This document shows positions 1 through 64,000 of a DNA stretch of 64,000 nucleotides, piece by piece (the stretch's first letter is position 1; each line of letters starts with the position of its first letter). The translations under genes and the position numbers were made by a program. The notes under the pieces are model-generated. The model was given only the letters and a program-made list of their open reading frames with translations, was not told where the DNA came from and did no database searches. The stretch is taken from contig CAWCFJ010000008.1 in NCBI GenBank assembly GCA_963794695.1, forward strand, positions 435,590 to 499,589. The letters are read 5' to 3'. Source of the stretch: an uncultured Actinomycetes bacterium (GTDB taxonomy: Bacteria > Actinomycetota > Thermoleophilia > Gaiellales > JALYLC01).

Positions 1-7
1 GAACACG

Positions 8-33
8 GGAATAGCAGGACGCAATCGCACGTT
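8..33 (+). promoter_or_regulatory. SigR/SigH-type (thiol-stress ECF) promoter
   Basis: GGAAT(8-12)-N18-GTT(31-33) matches the actinobacterial SigR/SigH consensus and lies directly upstream of a glutaredoxin. Confidence 0.65.
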
Positions 34-44
34 CGCATGACGTA

Positions 45-302
45 ATGGCAGAGATCACCGTCTACTCCACGACCTGGTGCGGGTACTGCGACCGGGCCAA
101 GGCCCTGCTCAAGGCCCGGGGCATGGAGTACACCAACGTCAACCTGGACGACGATCCCGCGTTCCGCAGCAAGCTCCTCGAGCTCACCGGGCGCATGACC
201 GTCCCCCAGATCTTCATCGGCGACCAGCTCGTCGGTGGGTTCATGGAGCTCCGGGAGCTCGACCGCCAGGGCACGCTGGCGCAGCTCGTCGAGGCTGCCT
301 AG
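45..302 (+). CDS. grxC: Glutaredoxin 3-like protein
   Basis: 85 aa, WCGYC active site, TVPQIFIG..VGG motif. Confidence 0.9.
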   Translation: MAEITVYSTTWCGYCDRAKALLKARGMEYTNVNLDDDPAFRSKLLELTGRMTVPQIFIGDQLVGGFMELRELDRQGTLAQLVEAA

Positions 303-306
303 CGCG

Positions 307-1114
307 TCAAGGCTCCACCAGGATGGCGCGCAGCGCCGCCTGGTCGTCCGCGTCGATCCCGAGCCCGTCGGCGAAGTAGCGCTCGATCGTGCCGTGCCTG
401 GTGCGCAGCTCGTCGAGCGCGCTGTCGAGGTACCCGGGCTCGACGCCGAGCACCGGCGTGAGCAGGTCCGGGTCCCCGCCAAGCTCCTGGAAGCGGTCGA
501 TGATCGGCTTCAGCGCTGGCAGCAGGTCGCGGTTGGTGAGCAGGAAGTCGGTGCGCACGTCCTCCTCCGAGACCCCGCACAGGAGCAGGATCGAGGCGCT
601 GCCCCAGCCCGCCCGGTCCTTGCCGGTGGTGCAGTGGAAGAGCGCCGGGCGGCTGTCGCCGTCGAGGAACCGCCGCCACATCGCCCCGTAGGCCGCGCGG
701 GCGCTCGGGAGCGAGACCAGCTCGCGGTAGGCGTGCTGGAACAGGATCTCGGCCTTGCCGTCGCCGATCAGGTCGCGCGCCAGGGCAGGGTCGTCGAGGA
801 TCTTCGCGAGCTGGGCCGGAGCCATGTCCTTCGAGTCCGCGAGCACGTCGCAGACCACGCCCTCGACGCCGTCGGGCAGGTGGTCGGGCCCGGCGCTCGC
901 GCTCGTCGGCCGTCCGCAGGTCGAACACCGTGTGCAGGCCGAGCCCGCCGACCAGCGCCACGTCGCCGCCGGCGAGGCGGTCGAGCGCGGTCGAGCGGTA
1001 CAGGACGCCGTGCCGGATGCGGCCGCCGTCGGCCGTGGGCCAGCCGCCGAGGTCGCGCAGGTTGAGGAGCGTGGCGACCACGATGTGGGCGCCCGGCTCG
1101 GTCTTCGTCGACAT
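307..1114 (-). CDS. Tyrosine-protein phosphatase (Y_phosphatase3/IphP-like), one frameshift
   Basis: NLRDLGG, LYRS and DLRT in one frame; P-loop HCTTGKDRAG in another frame. Confidence 0.85.
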
Positions 1115-1181
1115 GCCGGTGAGCCTCGCGGGCACGCCTGCGGCCGGGCCTCACCCGAGGCGGGTGACGTCAATCGGCCAT

Positions 1182-1517
1182 CTAGTGCTGGGTGTCGTGC
1201 AGGATGGCCGTGGTGGCCTCCTGCGCGTCCGGTGCGGTCTCGAGCAGGAACCGCCCGAGCCGCTGGGCCTCGTCCTCGTCCAGCGAGACCGCGGCCTGGG
1301 CGACGCCGTCGCGGTTCCAGATCGAGAAGCGCACGTGCCGCTCGCCGTCGTCGGTGGCGAGGTAGCGCGTGACGCGAAGGCCCTTGCCGCGGTCGAACGC
1401 CAGGCCGGCGTGGGCCCGGAACAGCTCGACGATCTTGCGCCGCTGCGGGGCGGCGCAGTGCGGGCAGTAGCGGAAGGTCGGCTCGACCGACCGCTGGCAG
1501 CGGTTGCAGCTCGTCAC
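1182..1517 (-). CDS. Zinc-ribbon domain protein
   Basis: N-terminal CxxC-x9-CPHC, 111 aa. Confidence 0.7.
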   Translation of the reverse strand: MTSCNRCQRSVEPTFRYCPHCAAPQRRKIVELFRAHAGLAFDRGKGLRVTRYLATDDGERHVRFSIWNRDGVAQAAVSLDEDEAQRLGRFLLETAPDAQEATTAILHDTQH

Positions 1518-1541
1518 GGGTGGCCCTTGCGCATTGCCCTC

Positions 1542-1569
1542 AATATACGCCCGGGCCCACCGGTAACAA
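1542..1569 (-). promoter_or_regulatory. Sigma70-type promoter for the zinc-ribbon gene
   Basis: TTGTTA-N16-TATATT on the minus strand. Confidence 0.45.
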
Positions 1570-1590
1570 ACCCGTGGATCGCCTACGGCA

Positions 1591-2013
1591 TCAGAACAGC
1601 TGCTGGCTCGAGCGCGACAGGAAGAAGCCGTGGCCGCTGCGGTTGGTGCAGCGAAGGCCCGCGGTCGAGGCCTTGCAGGTGAAGCCGGCGCGGCGCCAGG
1701 TCCTGCCGTAGCCGAGGGTCTGCGAGTGCGGGTCGACCGCGGTGTCGCCGACGCACAGCAGGCTCGCCCGGCCCGTGGCGTGCAGGCCGAAGGCGTTCCC
1801 GTAGTCGAGGTCGCAGCTCTTCGGCCGCGCCGGGCGCGGGTTCGTGAACTGGTTGACGTCGCAGCGCAGGATCGAGCCTTCGAGGGCGCAGCCGATGTTC
1901 TTGCTCGGCAGGTGGAAGAAGACCAGGCCGGCGGCGCTCGCCGAGGAGGCGGCCGGCCCGATCGAGAGGAGCGCCGCCCCGATCAGGGCGGCGCGGAGGG
2001 TTCGGATGGACAT
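1591..2013 (-). CDS. Secreted Cys-rich protein (DUF6636-like)
   Basis: Signal peptide, F-x-PSKNIGC, C-terminal GFTC...GLRCTN..GHGF.LSR. Confidence 0.75.
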   Translation of the reverse strand: MSIRTLRAALIGAALLSIGPAASSASAAGLVFFHLPSKNIGCALEGSILRCDVNQFTNPRPARPKSCDLDYGNAFGLHATGRASLLCVGDTAVDPHSQTLGYGRTWRRAGFTCKASTAGLRCTNRSGHGFFLSRSSQQLF

Positions 2014-2067
2014 GGGCTCGAAGCTACCGGCGGGGAGCGCGGCGCCGTCCACCCCTATGCTCGGCGC

Positions 2068-2518
2068 ATGTCCGACTCCGACACCACGCGCCGCAGCGGC
2101 GCCGGCTGGTGCGCGGCGGCGCTGGCCGACGTGCCGGGCGTGCCGACCGCGACCGATCCCGGCGACCCCGACTGGAAGGCCCTCTCCCACTACCTCGGGA
2201 TCGGGGCGTTCGGCCTGAACGCGTACGTCGCCCGGGCCGCCGGCGACGAGCTGGCCGCCGAGCACGACGAGGCCGGCAGCGGGCACGAGGAGGTCTACCT
2301 GGTGCTCGCCGGACGCGTCCGCTTCACGGTCGGCGGCGAGACCTTCGAGGCGGGTGCCGGCGAGGTCGTGGCCGTGCGCGACCCGGCGGTGACCCGCGCC
2401 GCAGAGGCGCTCGAGCCCGGCGCGACGCTGCTCGGCGTCGGCTGCCGCGGCCGGCTGCTTCGAGACGAGCTGGTCGCCGCGGCACTTCGAGAACGCCGCC
2501 CGCCACCCCGCGCTGTGA
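2068..2518 (+). CDS. Cupin domain protein (3' end probably frameshifted)
   Basis: EHDE..GHEEVYLVLAGRVRFTV..ETFEAGAGEVV cupin motifs. Confidence 0.75.
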
Positions 2519-3184
2519 GCGACCCGCGCTGGGCAGCCGTCGACCGCTACGTCGAGGAGCTCGTGGTGCGGCCGGACGACCTGCTGGCCGAGGCCCTGCG
2601 GGCGAGCGACGCCGCGGGCCTGCCGCCGGCCCACGTCTCGGCCACCCAGGGACGGCTGCTCGAGCTGCTGGCCCGCCTCGTCGGGGCGACCCGGATCCTC
2701 GAGATCGGCACGCTCGCCGGCTACAGCACGATCTGGCTCGCCCGGGCGCTGCCGGCCGGCGGCCGGCTCGTGTCGCTCGAGCTCGACCCGGCCCACGCCG
2801 AGGTCGCCCGGGCCAACCTCGAGCGCGCCGGGCTCGGCGGCCTGGCCGAGGTGCGGGTCGGCCCGGCGCTCGACGGCCTGCAGGAGCTGCTCGACGAGGC
2901 GGGCGGGCCGTTCGATCTGGTGTTCATCGACGCCGACAAGCAGGGCACCCCGGCCTACTTCACCGCCGCGCTGGCGCTGACCCGCCCCGGGAGCCTGATC
3001 GTGGCCGACAACGTGGTGCGCGGCGGCGGCGCTGGCCGACGCGGACGATCCCGACGAGCGGGTGCGCGGGGTGCGGCGGTTCCACGAGCTGGTCGCGGCC
3101 GAGCCGCGGGTGTCGGCGACGACGATCCAGACCGTCGGCGTGAAGGGCTACGACGGCTTCACGCTGGCGCTCGTCGGCACGTAG
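2515..3184 (+). CDS. O-methyltransferase (Methyltransf_3), frameshift near 3030
   Basis: ILEIGTLAGYSTIW, FDLVFIDADK, ADNVVR, then TIQTVGVKGYDGF. Confidence 0.9.
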
Positions 3185-3609
3185 CGCTGCACGTGGGTGC
3201 GGGCGTACGCCCGGACGGCCGGATCGACCGACGGCACCCGGGCGTAGACCAGCACCGCCGCGGCCCCCGGCCGGGCCAGCCGGGCGACGAGCTGGTACTC
3301 CCCCGGCCGGAACGCGCCGTGCGGGCTCGGCCGCAGGTAGGTGACCACGCAGAACGCCACCCGGCCCTGGCCGGGAACGGTCGGCTCCTGGCAGATCCAC
3401 GGCGTCGGCGGAAGCGGCAGGCCGAAGCTCCAGTAGACCGGGCTCTCGGGGCCCGAGCCAGTACAGGGAGCGGCCAGGCGGCGAAGCTGGCGCGCGCCGC
3501 CTCGGAGCTGCTCGGCCCGGCTCGGCCCGGTCACGCCGACCTGCCGGGCCACCGGGGAGCTGCAGCCGGCGGCCAGGAGCGGCAGCACCGAGAGCCAGGC
3601 CAGGCGCAC
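3148..3609 (-). CDS. Hypothetical lipoprotein
   Basis: Lipobox LLAAGC; follows the P1 peptidase on the same strand. Confidence 0.45.
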   Translation of the reverse strand: MRLAWLSVLPLLAAGCSSPVARQVGVTGPSRAEQLRGGARQLRRLAAPCTGSGPESPVYWSFGLPLPPTPWICQEPTVPGQGRVAFCVVTYLRPSPHGAFRPGEYQLVARLARPGAAAVLVYARVPSVDPAVRAYARTHVQRYVPTSASVKPS

Positions 3610-3613
3610 CGCG

Positions 3614-4564
3614 TCAGAGGTCGCGCAGCGCCGGGCAGCCCGGCGCGGACGTGGCCTCGCGGACCGCGGCGCGCACCGCCGCGGCGGTCACGGCGGCCGC
3701 CACCGGGCCGAGCGCCAGCGGCGTCGCCGGCTCCAGCACGCCGGTGGCCACCGCGAAGGCGACGTCGCCGTCGAGCGCGGTCGCGGCCGGGTCGGTGGCC
3801 CGGGCGATGCCGGCGTGGGCGGCCCGGGCGAGCTGCCAGGCCTGGGTCTTCGTGAGGCTCGCGTCGGTGGCCACGCAGACCAGCGTGGTGTTCTGCCCGA
3901 CCGGGCCCCGCTCGAGCGGCTCCTCGGCGAGCGTCGTGGTGGTGCGCACGAAGCTCCCGTCGCGCCGGAGCCCCGCCAGCACCTCGCCGTCCTCGCCGAT
4001 CACGTCCCCGAAGGCGTTGGCCACGGCGATGGCCGAGACGGTGATCCCGTCGTGCAGCCGCCAGCTCGCAGCGCCGAGCCCGCCCTTGACCCAGCCGTCG
4101 CGCCCGTCCCGCTTCCCGACCGTGGCTCCGGTGCCGGCGCCGACCGAGCCGACGGCGTGCCCGCCCTCGGTCGCGGCCCGGAACGCGGCCGCTCCGTCGG
4201 CAGGCCCCGGGCGGACGTCGGCCCGCCCGAGCGGCAGGTCGAAGATGACCGCCGCCGGGACGATCGGGACGTTCGCGACGGGCGTCGGGTGGCCCCGGCC
4301 CTGCTCCTCGAGCGCGTGCATCACCCCGTCGGCGGCGGCCAGGCCGAAGGCGCTGCCGCCGGTCAGGAGGATCGCGTGGGCGCCCTGCACCGAGCCGGCC
4401 GGGCCGAGCAGCGCGGTCTCCCGGGTGCCGGGCGCCAGCCCGCGCACCTCGCACGAGGTGATCGCGCCGTCGGGCAGCACGACGACCGTGCAGCCGGTCC
4501 AGGCGTCGGTGTCGGTGTGGTGGCCGACGGCGATGCCGCCGACGTCGGTGAGCCGGCCGCTCAC
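3614..4564 (-). CDS. P1/S58 (DmpA-like) aminopeptidase
   Basis: LTDVGGIAVGH, APGTRET, LTGGSAFGL, GAGTGA, NTTL, DGD motifs. Confidence 0.9.
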   Translation of the reverse strand: MSGRLTDVGGIAVGHHTDTDAWTGCTVVVLPDGAITSCEVRGLAPGTRETALLGPAGSVQGAHAILLTGGSAFGLAAADGVMHALEEQGRGHPTPVANVPIVPAAVIFDLPLGRADVRPGPADGAAAFRAATEGGHAVGSVGAGTGATVGKRDGRDGWVKGGLGAASWRLHDGITVSAIAVANAFGDVIGEDGEVLAGLRRDGSFVRTTTTLAEEPLERGPVGQNTTLVCVATDASLTKTQAWQLARAAHAGIARATDPAATALDGDVAFAVATGVLEPATPLALGPVAAAVTAAAVRAAVREATSAPGCPALRDL

Positions 4565-5398
4565 CGGCGGGCCCTCGGCGCCCGCTGGCAGTGCGGGCAG
4601 TAGTGGGTGCCGCGCTGGCCGACGACGATCCGCTCGATCGGGGTGCCGCAGCGTTCGCACGGCTCGCCCGTCCGGCCGTAGACCGCGAACCGTTCCTGGG
4701 CCGAGCCGTAGCCCCCGTCGGGCCGGCGGAAGTCGCGGATCGACGCGCCCTGGGCCTCGATCCCCTGCCGCAGGACGTCGCGGACGCCCTCGTGCAGCGC
4801 CGCGACCCTCGCCCCGCGGACCCGCGCGGCCGGGGTGCGCGGGTGGATCCGGGCCCGCCACAGGGCCTCGTCGGCGTAGATGTTCCCGACCCCGGCGACG
4901 ACCCGCTGGTCGAGCAGGACGGCCTTGATCGGCGCCTCGCGGCCGTCCAGCCCGCGCCGCAGCTCGCGCGCCGACCACGGGCCGAGCGGCTCCGGGCCGA
5001 GGCGCTTCGCGATGTACGCCGCGCCGTCCTCGACGTCGAGCAGCGACCAGGTGCCGAAGCGGCGGACGTCGGTGTAGCGCAGCGAGCGAGCCGTCGTCGA
5101 GCACCAGCTCGGCCCGGGTGAACGGCGGCCGCTCCTGGCCGTCGGCGGTCCACAGGAAGTTCCCGGTCATCCGCAGGTGGCAGATGAGCACGTGCTCGCG
5201 CGAGAGGCGGAAGACGAGGTACTTGCCGCGCCGCTCGAGCCGCTCGATCACCAGGCCCTCGAGCCGCCCGGCGACCGTGGCCGGAAGCTCGGGCATCACG
5301 AGCCGCACGTCGAGGATCTCGGCCGCCGCGATGCGGCGTCCCTCGACGTGGGGCGCAAGGCCCCTGCGGATGGTCTCGACCTCGGGGAGCTCGGGCAT
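4561..5398 (-). CDS. mutM: Formamidopyrimidine-DNA glycosylase, one frameshift
   Basis: MPELPEVET, RRGKYL, HLRMTG, C-terminal zinc finger. Confidence 0.93.
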
Positions 5399-5417
5399 GC
5401 AGGGCTAAGCTTTCCCG

Positions 5418-5708
5418 ATGCCTCGCGACAAGGTGACGGACGACCAGCTGCAGGAGCACCTGAAGACCCACCCCGAGTGGTCGGTGAAGGACGGCGCGCT
5501 CTTCCGCGAGCTCTCGTTCCCCGACTTCGTGAGCGCCTTCGGGTTCATGGCGTCGGCGGCGCTGGTGGCCGAGCGGATGAACCACCACCCTGACTGGTCG
5601 AACGTCTACGGCACCGTCAAGGTGGCGCTCTCGACCCACGACGCCGGCGGGATCACCGCCTCGGACCTCGAGCTGTCGGCGGCGATGGACGAGCTCGCGA
5701 AGGCGTAG
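5418..5708 (+). CDS. phhB: Pterin-4-alpha-carbinolamine dehydratase
   Basis: AERMNHHPDWSNVY, THDAGGIT. Confidence 0.93.
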   Translation: MPRDKVTDDQLQEHLKTHPEWSVKDGALFRELSFPDFVSAFGFMASAALVAERMNHHPDWSNVYGTVKVALSTHDAGGITASDLELSAAMDELAKA

Positions 5709-5718
5709 GCCGAGGGCA

Positions 5719-5747
5719 GGAACCGACCCCCGGCCGGGGAAGTCAAA
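5719..5747 (+). promoter_or_regulatory. ECF sigma promoter
   Basis: GGAACC-N17-GTCAAA, 6 nt before the GTG of the GerMN lipoprotein. Confidence 0.55.
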
Positions 5748-5753
5748 CGGTCG

Positions 5754-6621
5754 GTGCGTGCGCTTCCCTTCCTCCTGCTGATCCCGGCCGCTGCCGCCCT
5801 CGCGGGCTGCTCGGCCGGACGCGACACCTCCTCACGCGACCCGCAGACGCGGACCGCCATCGTGCGGGCCGCTCCGCCGCAGCGGACGGGCACCACGGCC
5901 CAGCCACCGTCCGCCGTAGGCGTCGACGGCGACGGCCACGACGCCCGCCTCGCGGACGGCGGTGACCGTGTTCCTGCTGCGCGACGGCGCGCTCACGGCG
6001 GTCCGCCGGGAGGTGCCGCACACCCTCGGCGTGGCCCGGGCGAGCCTCGAGCAGCTGCTCGCCGGCCCGACCCAGGCCGAGTCGACGGACGGGCTGACGA
6101 CCGCGATCCCCGCCGGCACGACGCTGCGCGGGGTCACGCTGGCACGGCGGGACGGTCACCGTCGACGTGACCGGAGCGTTCTCGTCGAGCGAGGCCGATC
6201 CCGGCCTGCGCGTGGCCCAGGTGGTCTACACGGCGACCCAGTTCGCGACGGTGCACGACGTCCAGCTCGAGCTCGACGGCGCCCCGCTCGGATCGCCCCA
6301 GGGCCGCGCCGACCTCGACCAGCAGGCGCCGCAGATCCTGCTCGACCGCCCGACCGCCGGCCAGGCCGCGAGCTGCCCGCTGCGCGTGTCGGGCAGCGCC
6401 GACACGCCCGAGGGCGCGCTGACCGTGGAGCTGCGCGGCAGCGACGGCGCGCTCCTGGTCAAGAAGGACATCACCGCGTCGTCCGGCTCCGGCGTGCGCG
6501 GGTCGTTCGACACCACGCTGCGTGCCAGGCGACCGGTGCCGCGACGCTGACCGTGTACGCGCTGTCCGCCGAGGACGGCGCGCCGGCGCACCGCACGGTC
6601 GTCCAGCTGACGCTCGGCTAA
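5754..6621 (+). CDS. GerMN + Gmad2 Ig-like lipoprotein, frameshifted
   Basis: Lipobox LAGC; LEQLLAGPT..E..GLTTAIP and AQVVYTATQF (GerMN); LRVSGSADTPEG...RGSF (Gmad2). Confidence 0.8.
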
Positions 6622-6622
6622 G

Positions 6623-7929
6623 CTAGCCGATCGTCTCGATCAGCACGGACGGCCGCTCGACCGGCGCCTCGCCGAGCTCGACGCCGACAGCACGGTCTGT
6701 TCGGCGTGCGTCGCCGCGGCCTCGCTGCGCGCGTGGATCTCGGCCAGCGGCGCGCCGGCGTCCACCTGGTCGCCGACGGCGACCCGCAGCACGACGCCGA
6801 CGGCGTGGTCGATCGGGTCGCTCTTGCGGGCCCGGCCCGCGCCGAGCTCCATCGCCGCCTGGGCGATGCCGCGCGCGCCGACGCGGGCACGTGGCCGCCG
6901 GCGCGGCGCCTCGACGGTGCGCACGACCGGGGCGCGCTCCATCACCGACCAGGGCTCGTCGGCGACGCGCGGGTCGCCGCCCTGGGCCTCGATCCAGCGC
7001 TCGAGCGCCCGCACGGCGTCGCCCGAGGCGATGGCCTCCTCGGCGCGGCGGCGGCCCTCGGCCTCGTCCACGCCCAGGTCGGAGAGCACCAGCAGCCGCG
7101 CGGCCGAGGCCAGGACCAGCTCGACGAGGTCCGGCGGGCCGTTGCCGCGCAGCGTCTCGACGGCCTCGGCGACCTCGAGCGCGTTGCCGACGGCGCTGCC
7201 GAGCGGCTCGTCCATGCGCGTCAGCTCGCAGACCGTGGGCCGGCCGGCGCGCTCGCCGAGCCCGCGCATCAGCCGCGCCAGCTCGCGGGCCTCGTCGAGC
7301 GTGCGGGCGAACGCGCCGTCGCCGACCTTCACGTCGAGCAGGATCGCGTCGGCGCCGGCGGCGAGCTTCTTGGACATCACCGAGGTCGCGATCAGCGCCG
7401 GCGCGGGCACCGTCCCGGTCACGTCGCGCAGCGCGTAGAGCGCGCCGTCGGCCGGCACCAGGTTGGCCGTCTGCGCCACCACGGCGCAGCCGACGCGCCG
7501 CACCTGCTCCACCATCTCGTGCACGCGAGCGCGATGCGGAAGCCGGGGATCGCCTCGAGCTTGTCGAGCGTGCCGCCGGTGTGGCCGAGCCCGCGGCCGG
7601 ACATCTTGGCCACCGGCACGCCGCAGGCGGCCACCAGCGGCGCGAGCACGATCGTCGTCTTGTCCCCCACGCCGCCCGTCGAGTGCTTGTCGACCACCCG
7701 TGCGGCCGAGGCTCGACAGGTCGACGGTGTCGCCCGAGCGGACCATGGCGTCGCACAGCGCGTCGGTCTCCGCGTCGGTCAGCCCGCGGAAGACGACCGC
7801 CATGCACCACGCGCTCATCTGCTCGGGCGCCACCTCGCCGGCCAGGAAGCCGTCGACCAGCCAGGCGATCTCGGCGGCGGCGTGCTCGGCGCCGTCGCGC
7901 TTGCGCTCGATCAGGTCGACGGCGCGCAA
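6623..7929 (-). CDS. pdp: Pyrimidine-nucleoside/thymidine phosphorylase, frameshifted
   Basis: [45 protein letters not shown]. Confidence 0.93.
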
Positions 7930-9086
7930 AGGGTGATCGGCTCGCCCGGCAGGGCGGCGTCGTGCTTGCCGGTCAGCCAGGCGGCCACGGTGGCGCCGAC
8001 GTCGGAGAACCAGCCGTCGTGGTGCGCCGGCGCGCGGCCGGCCGGGCGTGTGCGCCAGGAGCAGCGCGTGCTCGCGCGAGTGGTCGGTCGACGGCGTGGT
8101 GGGGTCGCAGCCGTGGTCCGAGGTGAGGATCAGCAGGTCGTCCTCGCGCAGCTCGCGCGATCAGCGCCGGCAGGTGGGCGTCGAACTCCTGCAGGCAGCG
8201 GTGGAAGCCGTCGGGGTCGTTGCGGTGGCCGTAGATCATGTCGGTCTCGACCAGGTTCGTGAAGATCAGGCCGTCGTCGATGTCGTGCAGCAGCCGGGCG
8301 GTCGCGGCGATGCCCTCGAGGTTCGACGCGGTCGGCATCGAGGTGTCGATGTCGCAGCCGGCGAAGATGTCGGCGATCTTGCCGACGCCGTGCACCTCGT
8401 GGCCGGCCTCGCGGATCCGCGTGAGGTGGTTCGGCCGGGCGGGGTGCAGCGAGTAGTCGTGCCGGTTCGCGGTGCGCCGGTAGGCCCCGGGCTCGCCGAC
8501 GAACGGGCGGGCGATGACCCGGCCGACGGCGTGCTCGCCGGTCAGGATCTCGCGGGCGGTCTTGCAGGCCGCGTAGAGCTCGTCGAGCGGCACCGTCTGC
8601 TCGTGCGCCGCGATCTGGAAGACCGAGTCGGCCGACGTGTAGACGATCCACTTGCCGGTGCGCTGGTGCTCCTCGCCGAGCTCCTGGATGATCTCGGTGC
8701 CGGACGCGGGGACGTTGCCGAGCACGCCGCGGCCGGTGCGCCGCGAGAACTCGTCCATGATCTCCTGCGGGAAGCCGTCCGGGTAGGTCGGCATGGCCAC
8801 GGGCGTGATCACGCCGGCGAGCTCCCAGTGCCCGGTGGTGGTGTCCTTGCCCTGGCTGCGCTCCCGCAGGCGGCCGGCGACCGCGGGGGCGCGGGCACCG
8901 GCGGGCAGCCCTGCAGGTGCATCACGTTGCCGAGGCCGAGCGCCTGCAGGTTCGGCAGCTGCAGCCCGCCGACCGCGCGGGCGACGTTGCCGAGCGTGGA
9001 GGAGCCCGCGTCGCCGAAGGCGGCGGCGTCGGGCAGCTCCCCGGCGCCGACGGCGTCCAGCACGATCACGCATGCCCGCTTCCCAT
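7926..9086 (-). CDS. deoB: Phosphopentomutase, frameshifted
   Basis: [38 protein letters not shown]. Confidence 0.93.
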
Positions 9087-9096
9087 GGCCCGGAGA

Positions 9097-9984
9097 TTAG
9101 GCGATCCGTGCGCGCGGGTGAGCACGGTCGAAGGCGCTGCGCAGGGCGGTGTCGGAGACGTGGGTGTAGATCTCGGTGGTGGCCACCGAGGCGTGCCCGA
9201 GGAGCTCCTGCACCACCCGCAGGTCGGCCCCGTTCTCGACCAGGTGGGTGGCGAAGCTGTGGCGCAGGGTGTGCGGCGTGACCTCGCGCTCGATCGACGC
9301 CTCGGCGCCGTGCCTGCGCACCAGGTCGAAGACGCCCTGGCGGCTGATCCGCCGGCCCCGGTGGTTCAGCAGGAACGCGTCGCGCTGGGGCGTCTTTCCG
9401 AGGTACGGCCGGCCCCGCGCGAGGTAGCGGCGGGCGGCCTCGGCGGCCTGGTGGCCGGTCGGCACGATCCGCTGCTTCCGGCCCTTGCCCTCGACGCGGA
9501 CGAGCTCCTGGTCGACGTCGAGGTCGCCCGGCCGCAGCGCCACGAGCTCGGAGACCCGGAGGCCCGCGCCGTACAGCAGCTCGAGCGCCGCCCGGTCGCG
9601 GAGCCCGAGCGGGGTCGCGCCGGGGTGGGTGACGAGCCGCTCGGCCTCCTCCTGGGACAGGCCCTTCGGCAGCCGCCGGGGCCGCGCCGGGAGCGGCACG
9701 ATCGTCCGGGCGTCGTCGCTGCGGGCGCCGATCCGGGTGCGGTGGCGCAGCAGCGAGCGGGCGGCGGCCAGCCGGCGGCGGCGCGTGGCCGGGGCCAGGC
9801 CGCGCCGGGCGAGGGCCTCGGCGAAGGCCACGAGGTCGTCGGCGCTCGCCTCGTCGACCCCGCGCCCGCGCTCGCGCAGGAACCCGTGCAGGTCGGCCAG
9901 GTCGCGGCGGTACGCGGCCACCGTGTGCGGCGACGCGCCGCGCTCCAGGGCCAGGTGGGTGAGGTAGTCGCCGACGGCGTCCAC
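9097..9984 (-). CDS. xerD: Tyrosine recombinase XerD (start uncertain; ORF extends to 10029)
   Basis: RDRAALELLYGAGLRVSEL, HTLRHSFATH, LLGHASVATTEIYTH; located beside deoB. Confidence 0.88.
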   Translation of the reverse strand: MDAVGDYLTHLALERGASPHTVAAYRRDLADLHGFLRERGRGVDEASADDLVAFAEALARRGLAPATRRRRLAAARSLLRHRTRIGARSDDARTIVPLPARPRRLPKGLSQEEAERLVTHPGATPLGLRDRAALELLYGAGLRVSELVALRPGDLDVDQELVRVEGKGRKQRIVPTGHQAAEAARRYLARGRPYLGKTPQRDAFLLNHRGRRISRQGVFDLVRRHGAEASIEREVTPHTLRHSFATHLVENGADLRVVQELLGHASVATTEIYTHVSDTALRSAFDRAHPRARIA

Positions 9985-10027
9985 GAGGCCCTGCTTCGCC
10001 GCGTCTGGTTGCTCTACCTTCTCGCGC

Positions 10028-10825
10028 ATGACCCTCTACATCTGCGAGCAGTGCGCCACGTACTTCGCGGAGAGCGACAGCGAGCCGGACGGCTGCCCGA
10101 TCTGCCAGGACGAGCGCCAGTACGTCCGGCACGGCGGGCAGCGCTTCGTGACCTTCGAGGCGTTCCGCGAGACGCACCGCTGCGAGCTGCGCGAGGAGGC
10201 CGGACTCCTCGGGATCGGCGTCGAGCCGTCGTTCGCGATCGGCCAGCGGGCGCTGCTCGTGCCCGCAGGCTCGTCGAACGTGCTCTGGGACTGCGTGCCG
10301 CTGTGCGACGACGACGCGGCCGCCGAGGTCGAGAAGCGCGGCGGGCTGAAGGCGATCGCGATCTCCCACCCGCACTACTACTCGGCGATGGTCGACTGGG
10401 CCCGGCGCTTCGACTGCCAGATCTACCTGCACGGCGCGGACAGCGAGCACGTCCTGCGGCCCGACGAGCGGATCGTCGACTGGGAGGACGAGACGCTCGA
10501 CCTCGGCGACGGGCTCACCCTGATCCGCTGCGGCGGGCACTTCGCCGGCGGCACCGTCCTGCACTGGCCGGGCGGCGAGGCGCTCTTGACGGGGGACATC
10601 CTGCAGGTCATCCCGGACACCCGCTTCGTCGGGTTCATGTACAGCTACCCAACCTGATCCCGCTCTCCTCGGACGAGGTCCCGCGCGTCGCCGAGGCCGT
10701 CGAGCCGTACCGGTTCGAACGGATCTCGGTGCCTGGTGGGACCGCGTCGTGCCACGCGACGGGAACGCGGTGGTGAAGCGCTCGGCGAGCGCTACGCCCG
10801 CGCTGTGCGGGGAGATCACGCCTGA
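10028..10825 (+). CDS. MBL-fold metallo-hydrolase with N-terminal Zn motif, frameshifted
   Basis: CEQC..CPICQDERQYV, ISHPHYY, GGHFAG, FMYSYP. Confidence 0.85.
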
Positions 10826-10871
10826 CCGATCGGCCCTATCGCGCTCCGGCAAGGCGGGCCATACTGCCGGC

Positions 10872-11839
10872 GTGATCGTCGACTGCGCGGTCTACGAGGA
10901 CGGGTGCCGCCGCAGGAGTCGCTGTCGTTGGCACGGCCTGCGCGGCCTGCCGCCAGCCGAACGCGTTCGCCTGGCTCGGGCTGCACGAGCCGACCGCCGA
11001 GGAGTTCGACTCGGTGGCCCGGGAGTTCGGGCTGCACGAGCTGGCGGTGGAGGACGCGGTGCGGGCGCACCAGCGGCCGAAGCTCGAGGCGTACGAGGAG
11101 ACGCTGTTCCTGGTGCTGAAACCGGCGCGGATGACTCCGCCGAGGGCGTCGAGTTCGGCGAGGTGCTGATCTTCATCGGGCCGGACTTCCTGATCACCGT
11201 CAGACACGGCGAGGCCCACCTGCACGACGCCCGGCTGTGGACCGAGCAGCGGCCAGACCTCCTGCGCTGCGGGCCCGGGGCGGCGCTGTACGCGATCGTC
11301 GACCGGATCGTGGACGACTACCAGCCGGTGATCGACGAGCTCGACCCCTGCATCGAGGACATCGAGCGCCAGGTGTTCTCGCCCGGGGCGGAGGGCAACC
11401 CGGCGGAGCAGATCTACGAGCTGAAGCGTCAGGTGCTCGAGCTGCTACGCCGCGATGGCGCCGCTGGCCGACCCGCTGGAGCGGCTGGCGCGCGGGCGCC
11501 ACGGGCTGATCCACGACAACGTGCGGCCGTACTTCCGCGATGTCCACGACCACCTGCTGCGGATGCTCGGGCACATCAGCACGTACCGCGACATCCTCAC
11601 CAGCGCGCTCACCGCGAACCTGACCCAGGTGACGGTGCGCCAGAACGAGGACATGCGCCGGATCGCGGCGTGTGCCGCCCTGTTCGCCGCACCGACCCTG
11701 GTGGTCGGGCTGTACGGGATGAACTTCAAGGACATGCCGGAGCTCTCGCTGGAGCTTCGGCTACCCGTTCGCGCTCGCGCTGATGACGGTCATCGTCGTG
11801 CTGCTGTTCCGCTACTTCCGCCGCGTCGGCTGGCTCTGA
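10872..11839 (+). CDS. corA: CorA magnesium/cobalt transporter, frameshifted
   Basis: [35 protein letters not shown]. Confidence 0.9.
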
Positions 11840-11846
11840 GCCCCCA

Positions 11847-12035
11847 AATGGTCGATGCCGCGGCGGGGGCGGCGTTCAGGGCACTGAATGGTCGTTTCGG
11901 CGGACGCGCGGCGGCGCAGCGCAGGCGGGGTTGCATGGGCAAGCCGCCGCGTGGCCGAGCGCGGGCGCGTCGCCCGCGCGGCCGGGACGGCCAGGCAGCG
12001 TCCTGAACGTCGTCGACGCCGCGGTATCGACCATT
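11847..12035 (+). repeat. Long imperfect inverted repeat / structured element
   Basis: Arms 11847-11886 and 11996-12035 match at 33/40; the stem continues 11889-11901/11981-11993. Confidence 0.75.
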
Positions 12036-13145
12036 AAACCTGAGACGAACGGAACGAGTCGGCGAGCGGCATGTAGGGGTAGCCGAGAGCCTCGGCGACC
12101 GGCTGCGAGGTGACCTTGCCGCCACGACGCTGACGCCGCGCGAGAGCGCCCGGTCGCGGGAGATCGCGCCCTCGAAGCCGCGGTCGGCGAGCAGCTCGAC
12201 GTACGGCAGGGTGGCGTTGGTCAGCGCCTTCGTGGAGGTGATCGGCACGGCGCCGGGCATGTTGGCGACGCAGTAGTGGACCACCCGTCGACGACGTAGG
12301 TGGGGTCGGAGTGGGTCGTCGGACGCGAGGTCTCGAAGCAGCCGCCCTGGTCGATGACGTCGACCAGGACCGCGCCGGGCTTCATGAGGGCGAGCTTCTC
12401 GCGCGAGACGAAGTTGGGGGCCCGGGCGCCCGGCACAGCACCGCGCCGATGACCAGGTCGGCGCCGCTGATGGCCTCGTCGACCTGCAGGGTGTTGGACA
12501 TCGCGATGGTCGCGCGGCCGTCGAGCATCGGGTCGAGCTCGCGCATGCGGTCGACGGACGGTCGATCCACACGTCGGCCTGCATGCCGACCGCGATCAGC
12601 GCGGCGTTGTAGCCGACCATCCCGCCGCCGAGCACCACCACCTTGGCCGGCGGCCGCCGGCGACGCCGCCGAGCATGATGCCGCGGCCGGTGGGGCGCTC
12701 CAGGGCGCTCGCGCCGACCTGCGGCGCGAGGCGCCCCGCGACCTCGCTCATCGGCGCCAGCAGCGGCAGCCGGTGGTCGTCGGTCTCGACGGTCTCGTAG
12801 GCGATGCAGGTCGCCCGCGAGTCGATCAGCGCCTGCGTCAGCTCCGGCGCCGGGGCCAGGTGCAGGTACGTGAACAGCACCAGGTCGGAGCGGATCCGGC
12901 CGTACTCCTCGGGCAGCGGCTCCTTGACCTTCAGCACCAGGTCGGTCGTGCCCCAGACCTCGTCGACCGAGCCGGTGGTGGCGCCGGCGGCCACGTACGT
13001 GTCGTCCGTGAACGCCGAGCCCGAGCCCGCGCCGGCCTCGACCACCACCTCGTGGCCGCGGCCGCACCAGCTCGCGGGTGCCGGCCGGGGTCAGCGCCAC
13101 CCGGTACTCGTCCGGCTTGATCTCCCGCACCACGCCGATCCTCAT
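12034..13145 (-). CDS. ald: Alanine dehydrogenase, several frameshifts
   Basis: [61 protein letters not shown]. Confidence 0.93.
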
Positions 13146-13207
13146 CGCGACCTCGCTGTCGGGAACCCTGGCGGCTGGAACACGGCGAGCATACATCCCG
13201 CCTCTCG

Positions 13208-13636
13208 TTGACCGGCGGACGCGGACAGCCGTGCGCTGGCGGGGTGGACTCGGTCGGCTCGTACTCGCTGAAGGCGCTGCTGTCCGCCTCGCTCTCGGCA
13301 GGCCTTCTGGCGCTCGCCTTCGGGCTGCCCGGCGTCTCGCACCGCTGGGCCGCGGCGACCGCGATCCTCGTCTTGGGCGCGAATCTGGTGGCCGTGCCGC
13401 TCGGTCTCATCCGTGGGGAGCGACGACCCCGCACGATGAGCGTGCCGCGCGCGCTGATCGCCATCGCCGTGCTCGGAAGCGCGGGAATCGCGATCTCGTG
13501 GATCGTCGACACGACGGCGCCCCTGGCCTTCGCTGGCGCCCTGCTGCTCGGCGTCGAGCTCGAGGCCCTGCTGGCGGCCGTCTTCGGCCGGACGACCGCC
13601 GTGCCGCTCGGCAACAACGGCGCCAGCTCGGCCTGA
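13208..13636 (+). CDS. Hypothetical membrane protein (about 4 TM helices; start uncertain)
   Basis: Four hydrophobic segments. Confidence 0.55.
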
Positions 13637-13642
13637 CGGCTC

Positions 13643-14818
13643 TCAGCTCGACAGCGCGAACGCGGCGACCCCGTGGGCCGTCGAGGCGTAGACGCGGCCT
13701 CCCGCGACCACCGGCTGACCGCTCAGGGGCTCGTCCGTAGCCACGTGCGCCAGCACCCGGCCGCGCTTCGCGTCGAGCGCGTAGAGCCCGTCGGCGGCCG
13801 TCGCGAAGACGACGCCGTTGGCCTCGCTCAGCCCGACGGCGCCCGGGATCTCGGTCGTCCAGCGCGGCGTGCCCTTGCGCGTCTTCAGCGCCGTCACGGC
13901 GTGGTCGCCGGCGCCGATGACCACGGCGTACACCAGGCTCCTGGTCGCCGCCTGCGGCACGAGCTGGACGTCCGTGTCCGCGATGATCAGGGCCCAGCGC
14001 GGTGTCCCGTCCGCCACGGCGTCCCACACCACGGCGTGCCCGCCCGCCGAGCCGCTGCCGACGAGGTCGCCGGCCGGCGTGGTCACGGCGGGCCACCAGT
14101 TGCCCCGCTCGAACGCCGACCACTCGGGATCCAGGGTCGCCGCGTCGAAGGCCTGCGCGCCCACCAGCACGGTGCCGCCACTGACGGTGGGCGTGCGGCT
14201 GTCCTGCAGGCTGACCGGGGCCTGTCCGAGCAGCGCGCCGTCCTGGAGGTCGAAGACCTCCATCTCGGACAGGTCCGACGCCGCGTAGACGCGACCGCCG
14301 GACACGACCGGGGCGATGAGGTCGCCGGCGCGGTAGCCGTCGCTGCCCGGCCGCGCCGTCGACCAGACCGGCGTGCCGCGGCTCTCGTCGAACGCCGAGA
14401 CGCTCGACCCTCCGGTCGTGAGCACCAGGCCGGAGGCGATCGCGGGCGTCGACACCGTCGGGCCGTCGAGCGTCCGGTGCCAGCGCTGCAGGCCGGTGGT
14501 GGCGTCGAACGCCGTCACCACGCCGACCTGCCGGGAGTTGGCCGCCACGAAGACCATCCCGCCGTCGACGGTCGGCTCGCCGAGCGTCGGTTTCTGCGAG
14601 ATCGAGGTCGTCCACGCCAGCCGCAGGCCGCCCACGCTTCGAGTCGAGAGGATCGTCTCGTCCGGCTGCACGCCCGAGTGACCGGCCTCGAAGCCGAGCT
14701 GCGGCCACGAGGGAGCAGCGGCATGCGCGCTCGCCGGCAGGGCCAGCAGCACGCCGAGCAGGAGCACACAGCGGGCAGGGGTGGGACGCACGTCGGCCTC
14801 CGTCGCAAGGGGTCGCAA
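13643..14818 (-). CDS. Secreted PQQ-like/BamB beta-propeller protein
   Basis: Signal peptide; repeated AFDATTG..W, AFDESRG..W and ALKTRKG..W blades. Confidence 0.85.
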   Translation of the reverse strand: MRPLATEADVRPTPARCVLLLGVLLALPASAHAAAPSWPQLGFEAGHSGVQPDETILSTRSVGGLRLAWTTSISQKPTLGEPTVDGGMVFVAANSRQVGVVTAFDATTGLQRWHRTLDGPTVSTPAIASGLVLTTGGSSVSAFDESRGTPVWSTARPGSDGYRAGDLIAPVVSGGRVYAASDLSEMEVFDLQDGALLGQAPVSLQDSRTPTVSGGTVLVGAQAFDAATLDPEWSAFERGNWWPAVTTPAGDLVGSGSAGGHAVVWDAVADGTPRWALIIADTDVQLVPQAATRSLVYAVVIGAGDHAVTALKTRKGTPRWTTEIPGAVGLSEANGVVFATAADGLYALDAKRGRVLAHVATDEPLSGQPVVAGGRVYASTAHGVAAFALSS

Positions 14819-14889
14819 GCGCAGCCAGGCTAGAGCCTACCGCCTGGGCGCCGCAATCCTTCGATCGCAGGAGCGCTGGGGTGTGGTCG

Positions 14890-15362
14890 CTACCCCACGG
14901 ACTCGACGGCGACGGTCATCTGGCCGCCGGGCGTCTGCACGGTCACCTTCTCGCCGGCCTTCTTGCCGAGCAGCGCCCGACCGAACGGCGACTCGATCGA
15001 GAGCCGGCCCGCGATCGCGTCGGCCTCGGCCGAGCCGACGAGCTTGTAGTTCTCGGTCTCGTCGCCGGGGACGTAGCGGATCGTCACGTCCGAGCCGATC
15101 GAGGCCACCGCCGGTGGACGCCGGCGCATCGACGACCGTGGCCGCGTTGAGCTGGGCTCCGGAGCCGCGCGATGCGCGCCTCGAGGTGGCCCTGCTCCTC
15201 CTTCGCCGCGTGGTACTCGGCGTTCTCGGAGAGGTCGCCGTGCTCGCGCGCCTCGAGGATCGCGTCGGCGATGTCCCGCCGCGCCATCGTCTCGAGGTGG
15301 TTCAGCTCGGCCGCGAGGCGGTCGTAGCCCTCCCGCGTCAGCTCGTGCTCGTGCTCAGCCAT
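14890..15362 (-). CDS. greA: Transcription elongation factor GreA, frameshifted
   Basis: [33 protein letters not shown]. Confidence 0.93.
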
Positions 15363-16497
15363 CGACCTCCCTGGTCGCGGGCCGCCTCGAGCAGCGCGAG
15401 CGTCACCCGCGCCATGCCCTCGACGTCGCCGACGGCGATCTGCTCGTCGGCGGTGTGCACGTTCGCCATGCCGTTGGCCAGGGCACGAGCAGGGCGACGC
15501 CGCGCGCGGGTTGAAGACGTGCGAGTCGGCACCGCCGCCGGCCGACGCGTGCCGGACCGCGAAGCCGGACGCCTCGAGCGCCTCGCGGGCGAGGCGCACG
15601 GCCAGGTCGCCGCGTCGGAAGCGGTAGGCCCGTACTCGCGCGGACCGAGGTCTCGACGCGGACTCGGCGCGGCCGCCGCGTGCGCCATCGCGTCGAGCAG
15701 CGCCGGCGCCGGCGCCGGGCGCGATGTCGCGGCAGCGCACCTCGGCCTCGCGGCGAGCCCTCGGCCGGCACGACGTTGCGCGCGACCCGCCGTGGATCGG
15801 GCCCACGTTCGCGGTGGTCTCGGCGTCGATGCGGCCGAGCCGGAACATCCGGCGATGGCACGCGACGCGGCGAGGATCGCGCTGCGGCCCTGCTCCGGCG
15901 CGATGCCGGCGTGAGCCGCCTGCCCGCGGAACGTCGAGCTGGATGGTGTACTGGGCGGGCCGCGATGACCTCGCCGCCGGCGCCGGCGTGGTCGTAGACG
16001 AAGCCCGACCCGGGAGTGCAGCCGCGACGTGGTCGAACGGCTTGGCGCCGTGCAGGCCGACCTCCTCCTGCAGCGTCAGCACGAGCTCGATGCCGGCGTG
16101 CGGCCAACCCTCCCTGCACCACCCGGCGAACCCCGTCGAGCATGGCCGCCACGGCCGCCTTGTTGTCGGCGCCGAGGATCGTCGGGTCGCCGTTGGGGAT
16201 CGCACGCCGATGCTCAGACCGGGTCGATCGGGGCGCGGCCGGCACCGTGTCGAGGTGGGCGCAGAAGAAAGCGGCGTGCCGCCGCGCGCGGCGTGGGCGG
16301 GATCCGCGCGTAGAGGTTGCCCGCGTTGCCGTCGAGCTTCGCGCCGGCGTCGTCCTCGTCCACCTCGAGGCCGAGGTCGCGCAGGTAGGCGGCGCAGAGG
16401 TCGGCGTCGGCCGCTCCGCCCCGGACGGGCGTGACGAGCGAGGCCAGGCTCAGGAAGAGCCCGAGGGCGTCGGAGGCACCGATCGTGTCGCGGTCAT
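15355..16497 (-). CDS. M20 family (peptidase T-like) metallopeptidase, many frameshifts
   Basis: [38 protein letters not shown] spread over several frames. Confidence 0.8.
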
Positions 16498-16541
16498 TCG
16501 GCGGGGACCGCGCGCCACGGGCGGGGCTGCGCGCCCGCCGA

Positions 16542-18125
<1,584 letters not shown>

Positions 18126-18287
18126 GCGAGCCTCCCATCGTGATCCACGGGAGACGCATCGTAGCGGCAACCCGGCGGCGACCGCCGCGATCGGCGAAGC
18201 GTTGCTCGTGAAGGAAAGTAGACATCGCTGGCCGTCAGTAAGTGATCGCGCGCGCCTGCTCGGCGCGCCGGCCTGAAGGCCCAGGCC

Positions 18288-18323
18288 GGGTGGTGGGAGC
18301 GCCGCCCCGCGCCCCCACCACCC
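18288..18323 (-). terminator. GC-rich 15-bp hairpin, possible terminator
   Basis: GGGTGGTGGGAGCGC / GCGCCCCCACCACCC arms. Confidence 0.4.
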
Positions 18324-18335
18324 CGCCGCACCGCC

Positions 18336-18494
18336 TTATCGGCGGTACGACGCCGGGCCGGGCACCAGCGTGATGCTGGACAGCCGCCGCACGATGGCGT
18401 CGGCCACAACATCTGCTGGTGCGAGCTCGAGCGTCACGACCCGCGTGCGGCGGGTGTGCGCCTGGGCTTGTCGTCGATCTCGATCGTCGATCAT
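18336..18494 (-). CDS. Possible 52-aa small protein
   Basis: AGGAG SD then ATG (MIDDRDRRQ...SYRR*), followed by a hairpin; region is error-prone. Confidence 0.3.
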   Translation of the reverse strand: MIDDRDRRQAQAHTRRTRVVTLELAPADVVADAIVRRLSSITLVPGPASYRR

Positions 18495-18691
18495 CTTCGT
18501 GGACTCCTGATCCGCCGTGCCGTCCCCAACTGCATCGGTTCCACGGGTCGCTCAAAGACCCCCGGTAGGGGTGTTTGAACGTCGTGTCACCCGGCGGGGG
18601 TAGGGGCGCGTCCCGGGCCCCTCCGCAGCGGCCAAACGTTGTGGGGATCACGGATTCCTTCGGCCCCCGCTGCTTAGGGTCGTAGCAACCA

Positions 18692-18729
18692 GGCGCGCGC
18701 CATTCCTCCCGGCGCGCGCCATCTTTTTT
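18692..18729 (+). terminator. Intrinsic terminator-like hairpin in a leader
   Basis: GGCGCGCGCC-ATTCCTCCC-GGCGCGCGCC followed by ATCTTTTTT. Confidence 0.6.
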
Positions 18730-18750
18730 GCGCTCAAGGAGTCACGAACC

Positions 18751-19615
18751 ATGCACCTGCGTGCACTGCGCCTGACGGCGGCCGTCGCCGTCACCGGCGC
18801 CCTGGCCTTCGCCGGGCGCGGCGAGCGCCGACACCCCGATCGACAAGCCGGCTCCCACGGCGGCGCCGACGGCTCTGCCGGGGAAGGCGCCCAAGGGCGA
18901 CGCGGTCGTCAACACCCCGTTCCAGGTCGCTCCGACCGGCGCGCAGTCGACGGCGCACGTCGAGTGCCCCGTCGGCACCGTGCCGCTCGGCGGCGGCGTG
19001 TTCATCCAGTCGAACAACACCGCGGCGAACATCAACAACTCGGCGCCGACGCCGACCGGGTGGAGCGGCTGGGTGAACAACACCAGCGGCGCCACGACGT
19101 TCTTCCAGGTGCAGGCGATCTGCGCCAAGAAGCCCACCAAGTACAGCGTCGTCACGTCGGCCGAGAACGTTCCGGGCCAGAGCCACCTCGAGGTGTTCGC
19201 GGAGTGCCCGAAGGGCAGCAAGCCGCTCGGCGGCGGCGGCTTCACCACGTCGCTCGGCCTGTCCGTGAACCTGTCCGGCTCGTACGCCTCGGGCCAGGGC
19301 TGGCGCTCGATCCTGCACAACCAGGGCGTCACCACGACGCTCCTGCAGACCTACGCGGTGTGCGGCAAGGTCAAGGGCTACACCGTCGCCGTCGGCGCCG
19401 AGACCGGCATGCCGGGCGCGACCCAGACCCAGGTCTTCGTCGCCTGCCCCGCCCCGACCGTGGCCACCGGCGGCGGCGTGCTCACCCTCACCAGCAACCT
19501 CGCGGTGAACCTGAACTCGACCATCGCCTTCAACGGCGGCTGGGAGAGCTTCGTCAACAGCGCGACCACGCTCTTCGAGACGGCCATCCCGGTCGTCGTC
19601 TGCGCCGGGGTCTGA
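18751..19615 (+). CDS. Secreted protein with three Cys-bracketed repeats, one frameshift
   Basis: AAGGAG SD, signal peptide, 3x CPxxxxxxGGG...W...C. Confidence 0.75.
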
Positions 19616-19641
19616 GCCGACTCGACTCGAGACCCGTGATC

Positions 19642-19803
19642 GCTCGGAGTGTCTCGGGACTCCCCGGGCGTGCACCGGTGCCGCAGTGCAGGCTGGTGGC
19701 CTGCACAAGGTGCCGGCGCGCGTAGCGCGCCCGCTTCGCGCGGTCGCGTATGGCGGTGGCTTGACGCGGGTGCGCGGCCGGGGTGTCGCGAGGCGCTCCG
19801 AGC
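19642..19803 (+). repeat. Long imperfect inverted repeat / structured element
   Basis: Arms 19642-19676 and 19769-19803 match at 29/35; internal 8-bp hairpin at 19686-19706. Confidence 0.7.
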
Positions 19804-19871
19804 CCGCGCGGATCGGTGGATTCCAGGCTGACCCCAGACGACCCTGCTGCGCCCGCGCCCGGGTGGCCCTC

Positions 19872-21538
19872 TCAGGCCGCCCGGGCGCGCAGGCTCGTGG
19901 CCAGCGCGAGCGCTCCCTCGTCGTCGTGCTCGGCGCCGAGCATGCGCACCAGCTCCGCCAGCACGGCGTCGCCCTCGAGCCGCTCGATGCGCGTCTCGGA
20001 GCGGCTGCCGGCCCGCTTCTCGACCCGGTAGTGGCGGTCGGCCAGCGCCGCGATCTGCGGCAGGTGCGTGATCACCACGAGCTGCGCGGTCTCGGCCAGC
20101 CGCCGCAGCTTCTCGCCCAGCACCCGCGCGGTGACCCCGCCGATGCCCGCGTCGACCTCGTCGAACACCAGCGTCTCGGCGGCTGTGGTCGCGCGCCGCG
20201 AGGCGCACCGCGAGCGCGATCCGCGAGAGCTCTCCGCCCGACGCGCCCGTGCCGAGCGGCACCGGCGGCAGGCCGCTGTTGGCCCGCAGCAGCAGCGACA
20301 CGCCGTCGCTGCCCCGCGGGCCGAGATCGCGCGCGGCCAGCTCGATGTGCAGCTCGGCGCCCGCCATGCCGAGCTCGGCGAGGTGCGACTCGACGGCCTT
20401 GCGGAAGCGCCGCGCGGTCTTGCGGCGCAGCGCCGCGAGCTCCTCGGCGACCCGACGCCTCGCGCTCGGCCGCCTCGCGGGCCGCGGCCAGGGCCGCCAG
20501 CCGGCCGCCGCCCTCGCCCTCGGCCTCGAGCTCGGCCCGCGCCGCCTCGCCGCGCGGGCCAGCAGGACGGCCAGCGTGTCGCAGTCGAACCGCCGGCGGG
20601 CGTCGGACAACGCCTCGAGCCGGATCTCGACGGCCTCGAGCCGGGCCGGGGAGGCATCGAGCGCCCCGGCGTAGCCGCGCAGCATCAGCGCCGCCTCCTG
20701 CAGGCACTCGGCGGCGTCGCGCAGCTCGGCCGCCGGGCCCTCGAGCGTGGCGTCGAGCGCCATCGCGCCCTCGACGAGCCGCGCCGCCTCGCCGGTCAGG
20801 AGCAGCGCGCCGGCGCCGTCCTCGGGGTTGATGCGCCTCGGCCGCGCCGGCCGCGGCGGCGTACAGGTCGTCGACGTGGCGCAGCCGCTCGCGCTCGGCG
20901 CGCAGCGCGTCGTCCTCCCCCGGCTCGGCCTCGAGCGCGTCGAGCGTCTCGACCAGCGCCTCGAGCTCGGCCAGGTCGCGGGCCCGCTCGCCGGCCCGCG
21001 CGAGCGCGTCGGCCTCGAGCCGCCGGGCCTCGCTGAGCGCGCGCCAGGCGTCGGCCATGCGGGTGCGGAGCTCGGCGCTGCGCGGGCCCCCGGCGGCGTC
21101 GAGCAGGTCGAGCTGCACCGCGGGCCGGGCGAGCCGCCGGGCCTCGTGCTGGGACACGATCTCGACCAGTCCGCCGCCGGCCGCCTCGAGGTCGGCCCGG
21201 GCGCAGCTTCGCCCCCACACGAGCGCGCGCGAACGCCCGTCGGCGACGACCCGCCGGGCCAGCACGAGCTCGTCGGCGTCGTCGGGGCGCAGGTCGGCCA
21301 GGACGGCGGGCAGCGACCCGGGCTCGACGCCCTCGAACGCGGCCTCGACGTAGGCCTCGCGCCCGGCCGGGCCGACCAGCGCGGCATCGGCCTTGCCGCC
21401 GAGCAGCAGGCCGATCGCCTCGGCCAGGATCGTCTTGCCGGCGCCCGTCTCGCCGGTGATCACCGTCAGCCCCGGCGCGAGCTCGAGCTCGGCGCGGCGG
21501 ATGAGAACGAGGTTGTCGACGCGAAGAAAGGCCAGCAC
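19872..21538 (-). CDS. recN: DNA repair protein RecN, frameshifted
   Basis: ITGETGAGKT, ASGGELSR, LVFDEVDAGIGG, ITHLPQIA. Confidence 0.92.
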
Positions 21539-21601
21539 AGGAGCCACGATACGGAGGGCGTCGGACGGAGCGAGCGAACGCCTGTTCGTATGCAGGCTAC
21601 C

Positions 21602-22045
21602 CTACGCGGGTGCGTGGGAGACCGCCAGCGGCGGCCCGGCGAGCGTCATCCCGGCGACCCCGGCGAGCTCGGCGAACGGCGCCGGCCCAGGGCTCTCGCC
21701 GAGCCGCGCCGCGAAGCCCTCGAAGAACGCCTCCATGCCTGGTGAGGCAGGCGTGAACAGCACGAGCAGGCGCGCCGGCGCAGACCCTGCGTTCTGCCAC
21801 GCGTGCGGCGTGCCAGCCGGCACGAACAGCAGGTCGCCTTCGGATGCCGTCCACACGTCGTCGGCGAGCCGGAAGCGGAAGGTCCCGCAGAGCACGTACA
21901 GGAGCTCGGCCTCGACCGCGTGCACGTGCAGCGGCGGTCCCTCTCCGGGCGCCGCGACGGTCTCGAGCAGCGTCTGCGTCCCGCCGGTGTCCGCGGCTCG
22001 CAGCCGGATCGGCAGCGAGCCGCCGACCGGGTTACGCAGCTCCAT
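21602..22045 (-). CDS. Cupin domain protein
   Basis: GPPLHVH..EAELLYV, VPAGTPHAW. Confidence 0.85.
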   Translation of the reverse strand: MELRNPVGGSLPIRLRAADTGGTQTLLETVAAPGEGPPLHVHAVEAELLYVLCGTFRFRLADDVWTASEGDLLFVPAGTPHAWQNAGSAPARLLVLFTPASPGMEAFFEGFAARLGESPGPAPFAELAGVAGMTLAGPPLAVSHAPA

Positions 22046-22905
22046 CAGCCGGCGAACGTGTCCCGGAAGCGCTGCAGGAACGAGACCTCGGGGAGCAGGG
22101 CCAGGTTCACCTGCTCCTCGGCCATGCAGATCGTGATCCGCTCGCCGGGGGCCAGGTCGCGGTCCACGACCTGGCCGTCGAGCACGATGCGGGCCGCCGT
22201 GCCCTCGCCGCGGTTCTCGATCACGATCACGTTTCCGCGCGGGAGCACCAGCGAGCGGGCCGTCAGCGAGTGCGGCGCCACGAACGTGACGACCAGCCCG
22301 TCGAGGCCCCAGCCGAGCACCGGGCCGCCGGCCGACAGGCTGTAGGCGGTCGAGCCCGACGGCGTCGACACCACCACCGCGTCGCACCCGATCTCGCCCA
22401 GGTCGACCCCGTTGACCGACCACTGGAAGTGGGCCATGCGGCCGTGCAGCGCGCTCGTCACCACCGCGTCGTTGACCCCGAGGCCGCAGCGCTCGCCCTC
22501 GCGGCGCACGTCCACCGACGGCAGCTGGACGACGCAGTAGTCGCCCGAGAACGCCCGCGACAGCGCGGTCTCGAGCTCGTCGGCAGGCGCGGTCGTCAGG
22601 AACCCGACGCGCCCGTAGTTGATGGCGAAGACCGGCACCCCGGTGTCCAGCGAACGGTGCAGCGCGCGAAGCGTCGTCCCGTCGCCGCCGAGCACCACGA
22701 TCAGGTCGGCGCCGTCGGTCTGGTCGTCCTCGTCCATCACCCGCCACGGGCCGGCCTCGAGCCGGTGCTTGCGCAGCTCGACCTCGGGCACCACCAGCTC
22801 CACGCCGAACCGCTCGGCGACCCGGGCCAGCCGGTGCAGACCATCGCCGATGGTCATGGCGAGGCCGTGGGTGATGACGGCGGCACGGGTGACCTGGCGG
22901 GGCAC
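22045..22905 (-). CDS. nadK: NAD kinase
   Basis: GGDGT, GFL, ND, STPSGSTAYSLSAGG. Confidence 0.92.
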   Translation of the reverse strand: MPRQVTRAAVITHGLAMTIGDGLHRLARVAERFGVELVVPEVELRKHRLEAGPWRVMDEDDQTDGADLIVVLGGDGTTLRALHRSLDTGVPVFAINYGRVGFLTTAPADELETALSRAFSGDYCVVQLPSVDVRREGERCGLGVNDAVVTSALHGRMAHFQWSVNGVDLGEIGCDAVVVSTPSGSTAYSLSAGGPVLGWGLDGLVVTFVAPHSLTARSLVLPRGNVIVIENRGEGTAARIVLDGQVVDRDLAPGERITICMAEEQVNLALLPEVSFLQRFRDTFAG

Positions 22906-22909
22906 CGCT

Positions 22910-23698
22910 TCAACCGGCTGCAACGTGGACGAGGACGGCATCGAGGTCGTCGGGGGCGGTGGTGGCGTCAGGGTGGTCGCGCGAGACGAGGTGGAGGAAG
23001 AACTCGCGGTTCCCGGCGGGGCCGGGGTGTCCCGAGGAGCAGGCTCCCAGGACCACCGCGCCGAGCTCCACGGCCTGGGACGCGACGCGCCGCAAGACCT
23101 CGGCGTGCACCTCGGGATCGCGAACGACTCCACGTCTCGACTCGTGCCTGCCAGCCTCGAACTGCGGCTTGACCAGCGCCAGCACCTGGAACGGGCGGGC
23201 GAGGCACGTTAGCACGGGCTCGAGCACCAGTCCGAGCGAGATGAAGGAGACGTCGATCACCGCGATTTCCGGGACGAACGGGAGCGAATCGCACTGCAGG
23301 TAGCGGACGTTGACCTGCTCCATCACCGTCACCCGCGGGTCGTTGCGCACCCGCTCGTGGAGCTGCCCGCGCCCGACGTCCAGCGCGATCACCGCCGCCG
23401 CGCCGGCCTGCAGCAGGGCGTCGCTGAAGCCGCCGGTCGAGGCCCCGACGTCGAGGCAGCGCGCGCCCGCCACGTCGACCCCGAAGGCGTCGAGGGCCGT
23501 CTGCAGCTTGTCGCCGCCCCGGGACACGAAGCGGGCGGGCTGCGAGACCTCGAGCGCGGCCGCGTCGCCGACGGGCGTCCCGGCCTTCGTGACCACCGCC
23601 CCGTCGACCGTCACCCTGCCGGCCATGATCAGCGCCTGGGCGCGGCTGCGCGACTCCGCGAGGCCGCGCTCGGCGAGCAGGACGTCGAGGCGCGGCAT
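22910..23698 (-). CDS. tlyA: TlyA rRNA 2'-O-methyltransferase
   Basis: S4 domain, FVSRGG.KL, DVGASTGGF, KPQFE, GNREF. Confidence 0.95.
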   Translation of the reverse strand: MPRLDVLLAERGLAESRSRAQALIMAGRVTVDGAVVTKAGTPVGDAAALEVSQPARFVSRGGDKLQTALDAFGVDVAGARCLDVGASTGGFSDALLQAGAAAVIALDVGRGQLHERVRNDPRVTVMEQVNVRYLQCDSLPFVPEIAVIDVSFISLGLVLEPVLTCLARPFQVLALVKPQFEAGRHESRRGVVRDPEVHAEVLRRVASQAVELGAVVLGACSSGHPGPAGNREFFLHLVSRDHPDATTAPDDLDAVLVHVAAG

Positions 23699-23705
23699 GG
23701 AGGCA

Positions 23706-24330
23706 TTATCGACCGTGCCGGAACGCCATCCGCCACTCGCCGGTCTGCAGCACGTGGGCGCACAGCGGCTCGCCCTCCACCGCTCCGCCGAGCGCCGCGA
23801 CGTCCGGCACCGTCACCGCGGCCGGGGCGATGGCGGTCGCCTCCCGCTGCACGTCGAGCACCAGCGTGAGCGGCCCCCAGGCGATCCAGGCCTCCCGCTC
23901 GGCGCAGACCAGCGCCGTCAGGGCGGGATCGCAGCGCGCCGGCGGCCCGGCCTCGACCCGCACGTCGAGCCCCTCGCCCCGGATCTCGATCGCCTGCGCC
24001 GAACGCCGGACGCTCAGCCGGGCGTAGCGGTACGGCGCCCCGAGCAGCCCCAGCGCGGCCGCACGCCGGCTCCGCACCAGGGCGGCGAGGAAGACGACCG
24101 CGCCGCCGTCGGGGCTGCGGGCGTAGGTGCGCAGGTTGGCCTGGGCGAACGACAGGCCGCGGCCCGGGCGCGCCGACCGGCCGCAGCCCGACGTTGCGGA
24201 AGGCCACCAGCGACACCAGCGCCCGGCCGTCGACCAGCACCGGCCGCAGCGGGACGGGCAGCTCGGGCGGTCGCTCGACCGCCCAGGTGACCACGGCCAG
24301 CGGCGAGAGCGCCACCCGGAACGCGAGCAT
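23706..24330 (-). CDS. DUF2071/YqjF-like protein, frameshifted
   Basis: LVSLVAF...RP...FAQANLRTY pattern. Confidence 0.55.
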
Positions 24331-24333
24331 CGC

Positions 24334-25214
<881 letters not shown>

Positions 25215-25218
<4 letters not shown>

Positions 25219-25415
25219 TCCTCGTCCTCCTGCGCGTCGCGGGCGCCCTGGCGGGCCCGGTCGAGCTCCTGGGTGGCCTCGAGCGCCAGGTCGTTGACCT
25301 CGCCCATGAGCGACAGGGCCTTGTCGGGGTCGGCGCTCGCGTCGTCGAGCTGGCTGCGCAGCGCCTCGAGCCGCGCGAGCAGGCTGCGCAGGCGCTGCTC
25401 GTCGGCCTCGCTCAC
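25215..25415 (-). CDS. Small coiled-coil protein, XseB-like
   Basis: 66 aa helical hairpin in the usual xseB position between nusB and ispA. Confidence 0.5.
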
Positions 25416-25831
25416 CGGCCCGTCCCCTCCTCCCGGGCGATCCGTCCGAGGACGCCGTTCACGAACACCGCCGCCTCGGGCGAGGCGTAGCGCTTGGCCA
25501 GCTCCACCGCCTCGTCGATCACCGCCGGGACCGGGATGTCCGGCCGCGTGGTGAGCTCCCAGGCCGCGAGCCGCAGCACCGCCCGCTCGACCGCGCCGAG
25601 CCGGTCGCTCGTCCAGCCGGTGGCCGCCGCGTCGAGCCGGCCGTCGAGCTCGGGAAGGGCGGCGGTCACGCCGTCGACGACCTCGCGGGCGTACGTCGGG
25701 ATGGGCTCGCCGGTGTCGGCGGCGTAGCGCTCGAACAGCGCCTCGAAGGGGGTCGAGACGACGTCGTGCTGGTAGAGCAGCACGAACGCCGCGCGGCGGG
25801 CCTGGCGGCGGGAGACGACGCGCTGGCTCAT
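25412..25831 (-). CDS. nusB: Transcription antitermination factor NusB
   Basis: RRQARR..LYQ, IDEAVELAKRY, FVNGVL. Confidence 0.93.
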   Translation of the reverse strand: MSQRVVSRRQARRAAFVLLYQHDVVSTPFEALFERYAADTGEPIPTYAREVVDGVTAALPELDGRLDAAATGWTSDRLGAVERAVLRLAAWELTTRPDIPVPAVIDEAVELAKRYASPEAAVFVNGVLGRIAREEGTGR

Positions 25832-25842
25832 CAGGCCGGACC

Positions 25843-27198
<1,356 letters not shown>

Positions 27199-27199
<1 letters not shown>

Positions 27200-28986
27200 C
27201 AGGCCGGGCTGATCTCGAAGAGCGTCTGGCCGAACTCGACGGGCTCGGCGTTGCCGACCAGGATCTTGCGGACGGTGCCGGCGTGATCGGACTTGAGCTC
27301 GTTGAACAGCTTCATGGCCTCGAGCACGCACAGCGTCTGGCCGACCTCGACCCGGTCGCCCTCCTCGACGAACGCCGGCTGGCTCGGCGACGGCGCCCGG
27401 TAGAACGTGGCCACCATCGGGCTCTCGACGAGGACGAGGTCCTCGGCGGGCGGCGCGGCCTCGGCCGGCGGCGTCGGGCCGTTCGTGGCCTGCTCGACCG
27501 GCGCGGCGGCGACGTACTGCACCGCCGGCGCGGGCTCGGGCTTTCGCAGCGTGTAGCGGACGCCGCCGTCGTCGACGGTGATCTCGTGCAGGCTGGACTC
27601 GTCCAGCATCCGCATGAGCCGGCGGATCCGCTCGCCCTCGGAGTCGTCCACCACCGCGGCCTCGTCGCCGGTGGGCATGCGCCGGCCGCGCAGCGTCGAG
27701 AGCAGCGGGAACGCGCTCTCGCCGAACAGCGCGACGAGGCACAGGTCCTCCTCGGAGGCGGCCAGCGTGCCGGCCTCGGCCTTCGCGTCCTCGAGCGAGG
27801 TCTGCGGCTCGGTCTGGGCCGGCGTGCGCTCGGCGACGGCCCGCGCGGCGGGGTCGACGGGAGTCGGCGGATGGCCGTACTCGCCGACCAGCAGGCGCCG
27901 CATCTCCTCGTCGACCATCTCCCAGCGGCGCGCCGTCAGCACGTGCTGGATCGCCTGGGAGGCCAGGATCCGCCCGACCGGCGAGGCCGGCGGAGGCGAC
28001 CCGGCGTCGGCCCGCACCCGGTGCAGCTCGTCGAGCACCTCGTCCACCCGGTCGCCGGCGCCGACGGCCTGCAGGCGCCGCTCGATGCCGGCGACGAGCC
28101 CGGCGGGGATGGTGTTCAGGGCGGCCCGCAGGGCGACGTTCGGGGAGACCGGCGGCTGCGAGCCCGCGGCCTCGCCGATGTCGGACTCGATCAGCCGGGC
28201 GACCTCCCAGGCGGCCTGGCGGTCGAGCCCGTGGTCGAGCTTCAGCCCGCCGAGGGCCTGGGCCAGGAGCTCGGCCGGCACCCGGTGGGTGAGCATCGCG
28301 ATCGGGTAGGAGGCCGTGGCGATCGGATCCGCGCCCGCGCGGGCCGCCTCGATGGCCACCGCGAGGCTCGTCCCGCCGGCGCCCTGGGTGTACAGGCCGA
28401 CCGGGATCCGGGCGACGTCGCGCATGCGGCCGATCAGCTCGCCGGCGGCGGCCGGGTCGAGCGCGCCCGCGGGGTCGTGCAGCAGCACCCGCTCGGCGCC
28501 GAACGCGGCGAGCTTGCCCGCCCGCTCGACCAGCGACTGGACGCCGGCGGCGTCGCTGTAGACCAGGCCGGCGTGCAGCTGGGCGCCCGCCTCGCGCACC
28601 GCGTCGGCCGGCCCCTCGAGGTCGTCGACGTCGTTCAGCGGGTCGTTCAGCCGGAACACGTCGATCCCCGACTCGGCGGCGACCAGGATGAAGCGGCGCA
28701 CGAGCTCGGGGTGGGCCGGCTTCATGCCGACCAGGAACGTTCCGCGCAGGGCCATCACCAGCGGCGTCTTCGGCGCCCGCGCCTTGATCGCGCGGATCCG
28801 CTCCCAGGGGCTCTCGACGGCCCGCTCGACGGCGCTCTTGAAGCAGCCGCCGCCGGACACCTCGAGCCCGGCGTAGCCGAGCTCGTCGAGGCGCTCGGCC
28901 ACGCGCAGGAGCCGCGCCGTCGACAGGGACCCGGCGAGCGGGTCCTGCGACAGCAGGCGGATGGTCGTGTCGACGAGTCGCGTCAA
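27199..28986 (-). CDS. accB: Biotin carboxyl carrier protein fused to a degenerate PycB/OadA-type carboxyltransferase domain
   Basis: 595 aa. N-terminal TIM barrel (LEVSGGG, PWERIR, LRG, GIDVFR) plus conserved-carboxylase domain; C-terminal SPMVATFYRAPSP...EAMKLFNE. Confidence 0.88.
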
Positions 28987-28999
28987 GTGCGGTGCGCGC

Positions 29000-29566
29000 T
29001 CAGGCGCGCGAGAGGTAGCGCCCCTCGCGCGTGTCGACCTTGATCCGGTCGCCCTCGTTGACGAACAGCGGCACCTGCACGACCGCCCCGGTCTCGAGGG
29101 TCGCCGGCTTGGTCACGTTCGACACCGTGTCGCCCTTCACCCCGGGCTCGGTCTCGGTCACCGCGAGCTCGACCGAGGCCGGCAGCTGCAGCGACGAGGG
29201 CCGCCCGTCGAGGCTCAGGAGCTGCACCACGTCGTTCTCCTTGACGTACTGCATCTCGTCGGCCACCCCCTCGCGCGGCAGCTCGATCTGCTCGTAGGTC
29301 TCGGTGTTCATGAGGACGACGTTGGTGCCGTCGTCGTACAGGAACTGCATGTCGTTCACCGAGGTGTGGACGCGCATCATCGTCTCGCCGGCCCGGAACG
29401 TCTTGTCGACCGTCTTGCCGGTCTCGACCGCCTTGAGCTTGGTGCGCACGAACGCGCCGCCCTTGCCCGGCTTGACGTGCTGGAACTCGACGATGCGCCA
29501 GATGACGCCGTCGACCTCGACGTGCATGCCGTTCTTGAACTGGTTCGTGGAGATCGTCTCTGCCAT
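29000..29566 (-). CDS. efp: Elongation factor P
   Basis: [23 protein letters not shown]. Confidence 0.97.
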
Positions 29567-29570
29567 CTGC

Positions 29571-30666
29571 CTATCCCGCGTCGACCAACGATTTGGGGAA
29601 CTTCGAGAGCACCTCGTGCCCGCCTTCGGTCACCACGACGAGGTCCTCGATGCGAACGCCGAAGCGACCCGGAAGGTACACGCCCGGCTCGACCGTCACG
29701 ACGTTCCCTGGCTCGAGCACCCCCGAGACCCCGGCCCGCAGGCGCGGCTCCTCGTGGACTGCGAGCCCGATGCCGTGCCCGGTTCCGTGCCGGAAGTGCT
29801 CACCGTAGCCGGCCTCGCCGATGATCCGCAGCGCCGCCTCGTGCACCTCGACGCACGGCGTTCCGGGCCGGACCAGGGCGAGCGCGGCCTCCTCGGCCCG
29901 CAGCACGAGCTCGTAGACCTCCTTCATCTCCGCGTCCACCGGCCCGCTCGTGAAGGTGCGGGTGCAGTCGGAGCAGTAGCCCTCGACCAGCCCGCCGATG
30001 TCGATCACGACCAGCGTGCCGCGCTCGATCTCGACGTCCCGCGGCTCGCCGTGCGGCAGCGCGCCCTGGCTCGCCGAGGCCACGATCGGCCGGAACGCCG
30101 GCCCGTCGGCGCCGAGCTCGCGGAAGCGGACGGCGATCTGCCAGGCGACCTCGCGCTCGTTGCGCCCGCCGAGACCCTCGTCGGCGAGCCACTCGTACAC
30201 CTGGTCGGTGATCCGGGCGCCGCGGGCGATCCGTTCGAGCTCGTCGGCGCTCTTGACCGCCCGCAGGGCCTCGACGACGCCGACGCGTGGGCACGAGCCG
30301 CGCGCCGGCGGCGTCGGCGGCCGCAGCGAGCTGCACGAAGGCCTGGTGCGAGACGTGGGCCGACTCGAAGCCGATCGACTGGCCGGGGCGGAACAGGTCG
30401 CCGAAGCGCTCGGCGAGCGACCCGACCAGGTTCGTGTCCACGACCTGGACGTTCCAGCGCTCGCGCAGGTGGGCCACGGCGGTGGCGTAGCGGAAGTCGG
30501 TCAGCAGGGCGCCGCCGCCGGGGGTCACGCAGAGCAGGCCGTTGGAGCCGGCGTAGCCCGACAGGTAGCGCACCGAGATCGGGCTCGTGACCAGCAGGGC
30601 GTCGAGCTCGTGCTCGGCCAGCGCCGCGCGCAGGCGGTCGGCACGCTGGCCGGTGGCGACGCTCAT
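29571..30666 (-). CDS. Xaa-Pro aminopeptidase (M24), one frameshift
   Basis: [38 protein letters not shown]. Confidence 0.92.
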
Positions 30667-31104
30667 CCCGCGACCTTCGTCCGCTCGGCGATCAGCGCCA
30701 GGGCGTCGCGGTAGCCGTCGGCGCCGCGGCCGGAGATGCGCGCGTGCGACGACGTCGGCGATGACCGAGTGGCGGCGCCAGTCCTCGCGGGTGTCGACGT
30801 CCGAGAGGTGCACCTCGACCACGGTGGCGTCGACGATCTCGAGGGCGTCGCGGATGGCGTAGGAGTAGTGCGTCCAGGCGCCGGGGTTGACCACCAGGCC
30901 GGCGGCCGAGCCGACGGCGTCGTGGATCGCCTCGACGAACGCGCCCTCGTGGTTCGTCTGGGTGCAGCGGGCGGTCAGCCCGAGCTCGCGGGCCCAGGCG
31001 TAGACGCGGCTCTCGAGGTCGGAGAGCGTGAGCGTCCCGTACTGCGCCGGGTCGCGCTTTCCGAGCATGTCGAGGTTCACTCCGTTGAGGACGGCCACCT
31101 GCAC
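30663..31104 (-). CDS. aroQ: Type II 3-dehydroquinate dehydratase
   Basis: LNGVNLDMLGKRDP..YG, NPGAWTHYS, EVHLS. Confidence 0.93.
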
Positions 31105-31251
31105 CGGCGCAGTCTACGATGTGGGGCACGGCGCGCGAGGGCGCCTCCGGTCCGCGGGCAGGGACGTTCCCACCTCGAGAGGACGGATCGCTCGACCATC
31201 GCAGACGATCACCTGGCCCACGCCGCGGACACGGGCCGCGAGGAGGTCGTC

Positions 31252-32637
31252 ATGCTGCTGCGCGAACGGGACGCGAGCGTCCTCGACCAGCCCAGCCTCG
31301 AGTGGTACCGCAAGGCGGCGAAGCGCCTGCTGCGAGCGGGCCGTGGCGGGGACGCCGCCGCGCTGGCCCGTCTCGGCGAGGCCCTCGGCACGCTGCCCGA
31401 GCCGCTGCGCCTGGCCGACGTCCAGCGCGCGCTGGCCCGGGAGCACGGGTACGGCGCCTGGCCGGCGTTCCGGCGGGCCGTGCTCGAGGCCGAGGGCGCG
31501 TCCGTGCGCTCGGTGTCGCGGATCGGGATCGACGGCGTCGAGGTCTACGAGGCCACCGCCCGCGGGCTGGCGGCCGCCGTCGGCCGCGCCGACCCGCTGG
31601 CGCTGAAGCGGGTGCGGACGCACGTCGCCCGCCTCGCCCGTCTCTCGGACACCACCCTGGCCGCCCGCCCGCTGGCCGGGGCCGACGCCCGGCTGGTGGT
31701 GGCCCGGGAGTACGGCTTCCCGACCTGGCAGGCGCTGGCCGACGGCGTCGGCGCGGTGCGCCAGCGGGTCGAGCACTCGCCCGGCTGGCAGGGGCAGACG
31801 GGCCGGCCGATGGGCGAGGCCATCGAGGCCATCCGCCGGGGCGACCCGGACGCGCTGCGGGCGCTGCTCGAGGCCCACCCGGAGCTGGCCAACGCCCAGG
31901 CGGTGCGCGACGAGACCCTGCTCAGCACGATCGCCCAGCCCGACGTCTTCGGCAGCCACCTGCGCGCCGAGCTCGGCGTCGACGAGCGCTGCGTGCAGGT
32001 GCTCGTCGACGCCGGCGCCGACCTCGACGTGCCGCTGCAGATCGCGTCGTGCTTCGACCGGGTCGAGCTGGTGGGCCTCCTGCTGGCGGCGGGCGGCCGG
32101 GCCGGCGCCCGGGACGTGTGGGGCATCACGGCGTTCGAGACGGCGATCTACCACGGCGCACACCAGGCCGCCGACGTCCTGGCGGCGCACGCGGCGATCG
32201 AGCCGCCGTCGTTCTGGGTCTACGCCGGGCTCGGCCGGATCGACCTGCTCGAGGGGGCCCTCGACGCGAGCGGCCGCATCCGCGAGGAGGCCCGGCGGGA
32301 GCGCCCGAACCTGGCCGACGTCGGCTGGAACCCGGACGCCGAGCCGCCGGACGACGAGGCCACGCTGCTCGCCGAGGGGCTCACCCACGCCGCCCGCAAC
32401 GGGCGCTACGCGGCCGTCGACTGGCTCCTCGAGCACGGCGCGGACGTCGACGCCGGGCCGTTCCAGGGCCTCACGCCGCTGCACATGGCGGTGCTCTCGG
32501 CCGACCGGCGGATGGTCGAGCTGCTGCTCGCCCGCGGCGCCGACCGGATGCGCCGCGACCGCATCCACGACGGGCTGCCGGCGGGCTGGATCGAGCACGT
32601 GCGGGGCGCGGAGCCGATCCGCGCGCTGCTCACGTGA
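31252..32637 (+). CDS. Ankyrin-repeat protein with two N-terminal LxxAxxxxARExGxxxW motifs
   Basis: GAGGAGG SD; LADVQRALAREHGYGAW and GADARLVVAREYGFPTW; ankyrin repeats such as GLTPLHMAV...LLARGAD. Confidence 0.85.
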   Translation: MLLRERDASVLDQPSLEWYRKAAKRLLRAGRGGDAAALARLGEALGTLPEPLRLADVQRALAREHGYGAWPAFRRAVLEAEGASVRSVSRIGIDGVEVYEATARGLAAAVGRADPLALKRVRTHVARLARLSDTTLAARPLAGADARLVVAREYGFPTWQALADGVGAVRQRVEHSPGWQGQTGRPMGEAIEAIRRGDPDALRALLEAHPELANAQAVRDETLLSTIAQPDVFGSHLRAELGVDERCVQVLVDAGADLDVPLQIASCFDRVELVGLLLAAGGRAGARDVWGITAFETAIYHGAHQAADVLAAHAAIEPPSFWVYAGLGRIDLLEGALDASGRIREEARRERPNLADVGWNPDAEPPDDEATLLAEGLTHAARNGRYAAVDWLLEHGADVDAGPFQGLTPLHMAVLSADRRMVELLLARGADRMRRDRIHDGLPAGWIEHVRGAEPIRALLT

Positions 32638-34124
32638 CCTGCTCGACCGCCTCGGCCACCAGCGCGTCGGGCACCTCGCAGCCGAACACCGGCGCGCCGG
32701 GCGCGTCGAGCAGGACGAAGCGGTGCGTGCCGGCGGCGCGCTTCTTGTCGTGGCGCATCGCCTCGAGCACCGCATCGGCGTCCACGCCGTCGGCGCGGGT
32801 CGGCAGCCCGTGCGCGACGAGCAGCGCCGAGACCTCCGCCCGCAGCGCCGGGGAGAGCCCGCGGACCCGCTCGGAGAGCCACAGCGCAGCCACCAGGCCG
32901 ATCGCCACCGCCTCGCCGTGCAGCAGGCCGCCGTAGCCGGCGACCGCCTCGATCCCGTGCCCGATCGTGTGCCCCAGGTTGAGGATCGCCCGGCGGCCCT
33001 GCTCGGTCGGGTCCTCGGCCACGACCACCGCCTTGAAGCCGGCACAGCGGCGCACCAGCTCGCCCCGCTGCGCCGGCGTGCCGGGCCCGGGCGGCCACGA
33101 GCGAACCAGGTCGAGCAGCGGCCCGCCCGCCAGGAGGCCGGTCTTCAGCGCCTCGGCGAACCCGGCGGCCCACTCGCGCGGGGACAGCGTCTCGAGCAGG
33201 TCGGGGTCGCAGATCACCGACTCGGGCTGCCAGAACGCGCCGACGTCGTTCTTGGCGGCCACGTTGATCGCCGTCTTGCCGCCGATCGCCGCGTCGACCT
33301 GGCCGACGAGCGTCGTGGGGACGGCGATCCAGCGCACGCCCCGGCGGAAGGTCGCGGCGCACAGCCCGCCGACGTCGGTGACCGTGCCGCCGCCGGCGCA
33401 GACGACGAGGTCGCGGCGCTCGACCTCGGCCCGGGCGAACGCCTTCCAGAGCCGCTCGGCGCCGGCCACGCTCTTGGCCTGCTCGCCGCCGGAGAGCGGG
33501 ATGCGCGCCGCGAAGCTGCCGCCGACCCGCTCGTCCACCGCGGCGTCGACCACCAGCACCGCGCGCCGGCCGCCGGCCTCCTCGCCGAGCCGCGCGGCGT
33601 GGCCGGGAAGCGTCCAGACCTGCAGCGCCAGCGCGGCGGCCAGCACCTCGGGCGGCGCGCCCGCGTCGAGGATCGCGTCGGCGGCGGCGGCGTAGGTCGG
33701 CCGGCGCTCGGCCCAGCGGGCGGCGAACGCCGCGGGATCGGCGGCGAGCGGCCGCCCCTCCCCCGTCCCGACCCGCTCCCTGGCCAGCTCGAGGGACACG
33801 TCGAGCCACACGGTCAGCGCCCGCTCGCGCAGGCTCGCCCGGGTCACGGGGTCGAGCAGCGTCCCGCCGCCGGCCGCCACCACGGGTGCGTCGTCGCGCT
33901 CGAGGACGGCCCGCATCGCCGCCGCCTCGCGCTCCCGGAAGGCCGCCTCGCCGTCCGCCGCGAACTGCGCCGAGATCGGCCGCCCGTCGGCGGCCTCGAG
34001 CTCGGCGTCGAGGTCGACCAGGGGCCGGCCGAGACGCTCCGGCGACGGCGCGGGCGACCGTCGACTTGCCCGCCGCCATGAAGCCGGCGAGCACCAGCGG
34101 GCGGCGTGCTAGCGGGGAACCCAC
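32630..34124 (-). CDS. aroKB: Bifunctional shikimate kinase / 3-dehydroquinate synthase
   Basis: GFMAAGKS P-loop and GGG, then GGGTVTD, PTTL..QVDAAIGGK, LNLGHTIGH. Confidence 0.9.
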
Positions 34125-35304
34125 GGGATGCGCTCGAGGTACGCGCGGTAGGCCGCGTGCAGGTCGTCCACGTGGTCGCCGCCGAACTTCTCGCGCGCGC
34201 AGCGGGCGAGCTCGAAGGCCACGACCGCCTCCGCCACCACCGCGGCCGCCGCGATCGCCGTGGTGTCGGAGCGCTCCACCAGGGCCTCGGCCGCCTCGTG
34301 GGTGTCGAGCCGGGCCGAGCGCAGCGGGCGCATCAGGGTCGGGATCGGCTTCATCGCGATCCGCACCACGATCGTCTCGCCGTTCGACATCCCGCCCTCG
34401 ATGCCGCCGGCGCGGTTCGTCTCGCGGTGGTAGCCGCGCTCGTCGTCGAAGAACAGCTCGTCGTGCACCTCGGAGCCCCGCCGGGAGCGGTTGGCGAACC
34501 CGTCGCCGATCTCGACGCCCTTCATCGCCTGGATCGAGACCGCCGCGCCGGCCAGCCGCGCGTCGAGCCGCAGGCGCGGCTCGGTGTGCGAGCCGAGCCC
34601 CGGCGGCACGCCGAAGGCCCGCACCTCGAGCAGCCCGCCGAGCGTGTCCCGGTCGGCCCGGGCGGCGTCGACGGCGGCGATCATGCGGGCCTCGGACGCC
34701 GGATCCGAGCAGCCGAGCTCGCTCTGCAGGGCCCGGTCGAAGTCCGCCTCGAGCCCCGCGTCGGGCGGCCGCGACGACGTCGCCGACCTCGAGCACCCGC
34801 CCGCGCACCCGGACGCCGAGCCCGCGCCAGGAGGGCCTTGGCCAGGCCGCCGGCGGCCACCCGGGCCGCGGTCTCGCGCGCCGAGGCCCGCTCGAGCACG
34901 TCGCGCACGTCCTCGAGCCCGTACTTGAGGACGCCGGCCAGGTCGGCGTGCCCGGGCCGCGGCAGCACGACCCGCCGCGGCCTTGCGGTCGGGCACCTCG
35001 GACGAGCGCCTGCCTCGGTGACCGGCCAGGCGCTCATCGCGGCGCCCCAGCTGGCGTGGTCGCGGTTGCGGACGATCAGGCAGACCGGCCCGCCCAGGGT
35101 GCGGCCGTGGCGGATGCCGCCGAGCACCTCGATGTCGTCCTTCTCGATCTTCTGGCGCGGGCTGCGCCCGTAGCCGGCCTGGCGGCGGGCGAGGTCGCGG
35201 CGGATCGCCTCGTGCTCGATCTCGAGCCCCGCCGGCAGGCCGGTGACGATCGCGGTGATGCCCGGCCCGTGCGACTCGCCGGCGGTGACCAGCGTCAGAT
35301 CCAC
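34109..35304 (-). CDS. aroC: Chorismate synthase, frameshifted
   Basis: [38 protein letters not shown]. Confidence 0.95.
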
Positions 35305-35337
35305 GCCGGCGAGCCTACAGCGGCCGGCGCCGGGCGC

Positions 35338-36088
35338 CTAGCGGCGGCGCAGGAAGCGCGAGACCCGGCCCGTCCTCGGCTCGGCCAGGAGCTGGCCGCG
35401 CAGGTCGCCGAAGGACTCCTGCGGCAGCTCGACGGGCTCGGGCTCGACGCGCAGCTCGGCGCGGTCGACGAGCCGGTCGATCAGCAGGCGGTCGGCGGGG
35501 TCGAGCGCCAGGAAGCGGGTGAGCACCCGGCTGCGGCCGAAGCGGCCGGTCTGCACGCGGACGGTGTCGATGCGGCCGGTGATCGTCGTTGCCGCCCTCG
35601 TCCTCGAAGGTCACGTCCCAGCTCAGGCCGGGCTTGAACTCGCGCTCGCACTCGAAGGCCAGGCCGATGCGGGACACCTCGACGATGTTCACGCGGAACG
35701 GGGCGAGGTCGTAGGCCGCGTAGTACGCCGAGCGCACCGTGGCCAGGGCGGCGTAGGCCGCGCGCGGCGCCCGGCGCTCCTCGCCGAGCTCCTCGACGCG
35801 CACCAGCTCGAGGTTGATCAGGGCCTCTCCGGTGGTCACGGGGATCGCCGAGGCGATGCGGTGGTCGAGCGCGTAGACCGAGCCGTCGGCGAACACCCGC
35901 GTGCCCACCCGCAGGCCCTCGCGGACCAGCAGCCGCGGCGCGTAGGCGCTGAAGGCACCGCTCGCGTCGGGCTCCTCGGCGACGCGGAAGTCGAGCACCC
36001 GCCGCTCGCAGGCGACGGGCAGGACGTGGCCGGCCCGGGCGAATTGCGGGAGCTGCGAGGCGTCCGGCTGCAACATCGAAGTCGTCAT
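35338..36088 (-). CDS. PilZ-domain protein, one frameshift
   Basis: ERRAPR (RxxxR) and EVSRIG (D/NxSxxG-like). Confidence 0.7.
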
Positions 36089-36095
36089 CGAAACG

Positions 36096-36125
36096 AGCAT
36101 ACGACAACTTCATGCAATACCGCAA
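36096..36125 (-). promoter_or_regulatory. Sigma70-type leaderless promoter of the PilZ gene
   Basis: TTGCGG-N18-TATGCT, 7 nt before ATG. Confidence 0.5.
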
Positions 36126-36167
36126 TAGTGTGATGCCGGATCTCTGCACGAGTTCTGGATAGGCACA

Positions 36168-36319
36168 ACGCAAAGCGCCTCCCGCCGTTGGGTGCGGGAG
36201 GCGCCGAGAGAGGTGCGCCGGGGACGCGGAACGTCCCGGGGGCGCCTTGGCCTGCGTGCTAGGGGAGGGTGCAGACGTCGCGCCTGATCGTTCTGTCAGG
36301 GAGGGGTTCGAACGACTGG
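36168..36319 (-). ncRNA. Candidate small RNA with C-rich (CCUCCC) loops
   Basis: -10 TAGCGT, four hairpins, final 11-bp stem with short U-tract. Confidence 0.5.
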
Positions 36320-36402
36320 CACCTACGCTAGCGCCCGCCAGATTGAGGGCGTGTGAAGGACCGCTCAAAAGGTATGAACGTTCCTCCAAATACCCTCAGA
36401 GC

Positions 36403-37082
36403 TCAGGCGCTGGGCGCTCCAGTACCAGTCGAGCAGGCTGTGCCCGAAGAGCAGCGCCAGCAGGCCGCCGAGGGCCAGGAACGGGCCGAGCGGGAGCGTC
36501 TGCTTGCGGCCGCCCCTCACCCCGAAGCGGGCCAGCACCAGGATCGACGGGACCGCTGCCAGCAGCAGCCCGGACATCAGGGCGACCGAGACGGCCCGGC
36601 CGAGGAACGCGCCCAGCATCGCGGCCAGCTTGACGTCGCCCATCCCCATCCCGCCGGGCGAGAAGACCGCGACGGCGAACAGCAGCAGGAAGGCCAGCGA
36701 GCGTGGCCAGCACGAGCTCGAGCCAGCGGTCCGGCTCGAGGGTCAGCTGCAGCGCCAGCCCGAGCGGCGGTGCCGATGAGGACGAGCCGGTTCGGCACGA
36801 TCCGGTAGCGCAGGTCGATCGCCGTCACCCCGACCAGCAGGGCGCACAGCACGAGGCCCGGGGCGAGGGCGACCTGCCAGCCGAGCACGAGGCCGGTGGC
36901 GGCGAAGGCGAGCGGCGCTGCCGACGACCAGCACCGGCGTGGCGGTCGCGTGGTCGGTCCAGCGCGGCTGCTCGTTGGCGTCCTCGGAGCGGCGGCCGAA
37001 GACCGGCACCAGCGGCCGCCAGGCGGCGCCCACGGCCGCGCCGAGCAGCGCCGCCAGGGCGGCGACGCAGGAGCGGGCTCAC
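36403..37082 (-). CDS. pilD: Prepilin peptidase (A24), frameshifted
   Basis: IDLRYRIVPN, GMGMGDVKL, PLGPFL. Confidence 0.85.
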
Positions 37083-37925
37083 GACGAGGCCCCGCGAGCG
37101 GCGGCCAGCATCACGTCGAGCGGCGCCTCGCGGCCGCACATCAGGCGGAAGGCGAGCGCGCCCTGGCGGGCCAGCAGCTCGAGGCCGTCGGCGACGGCCA
37201 CGGAGGCCGTGCGGGCGGCGCGCACGAGCGGCGTGTCCGAGCCGTCGGCGCGGTAGGCGTAGTCGGCGACGATTCCCATGTCTGGGTACGTCATCGGCGG
37301 CGACGGGCAGGTTCTCCAGGTCCTGCAGGCCGCCGACCGGGGTGCAGTGGACGAGCGCGCCCCCGCCGGCGCCCGTCGAGGACTCGACGACCCGCACCCG
37401 GCCGAGCGGCCGCAGGTCGGCGGCGAGCGCTTCTGCGGCCTCGCGCCGCCGGGCCAGGAGCTGCAGCTCGGGGACGCCCGCGGCCAGCAGCGCGAACGCC
37501 GCGGCGCGCGCCGTGCCGCCGGCGCCGACCACCAGCGCGGGCCGCCCGAGCGCCGCGGGCGCCGCGGCCTGCAGCGCGTCCACCAGGGCCGTCCCGTCGG
37601 TCAGGTGGCCGTCGATCCGCCCACCGCCGAAGACCAGCGTGTTCACCGCGCCGGCGGCCTCGGCCTCGGCCGACAGCGAGTCGCACAGGCCGGCCGCCGC
37701 CGGCTTGTGCGGGATGGTCACGTTGGCGCCGTCGAACCCCAGCGCCGCCAGGCCGCGCACCCCGTCGGCCAGCCCCTCGCGGCGCACCCGCAGGGCGACG
37801 TAGCGCCGGTCGAGACCGAGCACGGCGTAGGCCGCGTTGTGCATCGCCGGCGAGCGCGAGTGCTCGACCGGGTCGCCCAGCACGCAGCAGAGGCGCGTCC
37901 GGCCGGAGATCGACTTCAGCCAGCC
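37079..37925 (-). CDS. aroE: Shikimate dehydrogenase, frameshifted
   Basis: GDPVEHSRSPAMHN, NVTIPHK, AVNT, GAGGTAR. Confidence 0.92.
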
Positions 37926-38936
37926 GGGTGCTCCGTCTGGTACTGCTGGAAGGCCGCGTAGCTCGCCGTGAAGAAGTGGCGGTGCTTCGGGTCGTGCGGG
38001 ATCGCGACGTAGTACAGGTACGGCACCTTCGCCGGGTGCGCCGCCGCCTGCAGCGACGCCAGCCCGGGGTTCGAGATCGCCGTCGGCGGCAGCCCGGGCC
38101 GGTCGCGCGAGTACGCACCGGCGTGCTTCAGGTCGGCCGCCGTCGGCACCCGCCACGACCCGGCCGCGTACTGCACCGTGGCGTCGATCCCGAGCGGCAT
38201 GTGCTGGTGCAGCCGGTTGTAGATCACCGCGGCGATCTTGGCCCGGTCGCCCGGGTAGCGGGCCTCGCGCTCGATCAGCGACGCGATGATCACGACGTCG
38301 TAGCGCGTCAGGTGCTTCTTCGTCGCGGCGGCGAAGTCGACCCTGCGGATCGCCGCGGCGAACGCGTCGAGCTGCTGGCCCACCAGCCGGTTGGCCGACG
38401 GGGGCCGGCGCACGTCGAAGGTCGCCGGGAACAGGAAGCCCTCCATGTCCAGGCGCTCCTTGCCGGTCGGCCTGAACCCGGCAGGCGGCCGGGCCCGGTG
38501 CACCGCGGCCAGGTAGGACTTCCGCGAGATGCCGACCTTCGGCGCGAGGCGGGCGATGTCGGTGATCCGCAGCCCCTCGGGCACCGTGAGCTTCTTCGAG
38601 GCCACCCGCGGCGTCTGCGGGCCGTCGGTGAGCGTCTTGATGATCACCGCGTACGGCTCGTTGCGGTGCAGCCGGTAGGTGCCGGGCTGCAGGCCGTCGC
38701 CGTCGCCGTTGATGCGCACCCGAAGGGCCCAGGCCTGGCCGTTCGAGACCACGCCGGCGGCTGTCCAGGATGTCGCCGATGCTCCCCACCCCGCTGCCCT
38801 CCGGGATGCGCACCGACACCACGGGGCCGATCGGGCCGGCGCCGCCGAGCAGCGTGCGGTCCAGGTAGCGGTACACCCAGAGGCCGCCGCCGATCAGGAC
38901 GATCACCCCCGCCAGGCCGAACAGCCGGCGCAGCAT
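37916..38936 (-). CDS. mltG: Endolytic transglycosylase MltG, one frameshift
   Basis: TM anchor, EGFLFPATF, ASLIERE, LGIDATVQY, GLPPTAISNPG. Confidence 0.92.
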
Positions 38937-39346
38937 CAGGGTTCTCCGGCTCGGAGGGCGCGGCTGTCGAGGAAGCCCTGCAGGAGCACGGCCGCTGCCG
39001 CCGGGTCGTCCGGGCGGTTCCGGGAGGTCGAACCCGTCCGTCGGGCCAGCTTCGTCGTGAACCGCTCGTCCTCGGTCTGTATCGGAGTGCCGCATCGCTT
39101 CCTGAGCCGTTCGACGAACGCCTCGGTCTCGGCCGCCTGCGGGCCGTGCTCCCCCCGGAGCGTGAGCGGCAGGCCGACGATCACGAGCTCGGGCGCCTCG
39201 CGCTCGATGATCGCAGACAGCTCGGCCAGACCCTTCGGCGTCCCGACCTTCAGCACCACGCCCAGCGGCCGGGCCAGCGTGCCCGTCGGGTCGCTGACGG
39301 CCACGCCGGTCCGGGCGCTCCCGTAGTCCAGCGCCAGCACCTTCAC
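38936..39346 (-). CDS. ruvX: Holliday junction resolvase-like RuvX/YqgF
   Basis: LALDYGSARTGVAVSD, VGLP, DERFTT. Confidence 0.92.
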   Translation of the reverse strand: MKVLALDYGSARTGVAVSDPTGTLARPLGVVLKVGTPKGLAELSAIIEREAPELVIVGLPLTLRGEHGPQAAETEAFVERLRKRCGTPIQTEDERFTTKLARRTGSTSRNRPDDPAAAAVLLQGFLDSRALRAGEP

Positions 39347-39353
39347 GCTGGCG

Positions 39354-41989
39354 TCAGGGCGCCGCGGTGAGCAGCTCGCGCGCCTGGTCGAGCGCCTCGG
39401 CGAGCCGCGAGGCGTCCTTGCCGCCGGCGCGGGCCATCTGCGGCCGGCCGCCGCCTCCGCCGCCGACGGTCGGGGCCACCGCCCGCACGACGGTCGCCGC
39501 CGAGAGCCCGGCGTCGACCGCCTCCTGCGAGAGGTTGGCCACGATCTGGACGTTGCCCTCCTCGTCGGCCGCGCCGAGCACCACCGCGGACGGGCCGAGC
39601 TTGCCCTTGACCCGGTCCGAGAACTGCAGGAGCGCGTCGCCGACGCGTGCCCGCGGGAGCCTCGGCGGCCAGCACCCGCAGGCCGTCGCCGCGGGCCACC
39701 GCCCGGGCCGCGAAGGCCTCGACGTCGGCCCCGCCGGCGGCCTTCACGCCGCCGCTCCTGGCCGCCTTCTCGAGCTCCTTGACCCGCGCCGTCAGCGCGG
39801 CCACCGCCTGCGGCAGCTCCTCGGGCGTGGTGCGGGCGGCGTGGGCGGCCTCCTCGGCGGCCCGCTCGCGCCCGCGCAGCAGGTTCAGGGCGGTGCCGTT
39901 GGTGACGGCCTCGATCCGGCGGACGCCCTGGGCGACCGACGACTCGCGGGTGATCTTGAACGGCCCGACCTCGGCGGTCGAGCGGGCGTGCGTGCCGCCG
40001 CACAGCTCGCGCGAGTAGTCGTCGATGTCGACCACCCGCACGATGTCGCCGTACTTCTCGCCGAACAGCATCGTCGCCCCGAGCGTCCGGGCCTCGTCGA
40101 TCGGCACCTCGTAGGCCCGCACCGGCCGGTTCTCGACGACCGTCTGGTTGACCTCGTCCTCGACCGCCTTCAGCTCCTCGGCGGTCATCGGCTTCGGATG
40201 GGTGAAGTCGAAGCGCAGCCGGTCGGGACGCACCAGCGAGCCCGCCTGGCGGACGTGGTCGCCGAGCGCGTTGCGCAGCGCGCGGTGCAGCAGGTGGGTG
40301 CCGGTGTGGTTCGCCACCGTCGGCCGGCGGTGGCTCGCCTCGACCCGGGCCCGCACGCGCTCGCCGGAGCGAAGCTCGCCGTGCTCCAGGCGCACCGTGA
40401 GGGCCTGGTCGCCGTCGAGCCGGTGCACGGCCTCGACGCCGGCCCGGGCGGAGTCGGTCTCGATCGTGCCGACGTCCGAGACCTGGCCGCCGCCCTCGGG
40501 GTAGAACGGCGACTCGCGCAGCTTGACCAGCACGCGTCCCTCGCCGAGGTCCTCGACGGCCCCGATGCTGCGTCTCGAGGTCGAGCGTCTGGAAGCCGCG
40601 GAACTCGGTCCGGAAGCCGGCCCGGGTGACGAACGCCGCGAGCCGCTCGGCCTCGCCGTCGCCGCCGCGCCTGGCGGCCGCCCGGGCGCGCTGGCGCTGC
40701 TCGTCCATCAGCTCGGCGAAGCCCACCTCGTTGACCGTCAGGCCGGCCTCCTCGGCGATCTCGGCGGTGACCTCGATCGGGAAGCCGTAGGTGTCGTGCA
40801 GCCGGAACGCGTCCTCGGCGGGAATCGCCGTGGCGCCCGCGGCCTTCGTCCGCTCGATGACCTCGTCGAGCAGCTTCGAGCCGGTCTCGAGGGTGCGCGA
40901 GAAGCGCTCCTCCTCGGCCTCGAGCAGCAGCCGCACGTCCTCGCGGTGCTGCGAGAGCTCGGGGTACAGGTCGCCCAGGGTCTCGATGACGACGTCCTGC
41001 AGCCGGCCCAGGAACGGCGTCTCGAGGCCGATCCGGGAGCCGTGCTGCACGGCCCGGCGGATGATCCGGCGCAGGATGTAGCCGCGGCTCTCGTTCGACG
41101 GGATGACCCCGTCGGTGGCCAGCATGGTCATCGCCCGGCCGTGGTCGGCGAGCACCCGCAGGGCCTTCTGCTCGGCGCCCTCGTTCGCGTAGCGCGCGCC
41201 CGACCACCCCTCGGCGGTCTCGATGATCGCCCGGAACGCGTCGGTCTCGTACACCGAGTGCACGTCCTGCAGGAGCGCGGCGACCCGCTCGACGCCCGAG
41301 CCGGTGTCGATGTTCTGCTTCGGCAGCGGCGTCAGGGACCCGTCCTCGCCGCGGTCGAACTGCATGAACACGAGGTTCCAGTACTCGAGGAAGCGGTCGC
41401 ACTCGCAGCCCGGGGCGCAGTCGTCGCGGTCGCAGCCGTGCTCGACGCCGCGGTCGTAGTACAGCTCCGAGCACGGCCCGCACGGGCCGGTCGGGCCGGC
41501 GGCCCAGAAGTTGTCGCCGCCGAGGGCCACGATCCGCTCGGGCGGGACGCCGATCGCGAGCCACAGGTCGCGGGCCTCGTCGTCCTGGCCGAGCCGCTCG
41601 TCGCCGCGGTAGATGGTGGCCCAGATCCGCGCCGGATCGAGCCCCCACACGCCGGTGGAGAGCTCCCAGGCGAACTGGACGGCGCCCTCCTTGAAGTAGT
41701 CGCCGAACGAGAAGTTCCCCATCATCTGGAAGAACGTGAGGTGCCGGGCGGTGTTGCCGACCTCGTCGATGTCGGTCGTCCGGAAGCACTTCTGGATCGA
41801 CGTGAGCCGCGGCCCCGGCGGCTGCTGCTGGCCGAGGAAGTACGGCTTGAACGGCTGCATCCCGGCGGTCGTCAGCAGCACCGAGGGGTCGAGGGTCCCC
41901 GGCACCAGCGAGGCCGACGGCACCGCCAGATGCCCCCGCTCGACGAAGTGGTCGGTGAAGCTCTTGGCGATCGCGCGGGAGTCCATCAT
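39354..41989 (-). CDS. alaS: Alanine--tRNA ligase, frameshifted
   Basis: AGMQPFK, HLTFFQMMGNFSFGDYFK, NHTGTHLL, ELCGGTH, GGGGG. Confidence 0.96.
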
Positions 41990-42037
41990 GGCGGGTCGCA
42001 GTCTACTGGCGGGCTCTGGGCGTACACTGGCTTGCGG

Positions 42038-42355
42038 ATGCTGGGAGAGGACGACACCGTCGACCGCGTGCACCGGACCCCACGGGCCAGTGCGCAGGTC
42101 GAGCCGCTCGACGACTACCTGGTCATCGAGCCGAGCGACGAGACCCACGAGACGGCGCACGGGCTGATCATCCCGGCGGCCTCCGAGAACCCCGCCCGCA
42201 GCGGCGTCGTGGTCTCGGTCGGCGACGACGTCCAGGGCATCTCGCCCGGAGACAAGGTCGTCTTCCCGCGCGGCGCCGGGATGGAGCTGCGGATCGCCGG
42301 CGAGCCGATCCTGCTCGTCCGCCGCCGCGAGCTCATCGCCCGCTACGCCGAGTAG
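42038..42355 (+). CDS. groES: GroES-family co-chaperonin (orphan)
   Basis: PLDDYLVIEP..ETAHGLIIP...GVVVSVG...GDKVVF. Confidence 0.8.
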   Translation: MLGEDDTVDRVHRTPRASAQVEPLDDYLVIEPSDETHETAHGLIIPAASENPARSGVVVSVGDDVQGISPGDKVVFPRGAGMELRIAGEPILLVRRRELIARYAE

Positions 42356-44053
42356 CTGGCCGCGTCGAGCACGACGTCCCGCTGGGGACGGTCGTAGCGC
42401 AGCGCCCCGTTCGGCCCGTCGACCACCACGTTCGGGTGGACGACGCCGGCCTCGAGCCGGGCGCCGGGGCCGAGCCGCAGGATCCCGCCCGCACCGCCGG
42501 GCGTGCCGAGCTCGGCGATCCGGGCGACGCCGCCGACCTCGAGCGTGCCGCCGCGGACGCTGCCGCCCGCGCCGACCGACACGTCGCCGCTCACCTTCAG
42601 GTGGCAGTTGACGGTGCCGCGGCCGGTGATCACGAGGTCGCCGGTGATCTCGGCGGTGGTCTGCTGCAGGGACGGTGACCTCGACCCGGGCGGTCTCCGC
42701 CGCCGTCGCCTCGAGCGCCTCGACGGCGCCGCGGACGAGCTGGACGAGCTCGCCGAGCAGCTCGATCTTCCCCTCGCGGACCGCGGCGTAGCGGCTCACG
42801 GACAGGCGCAGGGCGTCGGCCACGCCCGCGCCGACCAGGGCCCGCACACCGCCGGCGACGCCCGAGCCCTGGGCGAGGCGGGTGATCGCGCCGGCGCCGT
42901 AGCCGTCGAGCACGGCGGCGGCCGCGCGCAGCGGCGGCACCTGGGTCCCCCTGGCCCGGGCCGCGGCCAGCAGCTGCTCGAGCATGGCGTGCGACGTCGC
43001 GAGCTCGGCGGGAACCTCGCCGACGAGCGCGAGCACGCGGCGGGCAGCCTCGGCCGCGCCGCCGACGCGCAGCCTCGCGCCGATCACCGGCAGACGCGAA
43101 GATCCCCGAGCCCAGCAGCTCGAGCTCGGCCCGATCGACGACCCCGCCGACCCGCACCGTCCCGCGGGCGCGCAGCCGGCTGTCGGGGCCGATCGCGCCG
43201 GTCACGGTCAGGGCGCCGGCGGCGACGATCGGGCCGGCCGACGCGTCCAGCGACGGCAGGGTGGCCGCGGGCTCGACCCGCAGGGCCGACCCGTCGAGCA
43301 CGGCGAAGCCGTCGAGCGCGGCGTACAGCCCGCCGCCGATGAGCCTCGACGCCTGCGTTCTCGCGAGATCGTGACGGTGCGCGGGGCGCGCGCCGGCACG
43401 ACGGCGCCGTGCACGTCGCGGCCGTCGCGGCCCTCGCGGGCGGGCGTCAGCTGACCAGGAGCTTTCGGGCCTCGACGCTCCACAGCCCGGCGTTGGCGCT
43501 CGGCGCGGGCTTCTCGGCGAAGGCGATGGTCGAGTCGACCGGAGCGGCGGCGCGGGTGCCCCAGGCCACCTGCTCGGGGCGGCCCGTGTGGGTGCGGCAG
43601 CGCTCGAGCGCGTCGAGCCGGATGCCGTGGACGACGCCGTGCTCCTGCAGCACCCGGGCGAGCTGCTGGGCGGTCGGCGCGGGGCACGGGACGCGCTCCA
43701 CCACCAGCCGGCGCAGCACGAGCCGGTCGGTCGGCGGCGCGTCGGCCAGCCGGTAGCGCGTGCCCGGAAGGCGCTCGAAGCCGAGCGTGGCCGACATCCG
43801 GTCGGACGAGACGTCGACGTGCAGCTCGACCTTCGGGCTGTCGCTCGGCAGCTCGACGCGCACGGCGTCGCCCTCGCGCAGCGGCGTGCGGACGCTGCTC
43901 GGGCGCCTCGCCGTCGACCAGCACCACGACCCCCGCCTCCCAGTCGAGCAGGGCCGGCGCGCGGCCGCCGGCGGGCGGCTCGAACACGAGCACGCCACCG
44001 TGCACGGCGACGGTGCCGGGAGGAAGGCCAGGGCTGTTGGGCAGGGCGCTCAC
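42343..44053 (-). CDS. FapA/DUF342 family protein, frameshifted
   Basis: VSSDRMSATL, LQEHGVVHGI, VAWG..A..PVD, GRDVHG, and a beta-helix-like C-terminus. Confidence 0.65.
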
Positions 44054-44072
44054 GATGCTCGTGACCAGGAGG

Positions 44073-44160
44073 ATCGGCCCCCGGCGAGCGGACGCTTGAG
44101 GGCGACCGCTGCAGGAGACTCGCGTTTCCGCCTCAGCAAAAGGGGTGATCGTGCCGAAAA
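44073..44160. promoter_or_regulatory. Divergent sigma28/FliA-type promoters
   Basis: Minus: CTCA-N18-GCCGAT (44100-44073). Plus: CTCA-N17-GCCGAAAA (44132-44160). Confidence 0.55.
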
Positions 44161-44212
44161 GGGGAGAAGACCGATCTGCGAGGTCGCTCCTCGGAAGCAA
44201 AGGACGTCCAGC

Positions 44213-44473
44213 ATGCGCCACCCAACCGAACACGAGCTCAAGACGCGTCATGCGGCGCGGATCGCCCAGCTCGAGGAGCGGGAGGTCGGCGCCTGGAAGG
44301 AGTACCTCGCTGGCACCAGGTCCGGCGACGCGCTGCACTACGAGCAGAACGAGCCGTTCGCCTGGCGGCGGCTCAAGCGGATGCTCGCCGAGCTCGCCGG
44401 CGATCGGCGCCGTGCCGATTTCGAGCTCGACCGCGGCCTCGCCGAGGCCCGCGGCATCACGCGCGCCTCGTGA
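44213..44473 (+). CDS. Hypothetical 86-aa helical protein
   Basis: AAGGA SD; GTGA overlap with the next gene. Confidence 0.6.
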   Translation: MRHPTEHELKTRHAARIAQLEEREVGAWKEYLAGTRSGDALHYEQNEPFAWRRLKRMLAELAGDRRRADFELDRGLAEARGITRAS

Positions 44474-44949
44474 TCGACCTCCGGCTGCTCGCCGTCGAGG
44501 AGACCCGCCAGGCGACGCCGGCGGACCGTGCCGCCGCGCTCCGGCGCTGCTGCGGCCACCTCGAGGGCACCCCCGAGCTCGTCGACCGCGGCTTCCGCTT
44601 CTACCCGATGCCGGGCGGCGACCTCCCCCACTTCTTCTGCAGACGCCTCGAGCTCGGCAGCGGCCGCCTGGCCTCGCTCACCGTGCTCGCGGGCATCGAC
44701 ACGGCGACCGGCGACCCCGTGCTCGAGGACTGCCGCACCACCGCGGACGCCCGCGAGGCGCTCGCCGCAGGCCCGGCCGGCACCTGGCTCGTGCGCCTGA
44801 TGGTCGGCAACGCGACGGTGGCCTTCACCGAGCTCACCTCCCGCCTGGTGCGCGGCGACGCCGAGGCGTTCGCCGCGCTCTCCGACGAGCTGCTCGAGCT
44901 GCCCCTCCACCTGCGCCGGACCTGTCCGATCTGCAAGGCTGTTCGCTGA
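44470..44949 (+). CDS. Hypothetical protein, possibly Zn-binding
   Basis: CCGH near the N-terminus and CPIC at the C-terminus. Confidence 0.6.
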   Translation: MIDLRLLAVEETRQATPADRAAALRRCCGHLEGTPELVDRGFRFYPMPGGDLPHFFCRRLELGSGRLASLTVLAGIDTATGDPVLEDCRTTADAREALAAGPAGTWLVRLMVGNATVAFTELTSRLVRGDAEAFAALSDELLELPLHLRRTCPICKAVR

Positions 44950-44987
44950 GGGGCGCCAGCGCTCTCTCGCCCCTGCCGCGAATACCG

Positions 44988-46382
44988 ATGTCCCACGTCC
45001 TGAGCCCTCCCGCCCGCGCCGGCCTGCGCCGCACGGCGTTCCGTATCGGGCGGAGCATGCTGGTCAGGCGGGTCCACCTCCTGCTGGCGCTGGCCTTCTG
45101 GGGCACCCTCCTGAACGCCGACGGGGTCACCGTCGGCGGGATCGTCGAGACGGTCCTGCTGGCCGGCGGCTGGTGGCTGGCGCTCGAGGCGACCGCGCTG
45201 CACGAGCAGAACCAGCTTCGCTCCGGCGCCTGGACGGCGATCCAGCTCGCCGGCGCCTCGGCCTTCTACGTGGTCGGGGTGCTCGCCCTCTCCACCGTCG
45301 CCGACCTGCCCGTCTCGAACGGCCACCTGGTGGCCGGCGTGGCCGAGCTGGCGGTGATCGCCTACGTCTGGCAGGTGATGGTCGCCGCAGGGCTCGGGCT
45401 CGGCCGGCCGCTGCGCTGCCTGGTCATCGGCTCGCCGTCGTCGGCCCGCCTGCTGCTGCGCGAGCCGCTCGCGCCCGGCGCGCTGGACTTCGAGATCGTC
45501 GGCCTGATCGACGACAACCCGCGCGACGGCGCTGCCCGCACGCTGGCCGGCGAGCTCCCCGTGCTGGGGACGCTGCACGAGCTCGAGCACGCCCTCGAGG
45601 CCGCCGACTGCGACCTCGTGGTGATCGGCGCCCGCACCGGCCGGCCGGCGGTCTTCCAGCGTCTCCTGGCCCTCTCCCACCTGAGCTTCAACGTGGTCGA
45701 GCTGCCGGAGTTCTTCGAGCAGAAGTTCGGCCGGGTGCCGGTCGAGGAGATCACCTCGGTCTGGTTCCTGCACGCCCTGAACGTGGCCAACCGCGGCATC
45801 TCGGCGGCGCTCAAGCGGATCCTCGACCTGGTCGTGGCGCTCGTGCTGCTGGTCATCTCGGCGCCGCTGATGCTGCTCACCGCGCTGGCCGTCAAGCTCA
45901 CGAGCCCGGGTGCGGTGCTCTACAGCCAGCAGCGGGTCGGCGAGCACGGCCGGGTCTTCACCTGCGTCAAGTTCCGCTCGATGCGCGACGACGCCGAGAC
46001 CGACGGCGCGGTCTGGGCCGAGGAGGAGGACCCGCGCACGACCCGCGTCGGCCGCTACCTGCGCCGCTACCGGATCGACGAGCTCCCCCAGCTGTGGAAC
46101 GTGCTGCGCGGCGAGATGACGATGGTCGGCCCGCGGCCCGAGCGTCCCGAGTTCGTGCGCCAGCTCGTCGACGCGGTGCCGTTCTACTCGCCGCGCCACC
46201 TCACGAAGCCGGGCCTGACCGGCTGGGCCCAGGTGTCGGCGGGCTACGCCGCGACGCTCGACGACGCCCGGCTGAAGCTCTCGTACGACCTCTACTACCT
46301 GAAGCACCGCGGGCTGGCGCTCGACCTCGCGATCCTCCTGCGGACGATCGGCGTCGTCCTGCGCGGAACCGGAGCCCGCTAG
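44988..46382 (+). CDS. Polyprenyl glycosylphosphotransferase (WcaJ/WbaP-like priming sugar transferase)
   Basis: TM region, KRILD, KFRSM, DPRTTRVG..LR..RIDELPQ, GPRPE, KPGLTGWAQ. Confidence 0.92.
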   Translation: MSHVLSPPARAGLRRTAFRIGRSMLVRRVHLLLALAFWGTLLNADGVTVGGIVETVLLAGGWWLALEATALHEQNQLRSGAWTAIQLAGASAFYVVGVLALSTVADLPVSNGHLVAGVAELAVIAYVWQVMVAAGLGLGRPLRCLVIGSPSSARLLLREPLAPGALDFEIVGLIDDNPRDGAARTLAGELPVLGTLHELEHALEAADCDLVVIGARTGRPAVFQRLLALSHLSFNVVELPEFFEQKFGRVPVEEITSVWFLHALNVANRGISAALKRILDLVVALVLLVISAPLMLLTALAVKLTSPGAVLYSQQRVGEHGRVFTCVKFRSMRDDAETDGAVWAEEEDPRTTRVGRYLRRYRIDELPQLWNVLRGEMTMVGPRPERPEFVRQLVDAVPFYSPRHLTKPGLTGWAQVSAGYAATLDDARLKLSYDLYYLKHRGLALDLAILLRTIGVVLRGTGAR

Positions 46383-46870
46383 CCAGCCTCGACCGGCGGC
46401 GCGGGAGGCAGGATCGCGTCGGCGAGCCCCTCGCGGTCGGCGATCTGCCGCAGGAGCCGCTCGAGCTCCGCGCGCTGGTCGGGCTCGAGCCCGCCGAGCA
46501 GCTCCTCCTCCTCGGCTGCCGCGGCGGCCACGGACTCCTCCAGGCACGAGCGTCCGCGGCGCGTCAGGAACAGGCCGTAGGCCCGGCGGTCGTTCGGGTT
46601 GCGACGTCGCTCGGCGAGGCCCCGCTGCTCGAGGTCGTCGATCAGCGCGACCATGCGCGGCGCGGCGAGCTGCAGGCGGCTCCCCACCGCCTGCTGGGTC
46701 GCCCCCTCGAGCGCCGCGACGGCCCGCAGCACCCCGTAGTGGCGGGGCTCCAGCCCGAGCGGCTCGAGCCGCTCGGCGAGGCGCCGGGCGGCGTGGTAGC
46801 CGAGCTGCACCAGCAGGAACCTGACGCCGTCCGGTGGGCGCACCTCGCGACGCGGCGGTTCCGACCCCAT
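46379..46870 (-). CDS. MarR family regulator
   Basis: IDDLEQRGLAERRRNPNDRRAY..LT. Confidence 0.88.
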   Translation of the reverse strand: MGSEPPRREVRPPDGVRFLLVQLGYHAARRLAERLEPLGLEPRHYGVLRAVAALEGATQQAVGSRLQLAAPRMVALIDDLEQRGLAERRRNPNDRRAYGLFLTRRGRSCLEESVAAAAAEEEELLGGLEPDQRAELERLLRQIADREGLADAILPPAPPVEAG

Positions 46871-46895
46871 GGCGCATCCTAGCGATGCAGGTTGA

Positions 46896-47592
46896 TCAGG
46901 CCTCGACGAGGTGCCCGTCGGGCCCCACGTCGATTCCCCGCTCCGCGAGCTGCTCGCGGATGAGGAACTGGAACGTCGACCACGCGCCGCGGCGCGCCTC
47001 GAACATCCGGTAGACCTGCCACTCGGTGAGCAGGCTCGCGTCGGTCTTGCGGGCCTCGGCCCAGTCCGAGAAGCGCGGCAGCCGGCCCGAGCGGATCGCC
47101 AGCACGACGCCCTGCTCGATGGCCCGGGCGAGCCGCTCGGCGCCGACGGGGACGTCGAAGCCGGCCTCGCGCAGGGCGTTGTTGAGCGAGCCGAACGTGT
47201 GCCAGTAGAGCGACTTCGAGGGCATCGAGGCCTTGCGCTGCTCGAGGTCCTTGGCCGTCGGGGTGCGGCCGAGCTCGCTCGCCGAGGTCGCGCAGCAGGC
47301 TGAGGAGCTCCTCGCGGGTGGCGAACCGCCGCGGCACGAGGCCGGCCTGGCGCTTGGCGTTGTTCCAGGTGCCGAAGTGCTCGATCACCGTCTGCGGGTG
47401 CACGGTGGTCTCGGCGTCGGCGGCGAACTCGCGCATCGTGGGCGAGCGGCCGAGACGCTCGGCGCAGGCACGAAGCTCGCCCAGGATCTGGTCGTCCGAG
47501 TAGCGCTTGCGCAGGTCCGCCTGGAACGCCGCCAGGCGCTCCGGGTCGATGTTCGTGATCTGCGGGTACCGCCCGCCACGCTGTGCGCTCAT
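46896..47592 (-). CDS. Homing-endonuclease-associated (HNH_repeat-like) triple-repeat protein, one frameshift
   Basis: 3x LGRxPT...(HFGTWNNAKRQAGL / TFGSLNNALREAGF / degenerate third). Confidence 0.75.
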
Positions 47593-47657
47593 CGGCGCCG
47601 TCCTTGTTCCGACATTGGAAGCCCACGCGTCGAGAGCGGGGCGAACCCTTCTCACGG

Positions 47658-47703
47658 ATCATAGAGCAATACCGAAAAACTGCAATCGCACCGCTTTCGA
47701 TTG
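47658..47703 (-). promoter_or_regulatory. Sigma70 promoter with overlapping inverted repeat
   Basis: TTGCAG-N16-TATGAT; CAATCG-N9-CGATTG overlaps the -35. Confidence 0.55.
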
Positions 47704-47790
47704 GTAAGGCTGCCCGTCGGGACCCTCACGCCGACGGCTCGTCAAGCCGGCACGACAGCGCCGAGCAGGGCCGCCGCGTAGACTGCGGCG

Positions 47791-49188
47791 ATCGCCCTGC
47801 ACCTGCGCCCCCACCTCCCTCTGCCGGCCGCGCTCGGCGCCGCCCGCCTGGCCGGCTCGCTGTCCCGTGCGGCGGGCCGCGGCGGCGGCACGACCCTGCC
47901 CGGACGCGTCCTCCTGGCCCTCGACCCGGACGCGCCCGAGCGGCTCGCCGCCCGCCTCCCGCTGGGCGCCGCGGTCGTCTCGGCGACCAACGGCAAGACC
48001 ACGACCTGCGCGATGGCCGCCGCGATCCTGCAGCCCGAGCTGCCGCTGTGCCACAACGCCGCCGGCGCGAACCTCCTGTCCGGGGTGAGCGCGGCGCTGC
48101 TCGAGGGCAACGGCGACTGCCTGCTCGGCCTGTTCGAGACCGACGAGGCCGCCCTCCCCGAGGTCGTCCGCCGGGTCGGGCCGCACACCGTGGCCCTGGG
48201 GAACCTGTTCCGCGACCAGCTCGACCGCTACGGCGAGCTCGAGCTGGTGGCCGAGCGCTGGCGCGAGCTCGTCGCCGGGCTCCCCGAGAGCTCGCTGCTG
48301 ATCGCCTGCGCCGACGACCCGATCGCCGCCGACCTCTCCGAGAGCACGCCCGGCGCGACGCTGCGCTACGGGATCGACGACCCGGCGCTCGGGCTGCCCG
48401 AGCTGCAGCACGCGGCCGACTCGCGCTGGTGCGTGCGCTGCGGCCACGCCTACGGCTACGCCACCGTGTACTTCGGACACCTCGGCGACTACCGCTGCCC
48501 GAGCTGCGGCCACGGCCGGCCGCCGCTCGACATCGCGGCCCGCAGCGTCGAGCTGCTCGGCCTCGACGCGACGGCCTTCGAGCTCGTCACCCCGGTCGGC
48601 ACCGCCCGCGTGCGGCTCGCCCTCCCCGGGCTGTACAACGTCTACAACGCGCTCGCGGCGGCGTCGCTGTGCCTGTCGCTCGGCGCGCCGCTCGACGAGA
48701 TCCGGATCGGGCTCGGCCGGTTCCGCTCGGCCTTCGGCCGCTTCCAGCGGATCGCCCTCGACGACCGCCGGGCCGTGATGCTGCTGGTCAAGAACCCCGC
48801 CGGCGCGAACGAGGCGCTGCGCACGTTGCGCGGCGCCGACGGCGAGCTCACGGCGCTGGTCGCCCTGAACGACCGCATCGCCGACGGCCGCGACGTCTCC
48901 TGGATCTGGGACGTCGACTGGGAGGCCTTCGCCGGGTCGCTGGGCCAGGTCGTGGTCGCGGGTACCCGGGCGGACGACATGGCCCTGCGCCTCAAGTACG
49001 CGGGCGTGCCGGCCGAGCGGCTGCACGTCGAGCGCGACCTCGTGCGGGCCTTCGACCGCACCCTCGAGCTCACCGGCCCCGACGGCACCGCCTACCTCCT
49101 GCCGACCTACACCGCCATGCTCGAGCTGCAGCGGGTCGTCGCCGGCCGCGGCCTGGTCAAGCCCTACTGGGAGGAGTCCGCGACGTGA
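47791..49188 (+). CDS. murT: Lipid II amidotransferase subunit MurT (Mur ligase + DUF1727)
   Basis: GGGTTLPG, ATNGKTTT, NLFRDQLDRYGE, CxxC-CxxC, KNPAG, DVSWIWD, PTYTAM. Confidence 0.9.
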   Translation: MALHLRPHLPLPAALGAARLAGSLSRAAGRGGGTTLPGRVLLALDPDAPERLAARLPLGAAVVSATNGKTTTCAMAAAILQPELPLCHNAAGANLLSGVSAALLEGNGDCLLGLFETDEAALPEVVRRVGPHTVALGNLFRDQLDRYGELELVAERWRELVAGLPESSLLIACADDPIAADLSESTPGATLRYGIDDPALGLPELQHAADSRWCVRCGHAYGYATVYFGHLGDYRCPSCGHGRPPLDIAARSVELLGLDATAFELVTPVGTARVRLALPGLYNVYNALAAASLCLSLGAPLDEIRIGLGRFRSAFGRFQRIALDDRRAVMLLVKNPAGANEALRTLRGADGELTALVALNDRIADGRDVSWIWDVDWEAFAGSLGQVVVAGTRADDMALRLKYAGVPAERLHVERDLVRAFDRTLELTGPDGTAYLLPTYTAMLELQRVVAGRGLVKPYWEESAT

Positions 49189-49919
49189 GGCTCGTGCTCT
49201 GCCAGCTCTACCCGGCGCACCTCTCGATCTACGCCGACCGCGGCAACGTCCAGGTGCTGCGCCAGCGCTGCGCCTGGCGTGGGATCGAGCTCGTCGAGCG
49301 CCCGCTCGAGCTCGGCGGCACGCTCGAGCCGGACGGCGCCGACCTGTACCTGATCGGCGGCGGCCAGGACCGCGACCAGGTGCTCGTCGCCGAGGACCTG
49401 CAGCGCCAGCGCGCCGCCCTGCACGCCGCCGTGGAGCGCGGCGCGGCGGTGCTCGCGGTGTGCGGCGGCTACCAGCTGCTCGGCCATCGCTACCGCGGCC
49501 ACCAGGGCGACGAGATCCCCGGCATCGGCCTCGTCGACCTCGAGACCGTGGCCGGCGAGCAGCGGATGATCGGGAACATCCTGTGCACCTGCGACCTCGA
49601 CGACGGCTCGGGGCCGCGCCAGCTCGTCGGGTTCGAGAACCACGCCGGCCGCACGCTGCTCGGGCCGGAGGTCACGCCGCTGGCCCGGGTCGTGGCCGGA
49701 CACGGCAACGACGGCGAGTCCGGCTACGAGGGCGTCCGCCACGGACGCATCGTCGGGACGTACATCCACGGCCCGCTGCTGCCGAAGAACCCGTGGCTCG
49801 CGGACTGGCTGATCGTCAAGGCGCTCGAGCGGACGCACGGGATCGTGCAGCTCGAGCCGCTCGACGACGCGCTCGAGCGGCGGGCCGCCGACAGCGCCGC
49901 GCGCATCGCCCGCGCCTGA
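49185..49919 (+). CDS. gatD: Glutamine amidotransferase GatD (CobQ-like)
   Basis: YADRGN, GGGQD, VCGGYQLLG, GFENH, TYIHGPLLPKN. Confidence 0.92.
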   Translation: MRLVLCQLYPAHLSIYADRGNVQVLRQRCAWRGIELVERPLELGGTLEPDGADLYLIGGGQDRDQVLVAEDLQRQRAALHAAVERGAAVLAVCGGYQLLGHRYRGHQGDEIPGIGLVDLETVAGEQRMIGNILCTCDLDDGSGPRQLVGFENHAGRTLLGPEVTPLARVVAGHGNDGESGYEGVRHGRIVGTYIHGPLLPKNPWLADWLIVKALERTHGIVQLEPLDDALERRAADSAARIARA

Positions 49920-49924
49920 GCGCG

Positions 49925-50728
49925 TGCCACGCCCTCCCCCGCGCCGTGCTCGCGGCCTTCGGCGCGGACGCCCCGGCCGTGCCGCTCGCCGGCGGACAGG
50001 GCACCACCTGGCGCGCCGGCTGCGGTGGTGCTGAAGCCGCTCGACCGCCGCCCGGAGGAGCTGGCCTACGAGGCGCGCCTGCTCGCGCGGGTGCGCGAGG
50101 GCGAGGGCTTCCGGCTGGCCCGGCCGCTGCGCGCCGCGGGCGGCGCGCTGGTGGTCGACGGCTGGTGCGCCACGGCGTTCGCCGAGGGCCGGCACGAGCC
50201 GGGGCGCTGGCTGGACGTCGTCGCGGCCGGCGAGCGGCTGCACGCGGCGCTCGCGCGGCGAGCAGCGTCCGGCGCTGCTCGACCGGCGCAGCGACCGCTG
50301 GGCGATCGCCGACCGGGTGGCCTTCGGCGAGCTCGACGCGCCCGTGCGCGACCCGCTGGTCGACCGGCTGCTGGCGGCCCGCCGGCCGCTGCGCGCGCCG
50401 TCGCAGCTGGTGCACGGCGACCTGACCGGCAACGTGCTGTTCGCCGAGGGCCTGCCGCCGGCGATCCTCGACCTCTCGCTGTACTTGCGGCCGACCGGCT
50501 TCGCCACCGCCGTGGTGCTCGCCGACGCCCTCCTCTTCGAGGGCGCCGGCGAGGAGCTCGCGGCCGAGCTCGCCCACGTGGACGAGCTCGGCCAGCTGCT
50601 GGTGCGGGCGCTGCTCTTCCGGCTGGTCACCGACCGGCTGGCCCGCGGACGAGCCCGTCGCGCCGTCCTACGCGACCGCCGTCGAGCTCGCGCTGCGGAT
50701 CACGGCAGACGATCGCCCTGCCCGATGA
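49925..50728 (+). CDS. APH-like phosphotransferase, frameshifted
   Basis: LAGGQGT, VLKP, HGDLTGNVLF, ILDLS. Confidence 0.75.
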
Positions 50729-54431
<3,703 letters not shown>

Positions 54432-54439
54432 CGTTGGGT

Positions 54440-54988
54440 CTACCCCGCCGGCGGTGGGCTGATTCCGCCGGCCGACGCTGCCTCTGCCAGGGCCTCGACC
54501 AGCGCCTCGGGCCGGGCGCTGGCGACGTCCAGGTCGAGACCGCGGTGGTCTCGCTCGATCCGCACCATCCCCAGCCCGTCGACCGGCAGGTCCCAGACGC
54601 GGCGGCCGGCGTGGCCCCACGAGAGCCCCCAGCCCTGCAGGCTGCGCTTCTGCCCGGCCGGGTGCAGGACGCGGGCCCGGCGCACCGTCGAGAGCGGCAC
54701 ACGGGTGCTGCGTTCGGCCTGCGCCACGACCAGGTCGTCGGGGTCGACCGTGACCACGATCGGCTGGCTGCGGCGGGGCGCGAGCGGCCAGCCGAAGACC
54801 AGGAGCGCGGCGCCGATGCCGAGGATCCAGTCGACGATCGTCGGCAGCCCGATCACGAAGGCGCACACCACGGTGACGATGACCAGCGTCCAGGCGGCGG
54901 CGAAGACCCGCGACGCCGGCCGCCACAGCCGGGCCGACGACGAGACCCGGCCGAGCGCGATCTCCTCGCGGAACGTCGGCTCGCTCAT
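54440..54988 (-). CDS. Hypothetical membrane protein (2 TM helices + soluble domain)
   Basis: ATGA overlap with the NUDIX gene; two hydrophobic helices. Confidence 0.6.
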   Translation of the reverse strand: MSEPTFREEIALGRVSSSARLWRPASRVFAAAWTLVIVTVVCAFVIGLPTIVDWILGIGAALLVFGWPLAPRRSQPIVVTVDPDDLVVAQAERSTRVPLSTVRRARVLHPAGQKRSLQGWGLSWGHAGRRVWDLPVDGLGMVRIERDHRGLDLDVASARPEALVEALAEAASAGGISPPPAG

Positions 54989-55440
54989 GCGGACCACACC
55001 GAGCCGAGGTACACGAACGGGTCGCCCGGCCGCCAGCGCTCGACGAACCGCTGGATCGGCGGGCGCAGGTCGGTCTCCCCCAGCTCGTCGAGCTGGAACA
55101 GGCGCAGGTTGCGGATCGATCCATCGCCGGCCGCGAGCTGGTCGAGGCCGCGTTCGGGCAGCTCGCCCGAGAACACGACGTGGACGATGTGCCGGCGCGA
55201 GCCCGAGCCGCCGGGGGCGATCGACTCGACGATGGCGATGGGCCCGACCAGGGTCACCTCCTCGAGGTCGACCTCCTCCTGCAGCTCGCGGCCGAGCGCG
55301 TCGATCAGCGTCTCGCCGCCCTCCACCCCGCCGCCCGGCAGGAGCCAGTACGGGCGGCCGAGCTTCTCCTGGCGGACCAGGAGCACGTGGCGGCCGCGGT
55401 GCAGCAGCGCCGACACCCGCAGGCGCGGAGGCTCGTGCAT
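54985..55440 (-). CDS. NUDIX hydrolase
   Basis: PGGGVEGGETLIDALGRELQEEVDL. Confidence 0.88.
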   Translation of the reverse strand: MHEPPRLRVSALLHRGRHVLLVRQEKLGRPYWLLPGGGVEGGETLIDALGRELQEEVDLEEVTLVGPIAIVESIAPGGSGSRRHIVHVVFSGELPERGLDQLAAGDGSIRNLRLFQLDELGETDLRPPIQRFVERWRPGDPFVYLGSVWSA

Positions 55441-55915
55441 CAGGCGGGTCTTCCCGCGAGCCCGCTCGAGCCGAACCCGCGCGTCCCGCGCTGCGAGCCG
55501 GCCAGCGCATCGACCAGCTCGAGCTGCACGGCCGGCAGCGGCAGCACCAGGAGCTGGGCGACGCGCATCCCCTGCTCGACGGCGAACGGCTCGCGGTCGG
55601 TGTTGTGCACGAACCACCTGCAGCTCGCCCCGGTAGCCGGCGTCGATCAGCCCGGGCGCGTTCAGCAGCGTGATGCCGTGGCGCGCGGCCAGGCCCGAGC
55701 GGGGCAGGACGAGGGCGCAGCTTCGCTCGGGGAGCTCGATGGCGACCCCGGTCGGGACGGTGGCCCGGCCGCCCGGCTCGACCATCGCCGGCTCGGCGGC
55801 GGACAGGTCGAAGGCGGCGTCGTGCTCGTAGGCCCGCTCCGGCAGCACGGCGTGCGGCCGCACGCGGACGAGGCGCACCCGGAGCGGGGCGCCGTCCTCG
55901 GCGCCGGCTGGTCAT
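55440..55915 (-). CDS. dut: dUTPase, frameshifted
   Basis: AAFDL, PRSGLA, GLIDAGYRGE, RIAQL-like, RGFGSSG. Confidence 0.9.
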
Positions 55916-57233
55916 GCCCCGCGCTGCTCCTCGCGCGCGGCCTTGCGTCGCGGGCGTCGGCGCGACCCGGAACGCCGCGTAGCGCTCGATCAGGCCGAGC
56001 GGGCAGGTGGGCCCGGATGCGCACGCCCTCGGGCTCGTCCTCGCGCTCGATCGGCGAGCCGAGCGCGTACAGCTGGGCCAGGAGCGCGCCCTCGTCGTGC
56101 GGCACGAGCAGCTCGACCCGCTCGAAGCGTCCGGCGAAGTGCTCGCCGATGCGCGCGCGCAGGACGTCCAGGTTCTCGCCCGTGCGGGCCGACACCAGCA
56201 CCGCGTCGGGCGCCCGGTTCAGCAGGCGCCGGCGGGCGACCTCGTCGCAGCGGTCGATCTTGTTCAGCACCAGGAGGCGCGGGATCTGGTCGGCGCCGAT
56301 CTCGTGCAGCACCGTCTCGACGGCGGCCTGCTGGACGCCCAGCTCGTCCTCGTCGGCCGAGGCGTCGGCGACGAGCAGGATCAGGTCACCCGCGAGGGTC
56401 TCCTCGAGGGTCGACGCGAAGGCCTCGACCAGGCCGTGCGGCAGCTTGCGGATGAAGCCCACGGTGTCGGTCACGACGTAGGCCCGTCCGAGGTGCTCGA
56501 ACGCCCGGGTCGTCGGATCGAGGGTCTCGAAGAGCCGGTTGGCGGACGAGACCTCGGCGCCCGTGAGGGCGTTCAGCAGGGTCGACTTGCCCACGTTCGT
56601 GTAGCCGGCCAGGGCGACCGACGGCAGCGTCTCGCGCGAGCGCTCCTGGCGGATCCGGGCCCGGTGGGCCTGCAGCCGCGACAGCCGCCGCTTGAGCAGC
56701 GCGATCCGGTCGCGGGCCAGGCGACGGTCGGTCTCGAGCTGGCTCTCGCCCGGGCCGCGGGTGCCGATGCCGCCGCCGAGGCGCTCGAGGTGCTTCCACA
56801 TGCCCCGCATGCGCAGGAGGTTGTACTGCAGCTGGGCGAGCTCGACCTGGAGCTTGCCCGCGTCGCTGCGGGCGTGGTCGGCGAAGATGTCGAGGATCAC
56901 GGCGGTGCGGTCGATCACCCGCATCTGCAGGGCGTCCTCGAGGTGGCGCTGCTGGCTCGGAGAGAGCTCGTCCTCGGTCACCACGACCTCGCCGCCGACA
57001 CGCTCGACGGTCTCCTTCACCTCCTCGACCTTGCCCTTCCCGACGTAGGTACGGCGGTCGGGGCGGTCGCGGTGCTGCACCACGGTGGCCGCGATGTCGG
57101 CGTGGGCCGTCCGCAGGAGCTCGCGCAGCTCCTCGGTCTCGCGCCCGGGATCGGTGCCCTGCGGCAGGACCGCGACGATCACCGCGCGTTCGGGCTGGTT
57201 CGGGTTCGGCCGCTCGCTGGATCTGTCTCGCAC
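55912..57233 (-). CDS. hflX: GTPase HflX
   Basis: GIGTRGPGE, GYTNVGKST, DTVGFI, NKID, SA. Confidence 0.95.
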
Positions 57234-57246
57234 CGCTGCAGGATAG

Positions 57247-58422
57247 TCAGGCGGCGGCCGTCGTCGAGAGGTGCGGCGCCAGCCGCTCCATCGCCTCGAC
57301 CAGCCGCTCGTCACAAACGGTGAGGGAGAGCCGCACGTAGCCCTCCCCGCTCGGGCCGTACGCCGTGCCCGGTCCGACCACCACGCCGCTCTCCGTCAGG
57401 ACCCGTTCGGCGTACGCGGCCGAGGTCGTGCCGGGCGGGATCGGCATCCACAGGTAGAGCGAGCCGCGCGGCGGCTCGACGTGCACCCCGTGGGCCGCGA
57501 GGGCCGCGACGGCGAGGTCGCGGCGGCGGGCGTAGACCTCGCTCATCCGCCGCGAGAACGCCGGAACGAGCTCGAACGCCCGGATCGCGGTGCGCTGCAC
57601 GGCCTCGAACATGCCCGAGTCGACGTGGGTCTTCAGCTTGGTCAGGGTTGCGACCATCTCGGCGTTGCCCACCGCGAACGCCACCCGCCAGCCCGGCATG
57701 TTCAGGGCCTTCGACAGCGACAGCACCTCGATCCCGGCGTCCTTCGCGCCAGGCGCCGCCAGGAAGCTCGTGGCCCGAAAGCCGTCGTAGGTGATCTCGG
57801 CGTAGGCGTTGTCGTGGCAGATCGGGACGCCGCGCTCGAGCCCGAACGCCGCCAGCCGCTCGAAGAACGCCGGCTCCGCGACGGCGCCGGTGGGGTTGTT
57901 CGGGTAGCCGCACAGCAGGAGGTTGGCCCGCTCGGCGTCCCGCCGGTCGATGCCGTCGAGATCCGGCAGGAAGCCGTGCTCGGCGCGCAGCGGCAGCCGC
58001 ACCGGCTCCGCCCCGGCCAGCGTCGGGCCGCCGGCGTACACCGGGTAGCCGGGGTCGGCGATCAGCGCGGCGTCGCCGGGGTCGAGCTGGGCCAGGCACA
58101 GGTGCGCCAGCCCCTCCTTGGCCCCGAGCAGCGGGACGACCTCGCGCTCGGGGTCGACCTCCACGCCGAAGCGGGTGGCGTAGTAGCGGGCCACCGCCTC
58201 GCGCAGCTCGGGCAGGCCGCGGTTCGTCGGGTAGCCGTGGGTGTCGGCGCGCCGGACGTTCTCGTACAGGGCCTCGGCGAGCTCCTCCGGCGGGTCCAGG
58301 TCCGGGTCGCCGATCCCCAGCGAGATGACGTCGATGCCCCGGGCGCGCGCCTCGGCCACCTTTCGGGCGAGCTGGGCCGCGAGGTACTCGGGCAGCGCGT
58401 CGAGGCGGCGAGCGTGGCGCAA
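57247..58422 (-). CDS. Class I/II aminotransferase of DAP synthesis (DapL/DapC-like)
   Basis: SLGIGDPD, GAKEG, YPNNPTG, DNAY, SLSK..NMPGWR; located among dap genes. Confidence 0.85.
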   Translation of the reverse strand: MRHARRLDALPEYLAAQLARKVAEARARGIDVISLGIGDPDLDPPEELAEALYENVRRADTHGYPTNRGLPELREAVARYYATRFGVEVDPEREVVPLLGAKEGLAHLCLAQLDPGDAALIADPGYPVYAGGPTLAGAEPVRLPLRAEHGFLPDLDGIDRRDAERANLLLCGYPNNPTGAVAEPAFFERLAAFGLERGVPICHDNAYAEITYDGFRATSFLAAPGAKDAGIEVLSLSKALNMPGWRVAFAVGNAEMVATLTKLKTHVDSGMFEAVQRTAIRAFELVPAFSRRMSEVYARRRDLAVAALAAHGVHVEPPRGSLYLWMPIPPGTTSAAYAERVLTESGVVVGPGTAYGPSGEGYVRLSLTVCDERLVEAMERLAPHLSTTAAA

Positions 58423-58439
58423 CGGAGTCGTTCTCCTGT

Positions 58440-59249
58440 CTAGGTGGCGGCGGTGAGGCGGTCGAGCAGCGCGGCCGACGCCTCGGCGGCGTAGACCTGC
58501 TCTGCCCGGCCGGCGAGCTCGAGCGCCAGGTCGGGGCCGACGGTGACCTCGACCTCGCCGCCGGGCATGGCCACGGCGACCGGGCTCTGGCAGCGGCCCG
58601 CGGTCACGACGGCGACGGCGGCGGCGCAGGCGCCCGAGCCGCAGGCCTGGGTCTCGCCCACGCCGCGTTCCCAGACGCGCATCCGCACCCGGTGCGCGTC
58701 GGCCACCTGGACGACCTCGACGTTGGCCCGCTCGGGGAACCAGTGGTGGTGCTCGAGCTCCGGCCCCCGCTCGCTCAGCGGGTAGCCGCCGGGATCCTCG
58801 TCGACGAGCAGGACGCAGTGCGGGTTGCCGGTCGAGACGAAGCGGTGCGGGCCGGGCTCGGGCGCCCCGTCGGGCGCGTACTGGCGTCCGTCGAGCGTGG
58901 CCTGGCCCATCGTCACGGCGATCCGGCCGTCGTCCAGCCGGCGGGCCCGTCCGAGGCCCGCGCCGGTGTGGACCGTGAGCTCGTCGCGCCCCAGCCGCTC
59001 GGCCGCCCAGGCGCAGGCGATGCGGGTGCCGTTGCCCGAGATCTCGGCGACGCTCCCGTCGCGGTTGAGGACGACGACCTCGACGTCGGCCCGGCCCCCG
59101 AGCCGCACGTCGAGCACGCCGTCGGCTCCGAACCCGAGCGCGTCGTCGCACAGCAGCCGGGCGCGCGGCGCGGTCATGGGGAACGGCGCGTGCTCCCGCT
59201 CCCACAGCAGGAAGTGGTTGCCGAGCGCCTGCCACTTCTCGACCCGCAC
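58440..59249 (-). CDS. dapF: Diaminopimelate epimerase
   Basis: GNHF, GADG, SGNG, GNPH, NVE, ERGVGETQACGSG. Confidence 0.9.
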   Translation of the reverse strand: MRVEKWQALGNHFLLWEREHAPFPMTAPRARLLCDDALGFGADGVLDVRLGGRADVEVVVLNRDGSVAEISGNGTRIACAWAAERLGRDELTVHTGAGLGRARRLDDGRIAVTMGQATLDGRQYAPDGAPEPGPHRFVSTGNPHCVLLVDEDPGGYPLSERGPELEHHHWFPERANVEVVQVADAHRVRMRVWERGVGETQACGSGACAAAVAVVTAGRCQSPVAVAMPGGEVEVTVGPDLALELAGRAEQVYAAEASAALLDRLTAAT

Positions 59250-59272
59250 CCGACGGAGGGTAGCGGGACGGT

Positions 59273-59638
59273 CTAGTCCGAGCCGGGGTGGCGCAGGTTC
59301 GCGAGCCAGCTGTCCGATTCCATCGGGTCAGTGAACTGGCAGTGCACGATCAGGTCGTGCTCGGGATGCGGGCGCGTGGCCACGATGCGGGCGTACACGC
59401 CGCTGAGGCAGGGGTCGCCGCTCGGGGTGTCGATGCGCACCTCGATGATGTCCCCCGGGCGGACCGGCTTCGAGCTCGCGAAGGCCACGCCGCCGCGGGA
59501 GGCGTCGATCAGCTGGCCCTCGAGCGCGCCCGACTGCAGGCCGGCGCTCTGGGTCATCGAGCGCAGGAACAGGGGCGCCTCGGCCCGCACGCGGGGGAAG
59601 GCTCGGCGATCGGTCTGCTCTTCGAGTGCCGTGGACAT
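59273..59638 (-). CDS. Stand-alone PilZ-domain protein
   Basis: DRRAFPR and DASRGG c-di-GMP motifs; own -10 TAGCCT 7 nt upstream. Confidence 0.8.
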   Translation of the reverse strand: MSTALEEQTDRRAFPRVRAEAPLFLRSMTQSAGLQSGALEGQLIDASRGGVAFASSKPVRPGDIIEVRIDTPSGDPCLSGVYARIVATRPHPEHDLIVHCQFTDPMESDSWLANLRHPGSD

Positions 59639-59678
59639 GGGCGCCAGGCTATCCCCACCATCGCCTGCGTCGCAAACG

Positions 59679-60738
59679 TCACGAGACGCCAGGAAGCGGG
59701 TCAGCGCCCCGGCGACGGTGGCGATCGCCTGTCCGTCGACCCACTCGCCGGGCTGGTGCGCCTGGCCCGGCTCGCCGGGGCCGAAGTTCACGGCAGGGAT
59801 CCCGCGGGCCTGCAGCGTGGCCACGTCCGTCCAGGCCTGCTTGGGCTCGACCTGGACGCCGGACTGGGCCAGGAAGTCGCGCAGGATCGGGTCGGTCAGG
59901 TTCGGCGACGCCGGCGGGCTCTCGTCGACGATCCGCAGCTCGCCCTCGCCGGCGACCAGGCGCTCGAGCTCCGCGCGCACGCTCGCAACGTCGCGGCTCG
60001 GGGCAAAGCGCAGGTTCAGGCCGAGCACCAGCTCGTCGGGGACGACGTTGCGGGCCAGGCCGCCCTCGGCGCGGGTCACCGAGAGGGTGTCGTAGAACGT
60101 CAGCCCGTCGACCTGCACCGGCCGCACGGCGACCGTCGCCGCCCGGGCCAGGAACGGGACGGCCTTCAGGATCGCGTTCTCGCCCTCCCACGGGCGGGCG
60201 CTGTGGGCCGTCCGGCCGCGGAACACGACGTCGGCGTTGATCCCGCCGACGCAGCCGGCGTGCACCAGGCTGCGGGTCGGCTCGGCGACGAACGCGAACG
60301 GCGGCCGCCCGAGCAGCTCGGAGGCGTCGAGCAGGGCGTGGATCCCGTTCTCGTGGCTCGGGCCCTCCTCGCGGTCGTAGAACACCACGACCAGCGGGCG
60401 CCGCGCGGCGGCGGCCTCGAGCAGCACCGCGAGGATCGCCGCGTCGCCGCCCTTCATGTCCGCCGCGCCGCGGCCGACGACCCGCAGGCCGTCGCGGTAG
60501 GGCCGGTGGTCGGGCCACGGCGGCACGGTGTCGAGGTGGCCGACGAGCGCGATCGCCTCGGCGTCGGGCGGGCCGCTGCGGGCCACGATGCCGTTGCCGT
60601 GACGCTCGACCTGCACGCCCTCGATGGCCCGGACGCGGCCCTCCACGAAGTCGGCGGCGGCCTTCTCGTCCCCGGTGACGCTCGGGATCTCGACGAGCTC
60701 CAGGGCGAGCGCTGCGAGGGCGTCGGCGTCGAGGATGC

Positions 60739-60742
<4 letters not shown>
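59679..60742 (-). CDS. dapE: Succinyl-diaminopimelate desuccinylase
   Basis: GHLDTVP, GAADMKGG, REE, AHSARPW, WTDVA, PGQAH. Confidence 0.88.
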
Positions 60743-61541
<799 letters not shown>

Positions 61542-61545
<4 letters not shown>

Positions 61546-62456
61546 GCGATGCGGTCCAGGATCAGGTCGGCGTTGTGGTCGTCCCCGTCGGCTCCCGCGA
61601 GCGGGATCCGTCGCGGGATCTTACGGAGCCAGATGGTCTGGCGGCGCGCGTACTGGCGGGTGCGGACGAGCATCCGCTCCCGAGCCTCGGCCAGGGTGAC
61701 GCGCCCGAGGAGGTGCTCGCGCAGCTCGCGCAGGCCGAGGATCTGGCTCGCGGTGGTCGACGGCTCCACGCCGGAGTCGAGCAGCGCCCGCACCTCCGCG
61801 AGCGCGCCGCCGGCGAGCATGGCGTCGGTTCGCTGCTCGATCCGCTCGAGCAGGGCGGCCCGCTCCCACTCGAGGGTGAAGACGTGGGTCGGGAGGCGGG
61901 TGCTCGTCGGTCCACAGGCGCGTCCTCGTCCGGGTGCAGGCTGGCGCCGACGGCGTGCAGCTCGAGCGCCCGCACGACGCGCCGGCGGTCGTTCGGGTGG
62001 ACCGCGGCCGCGGCCCGGGCGTCGCGCTCGGAGAGGACGGCGTGGGCGGCCTCGGCGCCCTGCTCGTCGTACAGCCCCTCGAAGCGGCGCCGCAGCTCGT
62101 CGGGCACCGCGGGCGGCAGGGCCAGGTCGACCAGCGCGCCGCGCAGGTAGAGCCCGGTGCCGCCGGCGACGATCGCGAGCCTCCCCCGCGCCCGGACGGC
62201 GTCGATCGCCGCGTGGGCGAGCTCGGCGTACTCGCCGACGGAGCCGTCGTGGCCAATTGGCCAGCACGCCGACCAGGTGCTGCGGCGCGCGGGCCTCGTC
62301 CGCTGCCGTCGGCTGGGCGGTGAGCACCGGAAGCCCGCGGTACAGCTGCATCGCGTCGCACGAGACGATCTCGCCGCCGGCCCGCTCGGCCAGCCGCAGC
62401 GCGAGCGCGGACTTGCCGGCCGCGGTCGGGCCGAAGATCGCGACGACCGGTCGCAC
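61542..62456 (-). CDS. miaA: tRNA dimethylallyltransferase, frameshifted
   Basis: [36 protein letters not shown]. Confidence 0.93.
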
Positions 62457-62497
62457 GCCGTGGCCAATTGGCCGCGCGCCTCGTGGCCAATTGGCCA
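62247..62497. repeat. Three copies of the palindrome TGGCCAATTGGCC(A)
   Basis: Copies at 62247-62263, 62459-62473 and 62481-62497. Confidence 0.8.
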
Positions 62498-62500
62498 AGC

Positions 62501-63829
62501 TCAGGCGGCGACGCGCACGGCGTGGGTGCCGCGCAGGGTCATCGACGTCGCGGCATCGATGCGCACCGGCTGCAGCGTCCCCTCGGGCGCGGCGCCGTCG
62601 GCGGCGTCGAAGATCACCGTCTTGTTCTGGCGGGTGCGGCCGCGAAGCTGGCTCTGGTCGGTGCGCGACGTGCCCTCGACCAGCACCTCCTGGACGCTGC
62701 CGACGAGCGCCCGGTTGCGCTCCTGGGCGTGGGCCTGGACGCGCGCCACGAGCCGCTCGATGCGGTCACGCTTGACGTCCTCCGGCACCTGCTCGTCCAT
62801 CACCGCAGCGTCGGTGCCGCGGCGCGGCGAGTACACGAAGGTGAACGCGTGGTCGTAGCCGACGGCGTCGTAGACCTCGAGCGTCTCGGCGAAGTCGGCC
62901 TCGGTCTCGCCGGGGAACCCGACGATGATGTCGGTCGTCAGGGCGACCTGCGGGAGCGCGTCGCGCAGCTTCTCGACCAGGGCCAGGTAGCGCTCGCGCG
63001 AGTAGGTGCGGCGCATCGCCTTGAGGATCCGGGTCGAGCCGGACTGCAGCGGCAGGTGGACGTGCTCGCACACGCTGGCGCACTCGCGATGGGCGGCGAT
63101 GACGTCGTCGCGCATGTCCTTCGGGTGCGGGCTCGTGTAGCGGATGCGCTCGATGCCGTCGATCTCGTCCAGCAGGCGCAGGAGGCCGCCGAAGCCGACC
63201 CGCTCGCCGACGGGCAGGTCGCGGCCCCAGGAGTTCACGTTCTGGCCGAGCAGCGTCAGCTCGCGGACGCCGTCGGCGGCCAGGGCACGCGCCTCGGCGA
63301 CGAGCTCGGCGGCCGGGCGGGAACGCTCGCGGCCGCGCACCGCCGGGACGATGCAGTACGAGCAGGTCGAGTTGCAGCCCATCGAGATCTGCAGCCACGC
63401 CTGGTAGGGCCGCTCGCGGTGCATCGGCAGGTGGCCGGCGAACGCGTCGAAGGTCGAGAAGTGCCCGTTGGGCACCTCGCCGCCGGCCGAAAGATAGTCG
63501 CCGAGCCGGTGGATGTTGCCCGGGCCGAAGGCCAGGTCGACGAACGGGTACTGCTCGAACAGCTCGTCCTTGACCGACTCCGACCAGCAGCCGCCGACCA
63601 CGATGACCTTCTCGGGGTCTCGCTCCTTGGCCGCCCGGGCGTTCATCAGGTGGGCCACGAAGCGGTCGTCGGCCTTCTCCCGGATCGTGCAGGTGTTGAA
63701 GACCACGACGTCGGCGTCCTCGGCCGTCACGCTCTCGCCGAGGCCGGACGACTCGAGCAGGCCCTTGATCCGCTCGGAGTCGTGGGCGTTCATCTGGCAG
63801 CCGAACGTGGTGACGTGGTAGCGCCGCAC
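62501..63829 (-). CDS. miaB: tRNA-2-methylthio-N6-dimethylallyladenosine synthase
   Basis: [15 protein letters not shown] radical SAM motif, TRAM domain. Confidence 0.96.
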
Positions 63830-63856
63830 GCAGGGCAGTCTAGACCGGCTGTCTCG

Positions 63857-64000
63857 CTACAGCGGGACGAGCTCGCGGGTGCGCCCGACGAAGCGCGCGA
63901 CCTGCGTGACGCCGAGCTCGCGCAGCAGCGGGACGGCGTTCGCGACCCGGCCGACGGCGCGCGGCACGTGGGCGTCCGAGCCGAGGCTGATGGCCGTGCC
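63857..64000 (-). CDS. PHP-domain (histidinol-phosphatase-like) protein, C-terminal fragment
   Basis: ISLGSDAH.P..VG; truncated by the window edge. Confidence 0.65.
   Translation of the reverse strand, partial: GTAISLGSDAHVPRAVGRVANAVPLLRELGVTQVARFVGRTRELVPL

Follow-up and report, generated by a model that had tools for sequence, protein, structure and literature searches.

Heteromeric acetyl-CoA carboxylase (ACC) is held to consist of four proteins, with a biotin carrier that is small and free-standing. In the carboxyltransferase (CT) fold shared by PycB, OadA and transcarboxylase 5S, active members need the Asp of an RDxxQ motif, the carbamylated Lys of KDMAG and the metal ligands of HxH, and no characterised member of this barrel superfamily is known to do without a divalent metal bound through these residues. 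The two-subunit pyruvate carboxylase of Methylobacillus flagellatus is, according to its description (PMC5059739), an alpha2beta4 holoenzyme in which the alpha subunit has a C-terminal helix. In plants, BADC proteins, the subject of a preprint (bioRxiv 10.1101/2023.08.31.555777), resemble BCCP but are not biotinylated, and they hold heteromeric ACC in check. Neither a CT-AccB fusion nor an AccB carrying a dead CT was described in the openly accessible literature searched, including passages of PMC5059739, PMC3199775 and PMC6544083, and no experimental study of intact CT-AccB fusions was found there.

The locus analysed here lies in a window of 64,000 nucleotides, the whole stretch of DNA that was analysed, from an uncultured soil bacterium of the Actinomycetes, order Gaiellales (genome G000), and consists of a single unbroken ORF of 595 aa in which a CT-like domain is joined to AccB (Table 1). 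The efp stop lies 13 nt upstream of this ORF, and its own TGA overlaps the ATG of accC (TGATG). The preliminary description placed the gene in an efp-accB-accC-nusB slot, which agrees with the ORF list and is kept in relatives, efp and accC flanking the fusion at all 11 loci examined at the order level and the complete order efp-fusion-accC-nusB being found at 12 of 14 class-level loci. As assembled, accC is split between two reading frames by a 1-base break near 26761-26766. Its two pieces cover profile positions 1-144 and 147-445, and AccC ends at about 450 aa. A second frame break in the assembly is found nearby in pepP, near 30270. Independent soil-metagenome contigs, which come from relatives at 90-99 % identity, span the junction between the CT and AccB parts (nt 27639-27684) without gaps, covering 27623-27753 with 1 mismatch (X2 record 13), 27598-27798 (X1 record 5) and 27512-28168 (X4 record 29). 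The ORF is uninterrupted, as originally stated, and in the assembly no stop or frameshift separates the two domains. The source organism was not found in the sequencing runs searched, each of which contained at most 22 % of the words sampled.

Table 1. Features of the fused gene and its neighbours, numbered from the first nucleotide of the window
Feature	Position	Strand	Basis or remark
Fused gene	27199..28986	-	TTG start at 28986; TGA stop 27199-27201; full-length homologs
efp	29000..29566	-	Directly upstream of fused gene
accC (biotin carboxylase)	25843..27199	-	Start overlaps stop of fused gene
nusB	25412..25831	-	Directly downstream of accC
CT-like (beta/alpha)8 barrel, aa 1-275, metal ligands lost	28162..28986	-	Pfam HMGL-like 3-266, alignments, AF2, Foldseek
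Codon L11, position of metal-binding Asp of R-D-x-x-Q	28954..28956	-	Alignments; L in 15/15 Gaiellales loci
Codon H170, position of carbamylated Lys of K-D-M-A-G	28477..28479	-	Alignments; H/Q/M/L/N across clade, H 0.87 of 131
Codons Y199-T200-Q201, position of H-x-H	28384..28392	-	Alignments; Y 0.95, Q 1.00 of 131
Helical C-terminal part of CT fold, aa 276-434, including S335	27685..28161	-	Pfam PYC_OADA 291-425, alignments, AF2
AccB N-terminal domain, aa 448-481: helix 448-463 and hairpin 468-481	27544..27645	-	TIGR00531, 4hr7_B, AF2
Pro/Ala-rich flexible linker, aa 482-517	27436..27543	-	AF2, pLDDT <50 at 490-513
Biotinyl domain, aa 518-595, with EAMKLFNE	27202..27435	-	Pfam, 1bdo, motif
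Biotinyl-Lys K559 codon	27310-27312	-	EAMKLFNE motif

Residues 1-434 have a PycB/OadA/5S-type CT fold, as had been proposed for the approximately 430 N-terminal residues. Pfam identified HMGL-like (43.2 bits) and PYC_OADA (61.6 bits) matches, and phmmer matched 5ks8_C (3.4e-62), 2nx9_A (1.5e-53) and 1rqb_A (3.6e-44). The AF2 model (mean pLDDT 91.3, pTM 0.76) was matched by Foldseek to 5ks8_D (1.9e-40) and to 1rqb and 2nx9_B, each with a TM(target) of 0.84. The scaffold motifs said to be kept are all there, with LEVSGGG at 41-47, PWERIR at 60-65 and LRG at 80-82. Among the NCBIfam models, the score is below the cut-offs for PycB (NF006761, 360.3 versus 402) and NF010645 (196.6 versus 1182) and far below that for OadA (TIGR01108, 289.9 versus 756.5). 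Many database records call the homologs 'oxaloacetate decarboxylase alpha subunit', a name that, judged on sequence, is without support, and no decarboxylase beta or gamma genes adjoin the fusion. Carried into metabolic models of Gaiellales, this name would lead to a sodium pump or a pyruvate carboxylase being wrongly assigned.

The C-terminus is a full AccB, in agreement with the preliminary description. Residues 453-593 align to positions 5-155 of the 156 in the TIGR00531 BCCP profile with 128.9 bits, above the equivalog cut-off of 115.2 (132.1 bits in the genome-wide scan), and further matches were to 4hr7_B over residues 452-590 (2.5e-27) and 1bdo (1.8e-21) using phmmer, and to Pfam Biotin_lipoyl over residues 520-592 (69.2 bits). 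The motifs SPMVATFYRAPSP (522-534) and EAMKLFNE (556-563) were both found, the latter in 119 of the 121 rows of an alignment with the closest database homologs. In the AF2 model a low-confidence linker (aa 437-447) lies ahead of the AccB N-domain, and the strands of the biotinyl domain (518-594) have pLDDT >90. The stretch RAPSPSQPAF (530-539) falls between the first strands, within the TIGR00531 and 1bdo matches, and may occupy the position of the AccB-specific 'thumb' of E. coli.

The alignments to 5ks8, 2nx9 and 1rqb, which agree on the fold, also agree that all four metal ligands are absent, as first reported, the replacements being D to L11, K to H170 and HxH to Y199/Q201. In the phmmer alignments RLLSQD (10-15) is opposite RD(A/G)HQS, LHDPA (169-173) is opposite IKDMA and YTQ (199-201) is opposite HxH. 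In addition, SPVGR (335-339) is opposite TPTSQ, with S335 at the position of the catalytic Thr of TPxS(Q/K). The same class of ligand replacements was seen at 15 of 15 Gaiellales loci. R-L-L-x-Q was found in 117 of the 121 rows of the alignment containing the 120 closest database homologs, the remaining 4 being N-truncated, and [YF]xQ in all 115 of the 121 rows that were listed.

The pattern of conservation at the former site was examined in 131 Gaiellales sequences. R10, Q14 and R81, which align to the substrate (pyruvate)-binding Arg/Gln/Arg of pyruvate carboxylase, are invariant and were kept at all 15 loci, L11, F84, G47 and Q201 are replacements that are specific to the clade and equally invariant, and D115 and D171 are at 1.00. 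Residue 335 is variable, the top residue being Q at 0.40, residue 339 is at 0.59, and the source genome has N114 versus H in 95 % of the clade. Within the dead domain, conservation is highest on the former catalytic face, where 33 of the 63 residues reach 95 % or more. This face also has 15 of the 34 fixed clade-specific changes versus 63 of 430 residues (odds ratio 5.7, Fisher p 1.3e-5), a comparison in which the face was defined after the list of changes was seen and to which the conservation of strand ends in any barrel also applies.

The same fusion and the same class of substitutions recur across the Gaiellales. The fusion was present in 34 of 41 order-level genomes, comprising all 34 from families f1, f2, f3 and f5 and none of the seven f4 genomes in this sample, and more than 120 database proteins have the same uninterrupted architecture. 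Over six close pairs (NG86), dN/dS was 0.04-0.10 for the barrel, 0.03-0.155 for the PYC_OADA part and 0.04-0.29 for the biotinyl domain; values of 0.29-0.78 for G000 against L022 and L023 were set aside, as these proteins share about 67 % identity and dS is likely saturated. The dead CT domain is under strong purifying selection and combines lost catalytic residues with constraint, as pseudoenzymes do, and the earlier view that it is retained, not decaying, is upheld by the barrel values.

An intact form of the fusion was found at 13 loci of the families f7, f10 and f8, where RDxHQS/KDMA/HCH/TPMSQ are all present in a gene that lies in the same genomic slot. In each of the 13 genomes the query has one match only at E <= 1e-15, and G057, G042 and G070 have one biotin carboxylase (BC) match each. 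Homologs with intact RD, K and HxH, which the preliminary description had set against its own claim of a dead enzyme, do exist, but in sister families only; the 15 Gaiellales loci examined are all degenerate. Because the sister families have an intact gene in this slot, the sequences indicate that the dead domain is a derived condition, in a fused enzyme that was once active, and did not join AccB as a novel accessory.

Degenerate clades were also found in f6 and f8, where the domain is kept, Q14 is lost and R81 is often lost, the degenerate f8 clade having a regular S/K/D/D at the ligand positions. In a tree of Efp, AccC and NusB the dead f8 locus groups with its intact f8 counterparts (SH-aLRT 100), and a tree of the AccB part agrees (97) and joins Gaiellales and f6 (91). 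The CT site was thus probably lost two or more times, with the domain kept each time. A single loss followed by replacement at the locus is possible, as the whole-protein tree puts all of the degenerate clades together (SH-aLRT 97) and an AU test on the whole protein rejects f8 monophyly (p 0.0003), though both the AccB-part and flanking-gene trees, which put the dead f8 among the intact f8, argue against it. It is owing to the AU result that the number of losses is given here as probably two or more.

To place the protein in its metabolic context, the genomes were searched for other components of biotin-dependent carboxylation. The fusion is the only TIGR00531 match over the cut-off found in G000 and, as this genome is 75 % complete, is properly described as the only one found; it is also the sole such match in each of five out of five genomes. 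All five include an AccA-type CT (>380 bits), and in G000 the ACCA match (381.7 bits) and an adjacent accD-like Carboxyl_trans match are on contig C3, which is not the contig of the fusion. The BC is of the AccC type, scoring 634-646 against the NF006367 cut-off of 597 in three relatives. PEP carboxylase (PEPC) was found in G000 and, in the class sample, in 10 of 18 f3 and 6 of 20 f6 genomes and in none of the 60 genomes of f7, f8 and f10. The case for a hand-over to PEPC is incomplete, since 7 of the 18 f3 genomes and several f6 genomes (G134, G041, G051, G122) contain neither PEPC nor a second CT-type match.

The reading we favour, with about even confidence, is that the protein is the biotin carrier of ACC with a non-catalytic, most likely architectural, CT-derived domain, in a lineage where pyruvate carboxylation by this protein would have been lost and PEPC is present instead. 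As the only AccB-type carrier of the cell, the fusion would act with the downstream AccC and the AccD/AccA-type CT to produce malonyl-CoA, and its N-terminal 434 residues would have descended from the CT of a pyruvate carboxylase beta subunit. Ancestrally, the protein was probably a hub carrying biotin for the carboxylation of acetyl-CoA as well as of pyruvate, and a single BC and a single BCCP may serve both reactions in the sister families. With the metal site lost in the Gaiellales lineage, pyruvate carboxylation by the fusion protein would be gone, anaplerosis may have passed to PEPC, and the CT-derived domain would have been kept for a non-catalytic job. By analogy with the CT core of the two-subunit pyruvate carboxylase, the CT-derived body may hold the carrier, and AccC via the AccB N-domain, in a defined oligomer, and such an architectural role would account for retention of the domain through two or more independent losses of the site. 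Against this reading, besides the points noted above on PEPC, the whole-protein tree and genome completeness, a conserved catalytic face is not obviously needed by a pure scaffold and fits a binding site, and accC contains a frame break in the assembly.

In the sensor or dock proposed in the preliminary description, the remodelled CT cleft would bind a ligand, for example a C3/C4 carboxylate (pyruvate or oxaloacetate among others) or else the (carboxy)biotin arm of the same protein, and so tune the supply of carboxybiotin to AccD/AccA. This is possible though rather unlikely. The invariance of R10, Q14 and R81 and of the replacements L11, F84, G47 and Q201, the enrichment of fixed switches on the catalytic face and a barrel dN/dS no higher than the biotinyl domain's are all in keeping with it. 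However, residues vary where the catalytic Lys and Thr would stand and in the loop beside them (residues 170, 335 and 339), hydrophobic or aromatic residues in place of the metal site may do no more than make the barrel stable, and, because the degenerate f6 and f8 clades have kept the domain after losing Q14 and often R81, a pocket function is no general explanation of its retention. We consider it improbable that there is a class-specific hub in which one BC and one carrier feed two unrelated transferases and in which the Gaiellales pyruvate site has become a non-catalytic Arg/Gln/Arg pocket that docks the biotin arm or senses a C3/C4 acid; if true, the pocket would couple malonyl-CoA synthesis to central-carbon status.

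A surviving enzymatic role for the CT-like domain, by chemistry that needs no metal or uses other ligands, or on a different acceptor, is very improbable. Strong purifying selection and a conserved, remodelled cleft with the polar residues H170 (0.87), Y199 (0.95), Q201, D115 and D171 (1.00) might be expected of an enzyme, and the S/K/D/D of the degenerate f8 clade could bind another metal, but no characterised member of the superfamily is known to work without a divalent metal on the ligands lost here, the carbamyl-Lys and catalytic Thr positions drift within the clade, and at position 114 the source genome itself departs from the clade. A decaying relic, or an assembly artefact joining two genes, is barely credible, in spite of the nearby frame breaks in accC and pepP, when 34 genomes and over 120 proteins in the databases share the uninterrupted architecture, independent metagenome contigs cross the domain junction gap-free and dN/dS for the CT-like parts is 0.04-0.155.

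There is, then, a class of Actinomycetota in which the ACC carrier is joined to the transferase of a pyruvate carboxylase, and within it an abundant soil order that retains this transferase as a dead, tightly conserved domain. Whether one BC/BCCP pair supplies two carboxylases, and what role a former active site plays once catalysis is gone, are testable questions that follow.

Among known systems, the beta subunit of the M. flagellatus pyruvate carboxylase (5KS8) is the best match to the fusion in both sequence and fold. In each a CT barrel and a helical part are followed by a C-terminal biotinyl domain, and a separate BC subunit is encoded next door. In the fusion, unlike the 5KS8 subunit, the four metal ligands are all replaced, as is the catalytic Thr; it scores below the PycB cut-off, and its C-terminal 140 residues are a complete AccB rather than a BT-like segment with a PC-type BCCP (the i-Evalue against the fusion is 0.025 for the 5ks8 BCCP and 1.8e-21 for E. 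coli AccB). The barrel and helical domain are shared with the OadA CT of Vibrio cholerae (2NX9) and transcarboxylase 5S (1RQB), from which the fusion differs in the loss of the metal ligands and its distance from the OadA cut-off. Like AccB of the E. coli type (TIGR00531; 4HR7 chain B, 1BDO), it passes the equivalog cut-off, includes the EAMK motif and is directly upstream of accC, whereas canonical AccB, at about 156 aa, has no counterpart of the 434-aa N-terminal CT-like domain. The intact CT-AccB fusions (f7, f10, part of f8 and the Syntrophomonadaceae MAG P0128) share the architecture and the AccB-type carrier and are 32-39 % identical to the fusion over the full length, and those of Thermoleophilia occupy the same genomic slot; they keep RDxHQS, KDMA, HxH and TPxSQ and appear to be catalytically competent. 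Finally, the fusion resembles plant BADC in that a relative of a component of biotin enzymes, itself inert in catalysis, is tied to heteromeric ACC, but in BADC it is the carrier that is dead, as a separate protein, whereas here the carrier is intact and the transferase domain fused to it is dead.

Residues of the metal site were read from phmmer alignments of the fused protein to three structures (5ks8_C, 2nx9_A and 1rqb_A), in which IRLLSQD lies opposite LRD(G/A)HQS, LHDPA opposite IKDMA, YTQ opposite HxH and SPVGR opposite TPTSQ. In the pyruvate carboxylase literature, these positions are those of the catalytic Thr and of the four metal ligands. The replacements that the preliminary description had listed for the carboxyltransferase (CT)-like domain (RLLSQ, HDPAG and YTQ) were thus right in every detail, and the known mode of binding the catalytic metal is lost from the CT-like body. 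Among database homologs, R-L-L-x-Q is found in 117 of 121 aligned rows, the remaining four being without the N-terminus, the Lys position is H, Q, M or L in the 116 rows listed, the HxH position is [YF]xQ in the 115 rows listed, and EAMKLFNE is present in 119 of the 121. Against the NCBIfam profiles, the whole protein is similar to pyruvate carboxylase subunit B, with 360.3 bits for PycB (NF006761), below the cut-off of 402, and falls far short of the OadA equivalog (289.9 vs 756.5); residues 453–593 pass the AccB equivalog TIGR00531 (128.9 vs 115.2). The top Foldseek matches of an AlphaFold2 model built on an alignment with 105 rows (mean pLDDT 91.3, pTM 0.76) were 5ks8_D (1.9e-40), which is the beta subunit of a two-subunit pyruvate carboxylase from Methylobacillus, together with transcarboxylase 5S and the CT domain of OadA, both at a TM(target) of 0.84.

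Features of the fused gene and its product (ORF position in window nucleotides, other positions in residues; dN/dS from six close pairs)
Feature	Position	Strand	Source or detail	dN/dS
Fusion ORF	27199..28986	-	595 aa, TTG start, single open frame (ORF listing)	
HMGL-like	3-266		Pfam	
PYC_OADA	291-425		Pfam	
Biotin_lipoyl	520-592		Pfam	
Barrel and helical body	1-434		AlphaFold2 model	
Floppy stretch	437-447		AlphaFold2 model	
Helix-hairpin module	448-481		AlphaFold2 model	
Disordered Pro/Ala linker	490-513		AlphaFold2 model	
Beta-sandwich	518-594		AlphaFold2 model	
CT barrel				0.04-0.10
PYC_OADA part				0.03-0.155
AccB N-domain and linker				0.23-0.41
Biotinyl domain				0.04-0.29

The fusion is an AccB. 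In the source assembly (15 contigs, 75 % complete), it is the sole PYC_OADA match and the sole BCCP above the TIGR00531 cut-off, an AccA-type match (381.7 bits) with an accD-like match adjoining lies on contig C3, and the gene downstream of the fusion is of AccC type. Given these genes, the fusion is the only carrier found there that is able to serve a heteromeric acetyl-CoA carboxylase. The adjoining accD-like and accA-like matches (C3, 469365–470890, outside the window) each occupy a long open frame (699 and 691 aa). Two acyl-CoA carboxylase sets, on contigs C13 and C1, have their own fused BC-BCCP subunits.

In a class-level sample, matches sharing 32–39 % identity with the fusion were found in 20/20 genomes each of families f6, f7, f8 and f10. 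They are full-length throughout f6, f7 and f10; of the f8 genomes, 11 have a full-length or split match and nine have matches of CT length only. Matches were rare or missing in f9 (1/11), f11 (0/8) and f12 (0/1). All 14 class-level loci fetched have the order efp-fusion-nusB, and in 12 of them accC separates the fusion from nusB. Both exceptions (L036 and L045, from f7 genomes G057 and G042) have an intact fusion with the carrier motif EMMKMMNE, and the single accC of each genome is sited elsewhere. Intact orthologs of the fusion exist: the catalytic motifs RDxHQS, KDMA, HCH and TPMSQ are all retained in 13 loci of f7, f10 and f8. The four ligand positions are L/(H,M,Q,N)/(Y,F)/Q in 15/15 Gaiellales loci and S/K(R)/D/D in five f8 loci, and seven f6 loci retain the Asp alone. 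In the five f8 loci (L041, L052, L055, L056 and L057, the last with R), HxH has become DxD, and this form could bind another metal rather than being a dead site. Lineages with an intact site again have the fusion as their sole BCCP above the cut-off, and AccA is present; one BC match was found per whole genome in G057, G042 and G070, and only one CT-type match in each of the 13 intact-fusion genomes. Gene content suggests that in those lineages the acetyl-CoA transferase and the pyruvate transferase have to share a single BC and a single carrier. Beyond the class, an intact CT-AccB fusion was seen in a Syntrophomonadaceae MAG (database protein P0128). The database proteins P0137 (D/M/H/H) and P0154 (D/K/S/K) are further degenerate fusions. 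The openly accessible literature that was searched contained no account of a CT-AccB fusion, whether active-looking or degenerate.

The CT-like body is under selection, and the dead domain still has some role. Setting 131 Gaiellales sequences against 15 sequences with an intact site gave 101 positions conserved in both sets (including R10, Q14, R81, D115, N118 and D171), 35 fixed in each set yet different (including L11, G47, C48, F84, H114, P116, Y199, Q201, G202 and G338) and 68 relaxed in the dead clade; H170 is not fixed (0.87), and residue 335, whose commonest amino acid reaches 0.40, is among the relaxed positions. The catalytic face, which was delimited after the switch list was known and includes strand ends of the kind conserved in any barrel, makes up 63 of 430 residues and holds 15 of the 34 switches of residues 1–430 (odds ratio 5.7, p 1.3e-5), an enrichment that is a pointer and not proof. 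These conservation data give real support to a reading in which the pocket, remodelled and conserved, would serve as a dock for the biotin arm or for a carboxylate, which we consider conceivable if rather unlikely. Ranked above it is an architectural role for the CT-like body, to which we give an even chance. The ancestor was probably a dual-purpose carrier, and pyruvate carboxylation was probably lost in the Gaiellales; in the architectural role, the body would have been retained since the carrier and AccC need it for assembly. In the solved two-subunit pyruvate carboxylase, an alpha2beta4 particle, the core is made up of beta subunits (PMC5059739).

Several candidate replacements for pyruvate carboxylation were seen. 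PEP carboxylase is present in the source genome and, in the class sample, in 10/18 f3, 6/20 f6 and 6/11 f9 genomes and in 0/60 genomes of f7, f8 and f10. Some Gaiellales have a second, separate locus, in which an intact CT of 479 aa accompanies a small BCCP and PPDK-like genes. In L033 (G005:C5, 5–4467), as in L034 and L035, it encodes proteins with PEP-utilizers and PPDK_N domains, the small BCCP (VMK motif) and the CT. Each of the three loci keeps the K, HxH and T of the CT, and the RD motif is present in L033 and L034 and unmatched in L035. This cluster was not found in the 75 % complete source genome. Two f8 genomes with a dead fusion (G125 and G043) have an intact CT-only paralog of 503–530 aa, and single-chain PC-sized matches occur in six f6 genomes. 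None of these replacements was found in 7/18 f3 and several f6 genomes, and the pattern is incomplete.

In the whole-protein tree, all degenerate clades fall together (SH-aLRT 97), and f8 as one clade is rejected (AU p 0.0003). In the tree of the AccB part, dead and intact f8 group together (97) and the Gaiellales group with f6 (91), and the Efp+AccC+NusB tree agrees (support 100 and 91). We read the whole-protein grouping as attraction between fast-evolving CT domains and hence, on that reading, take the site to have been lost once within f8 and, along the Gaiellales+f6 line, once or twice; gene replacement at the locus, instead of separate losses, is a possible alternative.

The fusion ORF follows the end of efp by 13 nt, and its TGA shares bases (TGATG) with the ATG that opens the gene downstream. 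The best 120 database homologs (54–95 % identity, nearly all 574–596 aa) have the same architecture; Gaiellales homologs bear the source names 'oxaloacetate decarboxylase alpha subunit', 'acetyl-CoA carboxylase biotin carboxyl carrier protein' and 'biotin/lipoyl-containing protein'. A whole-genome search found the fusion in 34/34 genomes of Gaiellales families f1, f2, f3 and f5, among them the source genome and the unpublished G012, and only weak biotinyl-domain matches, with no fusion, in the seven f4 genomes (77–88 % complete). Soil-metagenome contigs of other studies span the CT/AccB junction gap-free and, together with the shared architecture and the 34 genomes, contradict an assembly accident.

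Frame breaks were seen in genes nearby. In accC (minus strand), residues 1–145 end ...GVEHAR and GAIAGEAGYPV follows one base off (window 26761–26766); the gene has no missing part, because the pieces match AccC profile positions 1–144 and 147–445. One base is absent at 26761 in one contig each of sequencing runs X1 and X2, both contigs being from relatives; in the source genome, the break is probably an assembly indel. The Xaa-Pro aminopeptidase gene pepP, which lies on the minus strand upstream of efp, passes from one frame (...GARLVPT) into another (...YEWLADEG) at about 30270; a second frame break inside 4 kb points to assembly indel errors. The PEP carboxylase match of the source genome is split on contig C8 (34818–34820, outside the window), where profile positions 470–845 end at 34818 and 846–919 resume from 34820 in a different open frame, possibly through a further indel.

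It is wrong to name or file the fusion as OadA or PycB. With the PycB/OadA/5S transferases it has a fold in common, but it lacks the ligands that define that family and falls below its score cut-offs, whereas it works like AccB and passes AccB's tests.
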